Below are positions 1-64,000 of a stretch of DNA of 64,000 nt, piece by piece. Source of the DNA: Eledone cirrhosa (lineage: Eukaryota); assembly GCA_964016885.1 (NCBI GenBank), contig OZ024761.1:29574001-29638000 (forward strand), written 5' to 3'. The position numbers and the translations under genes were made by a program. How positions within the stretch are numbered: position 1 is the stretch's first letter; each line of letters begins with the position of its first letter. The notes beneath the pieces are model-generated. The model was not told the origin of the DNA and made no database searches. It worked only from the letters and a program-made list of their open reading frames with translations.

Positions 1-469
1 TGATGATGATACACACACATATATATGCACACATGTATATATATATATATATACATACACAAACACACATATGCATACACGCATACATTTTTTAAAAAGG
101 TACATATATGCACATACATACATACATACATACACACATAAACGCATATATACACACATATGTAGTACATACATACATACATACAAGCATGCAAGCCTAT
201 ATACATACATACATACATACATAAATACGTTTATACTTCTCAGTCTCTTCTAGGGGAAAAAAAAGTGTTTTGACTTGGAAAGGAGATGTGCACCAATAGA
301 TTTTAAATGCTCATGTCACAACAGCACCCCTATGACTCCATCAAGAGTTATAGAACTATATATACTTACAAAATATTTAGGTAAACATAGAAGGGATTTA
401 ATTACAAATCTGTTTGGTTCTTAGCAAACCTTTTTGTGACAAAAAACTGGTTTCTTATTTTTACATAAT

Positions 470-806
470 GGAGGCACATGGCTTAGTGGTTAGAGCATTG
501 GCCTTGCAATCGAAAGGTTGTGAGTTCAATTCTCAGACTGGGTGATGTGTTGTTTCCTTGAGCAAGACACTTTATTTCACATTGCTCCAGTTTACTCAGC
601 TGCAGAAATGAGATGATAGGGACTGGGGTCCATATCATTCCACTGCAAAGTGGTCGTGGAGGTGCCATGGCAAAAAAGCACCCAGCACTCACTGTAAATG
701 AGGTTGGTGTTAGGAAGGGCATTCAGCTGTAGAAATCAAGCCAGAATCAGTTCCTGTCCCACCCTTGCAAGCAGGGAAAAAGCAGACGTAAAATGAAATG
801 GAAATG
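470..806 (+). mobile_element. tRNA-derived SINE, family 2 (RTE-type 3' tail)
   Basis: tRNA-like head (A-box TGGCTTAGTGG, B-box GAGTTCAATTC), core TCCTTGAGCAAGACACTTTATTTCAC, tail CCCACCCTTGCAAGCAGGGAAAAAGCAGACGTAAAATG. Near-identical copies at 50000, 51375 and 59199. Confidence 0.85.
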
Positions 807-1600
807 GAACGGTATTATCCCACCTACGCATGTATATGTATTTATGTATATTAATATGTATACAGGTATGAAATACCACAGCATTTATAAAGTATTGTAT
901 TTAATTCCAAGCATATCTTCATTTCAAGATATAACATATGTGCAGATATAATGACCAAAATCATCTCTGGGCCCTTCTTTTTTTTCTATATACAGGAGTA
1001 ATCTACCTGATTTTCTCAGCTATTATCTATAGTGTTTGACTGTTATTACAGTTACCTTAAGCAACCCATGTCAGAGAAATATTCTACCCTCATAACACAC
1101 CAAAGTTAAGTTACAGCAGAGTGTGCACCAACAATTGCATGCAATGCAATGCAAAACACAATAGTAAACACCAGATGGCAGCACTGATTCTACTTATTTG
1201 TACTTCTACTGCCAACAACACTTCCTTATTACCTCTAACGCTTGCAATAATCTATAAGCATGACATAATTTATCTCCATTCTCCTCTCAACTTAACCTTC
1301 TGGGTGCTGTAGGCACCTTATGTTGCCGATAGAGTAAGCTCCCCTTAATATATAATGCAGTGTCAAGGGAAGAAATTCATGAAAATATTCATCATGACGC
1401 GTTTGTGTATGTGTGCGTGTGTATGTGTATGTGCATACATTTATATCTATGAGTATATAAATATAAACGCGCCTACAAAAATACACACTCACAGACATAC
1501 ATTCACACAAATACACATACATTCACACAAACACACACAATCATTCACACAAACACATATATACATACATTTACACAAAAACATACATACACTCACGCAC

Positions 1601-1715
1601 AGTGTAGCAAATGGAACGCCAGTCGGTGTTTTGCTATAGTTTTTTTCACCATCCCCTTCCTTCCACATCATGTGACAGACGGACGGAAGTCACTCAAATT
1701 TATATGTAGAGAGAT
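1601..1715 (-). mobile_element. Possible non-autonomous Helitron-like fragment
   Basis: Minus strand starts ATCTCTCTACATATAAA (Helitron-like TC 5' end) and ends in a TAGCAAA...TTTGCTA hairpin. The 3' end is CTAC rather than CTAG. Confidence 0.3.
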
Positions 1716-1896
1716 TTTCTTTACATTTTCAAATTTACATTATTCATTTTGCTTTATAAAGTAACAGCACAGCATTTTAATTCAATGAGAGAGGTAAAGA
1801 AGTCATTTAAAATCTCAGATAAGCAGACGAGAAGCAGCCAATTAAATTTACAACAATAAAATCACAAGAAGTGTGACTGATAATCAAGTTACTTAC

Positions 1897-1956
1897 AGTG
1901 TTTGTTTTCATATGACAAGCGGAGAGGCAGCGGTAGATATGGAGGTCGATTTTAAT
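1897..1956 (-). other. Candidate 60-nt spliced exon of an unidentified host gene
   Basis: Minus strand GGTTTTGTTTCTTTTATAG|ATTAAA...AAACACT|GTAAGT: strong acceptor and perfect donor in unique sequence. Open in phase 0 (IKIDLHIYRCLSACHMKTNT). Confidence 0.5.
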
Positions 1957-2310
1957 CTATAAAAGAAACAAAACCAATAAAAGAATTAAAGAATGTAAAA
2001 GAATATATATGCATTATACATACATATACATATATAACAAATATATACATTTTTGTACCTCTGTTTTGTGTTTCCTTGAACTTTTATATATATATATATA
2101 TATATATATCCAGGGAGTGTAATGCAGAGTTACTGTAGTTCATTCTGTCATTACTACCAAAGAGGTCCAACGAGCCATTGATTACAGAGTCGGGCTCGAT
2201 CGATACAGATCGAACCTTCAGCTGATCAACAGCGAAACGTGCGTCACCAACCAATAAACATGATGAAGGAGTAACCACTCGTCCTGGTTTTATTTTATTA
2301 TATATATATA

Positions 2311-2494
2311 TAGGTGGATTGGCAGTATCGGTAGAGAGTCGGACACCATGCTTTGAAGCATAGAGTTACGTCCCTTTATGATCTGAGTTCAAATCCCGCC
2401 GAGGTTAACTTTGCCTTTCATCCTTACGGGGTCGATAAAATAAAGTACCAGTAATGTACTGGGTAATTGCTGGCCTTGTGCCTAAATTAGAAAC

Positions 2495-2500
<6 letters not shown>
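2311..2500 (+). mobile_element. tRNA-derived SINE, family 1
   Basis: Head TGGCAGTATCGGTAGA...GAGTTCAAATCC, central GCCTTTCATCCTTACGGGGTCGATAAAATAAAGTACCAG (resembles the Meta/Sauria SINE domain), tail TTGCTGGCCTTGTGCC..AGAAAC(ATT)n. About 20 full or partial copies in the window. Confidence 0.85.
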
Positions 2501-2525
<25 letters not shown>

Positions 2526-2530
<5 letters not shown>

Positions 2531-2754
2531 AGTGGATAAGTGTGTTTGTTTCGAAAGCCATACAATGCAAGTGGGTTAGATTATCAAGGTAACAAGTCAG
2601 GGGGAATTGAGAGAGTTGAGGTAAAAAGCACAAGGGGGAGAAGGAAAATAGAAGAAAAGGGAGAATGAATGAAAGTTACCTTCCCGACTTGTTACCTTTG
2701 TAATCTAACCCACTTGCATTGTATGGCTTTCTAAACATACATACCCATTTTTCA
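2526..2754. repeat. Fold-back inverted repeat (about 75-80 bp arms, purine-rich spacer)
   Basis: GAAAGCCATACAATGCAAGTGGGTTAGATTA..AAGGTAACAAGTC (2526-2606) is mirrored at 2681-2754. Abuts (TA)n. Confidence 0.85.
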
Positions 2755-3784
2755 GTTTCATATTCCACAATGCTTCAAGCAATCAAACACACATATACAT
2801 ATATATAAATACATTTACAAAATTATTATTTAAAAACACCATAATCTAGATGAGTGGGAATAGCATCTATTACATAACACTTACACGTGTTTCATTGTAT
2901 CCATTACATCTAAGTATTGGATCGCTAATACTTGATTATTTTAATATATATATATAATGCAAGTGTGGAAAAATAAATGACAGTGATAATGATGATGTAT
3001 ATATATATATATATTATATATATATATATTGATTCAAATCTATATGTTTGATGAGCAGCTCAATACTGGAGTTGGATCTATCATATCAATTAAGACCAAG
3101 AACCGAACATCTGTGAAACATGTTATGTTCGATAATGAATGAAAAACAAATATTTTAAAGTGAAACATCATTCTTTCATACGTAATGTAAACAATATGCT
3201 CACTACAAACCTATAATACAGAGATATCTTACAAAAAATACATATTTTTATTGGAATCACCCCATGTTAGTATTGGTAACACCTACAGTAATTAATATAC
3301 ATTACTAAATAACCTACATATATACAAAGGCAACAGAAAAACAAACAGTCCTTTCTCTTCAGTCAACCTCTGGAAATCACTATAGTTTCAGTTCATTCAA
3401 GGTTGAAACTATTCATTCCAGAGCACGAGATATGTATATATATACGTATATATCAGTTATATTGCAATAAATGCTGGCATTAACCATGTTCAGCAATCAA
3501 TGTGGTTGAAGTGTTGGTGGTGGTGACACACACATGCATACGCATACACACAAATATAGATGCCTGCAGATACACTGACACATAGAGAGACAAAGACACA
3601 TACATACCAGAACAACACAGACAAAAAACTAATCTAAGATAAATCTCCAGGCTCAAAAGTCTACAAAGTAGGTTTTTAGTCTCATCCTTTCATTCCTTTT
3701 CTTCCTTCGTTAATTAATTTCTTTGTTTATTTGTTCATTTAGTCATTAGTTAGTTCAATTAACAATTGATTACATCATTGTAAC

Positions 3785-4273
3785 CACCTCAACTACAATT
3801 ACTATAACTATAACCACAACCACCACTATAACCACCACCAATACCACTACAACCTCCACTACAACAACCACCACCACCACCACTAATACTCCAAACACCA
3901 TCACCACAACCACCACCACAACCACCACCACCACTACAACCATCACCACCACTACAATCACCACAACCACTACAACCCCTACAACCACCACCACTACAAC
4001 CACCACAACCACCACTACAACCACCACCACTACAACCACTACAACCCCTACAACCATCACCATCACTACAACCACCACAACCACTACAAACCCTACAACC
4101 ACCACCACAACCACCACTACAACCACCACTACAACCACCACCACTACAACCCCTACAACCACCACTACAAACCCTACGACCACCACTACAACCACCACTA
4201 CTACAACCACCACTACAACCACCACCACTACAACCACCACTACAACCACCACCACTACAACCACTACAACCAA
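3785..4273. repeat. Degenerate (ACC/ACA/ACT)n trinucleotide array
   Basis: Simple repeat. Explains the poly-V and GCS ORFs. Confidence 0.95.
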
Positions 4274-4595
4274 TAGTTATCAAACCAAAATAACAACAAC
4301 AAAAATCGGTAACAGACTAAAGATTCCAGAAATAAATCCATCAAACAACAACAGCAATAATAATAATAATAATAATAAATATATTCATTAACTATCACAG
4401 GTGATAATCTTTGGTATTTACAGGTAAGTGGTGGGTTTTTTTATCTGGCGGATTTTTTTGATTTTTTTTTTTCGTTTTTCACCAATTTCTTTCTTTTTTT
4501 GTCCTTATGTCTTCCAAGGAATGGATAAAAGAATAATTTGACAACATTGCTTGGGTAATATCTAACAAGGCCTTGGAGCTACAGTAGTGCAGGTT

Positions 4596-5900
4596 ATATA
4601 TATATATAGGCAGGAAGGCAGGGAGACATACACTTATATACACATACACATATACACAGGCATACAGACATACATATTATACACATATACACAGATACAC
4701 ATATACACAGGCATACAGACATACATATTGACACATACAGGTATATATACATAGAGGCAGGAAGGCAGGGAGAGACAGACATACACTTATATACACATAC
4801 ACATATACACAGGCATACAGACATACATATTAACACATACAGGTATATATATAAAGGCAGGAAGGCAGGGTGAGACAGATATACACTTATACACACATAC
4901 ACATATACACAGGCATACAGACATACATATTGACACATACAGGTATATATATATAGGCAGGAAGGCAGGGAGACATACACTTATATACACATACACATAT
5001 ACACAGGCATACAGACATACATACACTTATACACACATACACATATACACAGGCATACAGACATACATATTGACACATGCAGGTATATACATATATAGGC
5101 AGGAAGGCAGGGAGAGACAGGCATACACTTACACACACATACACAGGCATACAGACATACATATTGACACATACAGGTATATATATATAGGCAGGAAGGC
5201 AGGGAGAGACAGACATACACTTATACACACATACACATATACACAGGCATACAGACATACATATTGACACATACAGGTATATATAGGCAAGAACACAGGG
5301 AGAGACACACATACACACAAACACATGCACATATACACATAAACACAGGGAAACACATACACAGAGACACACACACACACAGGGATATACACATACATAG
5401 ACACAAACAGATATATATAGACAGAAACACAGGGAGAGACAGACACACACACACACACTCACACACACAGGGGCACACAGACAGATATACACTCACATAG
5501 ACACACACACAGGGACACACAAACACACACACAGACACAGACATACACACACAGACAGGTGCACATGCACGCACACAAACACACACAGGGACACACAAAC
5601 ACACATAGACACAGACATACACACACACACACAGGGACACACAAACACACATAGACACAGATATACACACACATAGACAGGTGCAGAAGCACGCACACAC
5701 ACACACGGGGACACACAAACACACACAGACATACACACGCATAGACAGGTGCACATGCACGCACACACATGGGGACACACAAACACAGACATACACACAT
5801 AGACACAGACACACACACACACAAATATATATAGACATGAAAACACAGTAACACACACACACACTGACACACACACATAGACACACACTGACACACACAC
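4596..5900. repeat. About 100-bp minisatellite (AGGCAGGAAGGCAGGGAGA...) grading into degenerate (CA)n
   Basis: Unit start recurs at about 4608, 4755, 4855, 4955, 5097 and 5189. Confidence 0.85.
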
Positions 5901-6044
5901 TTTTATCTGTGCATGTCTATGTATATTTATACAGATATTCATGGGTGTGTGTTTATGCATATAAATATATATGCATATATGCATGAACACATATATAACT
6001 ATGTATATATACAAATATATGTGTGTGCATGTGTGTGTGTATAG

Positions 6045-6082
<38 letters not shown>

Positions 6083-6113
6083 TATATAAACATATATTTG
6101 TGTGTGTGTATAT

Positions 6114-6144
<31 letters not shown>

Positions 6145-6340
6145 ATACATACACAGCAGGGAAAGTGGGCATTAAACTATGTTGATGACGTACATACACA
6201 TGCGTAGATTATATATATATATACACACACAGACACATACATCCATCAATATATGCATATTATATAAACAAACATATTTATGTAGGTGCATGTGTGTATA
6301 TATATTATATACACACACACACACACACACATATATTTAT

Positions 6341-6391
<51 letters not shown>

Positions 6392-6859
6392 AGGTTATAT
6401 TATTTACTTTGCTCATTAGCCAAAGTAATAACAATTTCTTATTCGTTTTTTTTAAGGATTAATAAGAGAGAAGGGGCAGACATGTTAATATAAATCACAA
6501 CTTAGAATGTTTGGTTTGGTTTGGTTTGGTTTGGTTTGTTGTTTGTTTGTTTTTGTTGGGGGGAGAGATGGGGGTTGTGTCTCACCACCACCATCACCAC
6601 CATCACCACCATTGCCATCAACGCCATCATCACCACCAACAATGACCACTATCACCATCACCATCATCACAACCACCAGCACCACCATCACAGCCACCAT
6701 CACCATTGTCACCACCCTCACCACCATCGCCATCATTACCACCACCACCGCCACTGCCACCACCATCACCACCACCACCACCATCATCACCACCATCATC
6801 GTCATCATCACCACCAGCATCATCCCAATCACCACAACCATCATCATCATTACCACCAC

Positions 6860-8140
6860 TTTACGGTCTGAGTTCAAATCCCGCCGAAGCTAGCTTTGCC
6901 TTTCATCCTTGCAGGGTCAATAAAATAAAGTACCAGTAATGCATTGGGATTGATTTCAAATACTTTCTCCTCCCTCACAATTGTTAGCTTTGTGCTTAAG
7001 TCAAAAATCATTATAATATTATTATTACATGGATTGGCAGTATCGGTAGAGGATCAGAGGCCATGCTTTGCAGCATAGAGTTACGACCCTTTAACTTTAC
7101 GGCCTTTCATCCTTACAGGGTCGATAAAATAAAGTACCAGTAATGCTCTGGGGTAATTGCTGGCCTTGTGCCTAAAGTAGAAACAATTATTATTACATCC
7201 CTTTATGTTCAGAGTTCAAATCCTGCTAGGGTTGATAAAATAAAGTAGCGGTAAAAAACAGGGTTCGATTAAATCCACTTACACTTCCCCCAAAATTGTT
7301 GACTGTGTGCTTAAATCAGAAACCATTAGCGTCGGGTGGTTCAGGATTGGTGGGGAACCTGAATCAACTCGGGGTGACTATCCCCCCCCCCCCCATTGGG
7401 GAATTTTCATTGTTGTATTTTTCTTGTTTACTGTTATTGTTTTCCTATTTTTTACTCGATTTTTGTGTAAAACTCCCACTGTCCCCATCTATTCTATTGT
7501 TTACTATATATCGGCCCTTGTGGCCAATAAATTAAACCATGGCAGTAGCGGTAGAGGGTCGGACGCCATGCTTTCCAGCATAGTTACGTCCCTTTACGAT
7601 CTGAGTTCAAATCCCGCCGAGGTTGACTTTGCCTTTCATCCTTACGGGGTCGATAAAATAAAGTACCAGTAATGTACTGGTAAATCGCTGGCCTTGTGCC
7701 TAAAGTAGAAACAATTATTATAGGGCATTATTATTATGGTCGTGGATTGGCAGTATCGGTAGAGGGTCGGACGCCATGCTTTGACGCATAGAGTTACGGC
7801 CCTTGCCATTCTGAGTTCAAATCCCGCCGAGGTTAACTTTGCCTTTCATCCTTACGGGGTCGATAAAATAAAGTACCAGTAATGTACTGGGTAATTGCAG
7901 GCCTTGTGCCAAAAGTAGAAACAATTATTATTATAGGGCACCGGATTGGCAGTATTGGTAGAGGGTTGGGCACCATGCTTTGCAGCATAGAGTTACGGCC
8001 CTTTATGATCCGAGTTCAAATCCCACCGAGGTTAGCTTTGCCTTTCATCCTCATGGGGTCGATAAAATAAAGTACCAGTAATATACTGGAGTTATTGCTG
8101 GCCCTTGTGCCAAAAGTAGAAACAATTATTATTATTATTT
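6860..8140 (+). mobile_element. Cluster of six same-orientation family 1 SINE copies plus another 3'-tail fragment
   Basis: Repeated GATAAAATAAAGTA cores at about 6920, 7120, 7235, 7650, 7860 and 8060, separated by (ATT)n tails. 7330-7535 resembles 35230-35470. Confidence 0.85.
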
Positions 8141-8940
8141 GCCAGAGGGGCATCAGATAAGAGAGACATTACAAACACAAGTTACAGTATGGAGGTGGGG
8201 GGGGGGGGGGGGGGCAAACAAACTAATAAACAAAACATTTAATTAAAAAAATATATTTTTTTAAAATATAAAATAAGGGAATGAATATAGTGGGATGGAT
8301 ATATTGTGTGTGTGTGTGTGTTTTGTGAATGCATGCATAGTTGCACACAAACATGTATACAATGACTACACACATACATGCACACAAACATACATATGCA
8401 CACAAACACATACTCACAAACACACACACATACACATATCTACATACGCCCATTTCACACATACATATTGCAAACACTCACATAAACATGCACAAACGCA
8501 CGCACGCATACATTCACACAAACACACTTTACACATACACACTGTACACACACATGCATACACACACACAGCTTCAAACATATATTGCACAAACACACAC
8601 ACACAGAAACACTCACACACACTTGCATACATATATATGCACACACATAAACACATGGTATGTATTAAAGACACCAAATTCCCTCCAAAATTATGTCAAT
8701 ATAGCTTCAGGGAATTGTGGGGCTGTTACTAATTAGTATCTAATGTACTGTTAGATATGTCTGGAAACAAATTGAACTATATATATATATACATATATAC
8801 ACACTTATATGTATATATATATATATATGCACAAGTGTCTGTGTATACACTAAATATAAGTATGTATACATGCATTTATATATATATATATACACACATA
8901 CACATACATGTATATATATATATGCACATATATATACACC

Positions 8941-8971
<31 letters not shown>

Positions 8972-9074
8972 ATATATATACACCTCTATATATATAGCTC
9001 AAGATTAATTAAGATAAACAGATAAAAAAACACAGTCTTATTAGTTTCATGCTTTATGATGTATGTATATATAT

Positions 9075-9513
9075 CATCATCATCATCACCGTTTTGCGTC
9101 CGTTCTTCCACGCTAGCATGAGTTAGACAGGTTGTCCTGTTGTGGGCAGTGTCCAGTCAGCTGACTTTGTCTTGCTCATACGGAAACTGAATATGGCTTG
9201 ATTTCTACAGTTGGATGCCCTTCCTAACACCAACCTCATTTACAGTGAGTGCTGGGTGCTTTTTTTCCATGGCGCCTACACGTCCACTTTACAGTGTGGG
9301 CTAGGTGCTTTTTTGCCGTGGCACCTCCACGACCACTTTGCAGTGGAATGATAGGGACCCCAGTCCCTATCATCTCATTTCTACAGCTGAGTAAACTGGA
9401 GCAATGTGAAATAAAGTGTCTTGCTCAAGGAAACAACACATCACCCGGTCCGAGAATTGAACTCACAACCTTTCGATTGCAAGCCCAATGTTCTAACCAC
9501 TAAGCCATGCGCC
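9075..9513 (-). mobile_element. SINE family 2 variant
   Basis: Reverse complement of the 470-806 head and core, with an internal duplication and an (ATG)n tail. Confidence 0.85.
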
Positions 9514-10069
9514 TTCATATATGTATATATGTATATATATATATTAAAAATGAAAAATTTGTGTGTATATATATAAAAATGAAAAATTTATCATATATAT
9601 ATATATAAATGCATGTATACATACATATATTTAGTGTATACACAGACACGTGTGTGTATATATATATGTGTGTATGTATGCATATATATAGCCCTAGACT
9701 TCTATTATAATTCCATCTATATCTAAGATACAGTATTATCATCATTTAATGTCCATTCAATTCTATGATGGCTGGCTAATCATATTAAATCAATAGTATT
9801 TGATTGATACTAAATCTATCAATACCAGGACGATGACAGCTAAAAAAAGTCAACTCCATCTTCCATTATAATACCATTCCCTTTGACAATGCTCTGTAAG
9901 AATATAAGTCAACCCCAGTAGTTCACCGGTACTTTTAGTGGAAGGATGAAAAGCAAAGTTGTCTGCAACATCATTTTGACAGCAAACATCAACAACCATG
10001 ATGATGATGATGATTGCAAATATGATGATGGTGTTGATGATAATGGTGATGATGATCGGGATGATGAAA

Positions 10070-10610
10070 TATGAAATAATGAAATATTTGTGTGTACAGT
10101 GCTCAGGTGCACTACAACTCATCAAAGGTGCATGTATAGTACATAGAATGATGTACAAATGTCAGGAATGTGAACAGTGTATGAGTCATGATATACACAC
10201 AGATACATGCGTGCGTGTGTATGGAAGGGTAATATCAGGTGTAGTGTTGGCGAATTCGGGAAGCATGGAAGTTTTGAAGGATACAGTGTCCTGACAGCTA
10301 ACAACTGATGCAAGTAGTTTGTTTCATGCTTCAGTAATTCTGAACATGAAAAAATGTTTCCAAAAGTCATGGGAGCTGTGCTGTTTTCTGACTTTGTGGG
10401 CATGTCCACGGGTGTTAGACACATGGAATTGAAAAAGGTGCTCAAGATTGTTGTTGGCAAGATGGTTAATAATCTTGCGAGTGTCTTCCAAGTCAGTTGC
10501 CAGACGTCAGAGCTTCAATGTATCTATGTCCAGGGAAGCAAGACACTCGAAGTATGGTAGATGCCTTATGGAAGGTATTCGCTTGGTTGCACATCTCTGA
10601 ACAGTTTCCA
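10070..10610 (-). mobile_element. CR1-clade LINE, 3' end of ORF2 plus 3'UTR (pseudogenised)
   Basis: Minus frame LKL*RLATDLEDTRKIINHL...SNTRGHAHKVRKQHSSHDFWKHFFMFRITEA*N matches the TRGH...FF..R...WN C-terminal motif of CR1 ORF2. In-frame stops present. Confidence 0.8.
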
Positions 10611-10702
10611 GGAGGTCAATATTCAGAGCAAGATGATGGTGATGACTATTGCAACTGTGGTGATGATAATTACAATGTTAATGATGAGGAGGAAAAGGGG
10701 AG

Positions 10703-10872
10703 AATGATGATGATGATGATGATGGCAATGATGGTGATGATGATTATAATGATGGTGATGATGATGATGATAATGATGATGATGATGCTGATGCTGGCAA
10801 TGATGGTGATGACGATAATGATGATGATGATAATGACAGTAATGATGGTAATAATGATGATGGTGATAATGG

Positions 10873-10903
<31 letters not shown>

Positions 10904-11015
10904 AATAAGGATGATGGTGATGATGATGGTAATGATGATGGTGATGATGATGATGGTGATGGTGATGATGGTAACTATGGTGATGACTATGATGGTGATG
11001 ATGATGATTATTATT
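10703..11015. repeat. (ATG)n degenerate microsatellite
   Basis: Simple repeat. Explains the poly-M and poly-H ORFs. Confidence 0.95.
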
Positions 11016-11879
11016 ATGTCCTGTCACCTGCGTTTCTGTCAACCAGCTGGAGGTATCCTCATTAGCTATGGACAGAAGAGAATTTGTCATTTTCACAAAA
11101 CAGCAAATGTGAAATAAAAATATATTATCACAAGATAATTTGATATTTTCTGTTACAAATAACAATACGTAAATAACATTTCGTTATTGTCATTGTTATT
11201 CCTTTCTTTTATTTCTATCTTATTTTATTGTATGCTATTTTATTACAACAACAAAAAAATGTGGAATGTATTCTTTAGAAACAACAACAATAACAACAGT
11301 ATAATCGAAGAAATAGAAGAAAACAAACTATTAAATAAACTAAAAAATAAATATCGTAAAGGCTGAGACACTTCTTCTAAAACACTTCAGTTACAAGTGA
11401 GTTCTAACTCACTGAGTAAACCAGCCTAGCCTAACCTACCCTATGAACTACGGCAAGTCATTGATATTATTATAATCTCTACATTAAATAGACTTAACAA
11501 ATATGAGATTCAGTAGGAAATAATTGTGGTGGGCTGCTAGAGTTATGGTAAGTGGTGCACAATGAGTGTTGGGCAGGCAGTTTCACTGTTTACCCCTCAG
11601 TGGTAAAGGTTCACATTTATATTCGGTGGACAAGTCGACCCCTAGTTTTGGAGAGATATTTTTAGGCTCCAAATGACGACTTGTACGCCGGCATATATGG
11701 TAAATAAATAGATAAAAGATATTGCACAGGAATTTTCTTACTAACACCAACAACTGATCTGGATGACAAAATAACTGGATTATAATATATAAAAATAGAA
11801 TGTAAAGGTAAAAATTGGAAGAAAAAAAACTACAAAAAGGTATACCAAAAATTCCCATTGAAATATATTGCAATCATCA

Positions 11880-12510
11880 TCATAATAATCATCAACACCG
11901 CTTAACGCCCATTTTTCATGCTAGCATGGGTTAGACGCGTTGTCCCATCAAGTGATCGTGTATTGCCCATATAGAACTGTTTCTGGCTAGGTTCCAACAG
12001 CTTGATTCCCTTCCTAATGCCAACCACATTTACAGTGTGTGCTGGGTGCTTTTTGTCATGACTCCTACATGTTTCTACTGTTGGCACACAAGGCCAGCAA
12101 TTTGAAGGGAAGGGGAGGAGAAAGTCAATTAAATCAAGCCCAGTGCATTACTGATAATTTATTTTATCAATCCTGTAAGGATGAAAAGCTAAGTTAACCT
12201 CGACAGGATTTGAACTCAGAATGTAAAGGGACATAACTCTGTGCCATAGAGCATGTTGTCCAATGCTCTACTGATACAGCCAATCCACCAATGATAATAA
12301 TAATTGTTTCTGATTTAGGCACAGGGCCAACAATTTTGGGTGAGTGGGAGTCGATTAGATCAACCCCAGTTGCTTCACTGGTATTTTATTTTTTTACCCT
12401 GTAAGGATGAAAGGCAACGTTAACCTTGGTAGGATTTGAACTCATAGCATAAAGGGTTGGAACGCTATGCTGCAAAGCATGTTGTTTGATAGTATCAATC
12501 CACTGCCCTT
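11880..12510 (-). mobile_element. SINE fragments (family 2 tail, two family 1 copies)
   Basis: Reverse complements of the family 1 and family 2 motifs. Confidence 0.75.
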
Positions 12511-14372
12511 GCAATAAATATTGATAGCAGAAAGAGAGAACAATTTATATTCCCAGCATGAAATACTGGAGACTAACAGTAACAAGAAGGAGGGTTGATA
12601 ACTGTGTGCCATGAGATACAGATAACATCCATATTTATAACGTTGATAGGAGAAGAGCGTCTAAATGAGCTGTTGAAAACAATCAATATAAAAAGAACAG
12701 CACAGTGTTGAGCTGAGAGGCCGGCTGTTCAGAGAGACGATGAAAATATTTCCTCACCTTAGACTTGTCAAATTTGTCTCACTAGATATTTCATGGAATT
12801 GATTTTTGTTTCTTTATAATCCTTTCATGACTGCCATCCTAATGAAATTACACTGCGAACGTGTTTCAATTCATTTTGAAAATAATTGAGAATTCAAAAT
12901 TCAGAAGGTTTTAGTAAAATTACCACCATTTTCGTTATTAAATCAGCGTTTATGTTGCAAAGTAAATCAAGAAGGCCTTACATAGAATTATGACGAAAGG
13001 TTTTAATTAAAATCCAGAAACTTTACAATGGAAGAGTTTATATTATAGAACCATTTGTGGTCTCAGATGAGTTAGTATTAAAACTGGCTCCAATTTCTAA
13101 GTTCAACTGGTTGTTAGCACACAGGATGGGGATGGATGCATTAAATATTTGAAGCGATGAGTTTAGATTTTAGCAAGGAACTGACAGAGGTGTTACAGTG
13201 TAGGACAAAATGACTGGTGATATTTGGTTTGGCTCTCTATGCAACGAGTTCAAATCCTGCCTTGGTCAACTTTTGTGATCAGTCCAGAATGGTGGATTGG
13301 CAGTATTTCATCCAGTTCTTTCCATTCTTGGTTCAAATTCCGCTATGGTATATTTGAGTGGTAGAACAAATCCATCATTTAGTTTAACACCTGATACTTA
13401 GTTGAATTTAGCAGAGTCCACTCTATTGTAAATATTTAAACTGAGTCTCCAGTTTAAGAAGACCTTCCTCACTCTAACCCTACATACATGGGTCAGATGG
13501 GCTGTCACATTATGAGGATAAACAGGTCAGTTGATCCACATCTTGCTCACACAATCCATTTTTCACTTGGTTTTTCTACGACTGGATGCCTCTCCTAATG
13601 CCAACAGCATTTAAGAGTGGACTGGGTGCTTATTTTGCCGTTCCTGTATCTACATTTACGTTTGTGTCTGTGTTTAAATCTCATAACTTAGCAGTCTGAT
13701 AAAAATAATATTGAGGGAAAAAAAGTACTGGGATCGATAGTGTTGACTAAAATCAAGACAATGCAAAGGCCTAATGACTGACACCAGTAAAAGAATGAAG
13801 GAATTGACTCAAATAATCTAGTTGAAGTCTTTAACAAAACTGCGACTTGATATAGCTGACTAGCTGATGGCATTGCTCTAGTATGGTCGCAGTCTAATGA
13901 CTGACACCAGTAAAAGAATGAAGCAATCATGTCAAATAATCTAGTGCTCTTTAACAAAACTGCCACTGGAGAGAAAGAGAGAAAAACAAACCTTCACTAT
14001 CACACACCACATTATTTCCAATGGATAATCAGATTTCTGATACTAAATTATGTATATTAGTGTGTGGGGGCAGAAGGAGGGGGGGGGGCGTTTGTAGGAA
14101 CACATACACCACATGCATATATTTATATGTGTGTGCTTGTGTATGTATGAATATATATATATATATATATATATATTCACATATACATACATACACATAT
14201 ACAGGTGCTTGTGCATATTTGTGTGTGTTGGTATATATTTGTGGTCTATTAGATTTCCATTTCTATATAAAACATATGTGTGTGTGTGTGTGTGCATGCC
14301 TCTGTGTATGTGTGTATCTAAGTGTATGATCATATATATATGTGTGTGTGTGTTTTATATATCCTCCTCCCC

Positions 14373-14412
<40 letters not shown>

Positions 14413-14474
14413 CATACATATATATATACATACATATATACATACATATATACATATATACACACACACACACA

Positions 14475-14506
<32 letters not shown>

Positions 14507-14543
14507 CATATATACACACACACACACATATACATACATATAT

Positions 14544-14614
<71 letters not shown>

Positions 14615-15107
14615 AAATTCATTCAATGTGTATGTGCGTGTGTGTAAGGATGTATGATTTTCTTTAGTGTATGTACAGTCTGTATAGTGTGTGTACAAGC
14701 CACATCTTGTAGGTGTGAGTGAGTGTGTGTATGTAGGTGTGAGTGAGTGTGTGTATGTAGATGTGAGTGAATGTGTGTATGTAGGTGTGAGTGAGTGTGT
14801 GTATATAGATGTGAGTGAAGCCAGGTATAAGAGCAAGGAATGACAAAATGTTTACGAGGAGAGTCGAGAGCTAAGAGTCAAGCAGGGGCAAGGGGGAGGA
14901 AGAGAGTCAAGCTAATCAAGTCAGTTCTGATCAATAAGCAAATAGCTGTTCAATAAATAATGTATTGATTACAAAAGAGGTACAGCATGGTAAGTGGTGG
15001 ACCAAGACGGTGAAGAGGTGACCTGAGTGTATATATATATATATATGTGTGTGTGTGTATGCATGTGTGTGTGTATATATATATGTGTGTGTGTGCATGC
15101 ATATATA

Positions 15108-15161
<54 letters not shown>

Positions 15162-15213
15162 CATGTGTATGTATGTATATATATATATAATGTGTATGCA
15201 TGTATATGCATGC

Positions 15214-15245
<32 letters not shown>

Positions 15246-15450
15246 CTATACATATATATATATATGTGTGTGTGAATGTGTGTATATATATGTGTGTGTG
15301 TATATATGTATATATATGTACACATACATATATATATATATTTGCACATATGTCTATATATATATATATAGATATATATATATATATATATATGATCATC
15401 ATCATCCTATACATATATATACATGTGTGTGTGTGTATGTATATGAGTAA

Positions 15451-15499
<49 letters not shown>

Positions 15500-16069
15500 C
15501 ATATATATGTAAATTTATATGTATACATGTATGTATATATATATATATATATGTACATATATGTACAAGTGTGTGTGTCTGCATGTGTGTGTGTGTCTAT
15601 GTGTATGTGTGTGTGTTGAGATGACTGCGAAGTGTGATGCGAATGGTGGACAAGGTGTGATGGTGATGTGTGGTGAGTGGTGTGGTGTGGATGAAGAGGA
15701 CAGAGTGGACAGGGTGTGATGTGATCTGATCTGATCATTTCAAACAGAACTTCATTAATTAATAATCCTTGAAGTCCACAACACACCGATGGACATCACA
15801 TTGACTTCGTCTCGGGTCATATACATTGCCTCATCAAGACAGCACTGATGGCCGTGCTTTCCAACCAACCGACCAGTACACTGGCCAGCCAGATGACCAA
15901 GCAGCAATCCAAGGCACATGCACACATACCACACACACACATCGGAGAGATGTTATCAGAAATGGCGAAAACGAAACTAATAAGATAAGATGTGAAACAA
16001 AGCAAAGCGAGACGAGACAAGAAAATTAAATAATTTCTCATCAATTCTCTTTCTCTCTCAGCCCCTCTC

Positions 16070-16169
<100 letters not shown>

Positions 16170-16541
16170 GGGTGTCCCCCAAAAATATACATACTTTGAT
16201 TATAATGCTTTTGATGTGCATATAGATTTTTGGGGAACACGCTATATATATATATGTATATATTTCTCTCTTTCACCCCTCTCTCTCTCTGTTTCTCTTT
16301 CTCTATCATACCCTCTCTCTCTCTCGCTAAATATATTTTCTCTACCACTGAATCAAGCAAATAAAATATTGACTTTCCACATACTCAAGCAATTTAAAGC
16401 ATTATTCCATGATTATGTTTATGCATTATATTTGTTATACATACATATATACATATATATATATACACACATATATATATATAACACATGCCAGCATGGA
16501 AAATAGACATTAAATGATGATGATGATGATGATGATGATAA

Positions 16542-16581
<40 letters not shown>

Positions 16582-16750
16582 TTATTTATTTATCATAAGA
16601 ACAGATTAAATTTTAAGCAAAGAATCGCTGCTTTCACCTTTATTATTACTATTATTATTACTATATATATATGTGTGTGTGTGCAAAAAGCAAACAACAC
16701 AGTATAATGAAAAAATGTATTAGTTTAACGCTTGATATAGTCTGGAAAGA

Positions 16751-16790
16751 GTATTTACATTTTGGACACTAGTCCTTCATCAGAAGATAG
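16751..16790 (-). ncRNA. Degenerate hammerhead-like motif (Penelope pLTR-type remnant)
   Basis: Minus strand CTGATGA-A-GGAC-tagt-GTCC-AAAAT: intact first core box and stem II, but GAAA is mutated. Confidence 0.4.
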
Positions 16791-17221
16791 AATAAGAAAT
16801 AAAAGATGAACTAGAAAGATAGAGAATGAGAAGAGGAAGTAATTTGAAAAACGTTTTTTGAGAAAAAGCACGTGTAGTCTGTCAGCCATTTTATGTATAT
16901 AATTTAAGAATCAAAGAGGCCATTATCATTAACCAGAAGAAAAAAAACACTGATAAATAATAGATTGGAAATGCAAGAAACAGATTGGTTTCTATAACAA
17001 CTTCACACATGTGTATTTCAGACACGTAGACCAGTTAAGGAAGAACATATCAACTGTTTGTTTTTTGTTTTGAACTGTTTCTGATTCAGATTTGAAAAGA
17101 GGATCACAGCCCTGAAATATACTGGGTAAAACATTGCTTTGTATTGTTTTATTTGTCATCCTTTGTCCTTTACATATTTCTACCACATTGTACCAGCTTT
17201 TTGAAACTTATTGGTTTTTTA

Positions 17222-17525
17222 TTACAGAGAGAAACTGTGTCTGAGAGGGATAAATTGTAGAGTGCGATGGTATGGACACGTGATGCGCATGGAGGATGAC
17301 CGATGGGTGAAGAAGTGCCAAGAAATGCCAGTTGAAGGAAGACATAGTAGAGGAAGACTACGAAAAACATGGGCGGAGGTGATGAAAGCAGACCTCAAAT
17401 CGCTGAAGCTCATGGTGGAGATGACGAAGGACCGTGACAAGTGGAGAGATGCTGTGCTGAATAGAACCCGTCCCACCCTTGCAAGCATGAAAATGCGGAC
17501 GTAAAATGATGATGATCATGATGAA
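17222..17525 (+). mobile_element. RTE-like LINE 3' end
   Basis: RVRWYGHVMRMEDDRWVKKC..VEG...RGRLRKTW..DRDKWR is the RTE C-terminal motif, followed by an (ATG)n tail. Confidence 0.85.
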
Positions 17526-18495
17526 GGCTACAACAATGTAAAGAGGACATCAACTGTTAAAACTAATGACAACAGAATTGTTAGAATGTTACCATGGATG
17601 TGTTTAATTGGTTGTTAATATTTCAGGGAGAAAAGAAAGAAGGTATTAGAAAATGCAATTCTAAATATACAAAAAGGTGGGATGATTTAAAGTTGATACA
17701 TGGCCATCTTTAAAACATTATAGGCCTCCGAGTGAAACAATCCACTAGGGGTCCCAACATACACATGAGCATACATAAATTAGCACTAGACCCCTAAACC
17801 TGGTCGGCATGTGCCTTAAGATGCCACCAGGGGTCACAACATACACAACCACAGTTATGAACCCCTCTAACGGGTCTGCCTGTGCCTTAAAAATGCCACA
17901 GCATACATAGATTAGCATTAGGCCCCTAAATCTGGTGGGCATGTGCCTTATGATGCCAATGGGGGCCCACTACATACACAACCACAGCAATGGGCCCTTA
18001 GACATGGTGTGTCTTTGCCATACATAGATTAGCATTGGACCTTAGTAAATGGTAATTACAAGATTTGAAATAGTAACATCACCACCAATGCTAAAACTAT
18101 TTAAACCATCCTGCTCTCTCACACACTCTCTCTCTCTATCACACTCTCCCTCTTTCACACACACACATACACACTCTCTCTCACCCTCTCCCTCTCTCTC
18201 TGTAGCCTGAGCTAAATATTTGAAATTTTAATCATGTTTTTAACCATTCATTGTTGTGTATTCTACGTCATTACCACCACCACACCACACCTCACTAATA
18301 TTCAATAAATTCTACACTCTGCTCGGCTACTCTGCTCTGCTATTTCAGTATTCTCTCACAAACTTTGCCAGGCACCAGATTTCTTGGCTTCAAAAAGTCT
18401 GCTTGTTGTTGTTGCTGTTGTTGTTGTAAGAAGAAGACAAAGAATGACAGAAGAAAAGAAAGGAAAGAAAAATTAAGACAGAAAAGTTGTTGACA

Positions 18496-18745
18496 AAGAA
18501 GAAGAAGAAGAAGAAGAAGAAGAAGAAGAAGAAGAAGAAGAAGAAGAAGAAGGCAAAGAAGAAGAAGGCAAAGAAGAAGAAGGCAAAGAAGAAGAAGGCA
18601 AAGAAGAAGAAGAAGAAGAAGAAGAAGAAGAAGAAGAAGAAGAAGAAGAAGAAGAAGAAGAAGAAGAAGAACGCAAAGAAGAAGAAGAAGAAGAAGAACG
18701 CAAAGAAGAAGAAGAAGAAGAACGCAAAGAAGAAGGAGGAGGAGG
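18496..18745. repeat. (AAG)n microsatellite with periodic GCA interruptions
   Basis: Direct inspection. Confidence 0.95.
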
Positions 18746-18977
18746 AAATTGATAATGACAAAAGAGAAAGAAGAAGCAAGAGGCAGTTTAAAATCAGAGA
18801 AATATGCAAGTTTAAAAACTTCTCATCAATTAAATCAGATCAGAGAAGTAGAATGTTTGTGAAATATTTATTTATTGATGAGATATGAACAGCAACAGGT
18901 AGGCAAGACAGAAAGAAACAAAAAGACATAAAGAATAACATGTCAGACTATGTGTATTTATATATGTAAAGATTCAG

Positions 18978-19105
18978 GACCCCGGCGGCTGAGCTCTTGC
19001 CGTTTCAACAGCTAGTTCAAAATATAACCATACTCTGCCACCCCAAGTATCAAGTACTCAGGTGAGTAATGGTTTAACCAGTTTCAAACTGAATCCATCC
19101 TGATT
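18978..19105. mobile_element. Hammerhead family B remnant (inverted 3' half plus forward tail)
   Basis: Homologous to 52156-52340. Minus strand GAAACGGC-aagagctca-GCCGCC. Tail TACTCTGCC..GTATCAAGTACTC. Ends in (TA)n. Confidence 0.6.
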
Positions 19106-19194
19106 TATATATATATATATATATAGATAAATGAAGTATTTCCGTCGGAAAGGTACAGGAAAAAAGAGTGCTCTATGTAGGCTACAGAGCTTAT

Positions 19195-19318
19195 TAGTTA
19201 TATAATAAACAACATCAGATAATTATTTTGGTAAATGAAATAATTATCTTATGTTGCTGCCTTCAAGAAACCACTGGTAAATGAAATAATTATCTTATGT
19301 TGTTTATTACATAACTAA
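19195..19318. repeat. Fold-back with about 36-bp arms and an internal direct duplication
   Basis: TTAGTTATATAATAAACAACATCAGATAATTATTT is mirrored by AAATAATTATCTTATGTTGTTTATTACATAACTAA. Confidence 0.7.
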
Positions 19319-19344
19319 ATATATATATAGATAGGTAGATAGAT

Positions 19345-19900
19345 AGAAATGACTTCTACAGGAATAGATAGAATGACTTCTACTAGAACTGTTTTATTCA
19401 TATGAAATCATTAGGAATATCCTGATGATTTCATATGGATGAAACAGTTCTAGTCCTGTAGAAGCAATTTCTATATTAAATAATAGTTTCTTATATAGGC
19501 ACAAGGCCAGCAATTTTGGGGGAGGGAAAGTCGATTAAATCTACCACAGTGCATTACTGGTACTTTATTTTATCGACCCTGTAAGGATGAAAGGCAAAGT
19601 TAACTTCGGTGGGATTTGAACTCAGATCATGAAGAGCCATAACTCTATGCTGCAAAGCATGGTGTCTGATGCTCTACCAATACTGCCAATCCACTGCCCT
19701 TTTCTATATTAAATAATGATTAAATAATAATTAAATAATTGTTTTTACTTTTTGGCACAAGGCCAGCAATTACCCAGTGCATTACTGGTACTTTATTTTA
19801 TCGACCCCGTAAGGATGAAATAATTAAATAATGATGTTTACACTCTACTAATGTATTGAGTATCTTACTACCTGTGGTTACCCCTGATTGAACCCAAAAC
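19345..19900. mobile_element. Hammerhead family A fold-back element interrupted by two SINEs
   Basis: CTGATGA 19422-28, GAAAC 19441-45, GTA 19458-60, with an inverted degenerate copy on the left. The family tail resumes at about 19835-19900. Confidence 0.75.
19485..19700 (-). mobile_element. Full-length family 1 SINE with 17-bp target-site duplication
   Basis: TTTCTATATTAAATAAT at 19468-19484 and 19701-19717. Confidence 0.9.
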
Positions 19901-20049
19901 TCACACACAAACATATATGGATATCTCTCTCTATCTGTCTATCTCTTTGTGTATGTTTGTATATAATTAAGAATGGTTTTCCGAAGAGAAAAATATACTA
20001 TAGTACTCAATATCTTGGGTATTTTAAACCTAATGGAGCCCATTTACTC

Positions 20050-20400
20050 ACTCTCACACACACACAGTCTCTCCTTCTCACACTCAAACACAGTATCACC
20101 TTCTCACTCTGTCTCTCACACACACACACACAGTCTCTCCTTCTCACACGTATACACACACAAAGTCTCTCCTTCTCACTCCCTCTCACACATACACACA
20201 CACAAAGTATCTCCTTCTCACACACACAGTCTCTCCTTCTCACTCTCCCTCTCACACACACAGTCTCTCCTTCTCACTCCCTCTCACACATACACACACA
20301 CAAAGTATCTCCTTCTCACACACACAGTCTCTCCTTCTCACTCTCCCTCTCACACATACACACACACAGTCTCTCCTTCTCACTCCCTCTCACACAGACA
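20050..20400. repeat. CA/CT-rich minisatellite (CACACAGTCTCTCCTTCTCA)
   Basis: Repeated unit visible about 10 times. Confidence 0.85.
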
Positions 20401-20599
20401 CAAACACAGATACCCAGTCTCCCACATTCCTCCCTTTCCCCCCACCAAACCATCCAATCAATCAATCAATCAGATCACAGATGTTCTATTAGATAACACA
20501 GGAAATACAGACCCAATCAACCCATACATGGCAAACAAACTTAATAATATTCACATTATATCATTATAGCAATCCTATAATGTTCTTACTCATATATGT

Positions 20600-20613
20600 C
20601 TTGTTGTTGTTGG

Positions 20614-20644
<31 letters not shown>

Positions 20645-20768
20645 GTTGATGGTGGTAGTGGTGTTGTTGGTGTTGGTGTTGTTGGTGGTGGTGTTGATGG
20701 TGGTAGTGGTGTTGTTGTTGGTGGTGTTGTTGGTGTTGCTGTTGTTGTAGTTGGTGGTGGTGTTGATG

Positions 20769-20799
<31 letters not shown>

Positions 20800-21095
20800 T
20801 GTTGTTGGTGTTGCTGTTGTTGTTGGTTGTGGTAGTGGTGTTGTTGTTGGTGGTGTTGGTGTTGTTGTTGGTGGTGGTGGTGGTGGTGGTGTTGATGTTG
20901 GTGGTGGTGTGGTGTTGAAGTTCGTGGTGGTAGTGGTGTTGTTGTTGGTGTTCTTGGTGGTGTTGTTGGTGTTGCTGTTGGTGGTGGTGGTGTTGTCGGT
21001 GGTGGTAATGGTGGTGTTGCTGTTGGTGGTGGTAGTGGTGTTGGTGGTGGTGGTGTTGTGTTATTGTTGTTGGTGGTGGCGATGTTGTTGTTGTT
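20600..21095. repeat. (GTT/GGT)n array
   Basis: Simple repeat. Confidence 0.95.
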
Positions 21096-21269
21096 GTGTG
21101 TCTAGATAGAACTGATTATATCTCTTGTGTCATTTTTGTTGTAGCTACTGGTATTAAATCCCGCCGAGGTTAACTTTGCCTTTCATCCTTACGGGGTCGA
21201 TAAAATAAAGTACCAGTAATGCACTGGGGTAATTGCTGGCCTTGTGCCAAAAGTAGAAACAGTTATTGT

Positions 21270-21860
21270 TATTGTTATGTGTTGTTATATCTGTTGTTAT
21301 TATATGTGTTGTTATATCTGATTATTGTTGTTGTTGTTATTATATGTGTTGATATATCTGATTGTTGTTGTTGTTGTTATTATATGTGTTGTTATATCTG
21401 ATTATTATTGTTATTGTTGTTATTATTATGTGTTGTTATATCTGATTGTTATTATATGTGTTGTTATATCTGATTGTTGTTGTTGTTATTATATGTGTTG
21501 ATATATCTGATTGTTATTATATGTGTTGTTATATCTGATTGTTATTATATGTGTTGTTATATCTGATTGTTGTTGTTGTTATTATATGTGTTGATATATC
21601 TGATTGTTATTATGTGTTGTTATATCTGATTGTTGTTGTTGTTGTTATTATATGTGTTGATATATCTGATTATTGTTGTTATTATGTGTTGTTATATCTG
21701 ATTGTTGTTATTATTATATGTGTTGTTATTGTTATTATGTGTTGTTATACCTGATTGTTATTGTTATTATATGTGTTGATATGTTATTGTTGTTATTCTA
21801 TGTGTTGTTATTGTTATTGTTGTTATTATTATTATGTGTTGTTATATGTGTTGTTATATT
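21270..21860. repeat. Variable-length minisatellite TATGTGTTGTTATATCTGATTGTT(GTT)n
   Basis: Repeated unit that begins at the tail of a family 1 SINE (21155-21265). Confidence 0.85.
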
Positions 21861-22162
21861 TGATCATCGTTAATTCGTTAATTCCGCTCCATAGAATACC
21901 AAAAGAAATTTCAAACCAAATAAACACAATAATTGATTTTTAAAAAATCAATCAGAATAATCAATTACCAATATTAATATATTATAATAGAAGTTATTAT
22001 TATTAGAGAGGATTGGCAGTATCGGCAGTATCGGTAGAGCGTCAAACACCATGCTTTGCAGCCCATTATGGTCTGAAGAGTTTTCACGCCCTTAACACAA
22101 CTGAAGAGTCCTCTCAACCCTTTTCTTTTATTTTTTTTAGCAGGGTTTCCCCAACTGGAAAC

Positions 22163-23302
22163 CAGGGTTTCCCAACATAGACAATATCGCCCACCAGTGG
22201 GCGATTTCAACTGTTTGATGGGCAATATCAACTGTTGGGTGGGTGATATCAACTGTTGGGTGGGTGATATCAACTATTGGGTGGGCGATTTCAACTGTTT
22301 GATGGGCAATATCAACTGTTGGGTGGGTGATATCAACTGTTGGGTGGGTGATTTCAACTGTTGGGTGGGTGATTTCAACTGTTGGGTGGGTGATATCAAC
22401 TGTTGGGTGGGTGATATCAACTGTTGGGTGGGTGATATCAACTGTTTGATGGCCAGTATCAACTGTTGGGTGGGTGATTTCAACTGTTGGGTGGGTGATT
22501 TCAACTGTCGGGTGGGTGATATCAACTGTTGGGTGGGTGATATCAACTGTTGGGTGGGTGATATCAACTGTTGGGTGGGTGATATCAACTGTTGGGTGGG
22601 TGATTTCAACTGTCGGGTGGGTGATATCAACTGTTGGGTGGGTGATATCAACTGTTGGGTGGGTGATATCAACTGTTGGGTGGGTGATATCAACTGTTGG
22701 GTGGGTGATATCAACTGTTGGGTGGGTGATTTCAACTGTTGGGTGGGTGATTTCAACTGTTGGGTGGGTGATTTCAACTGTTGGGTGGGTGATTTCAACT
22801 GTCGGGTGGGTGATATCAACTGTTGGGTGGGTGATATCAACTGTCGGGTGGGTGATATCAACTGTTGGGTGGGTGATTTCAACTGTCGGGTGGGTGATAT
22901 CAACTGTTGGGTGGGTGATATCAACTGTTGGGTGGGTGATATCAACTGTTGGGTGGGTGATTTCAACTGTTGGGTGGGTGGACAATTTCAACTGTTGGGT
23001 GGACAATTTCAACTGTTAGGTAGGCAATGAGCAACTAAACAGAAAATGGTGGGTGATTGGAAATTTTGGTGAACGATATAGGATTTTGAGTATTAAGAAG
23101 GTATTTCAACATATGCTAACCCCGAAAAAATATATTCAAAGAAAATATGCAAAGGAAAAAAACAGGAGGCTAAATGGGTATAACGAACCAGTAACTAACT
23201 TCTACCAAACATTTTTGGTATGCTTTTGAATATTTACTATACAGGTGAGCAGTGGAAATTTTTTCCATGTGAAAGTTATGCAAAAAAGGTTTGGAACCCT
23301 TG
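22163..23302. mobile_element. hAT (Charlie-like) non-autonomous element hosting a minisatellite
   Basis: Ends CAGGGTTTCCCAAC / GTTTGGAACCCTTG resemble hAT CAGGGGTTCCCAAAC TIRs. The TSD is not convincing. Confidence 0.5.
22197..23017. repeat. 21-bp minisatellite GGGTGGGTGATATCAACTGTT, about 39 copies
   Basis: Exact period 21 (7-aa periodic ORFs). Confidence 0.95.
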
Positions 23303-23384
23303 ATCTAAACCAACGATGACGGTGTCCCAGCATGTTTTACCGCCCAATGACTGAAACCAGTAAAAGAGTAAAAGAAAATGAGAT

Positions 23385-24125
23385 ATCATCATCCCGTGGT
23401 CTCAGCCGAAATGGACTCAACAATTGATCTCCACGTGGGTCTGTCGTTCATTGCCGTTGCCAAATCCTGGATTTCAATACCAGAATCTCTGGAGATGACA
23501 TCAGGATAGGAGAGCTTGTGCCCCCCCCCCCCCCCCCCCCCCGTTATTAGTGACTGCTTGTGGTTTCCAAATCACTAATGGGGACACAGCCTCATAGGTT
23601 TGCATGATGGCAGTGGCCAGCAAATCGGGATAGGAGAGCTTGCGCCTCCTATTATTAGTGACTGCTTGTGGTTTCCAAAAGCACTAATGGGGACACAGCC
23701 TCATAGGTGGCACGATGGCAGTGGCCAGCAAATCGGGATAGGAGAGCTTGCGCCTCCTATTATTAGTGACTGCTTGTGGTTTCCAAAAGCACTAATGGGG
23801 ACACAGCCTCATAGGTGGCACGATGGCAGTGGCCAGCAAATCGGGATAGGAGAGCTTGCGCCTCCTATTATTAGTGACTGCTTGTGGTTTCCAAAAGCAC
23901 TAATGGGGACACAGCCTCATAGGTGGCACGATGGCAGTGGCCAGCAAATCTTACTCTCCTTTTACGTACAACAACAGATATGTATGGGAGACCGACATAT
24001 ATCTCTCTCAAAGTCAGATGTCGCCAGTTTATGTTCTGAATGAGACATAGCGAATGGTAAGTTGGTCTATTCTGTACATCAATCACAGCCAAAACTATAT
24101 TCAGTAGTTTATCATTGCCAGGCAA
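23385..24125 (-). mobile_element. RTE-like LINE 3' end with an internal 108-bp unit in four tandem copies
   Basis: Minus strand ...RKRRVRFAGHCHRA..E..SPLVL...YPDVISRDSG...AMNDRPTWR. The 108-bp period spans 23504-23950. Confidence 0.8.
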
Positions 24126-24411
24126 GAAAGCATTTGGGGAATTTTACATTCAATAACATTTCACAGCTAATTTTTTTTTTTCTCTCTCCTTTGTTTATTT
24201 TTGTTTGGCTGTTTTCTGTTGTTTTTTTTTTATTTATTTTGCTTTGTTTTTATATATATTTTGATATTTGGGACACATTCTAATAATATATATATGTGTG
24301 TGTGTGTGTGATGAGGAGGATGTATGTGCAATTATGAATATATATATATATGTGTGTGTATGATGAGGAAGGTGTATGTGCAATTATGAATATATGAATA
24401 TTTATATATAC

Positions 24412-24442
<31 letters not shown>

Positions 24443-25159
24443 CATATATATGCACACATATATATATATATACACATATATATGTGTGTAAGTAATGGGA
24501 AGGGTGTATCTGCAGTTATGATTAAGTATATGATGAGGGTGTATGTAATTATATATATATATATATATATAAATATATATATATCAGTAATATGACTATG
24601 ATGTAGCAGGTACAATTAATAAAAGTGTCCATAGAGTGATTGGTGATACTTGTGGGGTTTGTGAAGTCTCACAGCTGTCATTGTTATATGGCACCTCAAC
24701 TAACACTAATCTCCATTGTCATACATACACACATACATACATACATACATACACATTCATACATACAAACACACACACACACATATATATACATACATAA
24801 ATAAATACACACATACGCACACATACATAAATATACACATATACATACTCATACATACATACATACATACATATACACACACATATACATACACACACAC
24901 ATATATATACATACACACATGCATACACACATTCTCATACATACAAGATACAGGCAAAGATGTATTTGCTCATCAGCTGCCAAACCAGAACAGACACAAT
25001 GTGATTTCAATTCAATTGCTGGTGGTATGATGACCTATTTCAGGACATCAGAGGTCAAGGGTTGGAGTAAAATTCTCCATCCCCTGGAACAGGTACATGT
25101 AGTAGATACAAAACACTCAAAACTATGAAACAAAGATAATAGTAATGGTATCTAATTTA

Positions 25160-25845
25160 GACACAAGGTGGGATTTGAACTCAGAACGTAAAGAGCCATA
25201 ACTCTGTGCCACATGTCCAATGCTCAACCAATACTGCTAAACCACTGCCGTTAAAATGGTTTCTCATTTAGGCACAAGGTTAATAATTTTTGGGGAGAGA
25301 AAAGTCAATTCAATTGACCCCAATGCATTACTGGTACTTTATTTTATTGACCCTGTTAGGATGAAAGGTCAAGCTAACCTCAGCAGGATTTGAAATCAGA
25401 ACGTAAAGAGCCGTAACTCTGTGCCACAAAGCATGATGTCCAATGCTCAACCAATACTGCTAAACCACTGCCCTTAAAATGGTTTCTCATTTAGGCACAA
25501 GGTTAATAATTTTGGGGGAAGAGAAAAGTCAATTCAATTGACACCAGTGCATTACTGGTACTTTATTTTATTGACCCTGTAAGGATGAAAGGCAAAGCTA
25601 ACCTCAGCAGGTTTTCAAATCAGAACGTAAAGAGGTGGAACAAGCATCGCAATGACATTTTATATGACACTTGACAATGGTTTCTAATTTATAAGCAAGG
25701 CCAGGGAAATTTCGAGGCCATGGAAAGTTGATCATATTGATCCCAGAAGGACAAAAGGCAAAGTTGACCTTAGCAGGATTTGAGCTCAGAATATATAAAA
25801 GCTGAAGCAAAATACCGCAAAGTATTTCATCTGATGCTCTACCGA
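25160..25845 (-). mobile_element. Tandemly duplicated family 1 SINE copies
   Basis: An about 230-bp unit is repeated at 25170-25400 and 25400-25630, with an older copy at 25680-25845. Confidence 0.75.
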
Positions 25846-26139
25846 TTATAATGATTTCCTTATATTTGCCACCAGAGCGACAGATGGGATGAACATTTAC
25901 ATGCATGAACGAGGTTAAGGAATTTATGTGGGAGGGGAGGGTGAAGAAATCGATTTATATATATTTTTTTCTTTTAAATCAATCAAGAAAATAAAATAAT
26001 TTTTTTTTAAATATAAAAAAAAAACCTGAAGACCAGAAAGCTGCAGCAACACAAAAACAACAAACAAGAAAACAAAACAAATATATAATTATAAAATAAA
26101 GATAAACAAACAAAACATGAAATACTAAACATATAAAAT

Positions 26140-27120
26140 ACCATCACCACCACCACTCCACCAGAAACACCACCATAGTTCCCATTACCACTGCCAAGTA
26201 AACCATCCAACAACATCACCATCACACCATCACAATCACCACCATCTTTATCACAACCACTATTACCGGCTGCACTAACAACACCGCCGCCATCACCACC
26301 ATCATCACAATCACTGCTACCGTCACCACTACCATCACACCACCACAACCATCACCACCATCATCACAATCACTGCTATCATCACCACTATCATCACACC
26401 TCCACCATTATTGCGGACACCATCATCACCACAACCACTAACACCAGCAAACCACCAACACCATTATACAACCACTACCACCACTACCACCCCAACCACT
26501 ACCACCCCAACCACTACCATCACAACCATTACCGTCACAACCACTACCGCCACAACCAGTACCACCACCACCATTATACAACCACAAACACCATACCACC
26601 ACTACCACCCAACCACTACCACCCCAACCACTACCATCGCAACTACTACCCATCACAACCACTACCACCACAACCAGTACCACTACCACCACAACCAGTA
26701 CCACCACCACCATTATACAACCACAAACACCATACCACCACTACCACCCGACCACAACCACTACCACCCCAACCACTACCATCACAACCACTACCGTCTC
26801 AACCACTACCACCACCACCATTATGCAACCACAAACACCATGCCACCACTACCACCCGACCACAAGCACTACCACCCCAACCACTACCGTCTCAACCACT
26901 ACCACCACAGCCAGTACCATTACCACCACCACCACCACCACCATTATACAACCACAAACACCATACCACCACTACCACCCGACCACAAGCACTACCACCC
27001 CAACCACTACCGTCTCAACCACTACCACCACAGCCAGTACCATTACCACCACCACCACCATTATACAACCACAAACACCATACCACCACTACCCATCACA
27101 ACCACTACCACACAACCACC
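26140..27120. repeat. (ACC)n-based compound repeat with about 120-bp higher-order units
   Basis: CCATTATACAACCACAAACACCATACC recurs about every 120 bp. Confidence 0.85.
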
Positions 27121-27762
27121 ACAGAGTCTAAAAACTAAAGGAGAAATAATCAAAAAAAAAAAAGTAAAATAAGTAAAAATAAAAAGACAAGTGTCAAATG
27201 AGTTTAAAATTGATATCTGGGATATGTATGTAGGAAGGAAGAAAAACAAACTAGAGCAAATAGAAAAATTGAATAAACACATGCATATATACACACTATA
27301 TATATACACACATACACATATATATATACACACATATACGTACACACATATATACACACACACACACATATATAGATATATAGACAGGTAGAGAGATAGA
27401 TACACACATATAAAAGCAAAGATACATATATATATATATATATATATTATACATAAACACATACATATACATACACATATATACACACACACACACACAT
27501 ACATACATATATACATACACACACATACATATATACATACATATATACATACACACACATACATACATATATACATACATACATACATATATAAATTAAA
27601 AAAATTATTACAAATGAAGAAAGATTCAATTTTCAGAATCGTTGAAAAATCAGATTGAGAAATTTGCAGAGTTAAATAAAATCAATTTATTTACTCCAAA
27701 GTATTTGATACTGATACTTGTATGGGCTTATATGTATATATATATATATGTATATGTGTGTA

Positions 27763-27811
<49 letters not shown>

Positions 27812-27952
27812 ATATATACATATATATATACACATGAGCAAACACATCACAACTACACATACAAACCTAAAAAGGCATATCGTTGTCTAAATAAATGTGT
27901 GTATGTGTATATACACACACTATATATATTAAATATATAACTTTTTCTATAT

Positions 27953-27986
<34 letters not shown>

Positions 27987-27994
27987 TATATATA

Positions 27995-28026
<32 letters not shown>

Positions 28027-28205
28027 AACACACACAGACACATGAGCAAACAGATATGTCACAACCAGTCATACAAACCTAAAAAAGCACATGTCTGAAT
28101 GAATATGTATGTATGTGTATTTATGTATATATATCCACACTATATATATATTAATTTTTTTTTTTTTATATATTATTTTTTTTACACACACACACACACA
28201 CACAC

Positions 28206-28272
<67 letters not shown>

Positions 28273-29714
28273 TTTCATGCTGTTGGTCTTACAATTATTT
28301 TTTCTCTATTTTGACTTTGCAAAACGTTCTTTGCACACTCAAGTGTGCCTCTGTGTAAGTATGTGTAAGTGTGTGTGTGTATGTAAGTGTGTGTGTGTAA
28401 ATGGGTTTATGGTTGGGGTTGTGTGTACCTGTGTGTAAAATATCTCTGTGTGTACTTGTATGCCACTGTATGTATATAACTCGGTGTGTGTGTGTGTATA
28501 AGGTATTTATGTATATGTATATCTATTTACTTCAGCATAAGCATGTATACATGTGTGTGCATATATACATGTGTGTGCATGTATACATGTGTGTGCATGT
28601 ATACATGTGTGTGCATGTAGATGTGTGTATGTGTGTGTGTTTATTAAGATTTGTTTTTGTTTACAAAATAATTATTGGGTGATTTGTTATTTTATTTAAT
28701 TGTTTTATTTTTGTTTCTTGCTTTATAATTTTTTTTTTTTCTTCTGAGTTCATTGAGAAGTAGGTCTGTGTTACTTTGGCTGGTTTTTTATAGAGAGGCC
28801 CAGATGAAATGGAGAGGAGTAGGAGGGGTCAGTTGGTGGGGGGGGGGGGCAGAGAAGAGCATGATTGGAGAGGTCAGTAGGTGACACGAGAGGGGGAGGG
28901 AGTTACATAACAGTGGGGGTGGAGAGGTCAGTAGGTAGAGGTGACATGAGAGGGGGAGGGGTGTGAGCAGGAGTTGAGAGGTCAGTAGGTAGAAGTGACT
29001 GGAGTGGGGGGGTTATATAACAATAGTGAGGGGGGGGAGTGAAGAGGTCAGTTGGTAGAGGTGGCAGGAGGGGGGCAGAATTACATATCGAGGTGGGGGG
29101 AATCCTTAGACCCCCCAAACTGCCATTTTCCCAGGCATCCAAATAGGGAGAAGTGCATCCTACCAGAGGACTGAGCCCCCTTGAGGTAATGTGGCTGATG
29201 CAGCAGGAGTCTCTGGCTGTTCTTGGCCAGTGTTTTGACAGTGGGGCACAACTAGTCTATATTCAGCTTAGACTGGGATGTATAGCCTGCCGCACCCTAC
29301 CCCCTTTCCCTTACTTGCATATCTTTTCATTTTCTTTAATACATGAACCTTAATAAATTGTAAATTTCTTTCTTTTATTTTAAAATAAATTTTACCCCAA
29401 ACTTTAACCCTTTAGCATTTAAACCGGCCGTATCCGGCCAGAATTCTCTCACCTCTTTCTGTTCAAACTGGCGGTAACTAGCCACTCATACCAATGATAA
29501 GGTATTGTTCTCAAAATAAATAACATCAAAATCTTGTAGCTTCGGTATTATGTGAGATAAAGCCTTGACCACAAAAATACAATAGCATATATAGAGTAAT
29601 GTAAATGGTAAAAGGTCAAAAGAAGGTTCTATAAATTCTATGTATAAAGATACACGCAGAAGGAGGTGGTGAGAAAGGAAATTCTATTAAGTTGTTTAGA
29701 AATTAATGGATTAA

Positions 29715-30362
29715 TTGAGAATGATTGCTTCTGACAGACCTGTTAGAAGGAGTGTTTCGGGACTATGCCTCCACAACCCTCCCAGGAATAAGTGGGCGAA
29801 GAAGATGATGATGAAATCTGACAGGACCTGCTAGAAGGAGTGTTTGAAAAAACCTGCCCCCATGACCCTCCGAGGAATAAGTGGGCGAAGAAGAAGACAA
29901 TGAAATGAATGCACTGTCTCATCCCAAGTACACACGGGATCTTTCACAAAAACAGACTACCACTTATTCAAACATTTCGACAAATACATACAAGAAAAAG
30001 TCTTCAACAAATGAACAACCAGAAAAAAACATAGCTTCAAAGTATTCACTTCCTCAACAACTTTAGAATTCTATGTTACCGGAATAAATAATCATGTATC
30101 TTCTTCTTCACCCACTTATTCTTGAGAGGTTCATAAGGGCAGAGTCCTCAAACACTCCTCCCAGTGGGTCCTGTCAGAAGCAAACATTTCCAACTGATCC
30201 GGCGTGATCCTCAAGCAAGACTAGCCAAGCTCGTGGATGTTAGACAACCATTTTGCTCAGGGTCTACCCCTGGGTCTCCTGCCTGTTGATTTTGCCCATG
30301 GAATATGTCCAGTGATTCTTTCCTGAGACATTCTAACCATATGCCCATGATATCGGAGCTGA
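29715..30362. mobile_element. RTE-like LINE 3' termini: two direct copies (+) facing one inverted copy (-)
   Basis: CTGACAG(G)ACCTG.TAGAAGGAGTGTTT...GGAATAAGTGGGCGAAGAAGA at about 29730 and 29818. Inverted copy at 30098-30362. Homologous to 54480-54710. Confidence 0.7.
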
Positions 30363-30639
30363 TAATTTATAATCAAGATACTTGATTGTTCAGCTCAAGT
30401 ATCTTATATTTTGCAGGCAAAAATCTGTATATTCTGATGGTTTTTATTTCAATGACTTTCAAGCTTATTCTAGACTAAGATATGTCACTTTAAAGTAAAT
30501 ATTTAAAGACCTCTATTATTTTCTGAACAACCTCATCTTAACAAAATGAAAATATATTATATATTTATTCTACTTTATAGAAGATAGACATATATTATAT
30601 ATTTATTCTATCTTACACACACACATACATACATACAAT

Positions 30640-30674
<35 letters not shown>

Positions 30675-30718
30675 GTTTGTGTGAACACAAAACCCAAAAC
30701 TGCTTGGCACCACAGTCA

Positions 30719-30920
30719 GAGTCCTGGGTTCAATTGGAGGTAACCACAATAAGTAAGGTACTCAATACATTAGTAGAGTATATACAAAGTTTAATAAAGA
30801 AATGGCTTCTACAGGACTAGAACTGTTTCATTCAAAGGAAATCACCAGGGCTTTCCTGATGATTTCCTTCAAATGAAACAGTTCTAGTCCTGTAGCAGCC
30901 ATTTCTATATTAAACTTTAT
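30719..30920. mobile_element. Hammerhead family A fold-back element
   Basis: Arms about 30787-30849 and 30855-30918. Plus-strand core: CTGATGA 30856-62, GAAAC 30875-79, GTA 30892-94. Minus-strand core is CTGGTGA. Tail on the left arm. Right end in (TA)n. Confidence 0.8.
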
Positions 30921-32009
30921 ATTTATATATATATATATTATATATTTATTGTGCTTTATAGATAGACGTAACAATTCATACTCTGACAACTGAATTGTCT
31001 CATGGCCCACCAAAGACAGAAATTATTATTTCACACAATCTCTACAAGGATATAAATAACTTAATATATCATTGACATTGTCGTTGTCATCATCATCAAT
31101 ACTGTCATCATTATTATCATTGTGTATTTCCATTCAATGTCTACACCATATCATCAATTCCTCTGTGTGTGTGTGTGTGTGTGTGAATATGCATGCTTGT
31201 GTATGTGTGCGTATGCTTATGTGTGTGTTGGAACTCTAGACAGATACAGAGAGAAAGGGAGAGAGCAAGAGAAATGTTGAGTATGTATGTGTGTGTGTGC
31301 GTGTATGTGTGTGTGTGTGTATGAGAGAGAGAGCAGTTTTGTTTAGAATAAATGAATGCAATGAGGTATAAATGGCCTTATAGCATCATATATATATATA
31401 TAATATATATATATATATATAGGGAGGGAGATAGAGAAGAGGAGGGAAATAGTGTTAGAGAGAGAGAGACAGCAGCTAATAAAACAAAGTATTCAGTTGG
31501 TATTTCTAGTTATAGCAATTCAATTTTTACAACTGTCCCACCCCACAGCAGGTCCACACCAACACCTCCCTCCGTCACGCCTCCCCACCAAGGGCCCATC
31601 CTCCTTCCATTTTATTCCATTCATAAAAAAGCAGGTAGGTAGTGTGGGTAGTTATGTAGGTAGGGAGTTTGTTAACAATGCTTTAATTGTTACACTGAAC
31701 AGAACAACAGACTATTAAGAAGACAAGATAGTCCCTACTGGTTGGTTCATTGGCTAAATCAACAGTAAGACTGGGGAAGGAGGAGAAGGGACAGAAATAG
31801 CCCAGGGACGCCTTCTGCATTTCTGATTGGCAGGTTGGCAGAAAGAAGCAGCTTGCAATAGAAAATAGAAAATAAAATATCATGCAAACGTTGCGAAGAA
31901 GACGAAAACAAAAAAAGATACAAAGAAATAAAAAATGTGATTCAATTATTTAAACAATTCAATGCAAAAGTGTTGAAATTCCCACAACCATACACTCCAT
32001 CCTATATCT

Positions 32010-32755
32010 TCTTCATCATCATCATCACCGTTTAACATCCATTTTTCCAAGCTAGCTAGCATGGGTTAGACGAGTTGTCCTGTTGTAAGCAATGCCAGGT
32101 CAAGTGATCATGTCTTGCTCCTACAGAACTGATTTTGACTTGGTTTCTACAGCTCGTTGCCTTTCCTAATGCCAACCATATTTACAGTGAGTACTGGGTG
32201 CTTTTTGTCGTGACTCCTACACAACCACTTTACAGTAAGTACTGGGTGCTTTTTGTCGTGACTCCTACACAACCACTTTACAGTGAGTACTGGGTGCTTT
32301 TTGTCATGACTCCTACACAACCACTTTACAGTAAGTACTGGGTGCTTTTTGTCGTGACTCCTACACAACCACTTTACAGTGTGGGCTGGGTACTTATTGT
32401 CGTGACACCTACACAACCACTTTACAGTGTGGGCTGGGTGCTTTTGTGACACCATCACGACCACTTTACAGTGAGTACTGGGTGCTTTTTGTCGTGACAC
32501 CTACACAACCAATTTACAGTGTGGGCTGGGTTCTTTTTGTCGTAACACCTACACGACCACTTTACAGTGAGTACTGGGTGCTTTTTGTCGTGACTCCTAC
32601 ACAACCACTTTACAGTGAGTACTGGCTGCTTTTTGTTGCGACTACTACACAACCACTTTACAGTGAGTAATGGGTGCATTTTGTCATGACACCTATACGA
32701 CCACTTTACTGTGAGTACTGGGTGCTTTTTGTTGTGTCGCCATCACAACCCCTTT
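32010..32755 (-). repeat. SINE family 2 fragment whose internal 48-bp segment is amplified about 12 times
   Basis: Unit CCACTTTACAGTGAGTACTGGGTGCTTTTTGTCGTGACTCCTACACAA, contiguous with the SINE tail at 32010-32180. Confidence 0.85.
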
Positions 32756-32845
32756 AGAGAATACAACAAACAAACAGGAGGATGCATTAATATAAAGTCT
32801 TATCACTTTCGTGCTTAAAAGACAGAGAGTTAAAGGAGAGAAAAA

Positions 32846-32992
32846 AGTACTCAATACCAAAGTAGAGTTTTAATATTCATTTTATTAAGGCTAAATAGTG
32901 AGTCTTGTTTGTGTATCACAGGTGGCCTTGTGATAAACAGGAAAAACTCTGGAGTAACAAGACTCACTATTCATCTTTAATAAAATGAATAT

Positions 32993-32995
<3 letters not shown>
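32846..32995. repeat. Fold-back element (family D) with the shared tail motif
   Basis: 37-bp arms at 32873-32909 and 32956-32992, inner hairpin TATCACA..TGTGATA, and minus-strand ACTCTACTTTGGTATTGAGTACT. Abuts (TA)n. Confidence 0.65.
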
Positions 32996-33042
<47 letters not shown>

Positions 33043-33650
33043 GTGAATTATCCAAAGCTGGTAGAGCACTCAGTTCAAAGGATGGGTTGGGTATAGAGTT
33101 AATTCCACAACAATCACCAAACCATACTTGAGAACATGTATTTCACCTAAAACAGATTTTCATAGTGTGAATGGAAATATTTTTGAACTGGGTGGATTCT
33201 GCGCAGAAGAGGTTAGTTTTTATTTCTGTAAAAAGGGAGGTAACTTCAATTAGACTGTTGTTGGGGAGATAACTTTTGAAGAACAATCCCATGTGATAGT
33301 TTAGCCTGGGATATTGTCAATCCTCTGGGTTATCCTGGAAGGATGCAGGATAATTGTAGTGGTACCACAATAAAATGACCAAGGCCAATACTGTAAAGTG
33401 GTAGAATTGAAACCACAATACAATGACATCAGCCAATACTGTAAAGTGGCAGTACTGGTACCACAATACAATGACATCAGCCAATACTGTAAAGTGGCAG
33501 TACTGGTACTATGAGGAGAAGGGGGATATAAAAGAACAAAGAACAGAAAGGAAAATAGATGACAGAAAAAGGCCAACCAAAAAACTGTAGAAGTAGAGAG
33601 ATATATAATAGATGGTTTTGTTATTGAGTAGCCCCATCTCACAGGTCTCA

Positions 33651-33654
<4 letters not shown>

Positions 33655-33697
<43 letters not shown>

Positions 33698-34605
33698 GAG
33701 AGAGAGAGAGACAGATACTGATAGAGAGACACTTACTGATAGAGAGATACTAACAGAGAGAGAATGTTAGGGAGAGACTGGCGGAGGGAGAGAGAGCATG
33801 GGAGTGAGAGAGAGACGAAGAGAGTAAGTGAGAGAGGAGGAGCAGAGAGAGAGAGTGAGAGAGACGAAGAGAGTGAGTGAGAGAGACGAAGAGAGTGAGT
33901 GAGAGAGACGAAGAGAGTGAGTGAGAGAGACAAAGAGAGTGAGTGAGAGAGACAAAGAGAGTGAGAGAAACAAAGAGAGTGAGAGAAACAAAGAGAGTGA
34001 GAGAAACAAAGAGAGTGAGAGAGACAAAGAGAGTGAGAGAAACAAAGAGAGTGAGAGAAACAAAGAGAGTGAGAGAAACAAAGAGAGTGAGAGAGACAAA
34101 GAGAGTGAGATAGACGAAGAGAGTGAGTGAGAGAGGAATGAAGAGAGTGAGAGAGAGAGAGGAACAAAGAGAGTAAGTGAGAGAGGAACGAAGATGGTGA
34201 GAGTGAGAGAAACGGAGAGAGTAAGTGAGAGAGAAATGGAGAGAGTAAGTGAGAGAGAAACGGAGAGAGTAAGTGAGAGAGAAACGGAGAGAGTAAGCGA
34301 GAGAGAAACGGAGAGAGTAAGCGAGAGAGAAACGGAGAGAGTAAGCGAGAGAGAAACGGAGAGAGTAAGCGAGAGAGAAACGGAGAGAGTAAGCGAGAGA
34401 GAAATGGAGAGAGTAAGTGAGAGAGAAAGGGAGAAAGTGAGTGAGAGAGAAAGGGAGAAAGTATGTGAGAGAGAAAGGGAGAAAGTATGTGAGAGAGAAA
34501 GGGAGAAAGTATGTGAGAAAGAAATGGAGAGAGAGAGAGAGAGAGAGTAAGTGTGTGTGAGAGAGAGAGAGAGAGAAAGAGCAAGAGAGAGAGCAGGAGA
34601 GAGAC
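33655..34605. repeat. Compound (GA)-rich satellite with 18- and 24-bp sub-arrays
   Basis: AAACAAAGAGAGTGAGAG and GAAACGGAGAGAGTAAGCGAGAGA units. Confidence 0.9.
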
Positions 34606-35561
34606 AACAGCCAAAAACTGCCATGATATAAAAAAAACAAAAAAAAACAAAAAAAATCTTAAAACTCAAAAATAAAACAAAACAAACAAAAAAAGCCAGG
34701 AAAGAAGAAGAAGAAGGTTCAAAAGGAAGGGATGAAGGAAGATATAAATTAAACAAGTAATTCAATTGAACCCCATCTTTCTTCAGGAAACACACAGACT
34801 ATAATGTGTGAAATGGTTGTTAGGTTTTTGCTCAGGGGATGGGGGAAAGAGAGTGGAGGGTACACTTTTGTTGTCTTTTTTGTGTGTGCTTATTTTTTTT
34901 GTATTTGTTTTTAATGTGCTTTTATTTATTTATTATTTGTTATTATTATTATTATTATTGATTTATTCAAATGTTTATTTTTTTTTAGTCTTTATAAACC
35001 TTTCTCTCTCACACACAAAAAAAGAACCCCACACTGTACTGTCTTGTCCTGTACCGTCTTTATTGTCCTCTTAATGTCAACCCTTTATGGCTAATAAAGA
35101 AACCATTTATTATTATTATTATTATGGCAAAGTTAACCTCTCATCCTTACGGGGTCGATAAAATAAAGTACCAGTAATGCACTGGATAATTGCTGGCCTT
35201 GTACCAAAAGTAGAAACAATTATTATTATTCATCGTAGGAGGAAAACTGGAAGAGGGCACTTGCCCTAGCGGCCAGGGTAACCATGGCTTTTTTGTGGGC
35301 TTTCTCCACGAGCGACCCTCGGAAGTCTCCCCCCTATTGGGGAATTTTTCATTGTTTCTTTTTTTGTTACAACCTTTGTTTTTGTTTTTTACATGCAAAA
35401 ATGCCCATTTGTACCGTCCTGTGTTGTCCTTAATGTTATACTTTGTGTCAACCCTTGTGGTTAATAAAGAAAGCATTATTGTCGATAAAATAAAGTACCA
35501 GTAATGCACTGGGTAATTGCTGGCCTTGTGCCTAAAGTAGAAACAATTATTATTATTATTG

Positions 35562-35937
35562 TTCTTTAAGTCTCAGTCATTGATGTTAGTTAACTGGAAA
35601 GTTTGTTGAAATGAATATCAAGCCACTACCTGCAGCCTCAGATATTCAGGACGTATCGGAGGGTTCTTGCTGTTCCCAGCAAGCATGCCTTTTGAAGCGT
35701 TCCAAAAAGCGTGGCGGGGCCAATTTTCTTTAACCATCCCTGGAAACTTTTTGAGATAGTACCTAGTGCGCCTATGACAATCGGGACCACTTTGACTTCA
35801 TGGCAGTTCCAAATCCTTTTTACCTCCCACTTTAAGTCCTGGTATCGGTTAATTTTCTCCCTCTCCTTCTCTTGCACTCTCGTGTCGAATGGGCAGGCCA
35901 CATCCACAATCAGGCATGATCTTTTTTCCTTGTCCAA
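35562..35937 (-). mobile_element. R4/Dong-like non-LTR retrotransposon 3' fragment (restriction-like endonuclease)
   Basis: CLIVDVACPFDTRVQEKEREKINRYQDLKWE..RIW..VVPIVIGALG. Flanked on both sides by (TAA)n. Confidence 0.85.
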
Positions 35938-36157
35938 TATTATTATTATTATTATTATTATTTCTGTTTCTTCACTACTGCATCTCTAAAGACACATTTA
36001 ACTTCCAATTTCAGATATTTTCAATGAACAATTAAAGTGACTGCAATGAATGATGGTGGATAGGCAGAGACATTAAAGATTATGTTTCCCCCCCTGGTGG
36101 AGTCACTAAATGAAATAAAGAGAAAAAGAATATCATTCAGGAGAAAGCTTATGTGTA

Positions 36158-36450
36158 AAGGTGTGTGGCCTTGTGGTTAAGGTGTTGGACGTTACAATCA
36201 TAATGTTGTAGCTTCAATTCCTGGACGAGGTTGTGCGTTGTGTTCTTGAGCAAAACACTTCATGTCATGTTACTCCAGTATACTCAGTTGAAAATGAATG
36301 CCAGCAGTATCTGGGGGTTTAACCCTGTGATAGACTGGCATCCTGTCAAGGGGGAAGGGGGGAGTATTGTACTGTCAGCCACTTAACACCAGGGAAACCA
36401 GGATAAGTACTGGCTCGATGAGCCTGCAGGCTCAAGACAGACATTAGTCT
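36158..36450 (+). mobile_element. tRNA-derived SINE, family 3
   Basis: tRNA-like head plus TTCTTGAGCAAAACACTT core. Related degenerate copies at 39720-40090(-), 41810-42050(-) and 43970-44090(+). Confidence 0.65.
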
Positions 36451-36517
36451 TTTAGACATATGCCACATATATTTTGGAGAAGTGGATGTTAAACGATCAT
36501 GATGATGATGATGATGA

Positions 36518-36549
<32 letters not shown>

Positions 36550-37446
36550 GTATAATTAAAATGTCATATATTTAACATGTATGCATGACCTTAGGTTTCG
36601 GAGTCCAGGTATAGCCACTGCTGTATAATGGAGCCATTTTAAAACTGACCTCTCATCGGGCACCAGGACAAAATTACAACAAAAAAGGACTTATTAATTA
36701 TATGTCTATAATTCAAAATAGGGGGAGGACAAAGACAAAGGAAAAAACAACAGAAACACAGACAGTCCCATTTCTTCAGTCAACCTCTGAAAATTACCAC
36801 GGTTTTGGTAAATTAAGGTCGATACCATTATGCCTTTAGGTGAATTACACAAATACAGATGAAAATGTATTCCAAGTGCATCAACTGACATAGAAGGGAG
36901 AGAACGGGGCATGAGGGCTTAGCCAAGGGAGAAAAGGATACAGAAAGTTGAGAAATCAAGGTTTTTACAGACATTTTACCATTAATTTTACCATGAATAC
37001 ATGATTTAGCTGTGTCTTCTCCAGTATAACATTCCTCCACTTGTTTCTTTCCTTTACCATTTATTTATACATACACATGCACACAAATGTATAAAAATAT
37101 AAATATGTATAAATAAATATAAATATGCATATATATATATACACACACACACAACATTTACACATATATATAAAACAAATACAAACACATATATATATAA
37201 TATATATTCAACATATATATGTATATAAATATATAAAACATAAATACACACACACATATATATACATACTCAACATATATATCCATATAAATATATATAT
37301 AAAATATAAATACACGCACACATACATATATATATATATATACAACCATACACACGCATACATACACACACATATATATATATTTATATACACACACACA
37401 CAGACAATGTGTATATATATGTATAGAAATAAATATACATACACAC

Positions 37447-37510
<64 letters not shown>

Positions 37511-37705
37511 CCACCTATTTATTTATGAAAGTGTGTTTCTTATTTATTAATTGTTGTTTGTATTTTTTTAAATGTATATTTATTTTATTTAGTTTGTCAG
37601 AATAAGAAAAGTGTTAAACATATGGATTCATTGATTACTTTTAAAGTCAATGATTTACAGACACCAAAGTGAGAACTGGGGAAAGAAAAAGTTACATGCA
37701 CACAA

Positions 37706-37745
<40 letters not shown>

Positions 37746-37861
37746 CAATCATACATGTGCAGCATGTGCAAAACACAGAGAGAGAAAATAGTGAGAACAA
37801 AAAACGAATGGGCAAATTTAATTCTTAAAAGTCACTTAATTTCATTTCATGCATTTGAGTT

Positions 37862-38540
37862 TGTAGTGGTGGTGGTGGTGGCTGTGGCTGTGGTGGTGAT
37901 AGTGGTGGTGTTGAGCTACTGGTGGTGGGTGTGGTGGCTGTGGTGATGATAGTAGTGGTGCTGTGCTTCTGGTGATGGGTGTGGTGGCTGTGGTGATGAT
38001 AGCGGTAGTACTGTGCTGCTGGTGGTGATGATGGCTGCAGTTGTGGTGGCTGTGGCGATGAATGATAGTGGTGGTGAGGTGGTGGCTGCAGTAGTGCTGT
38101 GCTAGTGTTGGTGAGGTGATGATAGCGGTGGTGGTAGTGAGGTGATGGTGGTGGTGGTGGTGGTGCTGTGGTGGTGGTAGTATGGTGATGATAGTGGTTG
38201 CTGTGATGGTGCTGGTGGTGGTGAGGTGATGTCTGCGGTGATGATAGTGGTGGTGAGGTGATGATGGTGGTGGTGGTGGTGGTGGTTGTGAGGCAATGGT
38301 TGTGGTGGTGCTGTGCTGGTGGAGTGGTGATGAGGTGATGATGGTGGTGGTGGTGGTGGTTGTGAGGCAATGGCTGTGGTGGTACTGTGCTGGTGGAGTG
38401 GTGATGAGTGGTGGTGCTATGCTAGTGGTGGCTGTGGTGATGATAGTGGTAATGCTGTGCTGGTGGTGGCTGTGGTGGTGAGGTGATGACTGTGCTGGTG
38501 TTGTGGTGGTGGTGGTGGTGAGGTGATGATAGTGGTGGTG
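37862..38540. repeat. (GGT/GAT)n compound array
   Basis: Simple repeat. Confidence 0.9.
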
Positions 38541-38990
38541 TGAAAACAGTAAAGTGGTAGGTGTCATGATGATGTTGTTGTTGTTGGCAGAGAAGAAAAG
38601 TAGGAGGAAGAGGAAGCTAAGCCAGGAAACAAATTTGGATTGATTATTGAGTAAAGATCTGATGAACTTTTTCATAGACAGACAGACACACACACACACT
38701 CACACTCACTGTCAGACAGACACTCACACACACTGTCAGACAGACACACACACACACTCACACACACTGTCAGACAGATAAATAGACTAACAAATTTGTA
38801 CAGAAAAGTTAAACAGATATATACTGCAATAACAGCAAAACAAACACACACATATATTATAATATATACATACATATATATATACCTAAACACAAAAATA
38901 CACACTGCTCTCTATATATTTACATAAACATTTATAAAGAATATAAAAAATAGTCAAAAGCTATGTTTTCCTTCCAGTTATCGATATCAC

Positions 38991-39706
38991 TTAACCATTT
39001 CATTACCATGCTGCCTATGTCACTAACCCTTTCATTGCCATATTTCTAATGAAAGACACTACCTATGTCATTAACCCTTTCATTACCATGTTTCTAATGA
39101 AAGACACTACCTATGTCATTAACCCTTTCGTTACCATGTTTCTAATGAAAGACACTGCCTATGTCATTAACCCCTTCGTTACCATATTACTAATGAAAGA
39201 CACTGCCTATGTTATTAACCCTTTCGTTACCATATTACTAATGAAAGACACTGCCTTTGTCATTAACCCTTTCATTACTATATTTCTAATGAAAGACACT
39301 GCCTATGTCATTAACCCTTTCATTACTATATTTCTAGTGAAAGACACTGCCTATGTCATTAACCCTTTCACTACCATATTTCTAGTGAAAGACACTACCT
39401 ATGTCATTAACCCTTTCATGACTATATTACTAATGAAAGATACTGTATATGTCATTAACCCTTTCGTTACCATATTTCTAATGAAAGACACTGTATATGT
39501 CATTAACCCTTTCACTACCATATTTCTAGTGAAAGACACTGCCTATGCCATTAACTCTTTCATGACTATATTACTAATTAAAGATACTGTATATGTCATT
39601 AACCCTTTCGTTACCATATTTCTGATGAAAGACACTGCTTATGTCATTAACCCTTTCATTCCCATATTTCTAATGAAAGACACTGTCTATGTCATTAACC
39701 CTTTCA
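38991..39706. repeat. 48-bp satellite (about 15 copies) derived from a piggyBac-like MITE end
   Basis: Unit TTAACCCTTTCATTACCATATTTCTAATGAAAGACACTGCCTATGTCA matches the left end of the element at 46261. Confidence 0.85.
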
Positions 39707-40319
39707 TATTTCTAATATTGCTCAAGTACACTGGAGCAACATGACGTGAAGTGCTTTGCTCAAGAACAAAACACCCCACTCAGTCCAGGAATTGATCCCA
39801 TGACTATAGTTCTAAGTCCCACACATTAAACGGTAGGCCAAGCACCTTCATGCCAGATGGTGCTTCTCCCAGGATCCTCACCATTAAGCAGCTAAGAGTA
39901 TAAGATGCCCTACTGGACAAGATGCTAGTCCATTACAGAGTTAACTCCACAGCTACTGTTGGTGCTAATTTTCAACTGGGTGTACTGGAGCAATGTGAAA
40001 TTAAATGTTTTGCTCAAGAATACAACACCCCACACAGTCAAGGAATTGATCCCATGATGGTAAGTCCAGCACTCTAAACACTAGGCCATGGACCCTCATG
40101 TCGGATAAAATACTTTGTGATATTTGTTCTGGTTCTCTGAGTTCAAATCACACCAAGGTCAACTTTGCCGTCCATCCTATCGAGGTTCGTCATCAGCTCT
40201 TTCAGCCTTGTCCATCATATGACCACTTCCGCTACAGCCACTGGACAGAGAAAAACAGCCCACCTTTCCCATTTGATATAACTCCACAGGTCAGTAATGA
40301 ACAAACATTTAACAAATAT

Positions 40320-40752
40320 ATGAGAGGGAGAGAGAGGACAAGAGGGAGGGACAGAGAATGTGACATGGAAGGAAAGAGAATGAGAAATATGGGAAGAAAT
40401 AGAAAGAGAATGAGAGATATGGGGAGAAAAGTTAAGTTACATGGGAAGAAAGAGTGAAGGAGATGGGAAGAGAAAGAGATATGCAAAGAAAATAAGGGAT
40501 AGAGAGAAAGAGATGGGAAGAAAGAGAGAGATTGGAAGAAGAGAGAGAGAGATGGGGAGTAGAGAGAGAGATGGAGAGAAGAAAGAGAGAGGTGGAGAGA
40601 AGAAAGAGAGAGGTGGGGAGAAGAGAGAAGAAAGAGAGAGGTGGGGAGAAGAGAGAGAGAGAGGTGGGGAGAAGAGAGAGAGAGAGGTGGGGAGAAGAGA
40701 GAGAGAGAGGTGGGGAGAAAAGAGAGAGGTGGGGAGAAGAGAGAGAGAGAGG
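40320..40752. repeat. Purine-rich (GA/GGGGAGAAGAGA) tract
   Basis: Direct inspection. Confidence 0.85.
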
Positions 40753-42639
40753 TGGTAGCTCTGATTCTATAGAGTTCATCCAGTTAGACTTGATTGTTTA
40801 GCTTTCATCCTTCAAACAGTTCTTTTTTCATTATGCCCATATGTTGGTATTTATACGTAAATAAGACCCTTATTGCTCCAATCAGTCTACTAATCTAGGG
40901 GGATGAAAAGTTTGTAAAGAAAATATAAGTTGTTCTCTACGCCGGCGCGATAAGCTTCGTCTTGAGTCGAGTAGGGAAAGCGAATTAAAGAAAGATAACT
41001 CATGAAATACTCTGGTAAACGTAAGTCAATAAGATCAGGGAGAAGGAAGGGTTGAAAGGATGTACTTCTAAAATTCCCTCTCTCTCTCTCAGAAAAGATT
41101 AACAGGGTAATGGAGTGGAGTGAAGATGTCTCAATGAGGAACAGGAACCAGCTCTCACATTCGTTTCCCTGCTCAGTAAATTAATAAGTCGATAAATACC
41201 AATTGATGAAAGAAAAAATATATAAAATACATTTGTTCCATTTTCAAGGGATGCAACTGTGACAATAAGAAGAGAGTTAGATAACTTTATTTTGGTATCA
41301 CTTCTGTTTTTAGCCTAAGAAAATATCTATATGCGTGTGTAATTAATACACGCATACATTTATTTTTTTAATTTCCATTGAGTTCTTAACACGTTGGATT
41401 GATAATGTTTTTGAAAAAACTAATTAACCCACGTCTGAAACTACCAGAATTGTAATTTTGTTTTTGGTATTGGAAATATAGAGAAAGAGTGGTAGGTTGG
41501 CAGTATTGGTAAAACATCGATCAAAATCACTTGCGGTATTTACTTATGAAGTTTTACGTTCTTATTTCAAATCCCGCCAGAGTCAACTTTGCCTTTCATC
41601 CTCTAGGCGTCGATAACACAAAGTACCAGTTCAGTACTTTGGGCCACTTTACAACCATACAGTTCTGTGTTCCATCCTACTGGGGGAACCTTGTGGGCCT
41701 GTGTTTTCTATAGTAGCCTAGGGCTGATCAGTAATGTGAATTTGGTGGACAGAAATTGCTGAAGCCTGTCATGTGTGTGTTTATGCTTTTAAGAAAAGTT
41801 AAAATCCGTCCCAAGCCCAGAGTCTCATCAGGACGGTATTTATCCCGATTTCCTCAGCGATAAGTGACAGAGTAAAAGACTCGCCCGTGGAGAGGTCACC
41901 AGTCTATCGCAGGGTTAACTCCCAGCAACTGCTGACACTCATGTTCAACTTGAAACGAAGTAGTTTAATCAAGAACAAAACGCACCAACGCGCCCCTCGA
42001 ACCAGGAATCGAACCCACGATATTATGATCGTTAAGTCCAACACTTAAATCACCATTATAAATACTCCAATCAGTTTACAAAAAGAAAAGACGGATTAGA
42101 TAATGTAGCCCAAGATGTTTGAATAAAGGACGGTGTTGTCACGTTTAGCCTGTCTTTGAATATAGGCCTGCCCGATCTGTGATAACCTAGGGCTAAACAA
42201 CAATAGCAGCAACAGAAGTTTCAAAGAATATAAGGGAGATAACTCTATTAGTCTTCTATGTAAAAGTGACAACACAAGTTATCGTTCGTGTTACAAGTAA
42301 TAGCAACAGCGATAGAGAGAGATGTGTTGGTGTGATATCAGACTGGAGACAAGCTATAATTGTTTCTACTTTTGGCACAAGGCCAGCAATTACCCAGTGC
42401 ATTACTGGTACTTTATTTTATCGACCCCGTAAGGATGAAAGGCAAAGTTAACCTCGGCGGGATTTGAACTATGGCAAGGGCCGTAACTCCATGCGTCATA
42501 ATACTTCCACTCTAGTTGTCGGGGTTTCGAATCCGAGTGGGGACCTTCTTCACCTTTTATATACTTCTACTGAATAACGACAAGGAATTCGACAATGTCA
42601 GGAACACACAAGAATTTAATTACCATATTTGATGGCATG

Positions 42640-43695
42640 TTGAGCTCCCATGTATATAAGACCCTCAGAAATATAGGAACCCTGGACATATAGTAAACCC
42701 TGGACCTATATAATTCCCAGGTATATAGAACCCCAGGTACATAAGACCCTTGAACATATAGCAACTTCAGGCGTATAGTAACTGACATTCCGTCAGTTAT
42801 AACAAAGAGTGTTCCAATTGATCCAATCAACAGAATAGCCTGCTCCTGAAATTAACGTGCAAGTGGCTGAGCATTCCACAGACACGCTTACAATTAACGT
42901 AATTCTCAGGGAGATTCAGCGCCACACCGAACGTAATAAGGCTGGCCCTTCGAATCACAGGTACAACTCCTTTTTGCCAGCTGAGTGGATTGGAGCAACG
43001 TGAAATAAAGTGCCTTGCTCAAGGACACAACGCACTACTGGGAATCAAACTCACAACCTTACGATCGTGAGCAGAAAACCTTAACCACAATGTTATGCGC
43101 CTTCACATATAGTAACCTCAGATGTATAGTAACCCCAAGTATATAACTGTCAGGCATATAGGAGCTTCGGACACATAGTGAGCCTCGGACATATAGGGGC
43201 CTCGGACATATAGGAACTTCGGACTTATAGGAGCTCTGGACATTTAGGAGCTCCGGATATATTGGAGCCTCAGATATATAGGAGCCTCAGATATATAGGC
43301 ACCTCAGACTTATAGGAGCCACAGACATATCGGAGCTTTGGATATATAGGAGTCTCGGACATATAGGAACCTCAGAAATAGAGGAACCTCAGAAATAGAG
43401 TAATCCCTGGACACATAGGAACCTCGGACATATAGGAGCCAAGAACATGTAGAAACCTGAGACATATAGGAACCTTGGACATATAGGAGCCTCGGACATA
43501 TAGGAACCTCAGACATATAGGAACCTCAGACATATAGGAACCTCAGACATATAGGAACCTCAGACATATAGGAGCCTCGGACATATTGGAGCCTCAGAAA
43601 TAGAGTAATCCCCAGACATATAGGAACCAATAATAACCTCAGACATATAGGATCCCCCAGACATATAGGATCCCCCAGACATATAGAACCCCTAA
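42640..43695. repeat. 17-bp minisatellite ACATATAGGAACCTCAG interrupted by a SINE
   Basis: Period 17 is clear at 43490-43570. A SINE at about 42785-43105(-) is flanked by TATAGTAAC on both sides. Confidence 0.85.
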
Positions 43696-44414
43696 ACATA
43701 AGACCCACACCTCTTCTCATTTCAGCAAAAAATAATAATGAAAAAAATTATTAGTTTACCAGTTACCTCAACTTTGGATATAAAACCTGATGGAATATTA
43801 ATAAATTTATTTATCAAATTTAAACGTCCGTATAGAGCTGGTAAGTCACCAGATTAAAAACAGGATCTAATACTCTCTATAATTAACTCTTTTGATAGCA
43901 AACTACCTGAAAAAGTCCCTGGTTCAGGGATAAAACACGTTTATTTTAAAGTGTTTATATCTATCTAAGAGAAGGCGCATGGCTGAGTGCTTAGAGAATT
44001 GGATTGCAATCGTGAGGTTGTGATTTTGATTCCCAGACTGTGCAATGCATTATGTCCTTGAGCAAGACACTTTATTTCACGTTGCTCCTTCTGCCTGGAC
44101 TTGCAACTAACAGATAGTATTAGCAATGGAAACATTGTTTACTCGGTCCGATTTGACAAGCTCCATCCCACTCATTAAGTGAATGATGTCTGGGATCTTG
44201 TCGATTGACTGTCGATACCTATCTAAAAATCTTCCATCTTAATTTTATGTAAGAACCTTTCTTAAGTTATGTTCCAAGCATTAGAATCTTGATTATTTGA
44301 AAACAACATACAGTGTGTTTCATTAGAAACATGGTAATGAAAGGATTAAGAAACAAAAAGGGAAGAGAGAGGGAGGGGGGGGGGTAAATATGAAAAAGTT
44401 GATAAACAAGAGTA

Positions 44415-44690
44415 GCTATAGAGCTCAAAATATACTTTGGCAGAGCCATCCCACATTTCATCAGATATATGGAAAAATCCCAAAAGTAAATGCACAACTG
44501 ATTAAACATCATACAAGGTTTGCTGATCACTATTTCTGTGCAAAAGATGAGTGGTTTCAGACCTGTTGTTGTGGGAGATCTCCTCTACTAGAAAGCTCTG
44601 TTACAAGGATGACCTACGAACCTTGATGGGAATCAGAGACTGTTGGGATGAAATTGTGCTTGCTGTCTCACCTCAGGATAATGTATAAGA
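44415..44690 (+). mobile_element. Old RTE-like LINE 3' fragment
   Basis: QNILWQSHPTFHQIYGKIPKV...RFADHYFCAKDE is the same motif family as 23385-24125. Confidence 0.6.
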
Positions 44691-44842
44691 TAATAGATCA
44701 GTTAAATGTTTCTGTCATTGAATCCTTGAGAATATATTGCATTTGGAATGTTTAACTATTTAGGGGTGGAATGAAAGGAGATTTTATATACCATCAAATA
44801 TAGTAATCAATTAACAAATCTCCTATACACACTTTCATTAAC

Positions 44843-45062
44843 TACTGTATATATACTCGATTATATAAACCAATCCCAATATAAGCTGATACCCCACCAA
44901 CACCATTTTATGTCTGAGAAATAGGCGAAAATCCAAACCCCGTTTATAAACTGAGGCAGCTAATCAACACATTGTTTAGATGGCATATATAAGCCTACCT
45001 CCCATTGTACCATCGATGTTTTGGTCACATATTCCTCGGCTTATATTTGACTATATATGATA
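44843..45062. mobile_element. Degenerate pogo/Tigger-like MITE
   Basis: Ends TACTGTATATATACTCG / TTGACTATATATGATA with internal TATAAGCCGA-like repeats. Related partial copy at 11620-11702. Confidence 0.45.
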
Positions 45063-45989
45063 TATAAATTTCCTCATTATTTCAATATCCTTCTGAAAGG
45101 CAGCAACAACAGCAGAAAATTCAAAACTTTCAACAAACTATCTCCACTAAATTATTACTGGTACCTATCTTTTTCCATTCAGTGGGTTTATACACCCCAT
45201 TATTAGACTATATTATTTAGTGAATGTTACAGTGAAGCTTCTATCTCTATTTCAATTATTACCATATGTTAAGAGACAATTATTTGACCAAAGAGTTTGT
45301 GAATAAAAACAAAGTTAAAACATCACACCTACAGAATGTTTTCACATTCAATTGAGGGCTCAGGTGAGCTAGAGACCTGCATCTCACTTACGATTCCAAG
45401 TGGATTTTATCATGGCATCAACACTAGGGAGGTTGTCTTGTCTTGGACACAGTTGAAAAATCTTCTGTCTTTTGTTTGGCAGATTTTCTACAAGTGGAAG
45501 CCCTTGCAATCATCAACCACTTTGCAGAGTGTACTGGGTGTGTTTATTGTGTAAATCACCAACACTTGTCTTGTCTTTGAATAGGGCTGAAGACCTTTAT
45601 CGACCTTTTGTTTGGCAGGTTTTCTACAGCTGGATACCCTTCCTCTCAACAACCAGTTTACAGAGTGTACTGGGTGTTTATTGTGTAAATCACCAACACT
45701 ACAGAGGTTGTCTTGTCTTTGACACAGCTAAAGACACCTCTTGACTCTTTGTTTGGGAGGTTTTCTACAGGTAGATACCCTTCCTATCAACAACTACTTT
45801 ACAGAGTGTACTGGGTGTAACTAAATAATGCAACAAACAACAACAACCAAACAAGAACAACTACTCACATAATAAAATCGCTTTTTTTTTTTATCTTTGA
45901 CATTTTATAACAGACACTAAACAATAACAGTAATTATTTGCTACATAAAAAATCTCACATGAATTAAAAGAATTAAAAGTCAAACTCAC

Positions 45990-46071
45990 CCGGGATTTGT
46001 AGAATTTTGATTCAAGCTTATTTGGAGCAATTTTGGGGAGGGGGTTCGTTTGAAATTTATATTAACAGAAA
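45990..46071 (-). other. Candidate 82-nt exon (no ATG, probably 5'UTR)
   Basis: Minus strand TTTTCTTTTCTCGCTTTTTCTGATTTCAG|TTTCTG...CCCGG|GTGAGT. Confidence 0.55.
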
Positions 46072-46260
46072 CTGAAATCAGAAAAAGCGAGAAAAGAAAA
46101 TTAATTTGGAAAATAATTAATGTAAAATTCAATATGAAAAGAAATTCCACAGAAAGAAAACAAAGTAAATAAATAAATACAACACAATGCAAGAACCTCT
46201 ATTTGGTTTCTTTCTGCTAGAAATAGTAGCCAAATCTTCCTCAAATCATACCCTATGGTC

Positions 46261-46785
46261 TTAACCTTTTCATTACCATATTTCTAATAAAAGACACTAC
46301 CTATGATATTCAAATAATTTTGAAAATAATCAAGAATTTGAAAGGATTTGGTAAAATAACTAACTTTCTCATTATTAAGCTGGTATTTAGAGTATAAAAT
46401 AACAAAGGTTCTTACTTAAAATTATGATGGAAGGGTTTTAGAGAAATATAAACACTAACTCTTTCATTACCATATTTCTACTAAAAAAAATACACTACCT
46501 ATGATTTTCAAATATCTGTGAAAATAATCAGCTGATGTTTGGAGCATAACTTAACAGAGGTTCTTGCATAAAATTATGATTGAATGTTTTTTAAATATAA
46601 ATAATTGTTTCTACGTTTGGCACAAGGCCAGCAATTACCCAGTGTATTACTGGTACTTTATTTTATCGACCCCATAAGGATGAAAGGCAAAGTTAACCTT
46701 TTTAAATATAAATAATATAAAGCAAACACCTCAGTATCTTAGGAACCAGATTGGTTTCAAATGGTTTGGTAATCAAAAGGGTTAA
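46261..46785. mobile_element. piggyBac-like MITE with nested family 1 SINE fragment
   Basis: TTAA at both ends and TIR TTAACCTTTTCATTACCA / TGGTAATCAAAAGGGTTAA. The SINE at 46605-46700 is flanked by a TTTTAAATATAAATAAT duplication. Confidence 0.7.
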
Positions 46786-46914
46786 ATTGAATTTGCAGGG
46801 ATAGAAAAGTCAATTTAATTGATCCAAGAGCATAGTAGCTAACATAAGAAGATGGAAAACGTTCAGGGAGCTACTACCTCTGTTGACAATAAAAGGTTTC
46901 TATATGCAAACAAA

Positions 46915-47362
46915 AGGCCAGCTGTAATACATCTGTGTGATGTGTGGTTTTGCATGGTAGTGAGGTATGAGTATTGAATTCAGAGGATATATGAAGGCTG
47001 GAAAAGAAATGCATTGATGGTTGTGCAATGTCAATGTTAAACAAACCATGGATGAACTTGAGTAAAATGGGGTATAAGAGGAATCAAATGTAGCATGTAA
47101 GAGAAAACTCTGCACTGATATAGACAAGTGATATGTATGGATGATGGTCACTGGATGAAGAAATGCCAAGAAATTCCCATGGTGGAGGAAGACCAAGGAA
47201 GATCTGAAAAGAGGTGGTGAGAGCTTACTTCAAATCACTGAAGCTCACAGAGGAGATGACAAAGGAACAGGATAAGTGGAGTGATGCTGTGCTGAAATAG
47301 ACCTGTCTAAACCATACAAGCATGGAAGAGCAGACATAAAATGGTGGTGATAATGATGATGA
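46915..47362 (+). mobile_element. Degenerate RTE-like LINE 3' end
   Basis: Similar to 17222-17525 and 47960-48390. Confidence 0.65.
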
Positions 47363-47414
47363 CAATATATATATATGTATACCCACATACATATGTATGT
47401 TTATCATTGTACTT

Positions 47415-48395
47415 CAGGCCATCACTGAGGAGTTTAAAACTGGCACACTGTATGAGTTCTTATATACTGATGATCTACTCCTAATACCTGAATACATAGG
47501 AGAGTTAGAGACATGGAAAAAGAACCTAGAGTTGAAAGGCTTAAGACTAGACTTAGCAAAGATGAAAGTGTAAATAAATAGGAAAGAGAGGGATACCATC
47601 AGGGAAATGGCATTGTTCGATATGTCAAAAAAGGGTGAGCAGAAATTCTTTATGATGCACACAGTGCAATCTATGGACACACGAGAGATGTAGTGAGATT
47701 GTAGGTAGATTAATGGGAAAGATAGACTTTGTATGTGGCAGATGCACAGGAGAAGTAAGCACTATGAACACTCACTTGAAATAGATTCTTTCAGCTGTCA
47801 GTGAGGTTCCTTAGAAGTTGTCAACAGTTTTTGTTACTTAGGCAATCTAATTAGCTGTGGAGGAGGATGTATTGAAAGTGTGATAGCCAGGATCAGAACA
47901 AGCTGGAAGAAGTTTAGAGAGCTGATACTTCAACTGGCAACAAAGAGATCCTTGCTCGGAGTGAAGGGTAGACTGTATGATATCTGCGTGCAAACTGCAA
48001 TGCTACATGGCAGTGAAACGTGGGCCTTAACTGCAGAAGACCAGCGAAGACTAGAGATAAATGAAGTGAGTATGTTCCAATGGATGTGTAATATTAGTGT
48101 GTATGAACGACATAGCATAAGTAAACTGAGAGGAAAACTTGGCTTAAGAGGAATTGGATGCAATATGCAAGAGAGAAGATAGTGCTGGTATGGACATGTG
48201 ATGCCTATGGAGAATAGCATCTGCATAAAGAAATGCAGAGCAATTCCTGTGGCTGGAACCTGTGGAAGAGGTAGACCCAAAAAGACATGGCATGAGGTAT
48301 TGTAGAGTGACGTTAAGAAACTAAGCCTCACAATTGAGATGACAATGGATCGAAAGGGCTGGCACTATGCTGTGATGATGAAGACCTGGCCAGGA
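47415..48395 (+). pseudogene. RTE-like LINE ORF2 remnant (RT C-terminal half)
   Basis: QAITEEFKTGTLYEFLYTDDLLLI (YxDD motif) followed by ...RIRTSWKKFREL...VKGRLYDICVQTAMLHGSETW. Contains stops and frameshifts. Confidence 0.85.
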
Positions 48396-49968
48396 GCATA
48401 CAATATGACCTGACCTATCCATGAACCCCCCTCCCTCCCTCCCACTAGTACTCCCCACTACTGCACTCACCACCCACGTCCCATCCAGAACCCCTTTTTA
48501 ATTAATACCCCCCCCCCTTCTAAAGATCTTAGATATCCTCACAATTGCCTCCTAGTAGATACTCTCTCTACCCCTTGTTCACTCCCACTACCACCCCTTA
48601 CCCCCTCACTACTCCCTTTTCCTATATCTCCACCATGACCACCCCCTCTCGATTGAGCACATCACCCACACCACTACATCACCTTTCCTCATAAACAAAC
48701 CAGCTACCCTTTACTCTCTGCCTATCTCTCCATCATGCTCCCTGTCCCCACCATATTGACTACATCACTCACACCACTACATATCAGCCAAGCCTACACT
48801 TTACTCATTGCCTTGCCAAATCCCCACATGCACCTATAACATCATACTTATCTACCTCCCCAGAGCTGAGAGGGCTCTACAATTGAGTCTATGACCAACA
48901 ACCTCTCTAGTGAAAGAGCCACGAAAATACACCCAGTACACTCCGTAAGAGTGGTTGGCTACAGGAAGTACACCCTGCTGTAGAAACCATGCCTAAAAAG
49001 GGTGAGAGGACTCTTTAGTTATGTCAAAGATGCAACAACCTTTCTAGTTTTGGTGATCTACCTAATAAATGCACCCAGGACATTCTGTAAAGTGGTTGAT
49101 GATAGGAAGGGTATCCAACTGTAAAAAGCTTGTCAAACAAAGGTTTGGGAGGACCGTTTAGTTGTGTCAAGTACATGTCAGCCTTCCTAGTGCTGGGGAT
49201 CTTCACAATAAAAGCACAAAGTACACACTGTAAAGTAGTTGGTGTTAGTTGATACCTGGCCATAGAAAGCTTGCCAAACAAGGGGTTAGGAGGACCCTTT
49301 GGTGTGTGTCAAAAGACATTACAACATTTCCTCTGCACTTGATATGATAGGTAAGTGGGGATACAGACCACTCAGCCTGTCTGGGAAGTCAGTAACCCCG
49401 CTTCAGTACTGACAGTCTATGTAGACCCATCCAACCCTTGCTAGGAGGGAAAGCGAACATTAAATGATGATGATGATATATATATACACACACACACACA
49501 CAAAAACCATGCCAAAAGGATTGCGAGAACTCTTTAGTCATATCAACCTTTTTAGTACTGGTGCCACAAAAACTGTACCTAGTACACCCTAAAAAATCTA
49601 GCCAAAGGGTTTAGAAAACCCTTTGGTTGTGTCAAAGACATGACAACCTCCCTAGTGTTGGTGCTACCAGTGCACTCTGTAAATTGGTTGCTGTTAGAAA
49701 AAGCATCCAATTGTAGAAAATTTCCAAACAGGGTTGAGATAATTCTTCAGTTGTATCAGGGACACATCTTCCCTAGTGTTGGTGCCATGATAAAATGCAC
49801 CCCCAGAACCCCCCACACACACACATATATATATATATTTTTTTTTTTCACTTGATGAAAGTTAGTTGATCATATAATCTGCCAACTTTTTCATAAACAG
49901 ACATAAAGCACTCAACGATTTGTATTCCTTAGGATTTGCTCAGTAAGGTATCAACTGGAGTTTCAATA

Positions 49969-50580
49969 TAATAAATAAGAGAGACAGTTTTATTCATACA
50001 TCATCATCATCATTTTACGTCCGCTTTTCCCTGCTTGCAAGGGTGGAACGGGAACTGATTCTGGCTTGATTTCTACAGCTGGATGCTCTTCCTAACACCA
50101 ACCTCATTTACAGTGAGTGCTGGGTGCTTTTTTTTTTGCCGTGGTACCTCCACGACCACTTTGCAGTGGAATGATAGGGACCCCAGTCCCTATCATCTCA
50201 TTTCTACAGCTGAGTAAACTGGAGCAATGTGAAATAAAGTGTCTTGCTCAAGGAAACAACACATCACCCGGTCTGAGAATTGAACTCACAACCTTTCGAT
50301 TGCAAGGACCACTAAGCCATGTGCCTCCATCTTCATTTTATTACAGAATTTTATTATATGTATTTCAAAGATGTCAGAGTGGCTATATAATAACTCCCTG
50401 GCATGTTTTCATCAGATAGTGTGATATGTTACTGGTTTCTCATGCTTTCTCTTACACTATCTGATGAAAACATGCCAGGGGGTTATTATATAACTACTCT
50501 GACATCTTTGAAATACGTATAATAGAATCATGTAATAAATTTAAGATGTACGAATAAAACCATCTCTCATATTTATTATT
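49969..50580. mobile_element. Hammerhead family E fold-back element, left arm split by a SINE
   Basis: Left arm 49969-50002 plus 50328-50422 versus right arm 50454-50580. Plus-strand core: CTGATGA 50461-67, GAAA 50510-13, palindromic ATACGTAT stem III, AUA site at 50521. Confidence 0.75.
50000..50328 (-). mobile_element. SINE family 2
   Basis: Near-identical to the reverse complement of 470-806. Confidence 0.85.
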
Positions 50581-50601
50581 ATTATTATATATATCATGTT
50601 C

Positions 50602-50742
50602 AATATAGAAATGGCTTCAAAAGAAATCATCAGGAAACAGTTCTAGTTCTGTAGAAGCCATTTCTATAGTAAACATGTTTACACTACTAATGTGTTGAGT
50701 ACCTTACTTACTGTGGTTACCCCTGATTAAACCTGGGATTCA
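50602..50742. mobile_element. Collapsed family A element
   Basis: ATAGAAATGGCTTC...AAATCATCAGGAAACAGTTCTAGTTCTGTAGAAGCCATTTCTAT plus the family tail ending in (TA)n. Confidence 0.7.
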
Positions 50743-51374
50743 TATATATATATATATATAGTAATAATAATAAATGCGAAGACTAAAATCCAAAGAGGGC
50801 TCAATAAGGATAAATATATATCAAATATATAAGAACCTCAGCGATTCTTTGCTTAAACTTTAATCTGTTATTTTAATAAATTAATATATATATATATTTC
50901 ATTTTGGTGCCATGACAAAAAGCTCCCAGTCCAAACTGTAGAGTGGTCGTGTGTCACGGCAAAGAATGACCAGTCTACACAGTAGAGTGGTCGTTCTGGT
51001 GCTATGACAAAAAGCACCCAGTACACAATGTACACAAAATGTGGTTAGCATTAGGAGTAGCATCCAGTGATAGAAACCAAGCCAGACACAGTTCTGTATG
51101 AGCAAGTCATTGTCATCTGATGTGACATCACTCACAATGGGACAACTGGTCTAACCCATGCTAGCGTGGAAAAATGGATGCTAAATAATGACAATGATGA
51201 TATATATATTCATATATATATAGATGTTACATGTATCCTAGTTGTTAAAATGGATCCTGCAAACTGTATCCTGCAAATTGTAAGAGGTGACTAAAAGAGT
51301 TGGTGTCAGGAAGAACATCCGGTCGTATAACAGTCTCAAAACATCATGGTCAAACCCATGCCAGCATAAACAAT

Positions 51375-51677
51375 AGAGCATTGGCCTTGCAATCGAAAGG
51401 TTGTGAGTTCAATTCTCAGACCGGGTGATGTGTTGTTTCCTTGAGCAAGACACTTTATTTCACATTGCTCCAGTTTACTCAGCTGTAGAAATGAGATGAT
51501 AGGGACAGGGGTCCCTATGCAAAGTGGTCGTGGAGGTGCCACGGCAAAAAAGCACCCAGCACTCACTGTAAATTGGTGTTAGGAAGGGTATCCAGCTGTA
51601 GAAATAAAGCCAAAATCAGTTCCCGTCCCACCCTTGCAAGCAGGGAAAAGCGGACGTAAAATGAAATGATGAAATAA

Positions 51678-51680
<3 letters not shown>
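51375..51680 (+). mobile_element. SINE family 2 (5'-truncated)
   Basis: Matches 470-806. Confidence 0.85.
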
Positions 51681-51730
<50 letters not shown>

Positions 51731-51954
51731 TGCATTGAGCAGAGGGAGGCTTTTGAAAAAGATAATGCTTCTGGTCATCCATCCCACATATTTGTTTTTT
51801 TTCGTTTGCAACTTAAATATATGCATATATATATATTGTTATGCTTTGGGATATATATATACATGTGCGCATGTATGTATAACTTTATGAATATATATGT
51901 GTAATTGTGTGTGTATATGTATATATATATATATATACACATAAGTATATATAT

Positions 51955-52066
51955 GAGTTCTGGGTTCAATCGGGGTAACCACAGTAAGTAAGGTACTCAA
52001 TACATTAGTGGAGTGTACTGAACTAGAATTGTTTCTAGTCCTGTAGAAGCCATTTCTGTATTAAAT
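51955..52066. mobile_element. Rearranged family A remnant
   Basis: Inverted tail GGGTTCAATCGGGGTAACCACAGTAAGTAAGGTACTCAATAC joined to TTCTAGTCCTGTAGAAGCCATTTC. Flanked by TA-rich repeats. Confidence 0.7.
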
Positions 52067-52099
<33 letters not shown>

Positions 52100-52113
52100 G
52101 TGTGTGTGCATAC

Positions 52114-52150
<37 letters not shown>

Positions 52151-52155
52151 GGAAA

Positions 52156-52340
52156 ATGTATGACCCCGACGGCAGAGCTCAAGCCGTTTCGACGGCTATT
52201 TCTGGAGTCTAGAAATAGCCGTTGAAGCGGCTTGAGCTCTGCCGTCGGGGTCATACATGTTCATATTACTCACTCTACTACCCTAAGTATTGAGTACTCT
52301 GGTGTGTGATGGTCCATCTGGTTCCTTACCACAACTCCTT
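52156..52340. mobile_element. Family B fold-back (48-bp arms) plus tail
   Basis: Arms 52156-52203 and 52211-52258 with 2 mismatches. Minus strand GAAACGGC-ttgagctct-GCCGTC is a hammerhead 3' half. Lies between (TA)n tracts. Confidence 0.75.
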
Positions 52341-52360
52341 TGTTATATATATATATATAT

Positions 52361-52550
52361 ATAGAAAAGCTTCTACAGGACTAGAACTGTTTCATTCATG
52401 AGAAATCATCAGGAAGCTGACTGTGATGATTTCTTACGAATGAAACAGTTCTAGTCCTGTAGAAGCTTTTCTATATTAAATATTTATATTCTGCTTTGTA
52501 TTGAGTACCTTACTTACTGTGGTTACTCCCGATTGAACCCGGGATAATCT
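52361..52550. mobile_element. Hammerhead family A fold-back element in (TA)n
   Basis: Arms 52361-52409 and 52424-52475, tail to GAACCCGGGA. (TA)n on both sides. Confidence 0.8.
52368..52418 (-). ncRNA. Type I hammerhead ribozyme (complete fold), family A
   Basis: AGCUUC-CUGAUGA-U-UUC-ucau-GAA-U-GAA-ACAG-uucuaguc-CUGU-A/GAAGCU: 6-bp stem I, 3-bp stem II, 4-bp stem III, GUA site. Confidence 0.8.
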
Positions 52551-52618
52551 TATATATATATATATATATATAAACCCATGCTAGCGTGGGAGATAGACGT
52601 TTAACGATGATGATGATG

Positions 52619-52651
<33 letters not shown>

Positions 52652-52769
52652 CGTGTGTGTGTCGGTGAGCATGTCCAGTTAACCTCAGTCTCCTCTGTGT
52701 CACTTTTGAGCTGACTTTTGGGAGGCTCCCATACAGCTCTTAGTTTTTCATCCTCAGTGTATACTAGTT

Positions 52770-52940
52770 AATGTTCAGAGCCCTTGCATGGACACACTGG
52801 AAGAGGAAGACCAAGGTTAACGTATGTTGATGTCCTAAAGACACACACTGGTCTGTTGGAGACGCAGGACATGGCAGCGATAATGAGGGACAGAGACCGC
52901 TGGAGAGAACTCGTCCATGGATCTCAGGAATTTTACCCGC
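52770..52940 (+). mobile_element. RTE-like LINE extreme 3' end
   Basis: HGHTGRGRPRLTYVDVLKTHTG....DMAAIMRDRDRWR. Confidence 0.7.
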
Positions 52941-52967
52941 CCTATATATATACGTGTGTGTGCATAC

Positions 52968-53034
<67 letters not shown>

Positions 53035-53323
53035 AATGCGATTTTGATTTCGACAATAAAAACACGTGCACCGGTTGGGTTTCACCTCATTTATTTTTGT
53101 TTTTGTTTATATTAATTAAGTTACTATCTCACTGATCGGTTGGTTGAACAACAAAACACCGTATTTACCTGATTGCCATATCTATCGTATCACATTCTCT
53201 GTGTGTTTATGTACATATGTGTGTGTGTATATAGATATATGTGTGTGTGTCTGTAAGCGTGGAAAAACGGACGTAAAAACGATTATATATATATATATAT
53301 ATATATATATAAGTGGGGGTGTG

Positions 53324-53375
<52 letters not shown>

Positions 53376-53819
53376 AGAGTGGAAAACCCGACGTAAAAAT
53401 GATGATGATGACATATTTACATATATAAGTGGGGGGTGTATATATATATATATATATGTGTGTGTGTATATATATATAAGAGTGGAAAACCCGACGTAAA
53501 AATGATGATGATGATATATTTACATATATAAGTGCGTGGGGGGGGGGATTTACATATGACCACATACATATATATACATATATATATATATATGTGTGTG
53601 TGTGTGTATGTATACATATACATACATACACACACACGTGTGTGTATGTATGTAGTGGTAAATATAGACCGACTGCTTCTACTGTTACGGAAAGTGAAAG
53701 GAGTTAAATATACAGTTGTTTGGATTTTTTCCGCTTTCAGCCGACGACAATAATATAATAATTTACATAACGCACTGAGAGACAAACGGACAGACAAACC
53801 ACACCACACACCTATTTAT

Positions 53820-53851
<32 letters not shown>

Positions 53852-53963
53852 TTATATATATATATATATATATATATACCATTCTACACCACACCGCAAA
53901 CGCGCACTGTGTATATATATACATATATTTATATATGTTATTAAACATACACAAACACACACA

Positions 53964-54001
<38 letters not shown>

Positions 54002-54126
54002 ATATATATATATATATATGTGTGTATATATATTATACATATCTATATTTATTTTTATATACATGTATACATTATACATACATTGGAACCAAAATATTTT
54101 AATAGAATTTCAAACGTTAACCTTAC

Positions 54127-54330
54127 CTGGTAAATATAAGCCAAAGGGATGTCTTTGAACGTTAAATTAGATTTGAATAAAATTTAAAAAGCGACAGCAT
54201 GTGTTATTAGAGGTTAATTAAGCGGAATAGGTGTTAGTTGATAAAAAATATACTAAATCCACGATAAAACATCACCAAAACAAAAGGCGTCTGTTATTCA
54301 ACATGGCAGTAAACCATAGGTGCGCATGCT
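54127..54330 (-). promoter_or_regulatory. Candidate first exon and promoter of a minus-strand gene
   Basis: CAG|GTAAG donor at 54127/54126, NRF1-like TGCGCATGC at 54321-29, YY1-like CAACATGGC at 54299-307. Unique sequence that retains CpGs. Confidence 0.35.
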
Positions 54331-54454
54331 CCTTTCAAGGGAGACAACAAACAAAATAAGAAACGGTTTTTTCCCTTAGTTATTGGAATTCCTTTTTTTT
54401 TTTTTGTCTCTTGTATTTTTCGGGGGCAAAAAGGGATGGCATTCCGTTTTGCTG

Positions 54455-55380
54455 ATAAATGGTTGTTTGTTTAACTCCACGTCATCGAGGGTCGTGGAGG
54501 CAGAGTCCTCAAATACTCCATTCAGCAGGTTCTGTCGGAAGCAACTGTCTCCAACTGACCCGGCTAGATCTCCAGCTGAGCTCATGGATGTTAGCCAACC
54601 ATCTTGCTCAGGGTCTATCCCTGGGTCTCCTGCTGGTTGCTTTTGCTCGAGAAATCTCTCCAGCAATTCTTTCCTGAGACATTCTAACCACGTGTCCATA
54701 GTATTGGAGCTGTGTTCTGTCAATTCGGAGAAGTAGCGACTCTACCTGGAATGACTCCCTAATCTCCGAGCTACACACTCTGTCGAGTAATATTACTCCA
54801 AAGACCTTTTGGAGGAACCCCATTTCAGCCGCTTGTATTCGTGATTGTATTCTTTTGGTCATCACCCAAGGTTCATAACCATAAGTGAGGGTTGGCACGA
54901 ATACCGAATTGAAGATAGCGAGTTTGACTTTTATACCTACCTCTCTTCTTCTGATTACTGAATACTGAAGCTGGTGCATTACTGTGCCAGCTCCTGCAAT
55001 TCTTGCACTTAATTCAGCCTCCTGCCTTCCATCACTCTCGTGAACATGCCCCCGTGGTACTTGAACTTCTCCACCTGCTTCAGTGGAACTCCATTTACAT
55101 GTAGAGTGCACTGCTCAGGCTTACTTGAAAGGATGAGCGTCACAGTTTTTGCAGAACTGATTTGCATTTCAGCCATGCAGTATTCGATTTCAAACCTGAA
55201 AGTCGAAGAGTGAAAGTCGAAGATCACCTTCTGCTGAGTTAAGTAACACCATGTCATCTTCAAATTCCAGTTGATTGATTTTACACCTGCCAGTCATGGT
55301 ACCTAATCCAACCCAGCTGCACATATCAATCCTGTTCATGTAAATAATGAACATGGGAAGTAACAATGAAACAAGACCTA
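54455..55380 (-). pseudogene. RTE-like LINE ORF2 3' remnant
   Basis: LEFEDDMVLL (degenerate xxDD), LKQVEKFKY, KVKLAIFNSVFVPTLTYGYEPW...RIQAAEMGFL...LQYYGHVVRM. Frameshifted. Confidence 0.85.
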
Positions 55381-56421
55381 TGATCAAATTCATCCCATAA
55401 CATCTGATTTATAGACATAGTGTATATCTAGGATTAAACTTCTTTTAAACTAGTAACATTACATTTCCTGGCAGGTTTGGTTGCTATTTCTAGCAGATTA
55501 AGCAACTACTTACAGACTGATTCGTTGACTCATGTTGGTGGCTAGACCTCGTTGATGAGATCAGAATAAGAATGGAATATGTCCAGAGTTGTCTTTCTAT
55601 ACATATTATAAAAATCATAAATTTCTTTTTATTGTTTAGTCAGAAGAGAGAGGGCAAGACCTGTGACCTTTCTCAGTGTCTCAGAGACTGACGGGAGGGG
55701 AGAAAGCTATCTCCAGGCCAGATACTGTGTTGGAGGAACATAGACTTCACTAAAGGCAGCTAAGGGTCAAGTGACGATGTTAAATTGAACAGTGGAAGAA
55801 GCCCAGCCTTCCTCCACTTGCAACCATCTTTCATCATCTCCTTCTCTAGGATGTTCACCATTTTGTAATCAGCCCTAACCACCCCTCAGCTAGGTCTTCC
55901 TTGGTCATCCTCCTATTGCAGCTTTCCTCCATTGGCATCATTTGGTATTTCTTCACCCGACAGAAACTATTTTCTATTCTTTAGGAAATCCAAAACCCTT
56001 TTCATTGTAATAATTAACAGTGATTGTGGTTTTTGTTCTTCGTTTAATTATGTTGCATTGTTAATTAAATTGAGTGACTAGTCATCTGATAAACTAATTA
56101 ATTAATTCTTATATTTAATTCATTCATTATATGAGAGAAAAAAAGAAGCATATGATCTCTCTACTTTAAAAAGATACATCGTTCATTTCTTTCTAACTCT
56201 CTTTCATATTTTCAATTGTGTTGTTCTCTCCTTCTCAATTATTATTTGTATTGACTTTGCCTTTCATCCTTACGGGGTCGATAAAATAAAGTACCAGTAA
56301 TGCATTGGATAATTGCTGGCCTTGTGCCTAAAGTAGAAACAATTATTTGTAGTAGTAGTAGTAGTTTTGTAAACCCTTTGAAGTCAATAAAGAAATTATT
56401 ATTGCTATTATTATTACTGTT

Positions 56422-57020
56422 ATTCTTGGAGTCTCAGTCATTGATGTTATTTAACTGGAAAGTTTGTTCAAATGAACATCAAGCTGCTACCTGCAGTCTC
56501 AGATATTCAGGACGTATCAGAGGGTTCTTGCTGCTCCCAGCAACAGCAAGCATGCCTTTTGAAGTGTTCCAAAAAAGGGGGCTGGACTAATGTTCTTTAA
56601 CCATCCTTGAAAACTCTTTGAGATAGTACCTAGTGCTCCTATGACAATCGGGATGACCTTGATCACATGACAGTCCCAAATCCTTTTTAACTCCCACTTT
56701 AAATACTGGTATCGGTTAATTTTCTCCTGCTCCTTTTCTTGCACTCTTGTGTCAAAGGGGCAGGCTACATCTACAATCAAGCACAATCTTTTTTCCTTGT
56801 CAAAAACCACCAGGTCAGGCCTATTGTGTTCTAATGTCTTGTCTGTCTGTATCCTGAAATCCCATAGCACCTTCACTTGATCGTTTTCTATCATCGACTC
56901 TGGATTATGCTCATACCACTTCTCAGAGGGTGGTAAATTATTATCTTTGCATAAATGCCAGTGAATCACCTTTCCTATTATATCACAGATCCTACACAGT
57001 GAGCTAGCCTCCTCCTTGTC
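56422..57020 (-). mobile_element. R4/Dong-like retrotransposon 3' fragment
   Basis: LCRIC (zinc-knuckle start), KWYEHNP, LWDFRIQTDKTLEHNRPDLVVFDK..CLIVDVACPFD..EKEQEKINRY (PD-D/ExK endonuclease). Sits in degenerate (TAA)n. Confidence 0.88.
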
Positions 57021-57054
57021 AATATTATTACTATTATCATTATTATTTCCATTA

Positions 57055-57248
57055 TTGGTAGATTGGCAGTATCGGTAGAGGCTCGGACACCATGCTTTGA
57101 TGCATAGAGTTACAGCCCTTTATGATCTGAGTTCAATTCCTGCTGAGGTTAACTTTGCCTTTCATCCTTACCGGGTCGATAAAATAAAGTACCAGTAATG
57201 CACTGAGTAATAGCTGGCCTTGTGCCAAAAGTAGAAACAATTATTATT
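57055..57248 (+). mobile_element. SINE family 1
   Basis: Matches 2311-2500. Confidence 0.85.
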
Positions 57249-59004
57249 TCCATTATTATTTTTATTGCACATCATTACTGCTTTACCATGCACAGCTCTG
57301 TGTGCCTTGGGTATGAGCAGTGTAAAATTGATGGTGGGTATGTCATCATTAAAGTCTTTTCCTATGATAGATAACAAATTACCAATAAAAAGAAACTAAT
57401 TCGCAAGAGGTAGGACAGTGCCCATAACCTTTGTAGGTTATTGATATGGCTCATGATTAGTTCAAAGTTGATGAATTATCAAAGACATTAGAATGTTGGA
57501 TTAAAAATGTGTTATGGTATTTGCTGTAGCTCTCTGCACATTGATTTCAATTTTTGCAGAAAACAACTTTTGAGGTGAATTTCTTAACCACATAGCCAGC
57601 CTGCACCTCATGACTTTATAAAATGTATTTTAATCTAACTACACAGTATTAAGGCTGTCAATATTTTATTTTATTATTGCAAAACTATAATTTTATATTA
57701 CTATTATAATATTATAATTCATAGAATAGATGTTGTCTTCGAGGCAACACTGTTGGTAATATTATAATTTTATACTACATCCTTACGGGTAATTGCTGGC
57801 CTTGTGCCAAAAGTAGAAACAATTATAATTTTATACTACAAATGCAATACTATAATTTTATTTTATTATTGCAATAAAGGCACCCACTAAAAACTGTAAG
57901 GTGGTTGGTGTAAGAAAGGACATCCAGCCATAGAAAGCTTGCTACACAAAGGGTTTGTCCCAAAGACATGATAACCTCTCTAGTGTTCATGATCTACACA
58001 ATTAATGCACCCATTACATGCTGTAAAGTGGTTGGTAATAGGAAGGACATCCAGATGTAGAAAGTTTGCCCAAAAATGGGTTGAAAGCACCTCTCTGTTA
58101 AGTCAAAGGCGTGACAACCGCCTTAGTGTTGGTATCATGATAAAAAGCACTCAGTAGTGCATGTGGCCATTTCTAAACAAGATGCAAGCTTCCAGCCTAT
58201 GTGGGAGGTCAGTAGCCCCACTTGATTACAAAAACATACAATGACCCATCCTGAAATATTTTAGCTGTGGGTCTCTTTAGATATAGGTATATAAAAAGGC
58301 TGATATCATAATATAACAGAAGTGTATTTGGAGGCTATTTTTTGTTTACTTTTGTGTTTTGTTCTTTGTAAGAGTTGGCAGTGGTGGCTGACCCAGAAAG
58401 ACATGATATAAAGTCATGACGACAGAGCTGTAGCGAAGATACTGGGTTGTATGAATGTAACAAAGAGACATGGTTTGTGTGTATAATATTTAATCAACAA
58501 TTTAACAGTATAGTTGACATGTCAATGAATAAACGAAAGAATGAAGCAAAGTTAGTAGTTACCGTTTTGATTGCCAGGCAAACGCGAGACACCTGGCGAA
58601 GGCCAGGCGCCGGAAGGGCAAATGAGAAAGAAACTAAACTTCACAATAACAGCAACAAAGGACCATCATGCTGGACTAATGAAAACCTATTTACCAGCAT
58701 AAAATGTATCCTGAACCATTCATGTTCCTACCCCACCCCTTTCGCTATTACTCCTTAGTAGTTATCTCCACCATCTATGTACACCCCAGCCCCTACTCAA
58801 TCCAAGATCACCCTCCCAACTCTCTCTCTCATACATACATATATATAATTATGTCTCATATAAAATAATACAACTGGCTATCTGCAAAATACGTATAGTT
58901 AGCACCCCAAACATATAATTGGGATTATACTAAGGTATATCCTAATGTTTGTTGAGTGAGACGGAAGCCGGTCGGAGTATTGCTTAAAGCTTTCTCTGTT
59001 AATG

Positions 59005-59194
<190 letters not shown>

Positions 59195-59198
59195 ATAT

Positions 59199-59520
59199 GG
59201 AGGCACATGGCTTAGTTAGAGCATTGGCCTTGCAATCGAAAGGTTGTCTCAGACTGGGTGATGTGTTGTTTCCTTGAGCAAGACACTTTATTTCACATTG
59301 CTCCAGTTTACTCAGCTGTAGAAATGAGATGATAGGGACTGGGGTCCATATCATTCCACTGCAAAGTGGTCGTGGAGGTGCCACGGCAAAAAAGCACCCA
59401 GCACTCACTGTAAATGAGGTTGGTGTTAGGAAGGGCATCCAGCTGTAGAAATCAAGCCAGAATCAGTTCCCGCCCCACCCTTGCAAGCAGGGAAAAAGCG
59501 GACGTAAAATGAAATGATGA

Positions 59521-59525
<5 letters not shown>
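59199..59525 (+). mobile_element. SINE family 2 in (TA)n
   Basis: Near-identical to 470-806 with small head deletions. Confidence 0.85.
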
Positions 59526-59573
<48 letters not shown>

Positions 59574-59926
59574 TATTAGTAAAAAGGAAAAGAAAATGCT
59601 GACAAATTTTTCCCAGTGAAAAATAGTTTAATTAGGAATAAGTATAAATTAGTAATAAGTATTAGTTAGTATTCTGTTTTAGTTTTAAGTTTTTACCAGT
59701 TGCACATTTATTATGCTTTTCAAAAATAATTTTGAGATAGAGTGCTCTCTCTCTCTCTGTATATATATATATATAATAATAATATATATGTAGTAAGAAA
59801 CACAGTAAATCGTGTGTCTAATATTACTAGGGTTGAAAGACCACATTTGTTTGAAATATTTAACCATGAAGCTGACAGAGCTTACTGATAACAGGGTTTC
59901 AGTAAGAGTTATTAACTCTAACTTTC

Positions 59927-59979
<53 letters not shown>

Positions 59980-60365
59980 GAAAGTAAACAGAAATAACAA
60001 AGCAAATGACACAGTACAATGAAGAAATATATTAGTTTAATGCTTATATCATCGTCATCATTACCGTCATTTTCACATCAGCTTTCCTAGCTAGTAAGGG
60101 TTTAACAGATCTACATAGACCAAGTCAGTACTGAAGTGGAGCAACTGATCTTCTAGACAGGCTAGGGATCTGTGTCGTGCTTATGTAAGGTCTCACATTT
60201 CACTGAGTGCACAGGAGAGATTGTCATGTTTTGACACAACTGAGGGTCCTCCCAGCCCTTTGTTTGGCAGGCTTTCTATGACTGAATGCTCTTCCTATCA
60301 CCAACCACTTTACAGCATGTACTGGGTGTGTTTATTGTGTCGGTCATCAAACACATATATATATG

Positions 60366-60555
60366 GTAATAATAATAAATGTGAAGACTAAAATCCGAAG
60401 GGGGCTCAATAAAGAGTTTCAGAAGATCCTGTTATGGGTGAAAGCAGCAATTCTTTGCTTAAACTTTAATCTGTTATTTTAATAAATATATATATATATA
60501 TTGATTATAAGAACAGATTAAAGTTTAAGCAAAGAATCGCTGCTTTCACCCTTAT
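60366..60555. repeat. Family F element with tail-to-tail inverted arms around (TA)n
   Basis: GGGTGAAAGCAGC.ATTCTTTGCTTAAACTTTAATCTGTT is mirrored across a (TA)n spacer. Other copies at 16595-16640 and 50761-50882. Confidence 0.7.
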
Positions 60556-60770
60556 GAAACTAAACAAATTAATCTGTGGACACAGGTAAATATTTCAAAA
60601 AACGTTACAACCGAAGGAAAACAGGAAGACGATACTTTGGGTTTTAAGTATGTCTTCCTGCTAAGTACTGGTATATTTTTCAAGAAGCAATAGTGGAAGG
60701 GCTGAGGTAGGAACATGATAAGTTATATATATATATATATTTGTTTTGCAATATATTTGTGTTGAAACGA

Positions 60771-61420
60771 ATATTGTTATACTTGGGAGGAGGGTCATAT
60801 TGTTATAATATTGCCAGAAATGATAACAGAACACACTCACTGTTTGGTTTGGGTTGGTTTTCACTTCTGTATCTTTTATATCTCCATAGTTAATTTATTT
60901 GGCAATCAATGTTTATCATTAATTGACCAACGGTTAAAAATACAGATATAAATATATATGGTGCCCCAGCATGGCCTCAGCCGGATGGCTGAAACAGGTA
61001 AAAGAGATATATAGTCTATCAAAGTTCTTTCGTCACACATCTGCGACATCATCAGTGGTACTACTATGTTTCCTCCCATTGTATTGTAATGACTACGCCA
61101 TTTTTATTTAATTTATTTTATTTAATTATTAAATAAAAATGGTGTAGATATTACAATACAATGGGAGAAAACATAATAGTACCACTGATGATGTCGCAGA
61201 TGTGTGACGAAAGAACTTTGATAGACTATATATATATATATTTATATCTGTATTTTTAACCATTGGTCAATTAATGATAAACATTGATTGCCAAATAAAT
61301 TAACTATGGAGATATAAAAGATACAGAAGCGAAAACCAACCCAAACCAAACAGTGAGTGTGTTCTGTCATTATTTCTGGCAAAATTATAACAATATGACC
61401 CTCTCCAAGTATAACAATAT
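60771..61420. mobile_element. 650-bp fold-back with divergent hammerhead cores (family C)
   Basis: About 290-bp arms centred near 61120. CTGATGA at 61185-91(+) and 61049-55(-). A 46-bp SINE-tail fragment is inserted in the left arm (60960-61006). Confidence 0.8.
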
Positions 61421-61424
61421 ATAT

Positions 61425-61512
<88 letters not shown>

Positions 61513-62059
61513 TAAGAGAATTGACAAAGAAAGGACAAGACAACAAACAGAAACAAAACAAACCAGAAAACAATTTTTTAAGAGGAAACCTTAAAAAATT
61601 ATTTTTTTAAATAAATATTCAAACGAAGAACACAGAACTCCATGGTCATCGACCGTTGAGATGGACTTGGGCAGTTTCGACCCCTACCAATGGTACTGCA
61701 GATTTATCTGGTATCACAGCGTCTGACATAAGCGAAACGCTGTCCAAAGGAGTAAGAGACAAAAGACAAAACATTAATCTATAGCCATTAAGCTATCACC
61801 ATTAATCTACAGCCATTAATCTATAGCCATTCAGCTGTGCTAGAGACGTAACAACCTCCCTAGTGTTGGCATCATGATAAAATTAGCTCAGTAGATCATG
61901 GGGTCAGATGTAAGTGAGTTGCAAACTGCCAGCCTGGCTGATGAGCACTTGGTGGGTTGCATAAACACATGAAAACAAAATCTCAGCTCCTGGCTAGCCC
62001 ATCTTTGGGGTCAGTAGCTCTATTTGAGTACCAACCTGGTCAGTTCACAATCTATGAAG

Positions 62060-63590
62060 GTAATGTTGATGGTGATGTTGATTATGATCATGGAGATGGT
62101 AGTTTTGGTGGTGGTGGTGGTGGTGGTAGTGGTGGTGATGATGAAGGTTATTGTTATTGTAATGATGATGATAATGATGAAATGATGACGCTAATGATGA
62201 TGGTGATGGTAATGAGGATGATGATAATGATGATGATGATAATGATGATGATGGTGATAATGATGGTGATGATGGTAATGATGGTAATGATGGTAATGAT
62301 GATGATGATGATGATGATGATGATGGTAATGATGGTGATGATGATGATGATGGTGATGATGGTGATGATGATGATGATGATGATGATGATGGTGATGGTG
62401 GTGGTGGTGGCAATAGTGATGTAAATCTTAGCCAAATTCAAAAAGATTTATTTGTGAAATTTGCTTTTTATTTTAATTTAATCTACTTAAACAGAAAGAA
62501 TTAATTTTTGAGAGATTTCAACACATTGCTGGATTGTGAGTTAATCCTACCACTACTACCACCGCCACTACTACCACTACCACCATTACCACCACCACTA
62601 CTACCATCACCACCACTACCACCACCACCATCACTACTACAGCTACTACAACCACCCACTAACCACCAACACTACCACCTCCACCACAACAACCACTACC
62701 ACCTCCACCACAACAATCACCACAACCACAATCACCATCACTAACCACCACTGCCTCTACCATCTCAACCACAACCACAACCACAACCACCATCACTAAC
62801 CACCCCAGCCACTACCATCACCACAACAACCACCACTACCACCTCCACCACAACAACCACAACCACCATCACTAACCACCACTGCCACTACCATCACCAC
62901 CACCACAACAACCACAACCACCACAACAACCACTACCACCTCCACCACAACAACCATAACCACCTCCACCACCACCACAACAACCACTACCTACTCCACC
63001 ACAACAACCACAACCACCATCACTAAACACCACTGCCACTACCACCACCACCACAACAACCACAACCACTACCACCTCCACCACAACAACCACAACCACC
63101 ATCACTAAACACCACTGCCACTACCACCACCACCACAACAACCACTACCACCTCCACCACCACCACAACAACCACTACCACCTCCACCACAACAACCACA
63201 ATCACCATCACCAAACACCACTGCCACTACCACCACTACCACAACAACCACTACCACCTCCACCACAACAACCACAATCACCATCACTAAACACCACTGC
63301 CACTACCACCACCACCACAACAACCACTACCACCTCCACCACAACAACCATTACCACCACCACCACAACAACCACTACCACCTCAACAACCACTACCACC
63401 TCCACCACAACAACCACTACCACCTCCACCACCACCACAACAACCACTACCACCACCACCACAACAACCACTACCACCTCCACCACCACCACAACAACCA
63501 CTACCACCTCCACCACAACAACCACAATCACCATCACTAAACACCACTGCCACTACCATCACCACCAACGCTGCAACCAGCATCACAACT
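62060..63590. repeat. (ATG)n and (ACC)n-type compound arrays
   Basis: Simple repeats. Confidence 0.95.
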
Positions 63591-63950
63591 GACCACCGCC
63601 GACACCCCCCCCACACACACACACACACAACAACCACCATCACCACCTCCCCCATACCATCGCACCTCAAACACCCTCACCTACACCCCCACCACACTAC
63701 TCACATAACTCGACTAGCATCCAATTTCACTGTATTATATCTAAATTCTATTGTTTTATTTAATTATATATATGACCATGTATATGATGTGTGTGTGTGT
63801 GTGTATATCAATGTGTGTTTGTGTGTGTGGCTTTGTGATTACATGTGTGTGTATGTGTATACACATATATTTTATATATATATATATGTGTGTGTGTCAT
63901 CATCGTCATTTCATTTTACAACCGCTTTTCCCTGCTTGCAAGGGTGGGAC

Positions 63951-63986
<36 letters not shown>

Positions 63987-64000
63987 ATATATATATATAT

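Follow-up and report, generated by a model that had tools for sequence, protein, structure and literature searches.

A putative pLTR hammerhead of a high-copy Hydra-clade Penelope-like element in a head-to-head stub of Eledone cirrhosa, predicted to be trapped in a hairpin at its own locus

Results and Discussion

The hammerhead motif and its two-armed stub

The window, i.e. the whole stretch of 64,000 nucleotides of Eledone cirrhosa DNA that was analysed (the host genome is 3.0 Gb), carries a hammerhead motif on its minus strand. The motif forms the inverted arm of a head-to-head stub of 190 bp, which derives from a Penelope-like element (PLE) and lies within (TA)n. The features of this stub and of the other copies in the window are the following.

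52368..52418, minus strand: type I hammerhead, supported by sequence, descriptor scan and stem I covariation
52360..52424, minus strand: inverted short arm, tailless, beginning 12 nt upstream of C3 and passing through the hammerhead into (TA)n
52424..52467, plus strand: forward-arm hammerhead remnant, starting at U4, with C3 and the 5' strand of stem I missing and loop II UUAC
52468..52550, plus strand: post-ribozyme stretch with ATTAAA and one-sided tail, equivalent to the pre-ORF 5' UTR of full-length elements
52344..52363, no strand: left (TA)n target
52551..52572, no strand: right (TA)n target
30719..30931, no strand: second two-armed stub, of a diverged subfamily, with loops CUUU and CUUC (82% identity over 194 nt by blastn)
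19364..19485, no strand: third two-armed stub, with loop AUAU
50586..50752, no strand: deleted or rearranged stub with tail
51946..52075, no strand: stub consisting of an inverted tail and a forward piece that starts in stem III

Read from 52418 to 52368, the minus strand gives AGCUUC / CUGAUGA / U UUC-UCAU-GAA U / GAA / ACAG-UUCUAGUC-CUGU / A / GAAGCU, that is, an open stem I of 6 bp, a stem II of 3 bp with a UCAU loop and a stem III of 4 bp with an 8-nt loop III, UUCUAGUC, that contains CUAG. These three helices surround a core in which C3 U4 G5 A6 N7 G8 A9, G12 A13 A14, A15.1-U16.1 and H17 are all present, C3 being nucleotide 52412 and H17 the A at 52374, with cleavage predicted between 52374 and 52373. 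The minus-strand hammerhead and cleavage position proposed in an initial annotation of this DNA were recovered as described there, and the sequence supports a conserved type I hammerhead with the palindromic loop III that it pointed out. Positions 10.1 and 11.1, usually a G-C pair and a feature of the type I consensus from which U-U exceptions have been published, are U and U and are not paired.

A strict descriptor (stem I of at least 6, stem II of at least 3 and stem III of at least 4 bp) matched once in the 64-kb window and never in 200 locally shuffled windows. Rfam returned no hammerhead match on 52290-52560 up to E = 10 (27 rows) and no hammerhead family among the 150 matches listed, out of 220, for the whole window. 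No contact between loop 1 and loop 2, as in fast hammerheads, is evident, the sequence of loop II varying freely and stem I likely beginning at the 5' end of the RNA (see below).

The two arms of the stub are joined through an overlap of 1-2 nt at 52424-52425. In the plus arm a G (52423) occupies position 3 and the 5' strand of stem I is absent, as had been noted before, and two further earlier observations apply throughout the window, namely that the stem II loop differs between copies (UCAU, UUAC, CUUU, CUUC and AUAU) and that every arm retaining both positions 10.1 and 11.1 has U at each. The inverted arms of other copies reach about +48 to +67 from C3 in 38 of 40 cases, according to an alignment in which (TA)n inflates the upper values. 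A different palindromic repeat at 52148-52343, a hairpin of ~115 bp with a one-sided extension, shares the (TA)n of the stub; it has a partial copy at 18978-19073, and the same neighbour is also found beside family copies at four other loci of the genome (L003, L016, L112 and L131).

The parent element

Near-identical copies of the motif have an upstream region with the TATA-like motif TATAAATA, a downstream ATTAAA, a one-sided tail and (TA)n surroundings. The 28-nt tail motif has 15,048 exact matches in the genome, and among 99 tail copies (TA)4, the target, was found within 53 nt of it in 85 and at 24-25 nt in 55. One family copy abuts a reverse transcriptase (RT) fragment, for which a first look at the genome gave 22,945 candidates; 150 of these were scored and 20 loci were taken at 8-9 kb. 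Several of the 20 have the order pLTR-ORF-pLTR with a hammerhead in both repeats, often with an inverted pLTR upstream.

Locus L078 holds a full-length pLTR-RT-GIY-YIG-pLTR unit with an inverted pLTR upstream, and the stretch corresponding to 52468..52550 occurs in it upstream of the ATG and again after the 3' pLTR. The ORF of 713 amino acids, counted from the ATG, contains RWR at 38, DKT at 116, YRDD at 347, CxCX5C at 566-574, a C-terminal GIY-YIG at 585-604, CxxC at 666-669 and CxH at 694-696. Its CCHH region consists of two Cys inside the GIY-YIG core (589 and 598) and of His 617/619; the second Cys is missing in L072. A Pfam search with this ORF gave GIY-YIG with an E value of 0.067, which is below the cut-off, and no family name for the RT. 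The same ORF, with 71-91% amino-acid identity on the main segments, is present in L072-L075, elements of the window's own subfamily with hammerheads 94-98% identical, in which it is frameshifted. Uninterrupted ORFs were seen at C21:3201971, C4:230966963 and C410:39520 and in several frames of 758 amino acids, and the many uninterrupted ORFs suggest recent activity of the AGATTC subfamily.

The L078 repeat unit measures 5.4 kb, ~2.5 kb of which are simple repeats (elements of the Hydra clade are generally under 3 kb). Its 3' UTR (5700-8390) contains ~2.5 kb of mixed (TA)n/(TG)n that have been copied faithfully into an upstream partial tandem, and the element thus carries and spreads its own target-like microsatellites. 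At L034 two family copies (3700-4500 and 7360-7770, minus strand) lie between exon-like frames, apparently in an intron, of a host gene that we take from its motifs to be a receptor tyrosine kinase.

Taken by its motifs and by comparison with reference proteins by eye, the parent appears to be a coding PLE of the Hydra clade, of which the hammerhead would be the pLTR ribozyme. A Naiad PLE, the first guess from the RT piece, was rejected, as the endonuclease (EN) is C-terminal rather than N-terminal and the motif is DKT rather than DKA. A non-LTR retrozyme, defined in the accessible part of the literature as non-coding tandem units with a hammerhead, was rejected as well, since the sequence is the pLTR of coding elements and the window copy is head-to-head, not tandem.

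Conservation of the U10.1-U11.1 pair

An exact core pattern of 32 places with U at both 10.1 and 11.1 had 24,294 matches genome-wide, against 7 for the same pattern with a nucleotide other than U at both positions and 0 for the reversed controls. Among 160 hammerheads from RT- and tail-anchored loci, selected for matching a reference at 34 or more of 45 positions, U was found at 10.1 in 151 and at 11.1 in 159. The U-U pair is therefore fixed family-wide. Loop II and N7 differ between subfamilies, the core being held. Pair 4 of stem I is A-U in 38, C-G in 10 and otherwise composed in 2 of the 50 arms with upstream context, and the covariation score of stem I was reached by none of 500 shuffles (16 hand-picked distinct rows), this covariation being traceable to one or two changes that subfamilies have inherited. 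In these rows neither stem II nor stem III varies, and neither covaries.

That the U-U pair should be a surprise, on the other hand, is not borne out, as the variant is already in print. The accessible text of Perreault 2011 (PMC3088659) describes U10.1-U11.1 as a natural variant and the best tolerated mispair, and a text search of its supplement, as far as accessible, found no 'U10.1'. In File S2 of Craig 2021 (PMC8557442), also consulted in its accessible part, we count U at 10.1 as well as at 11.1 for 14 of the 25 Hydra-clade families, and these hammerheads are placed under 'canonical HHR motifs'. Neither the U-U variant nor the clade in which it occurs here is new.

The 5' ends of the copies

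The 5' ends were mapped in 99 of the first 100 exact tail matches, all from the first 39 Mb of one contig, by local alignment to five references; judged by eye, the boundaries are off for L156, L153, L197, L205 and L220. Relative to C3, 47 of the 99 ends lie at -9 to +3, 4 at -36 to -10, 31 at +4 to +74 and 17 further upstream, a pile-up within -9 to +3 with a binomial p of 4e-23 and a peak at -6/-5, the first bases of stem I. The loss of C3 and stem I at the junction, pointed out in the initial annotation, is real at this locus, but it is the commonest outcome in the family rather than a one-off. No peak was detected at the predicted cleavage site, around which +/-3 nt hold 4 of 31 ends (p 0.37), two of them looking like duplicates; exactly at this site starts 1 of the 99 copies, which stem I microhomology can explain. 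An inverted hammerhead arm is carried by 40 of the 49 copies that start at -13 to +3. The arms of the family have two fixed 3' ends, the inverted arm ending soon after the ribozyme without tail and the tail arms ending 24-25 nt past the tail motif in 55 of 99.

Genome-wide, 1,340 arms of the AGATTC subfamily diverge after -5, 1,275 diverge after -6 and 7,239 continue, point mutants making up 5-7 per 100 listed among the divergers. The count of continuing arms is skewed between the strands (2,210 forward and 5,029 reverse), the other patterns being near balance; this skew is probably the effect of a large tandem array or of the assembly. In the window's subfamily 634 arms diverge after -6 and 560 continue, and most of the continuing arms listed run far upstream.

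In 65 of the 72 arms that hold TATAAATA, A(-6) follows the start of this motif at a distance of 29-31 nt, and the spacers between the two have different sequences in three subfamilies. The distance from a TATA box to the start of transcription is about 30 nt, and we take CCAGATT to be Inr-like. By hand count in the AGATTC subfamily, -6 is followed in the cDNA by C at 78, by A at 13 and by T at 9 of 100 listed sites, and CC is added after -5 in 17 of 100 listed; some of these C's fit microhomology to (TC)n or to the tail. A check of the extra base in the window's subfamily discriminated weakly, with C at 11 of 30 loci, at 9 of which fold-back does not predict C, several being readable as forward-arm junctions. 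An untemplated G at the 5' junctions of L1 and SVA has been attributed to copying of the cap (PMC3287187). The 5' ends at the front edge of the motif are likely to mark the start of the element's uncut RNA.

A model for the origin of the stubs

We consider it reasonably probable, as an overall reading, that the motif is the pLTR hammerhead of a high-copy Hydra-clade PLE, that the head-to-head stub in which it lies is inserted in (TA)n and is predicted to lock it into a hairpin (see below), and that the stubs are likely two joined run-off cDNAs of uncleaved RNA, primed in the 5' UTR. The first transcribed nucleotide would be the A that opens stem I, about 30 nt below TATAAATA, a position that would leave the ribozyme without loop 1, and cleavage would then remove a capped leader of 45 nt. 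The GIY-YIG endonuclease would nick both strands of (TA)n, and both nicked strands would serve the RT as primers, cDNA synthesis starting at two points of the 5' UTR downstream of the ribozyme. Copying uncut linear RNA, the RT would reach the cap after about 60 or 130 nt, stop there and add C, and the two cDNA ends would anneal by microhomology, in the window's subfamily through the palindromic AGCT, to give a head-to-head stub. For a full copy to arise, the template would have to be circular or a read-through RNA, or synthesis would have to jump to the 3' repeat.

In the window stub the broken forward arm, which starts at U4, would fit the run-off class, and the complete arm, which extends to -12, 6 nt past the putative start, would have come from a read-through template. 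This extension past the start counts against the start-site reading, as do the TATA-less internal promoter of D. virilis Penelope, according to the accessible text of PMC2377424, and the ambiguity of the extra C in the AGATTC subfamily, where stem I fold-back predicts C too.

More tentatively, and with slightly less than even confidence, we propose that the capped transcript begins at stem I and that self-cleavage would act as a self-decapping switch. Priming of the RT in the 5' UTR would yield a retrovirus-like strong-stop cDNA, about half of the copies would each consist of two such cDNAs with their ends joined, a full copy would require either a ribozyme-made circle or transfer of the strand to the 3' repeat, and the U-U pair would tune cleavage low, so that capped uncut RNA persists. 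Start site, cap and cleavage are here what we infer from the sequences. If the proposal is true, PLE replication would involve a strong-stop followed by transfer (or a circle), and the ribozyme would be a switch between translation and template.

The main rival explanation, which we think rather unlikely, keeps the same element and regards the 5'-end hotspot as structural, caused by RT stalling, by cDNA fold-back at stem I or by antisense self-priming, without a link to the start of transcription. It draws on the ability of cDNA ends at -6 to pair with the other strand of stem I, on the palindromic nature of AGCT together with the dominance of perfect AGCT junctions in the window's subfamily, and on the extra C of the AGATTC subfamily, which fold-back predicts; self-priming on antisense RNA is also the explanation given for head-to-head palindromes of rotifer Penelopes in the accessible text of Arkhipova 2013 (PMC3846280). 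Long fold-back products are rare, however (2 of 100 listed, by hand count), and the CC found after -5 is predicted neither by the element nor by fold-back. Moreover, the spacing of the TATA motif to A(-6) is conserved across the three spacer sequences, and the two 3' sites at which the arms end are fixed and differ from each other, in keeping with priming having taken place twice on sense RNA.

Activity of the hammerhead in the family and at this locus

Another explanation is that the hammerhead is dead family-wide and owes its persistence only to recent amplification or to a role in protein binding or as a promoter. The absence of a 5'-end pile-up at the cleavage site and the predicted instability of stem II would be expected from it; according to the accessible texts, insertion by the element Poseidon_Ac (PAc) in vitro is unaffected by hammerhead mutants (PMC11167929), and Perreault 2011 (PMC3088659) rejected candidates with mispairs next to the core unless activity had been measured. 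We nevertheless regard this explanation as unlikely, as the core is maintained while subfamilies differ in loop II, N7 and stem I pair 4, the U-U core recurs, in the accessible part of PMC8557442, in Hydra-clade elements of cnidarians, a sea cucumber and a copepod, and one subfamily extends the loop III palindrome to ACUAGU. In this subfamily (L097, L112, L190 and L195) N7 is A and loop III is UACUAGUC; the extended palindrome would strengthen an intermolecular helix III.

Metazoan PLE hammerheads show low cleavage in vitro. Given the U-U pair, the short and predictedly weak stem II and the apparent lack of a tertiary contact and of loop 1, cleavage in intact elements of this family is likely to be slow and to rely on help from protein or from dimers formed through loop III.

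For the isolated 51-mer, the predicted pair probabilities are 0.72-0.99 in stem I, 0.64-0.70 in stem III and 0.06-0.08 in stem II; the exact hammerhead fold has P = 0.018, and the folding energy is no better than that of shuffles (z -0.36). The claim of the initial annotation that the minus strand folds fully is too strong: all the sequence parts are present and stems I and III are predicted in isolation, but stem II is predicted to be weak, and the claim is not reflected in the folding energy. In place, the copy is not predicted to adopt a ribozyme fold: in the context of 52341-52560 the probability of stems I and III falls to 0.0, because the two arms pair with each other, and a transcript of both arms gives a hairpin of 50 bp at -81.5 kcal/mol (z -19 against shuffles). 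The hammerhead at 52368..52418 is thus predicted to be trapped in a long hairpin at its own locus. As it also lacks a TATA box, the window stub is probably inert.

That this locus makes an active self-cleaving minus-strand RNA, as the initial annotation implied, is therefore very unlikely. All core nucleotides and the three stems are present, U-U is the best tolerated mismatch at 10.1-11.1 (PMC3088659, accessible text), and the loop III strands can pair between molecules, the intermolecular duplex being predicted at -12.8 kcal/mol against -1.4 for the hairpin. Set against this, besides the missing TATA box, are the poor in vitro cleavage of metazoan PLE hammerheads and the order of synthesis, since read-through of the minus strand would make the complementary arm first and the 50-bp hairpin is predicted to win. 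The reading of the 110-bp inverted repeat as a MITE or microRNA precursor with an incidental hammerhead, suggested by the strong hairpin and by sub-threshold Rfam MIR matches at 52290-52560, has a negligible probability, as these matches are all far below the gathering scores and were discarded as hairpin noise, the arms, which are pieces of a retroelement pLTR, have junctions that vary and a tail on one side only, and the association with RT-GIY-YIG ORFs refutes it.

Comparison with known elements

The comparisons in this section rest on the accessible parts of the papers cited. With the Hydra clade of C-terminal EN+ PLEs (Craig 2021, PMC8557442) the family shares a single ORF with RW[KR], DKT, CxCX5C, a C-terminal GIY-YIG, CxxC and CxH, as well as a (TA)n target, a pLTR hammerhead, an inverted 5'-truncated copy and a one-sided tail. 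The RWR of the L078 ORF is also found in Hydra-1_Crog, and the N-terminal and RT motifs resemble those of published Hydra proteins by eye. Hydra-1_Obim, in contrast, has G10.1 and a stem II of 7 bp and was judged by eye to be a different family. Compared with the clade, loop III is longer (8 nt versus 1-3 nt), the tail measures ~70 nt instead of 30-40, the unit reaches 5.4 kb in L078 through the simple repeats of its 3' UTR, and there are at least 24,294 cores. Neither U-U nor a start site at stem I is commented on in the accessible text of Craig 2021, and a search for the stem III-loop motif in the accessible text of its supplement, where line breaks may hide matches, gave none.

The variant of Perreault 2011 (PMC3088659) likewise has a stem II that opens with a U-U mismatch, a rare variant there and one that is fixed in a whole retroelement family here. 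The minimal hammerheads of PLEs (Cervera and de la Pena 2014, PMC4209133) are also of type I, located in pLTRs and provided with a palindromic loop 3, have no clear tertiary contacts and many truncated or opposite-strand copies, and have been predicted to dimerise. However, they lack helix III and have a long helix II and a conserved G10.1-C11.1, whereas the present hammerhead has a helix III of 4 bp, a helix II of 3 bp and U-U.

In PAc (PMC11167929), too, two internal RT starts define the tail, the target is AT-rich, unprocessed RNA is the main template and no reads are found at the cleavage site, and its ribozyme is protein-assisted. PAc differs in belonging to another PLE clade and in having an ORF that starts inside the hammerhead, and the accessible text maps no start site at stem I and describes no run-off stubs. 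The Adineta vaga Penelope (Arkhipova 2013, PMC3846280) resembles the family by a putative TATA box and Inr in the pLTR, by palindromes at head-to-head junctions and by microhomology at the 5' junction; it differs by the antisense-RNA self-priming offered as explanation, and the paper predates the discovery of pLTR hammerheads.

The element represents a new family, present in very many copies, of a clade and with a hammerhead variant that are both known already. No precedent for the start-site and run-off (strong-stop) reading was met in the largely open-access literature searched, and the term 'strong-stop' had 0 occurrences in the PLE literature that was text-searched. The family provides a very large natural sample for two open questions on PLEs, the role of the hammerhead and the origin of pLTRs and inverted 5' copies. 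Its junction map gives a base-precise prediction of the RNA start and indicates uncut RNA as the usual template, and an intact-looking ORF and a 51-nt RNA are at hand for direct assay. Unrelated hammerhead families adjoin elements of this family at L067 (8641), L074 (6404) and L084 (5721, 6222 and 7642); among them, those of L074 and of L084 at 7642 have U at both 10.1 and 11.1, and one has U3 and A8.
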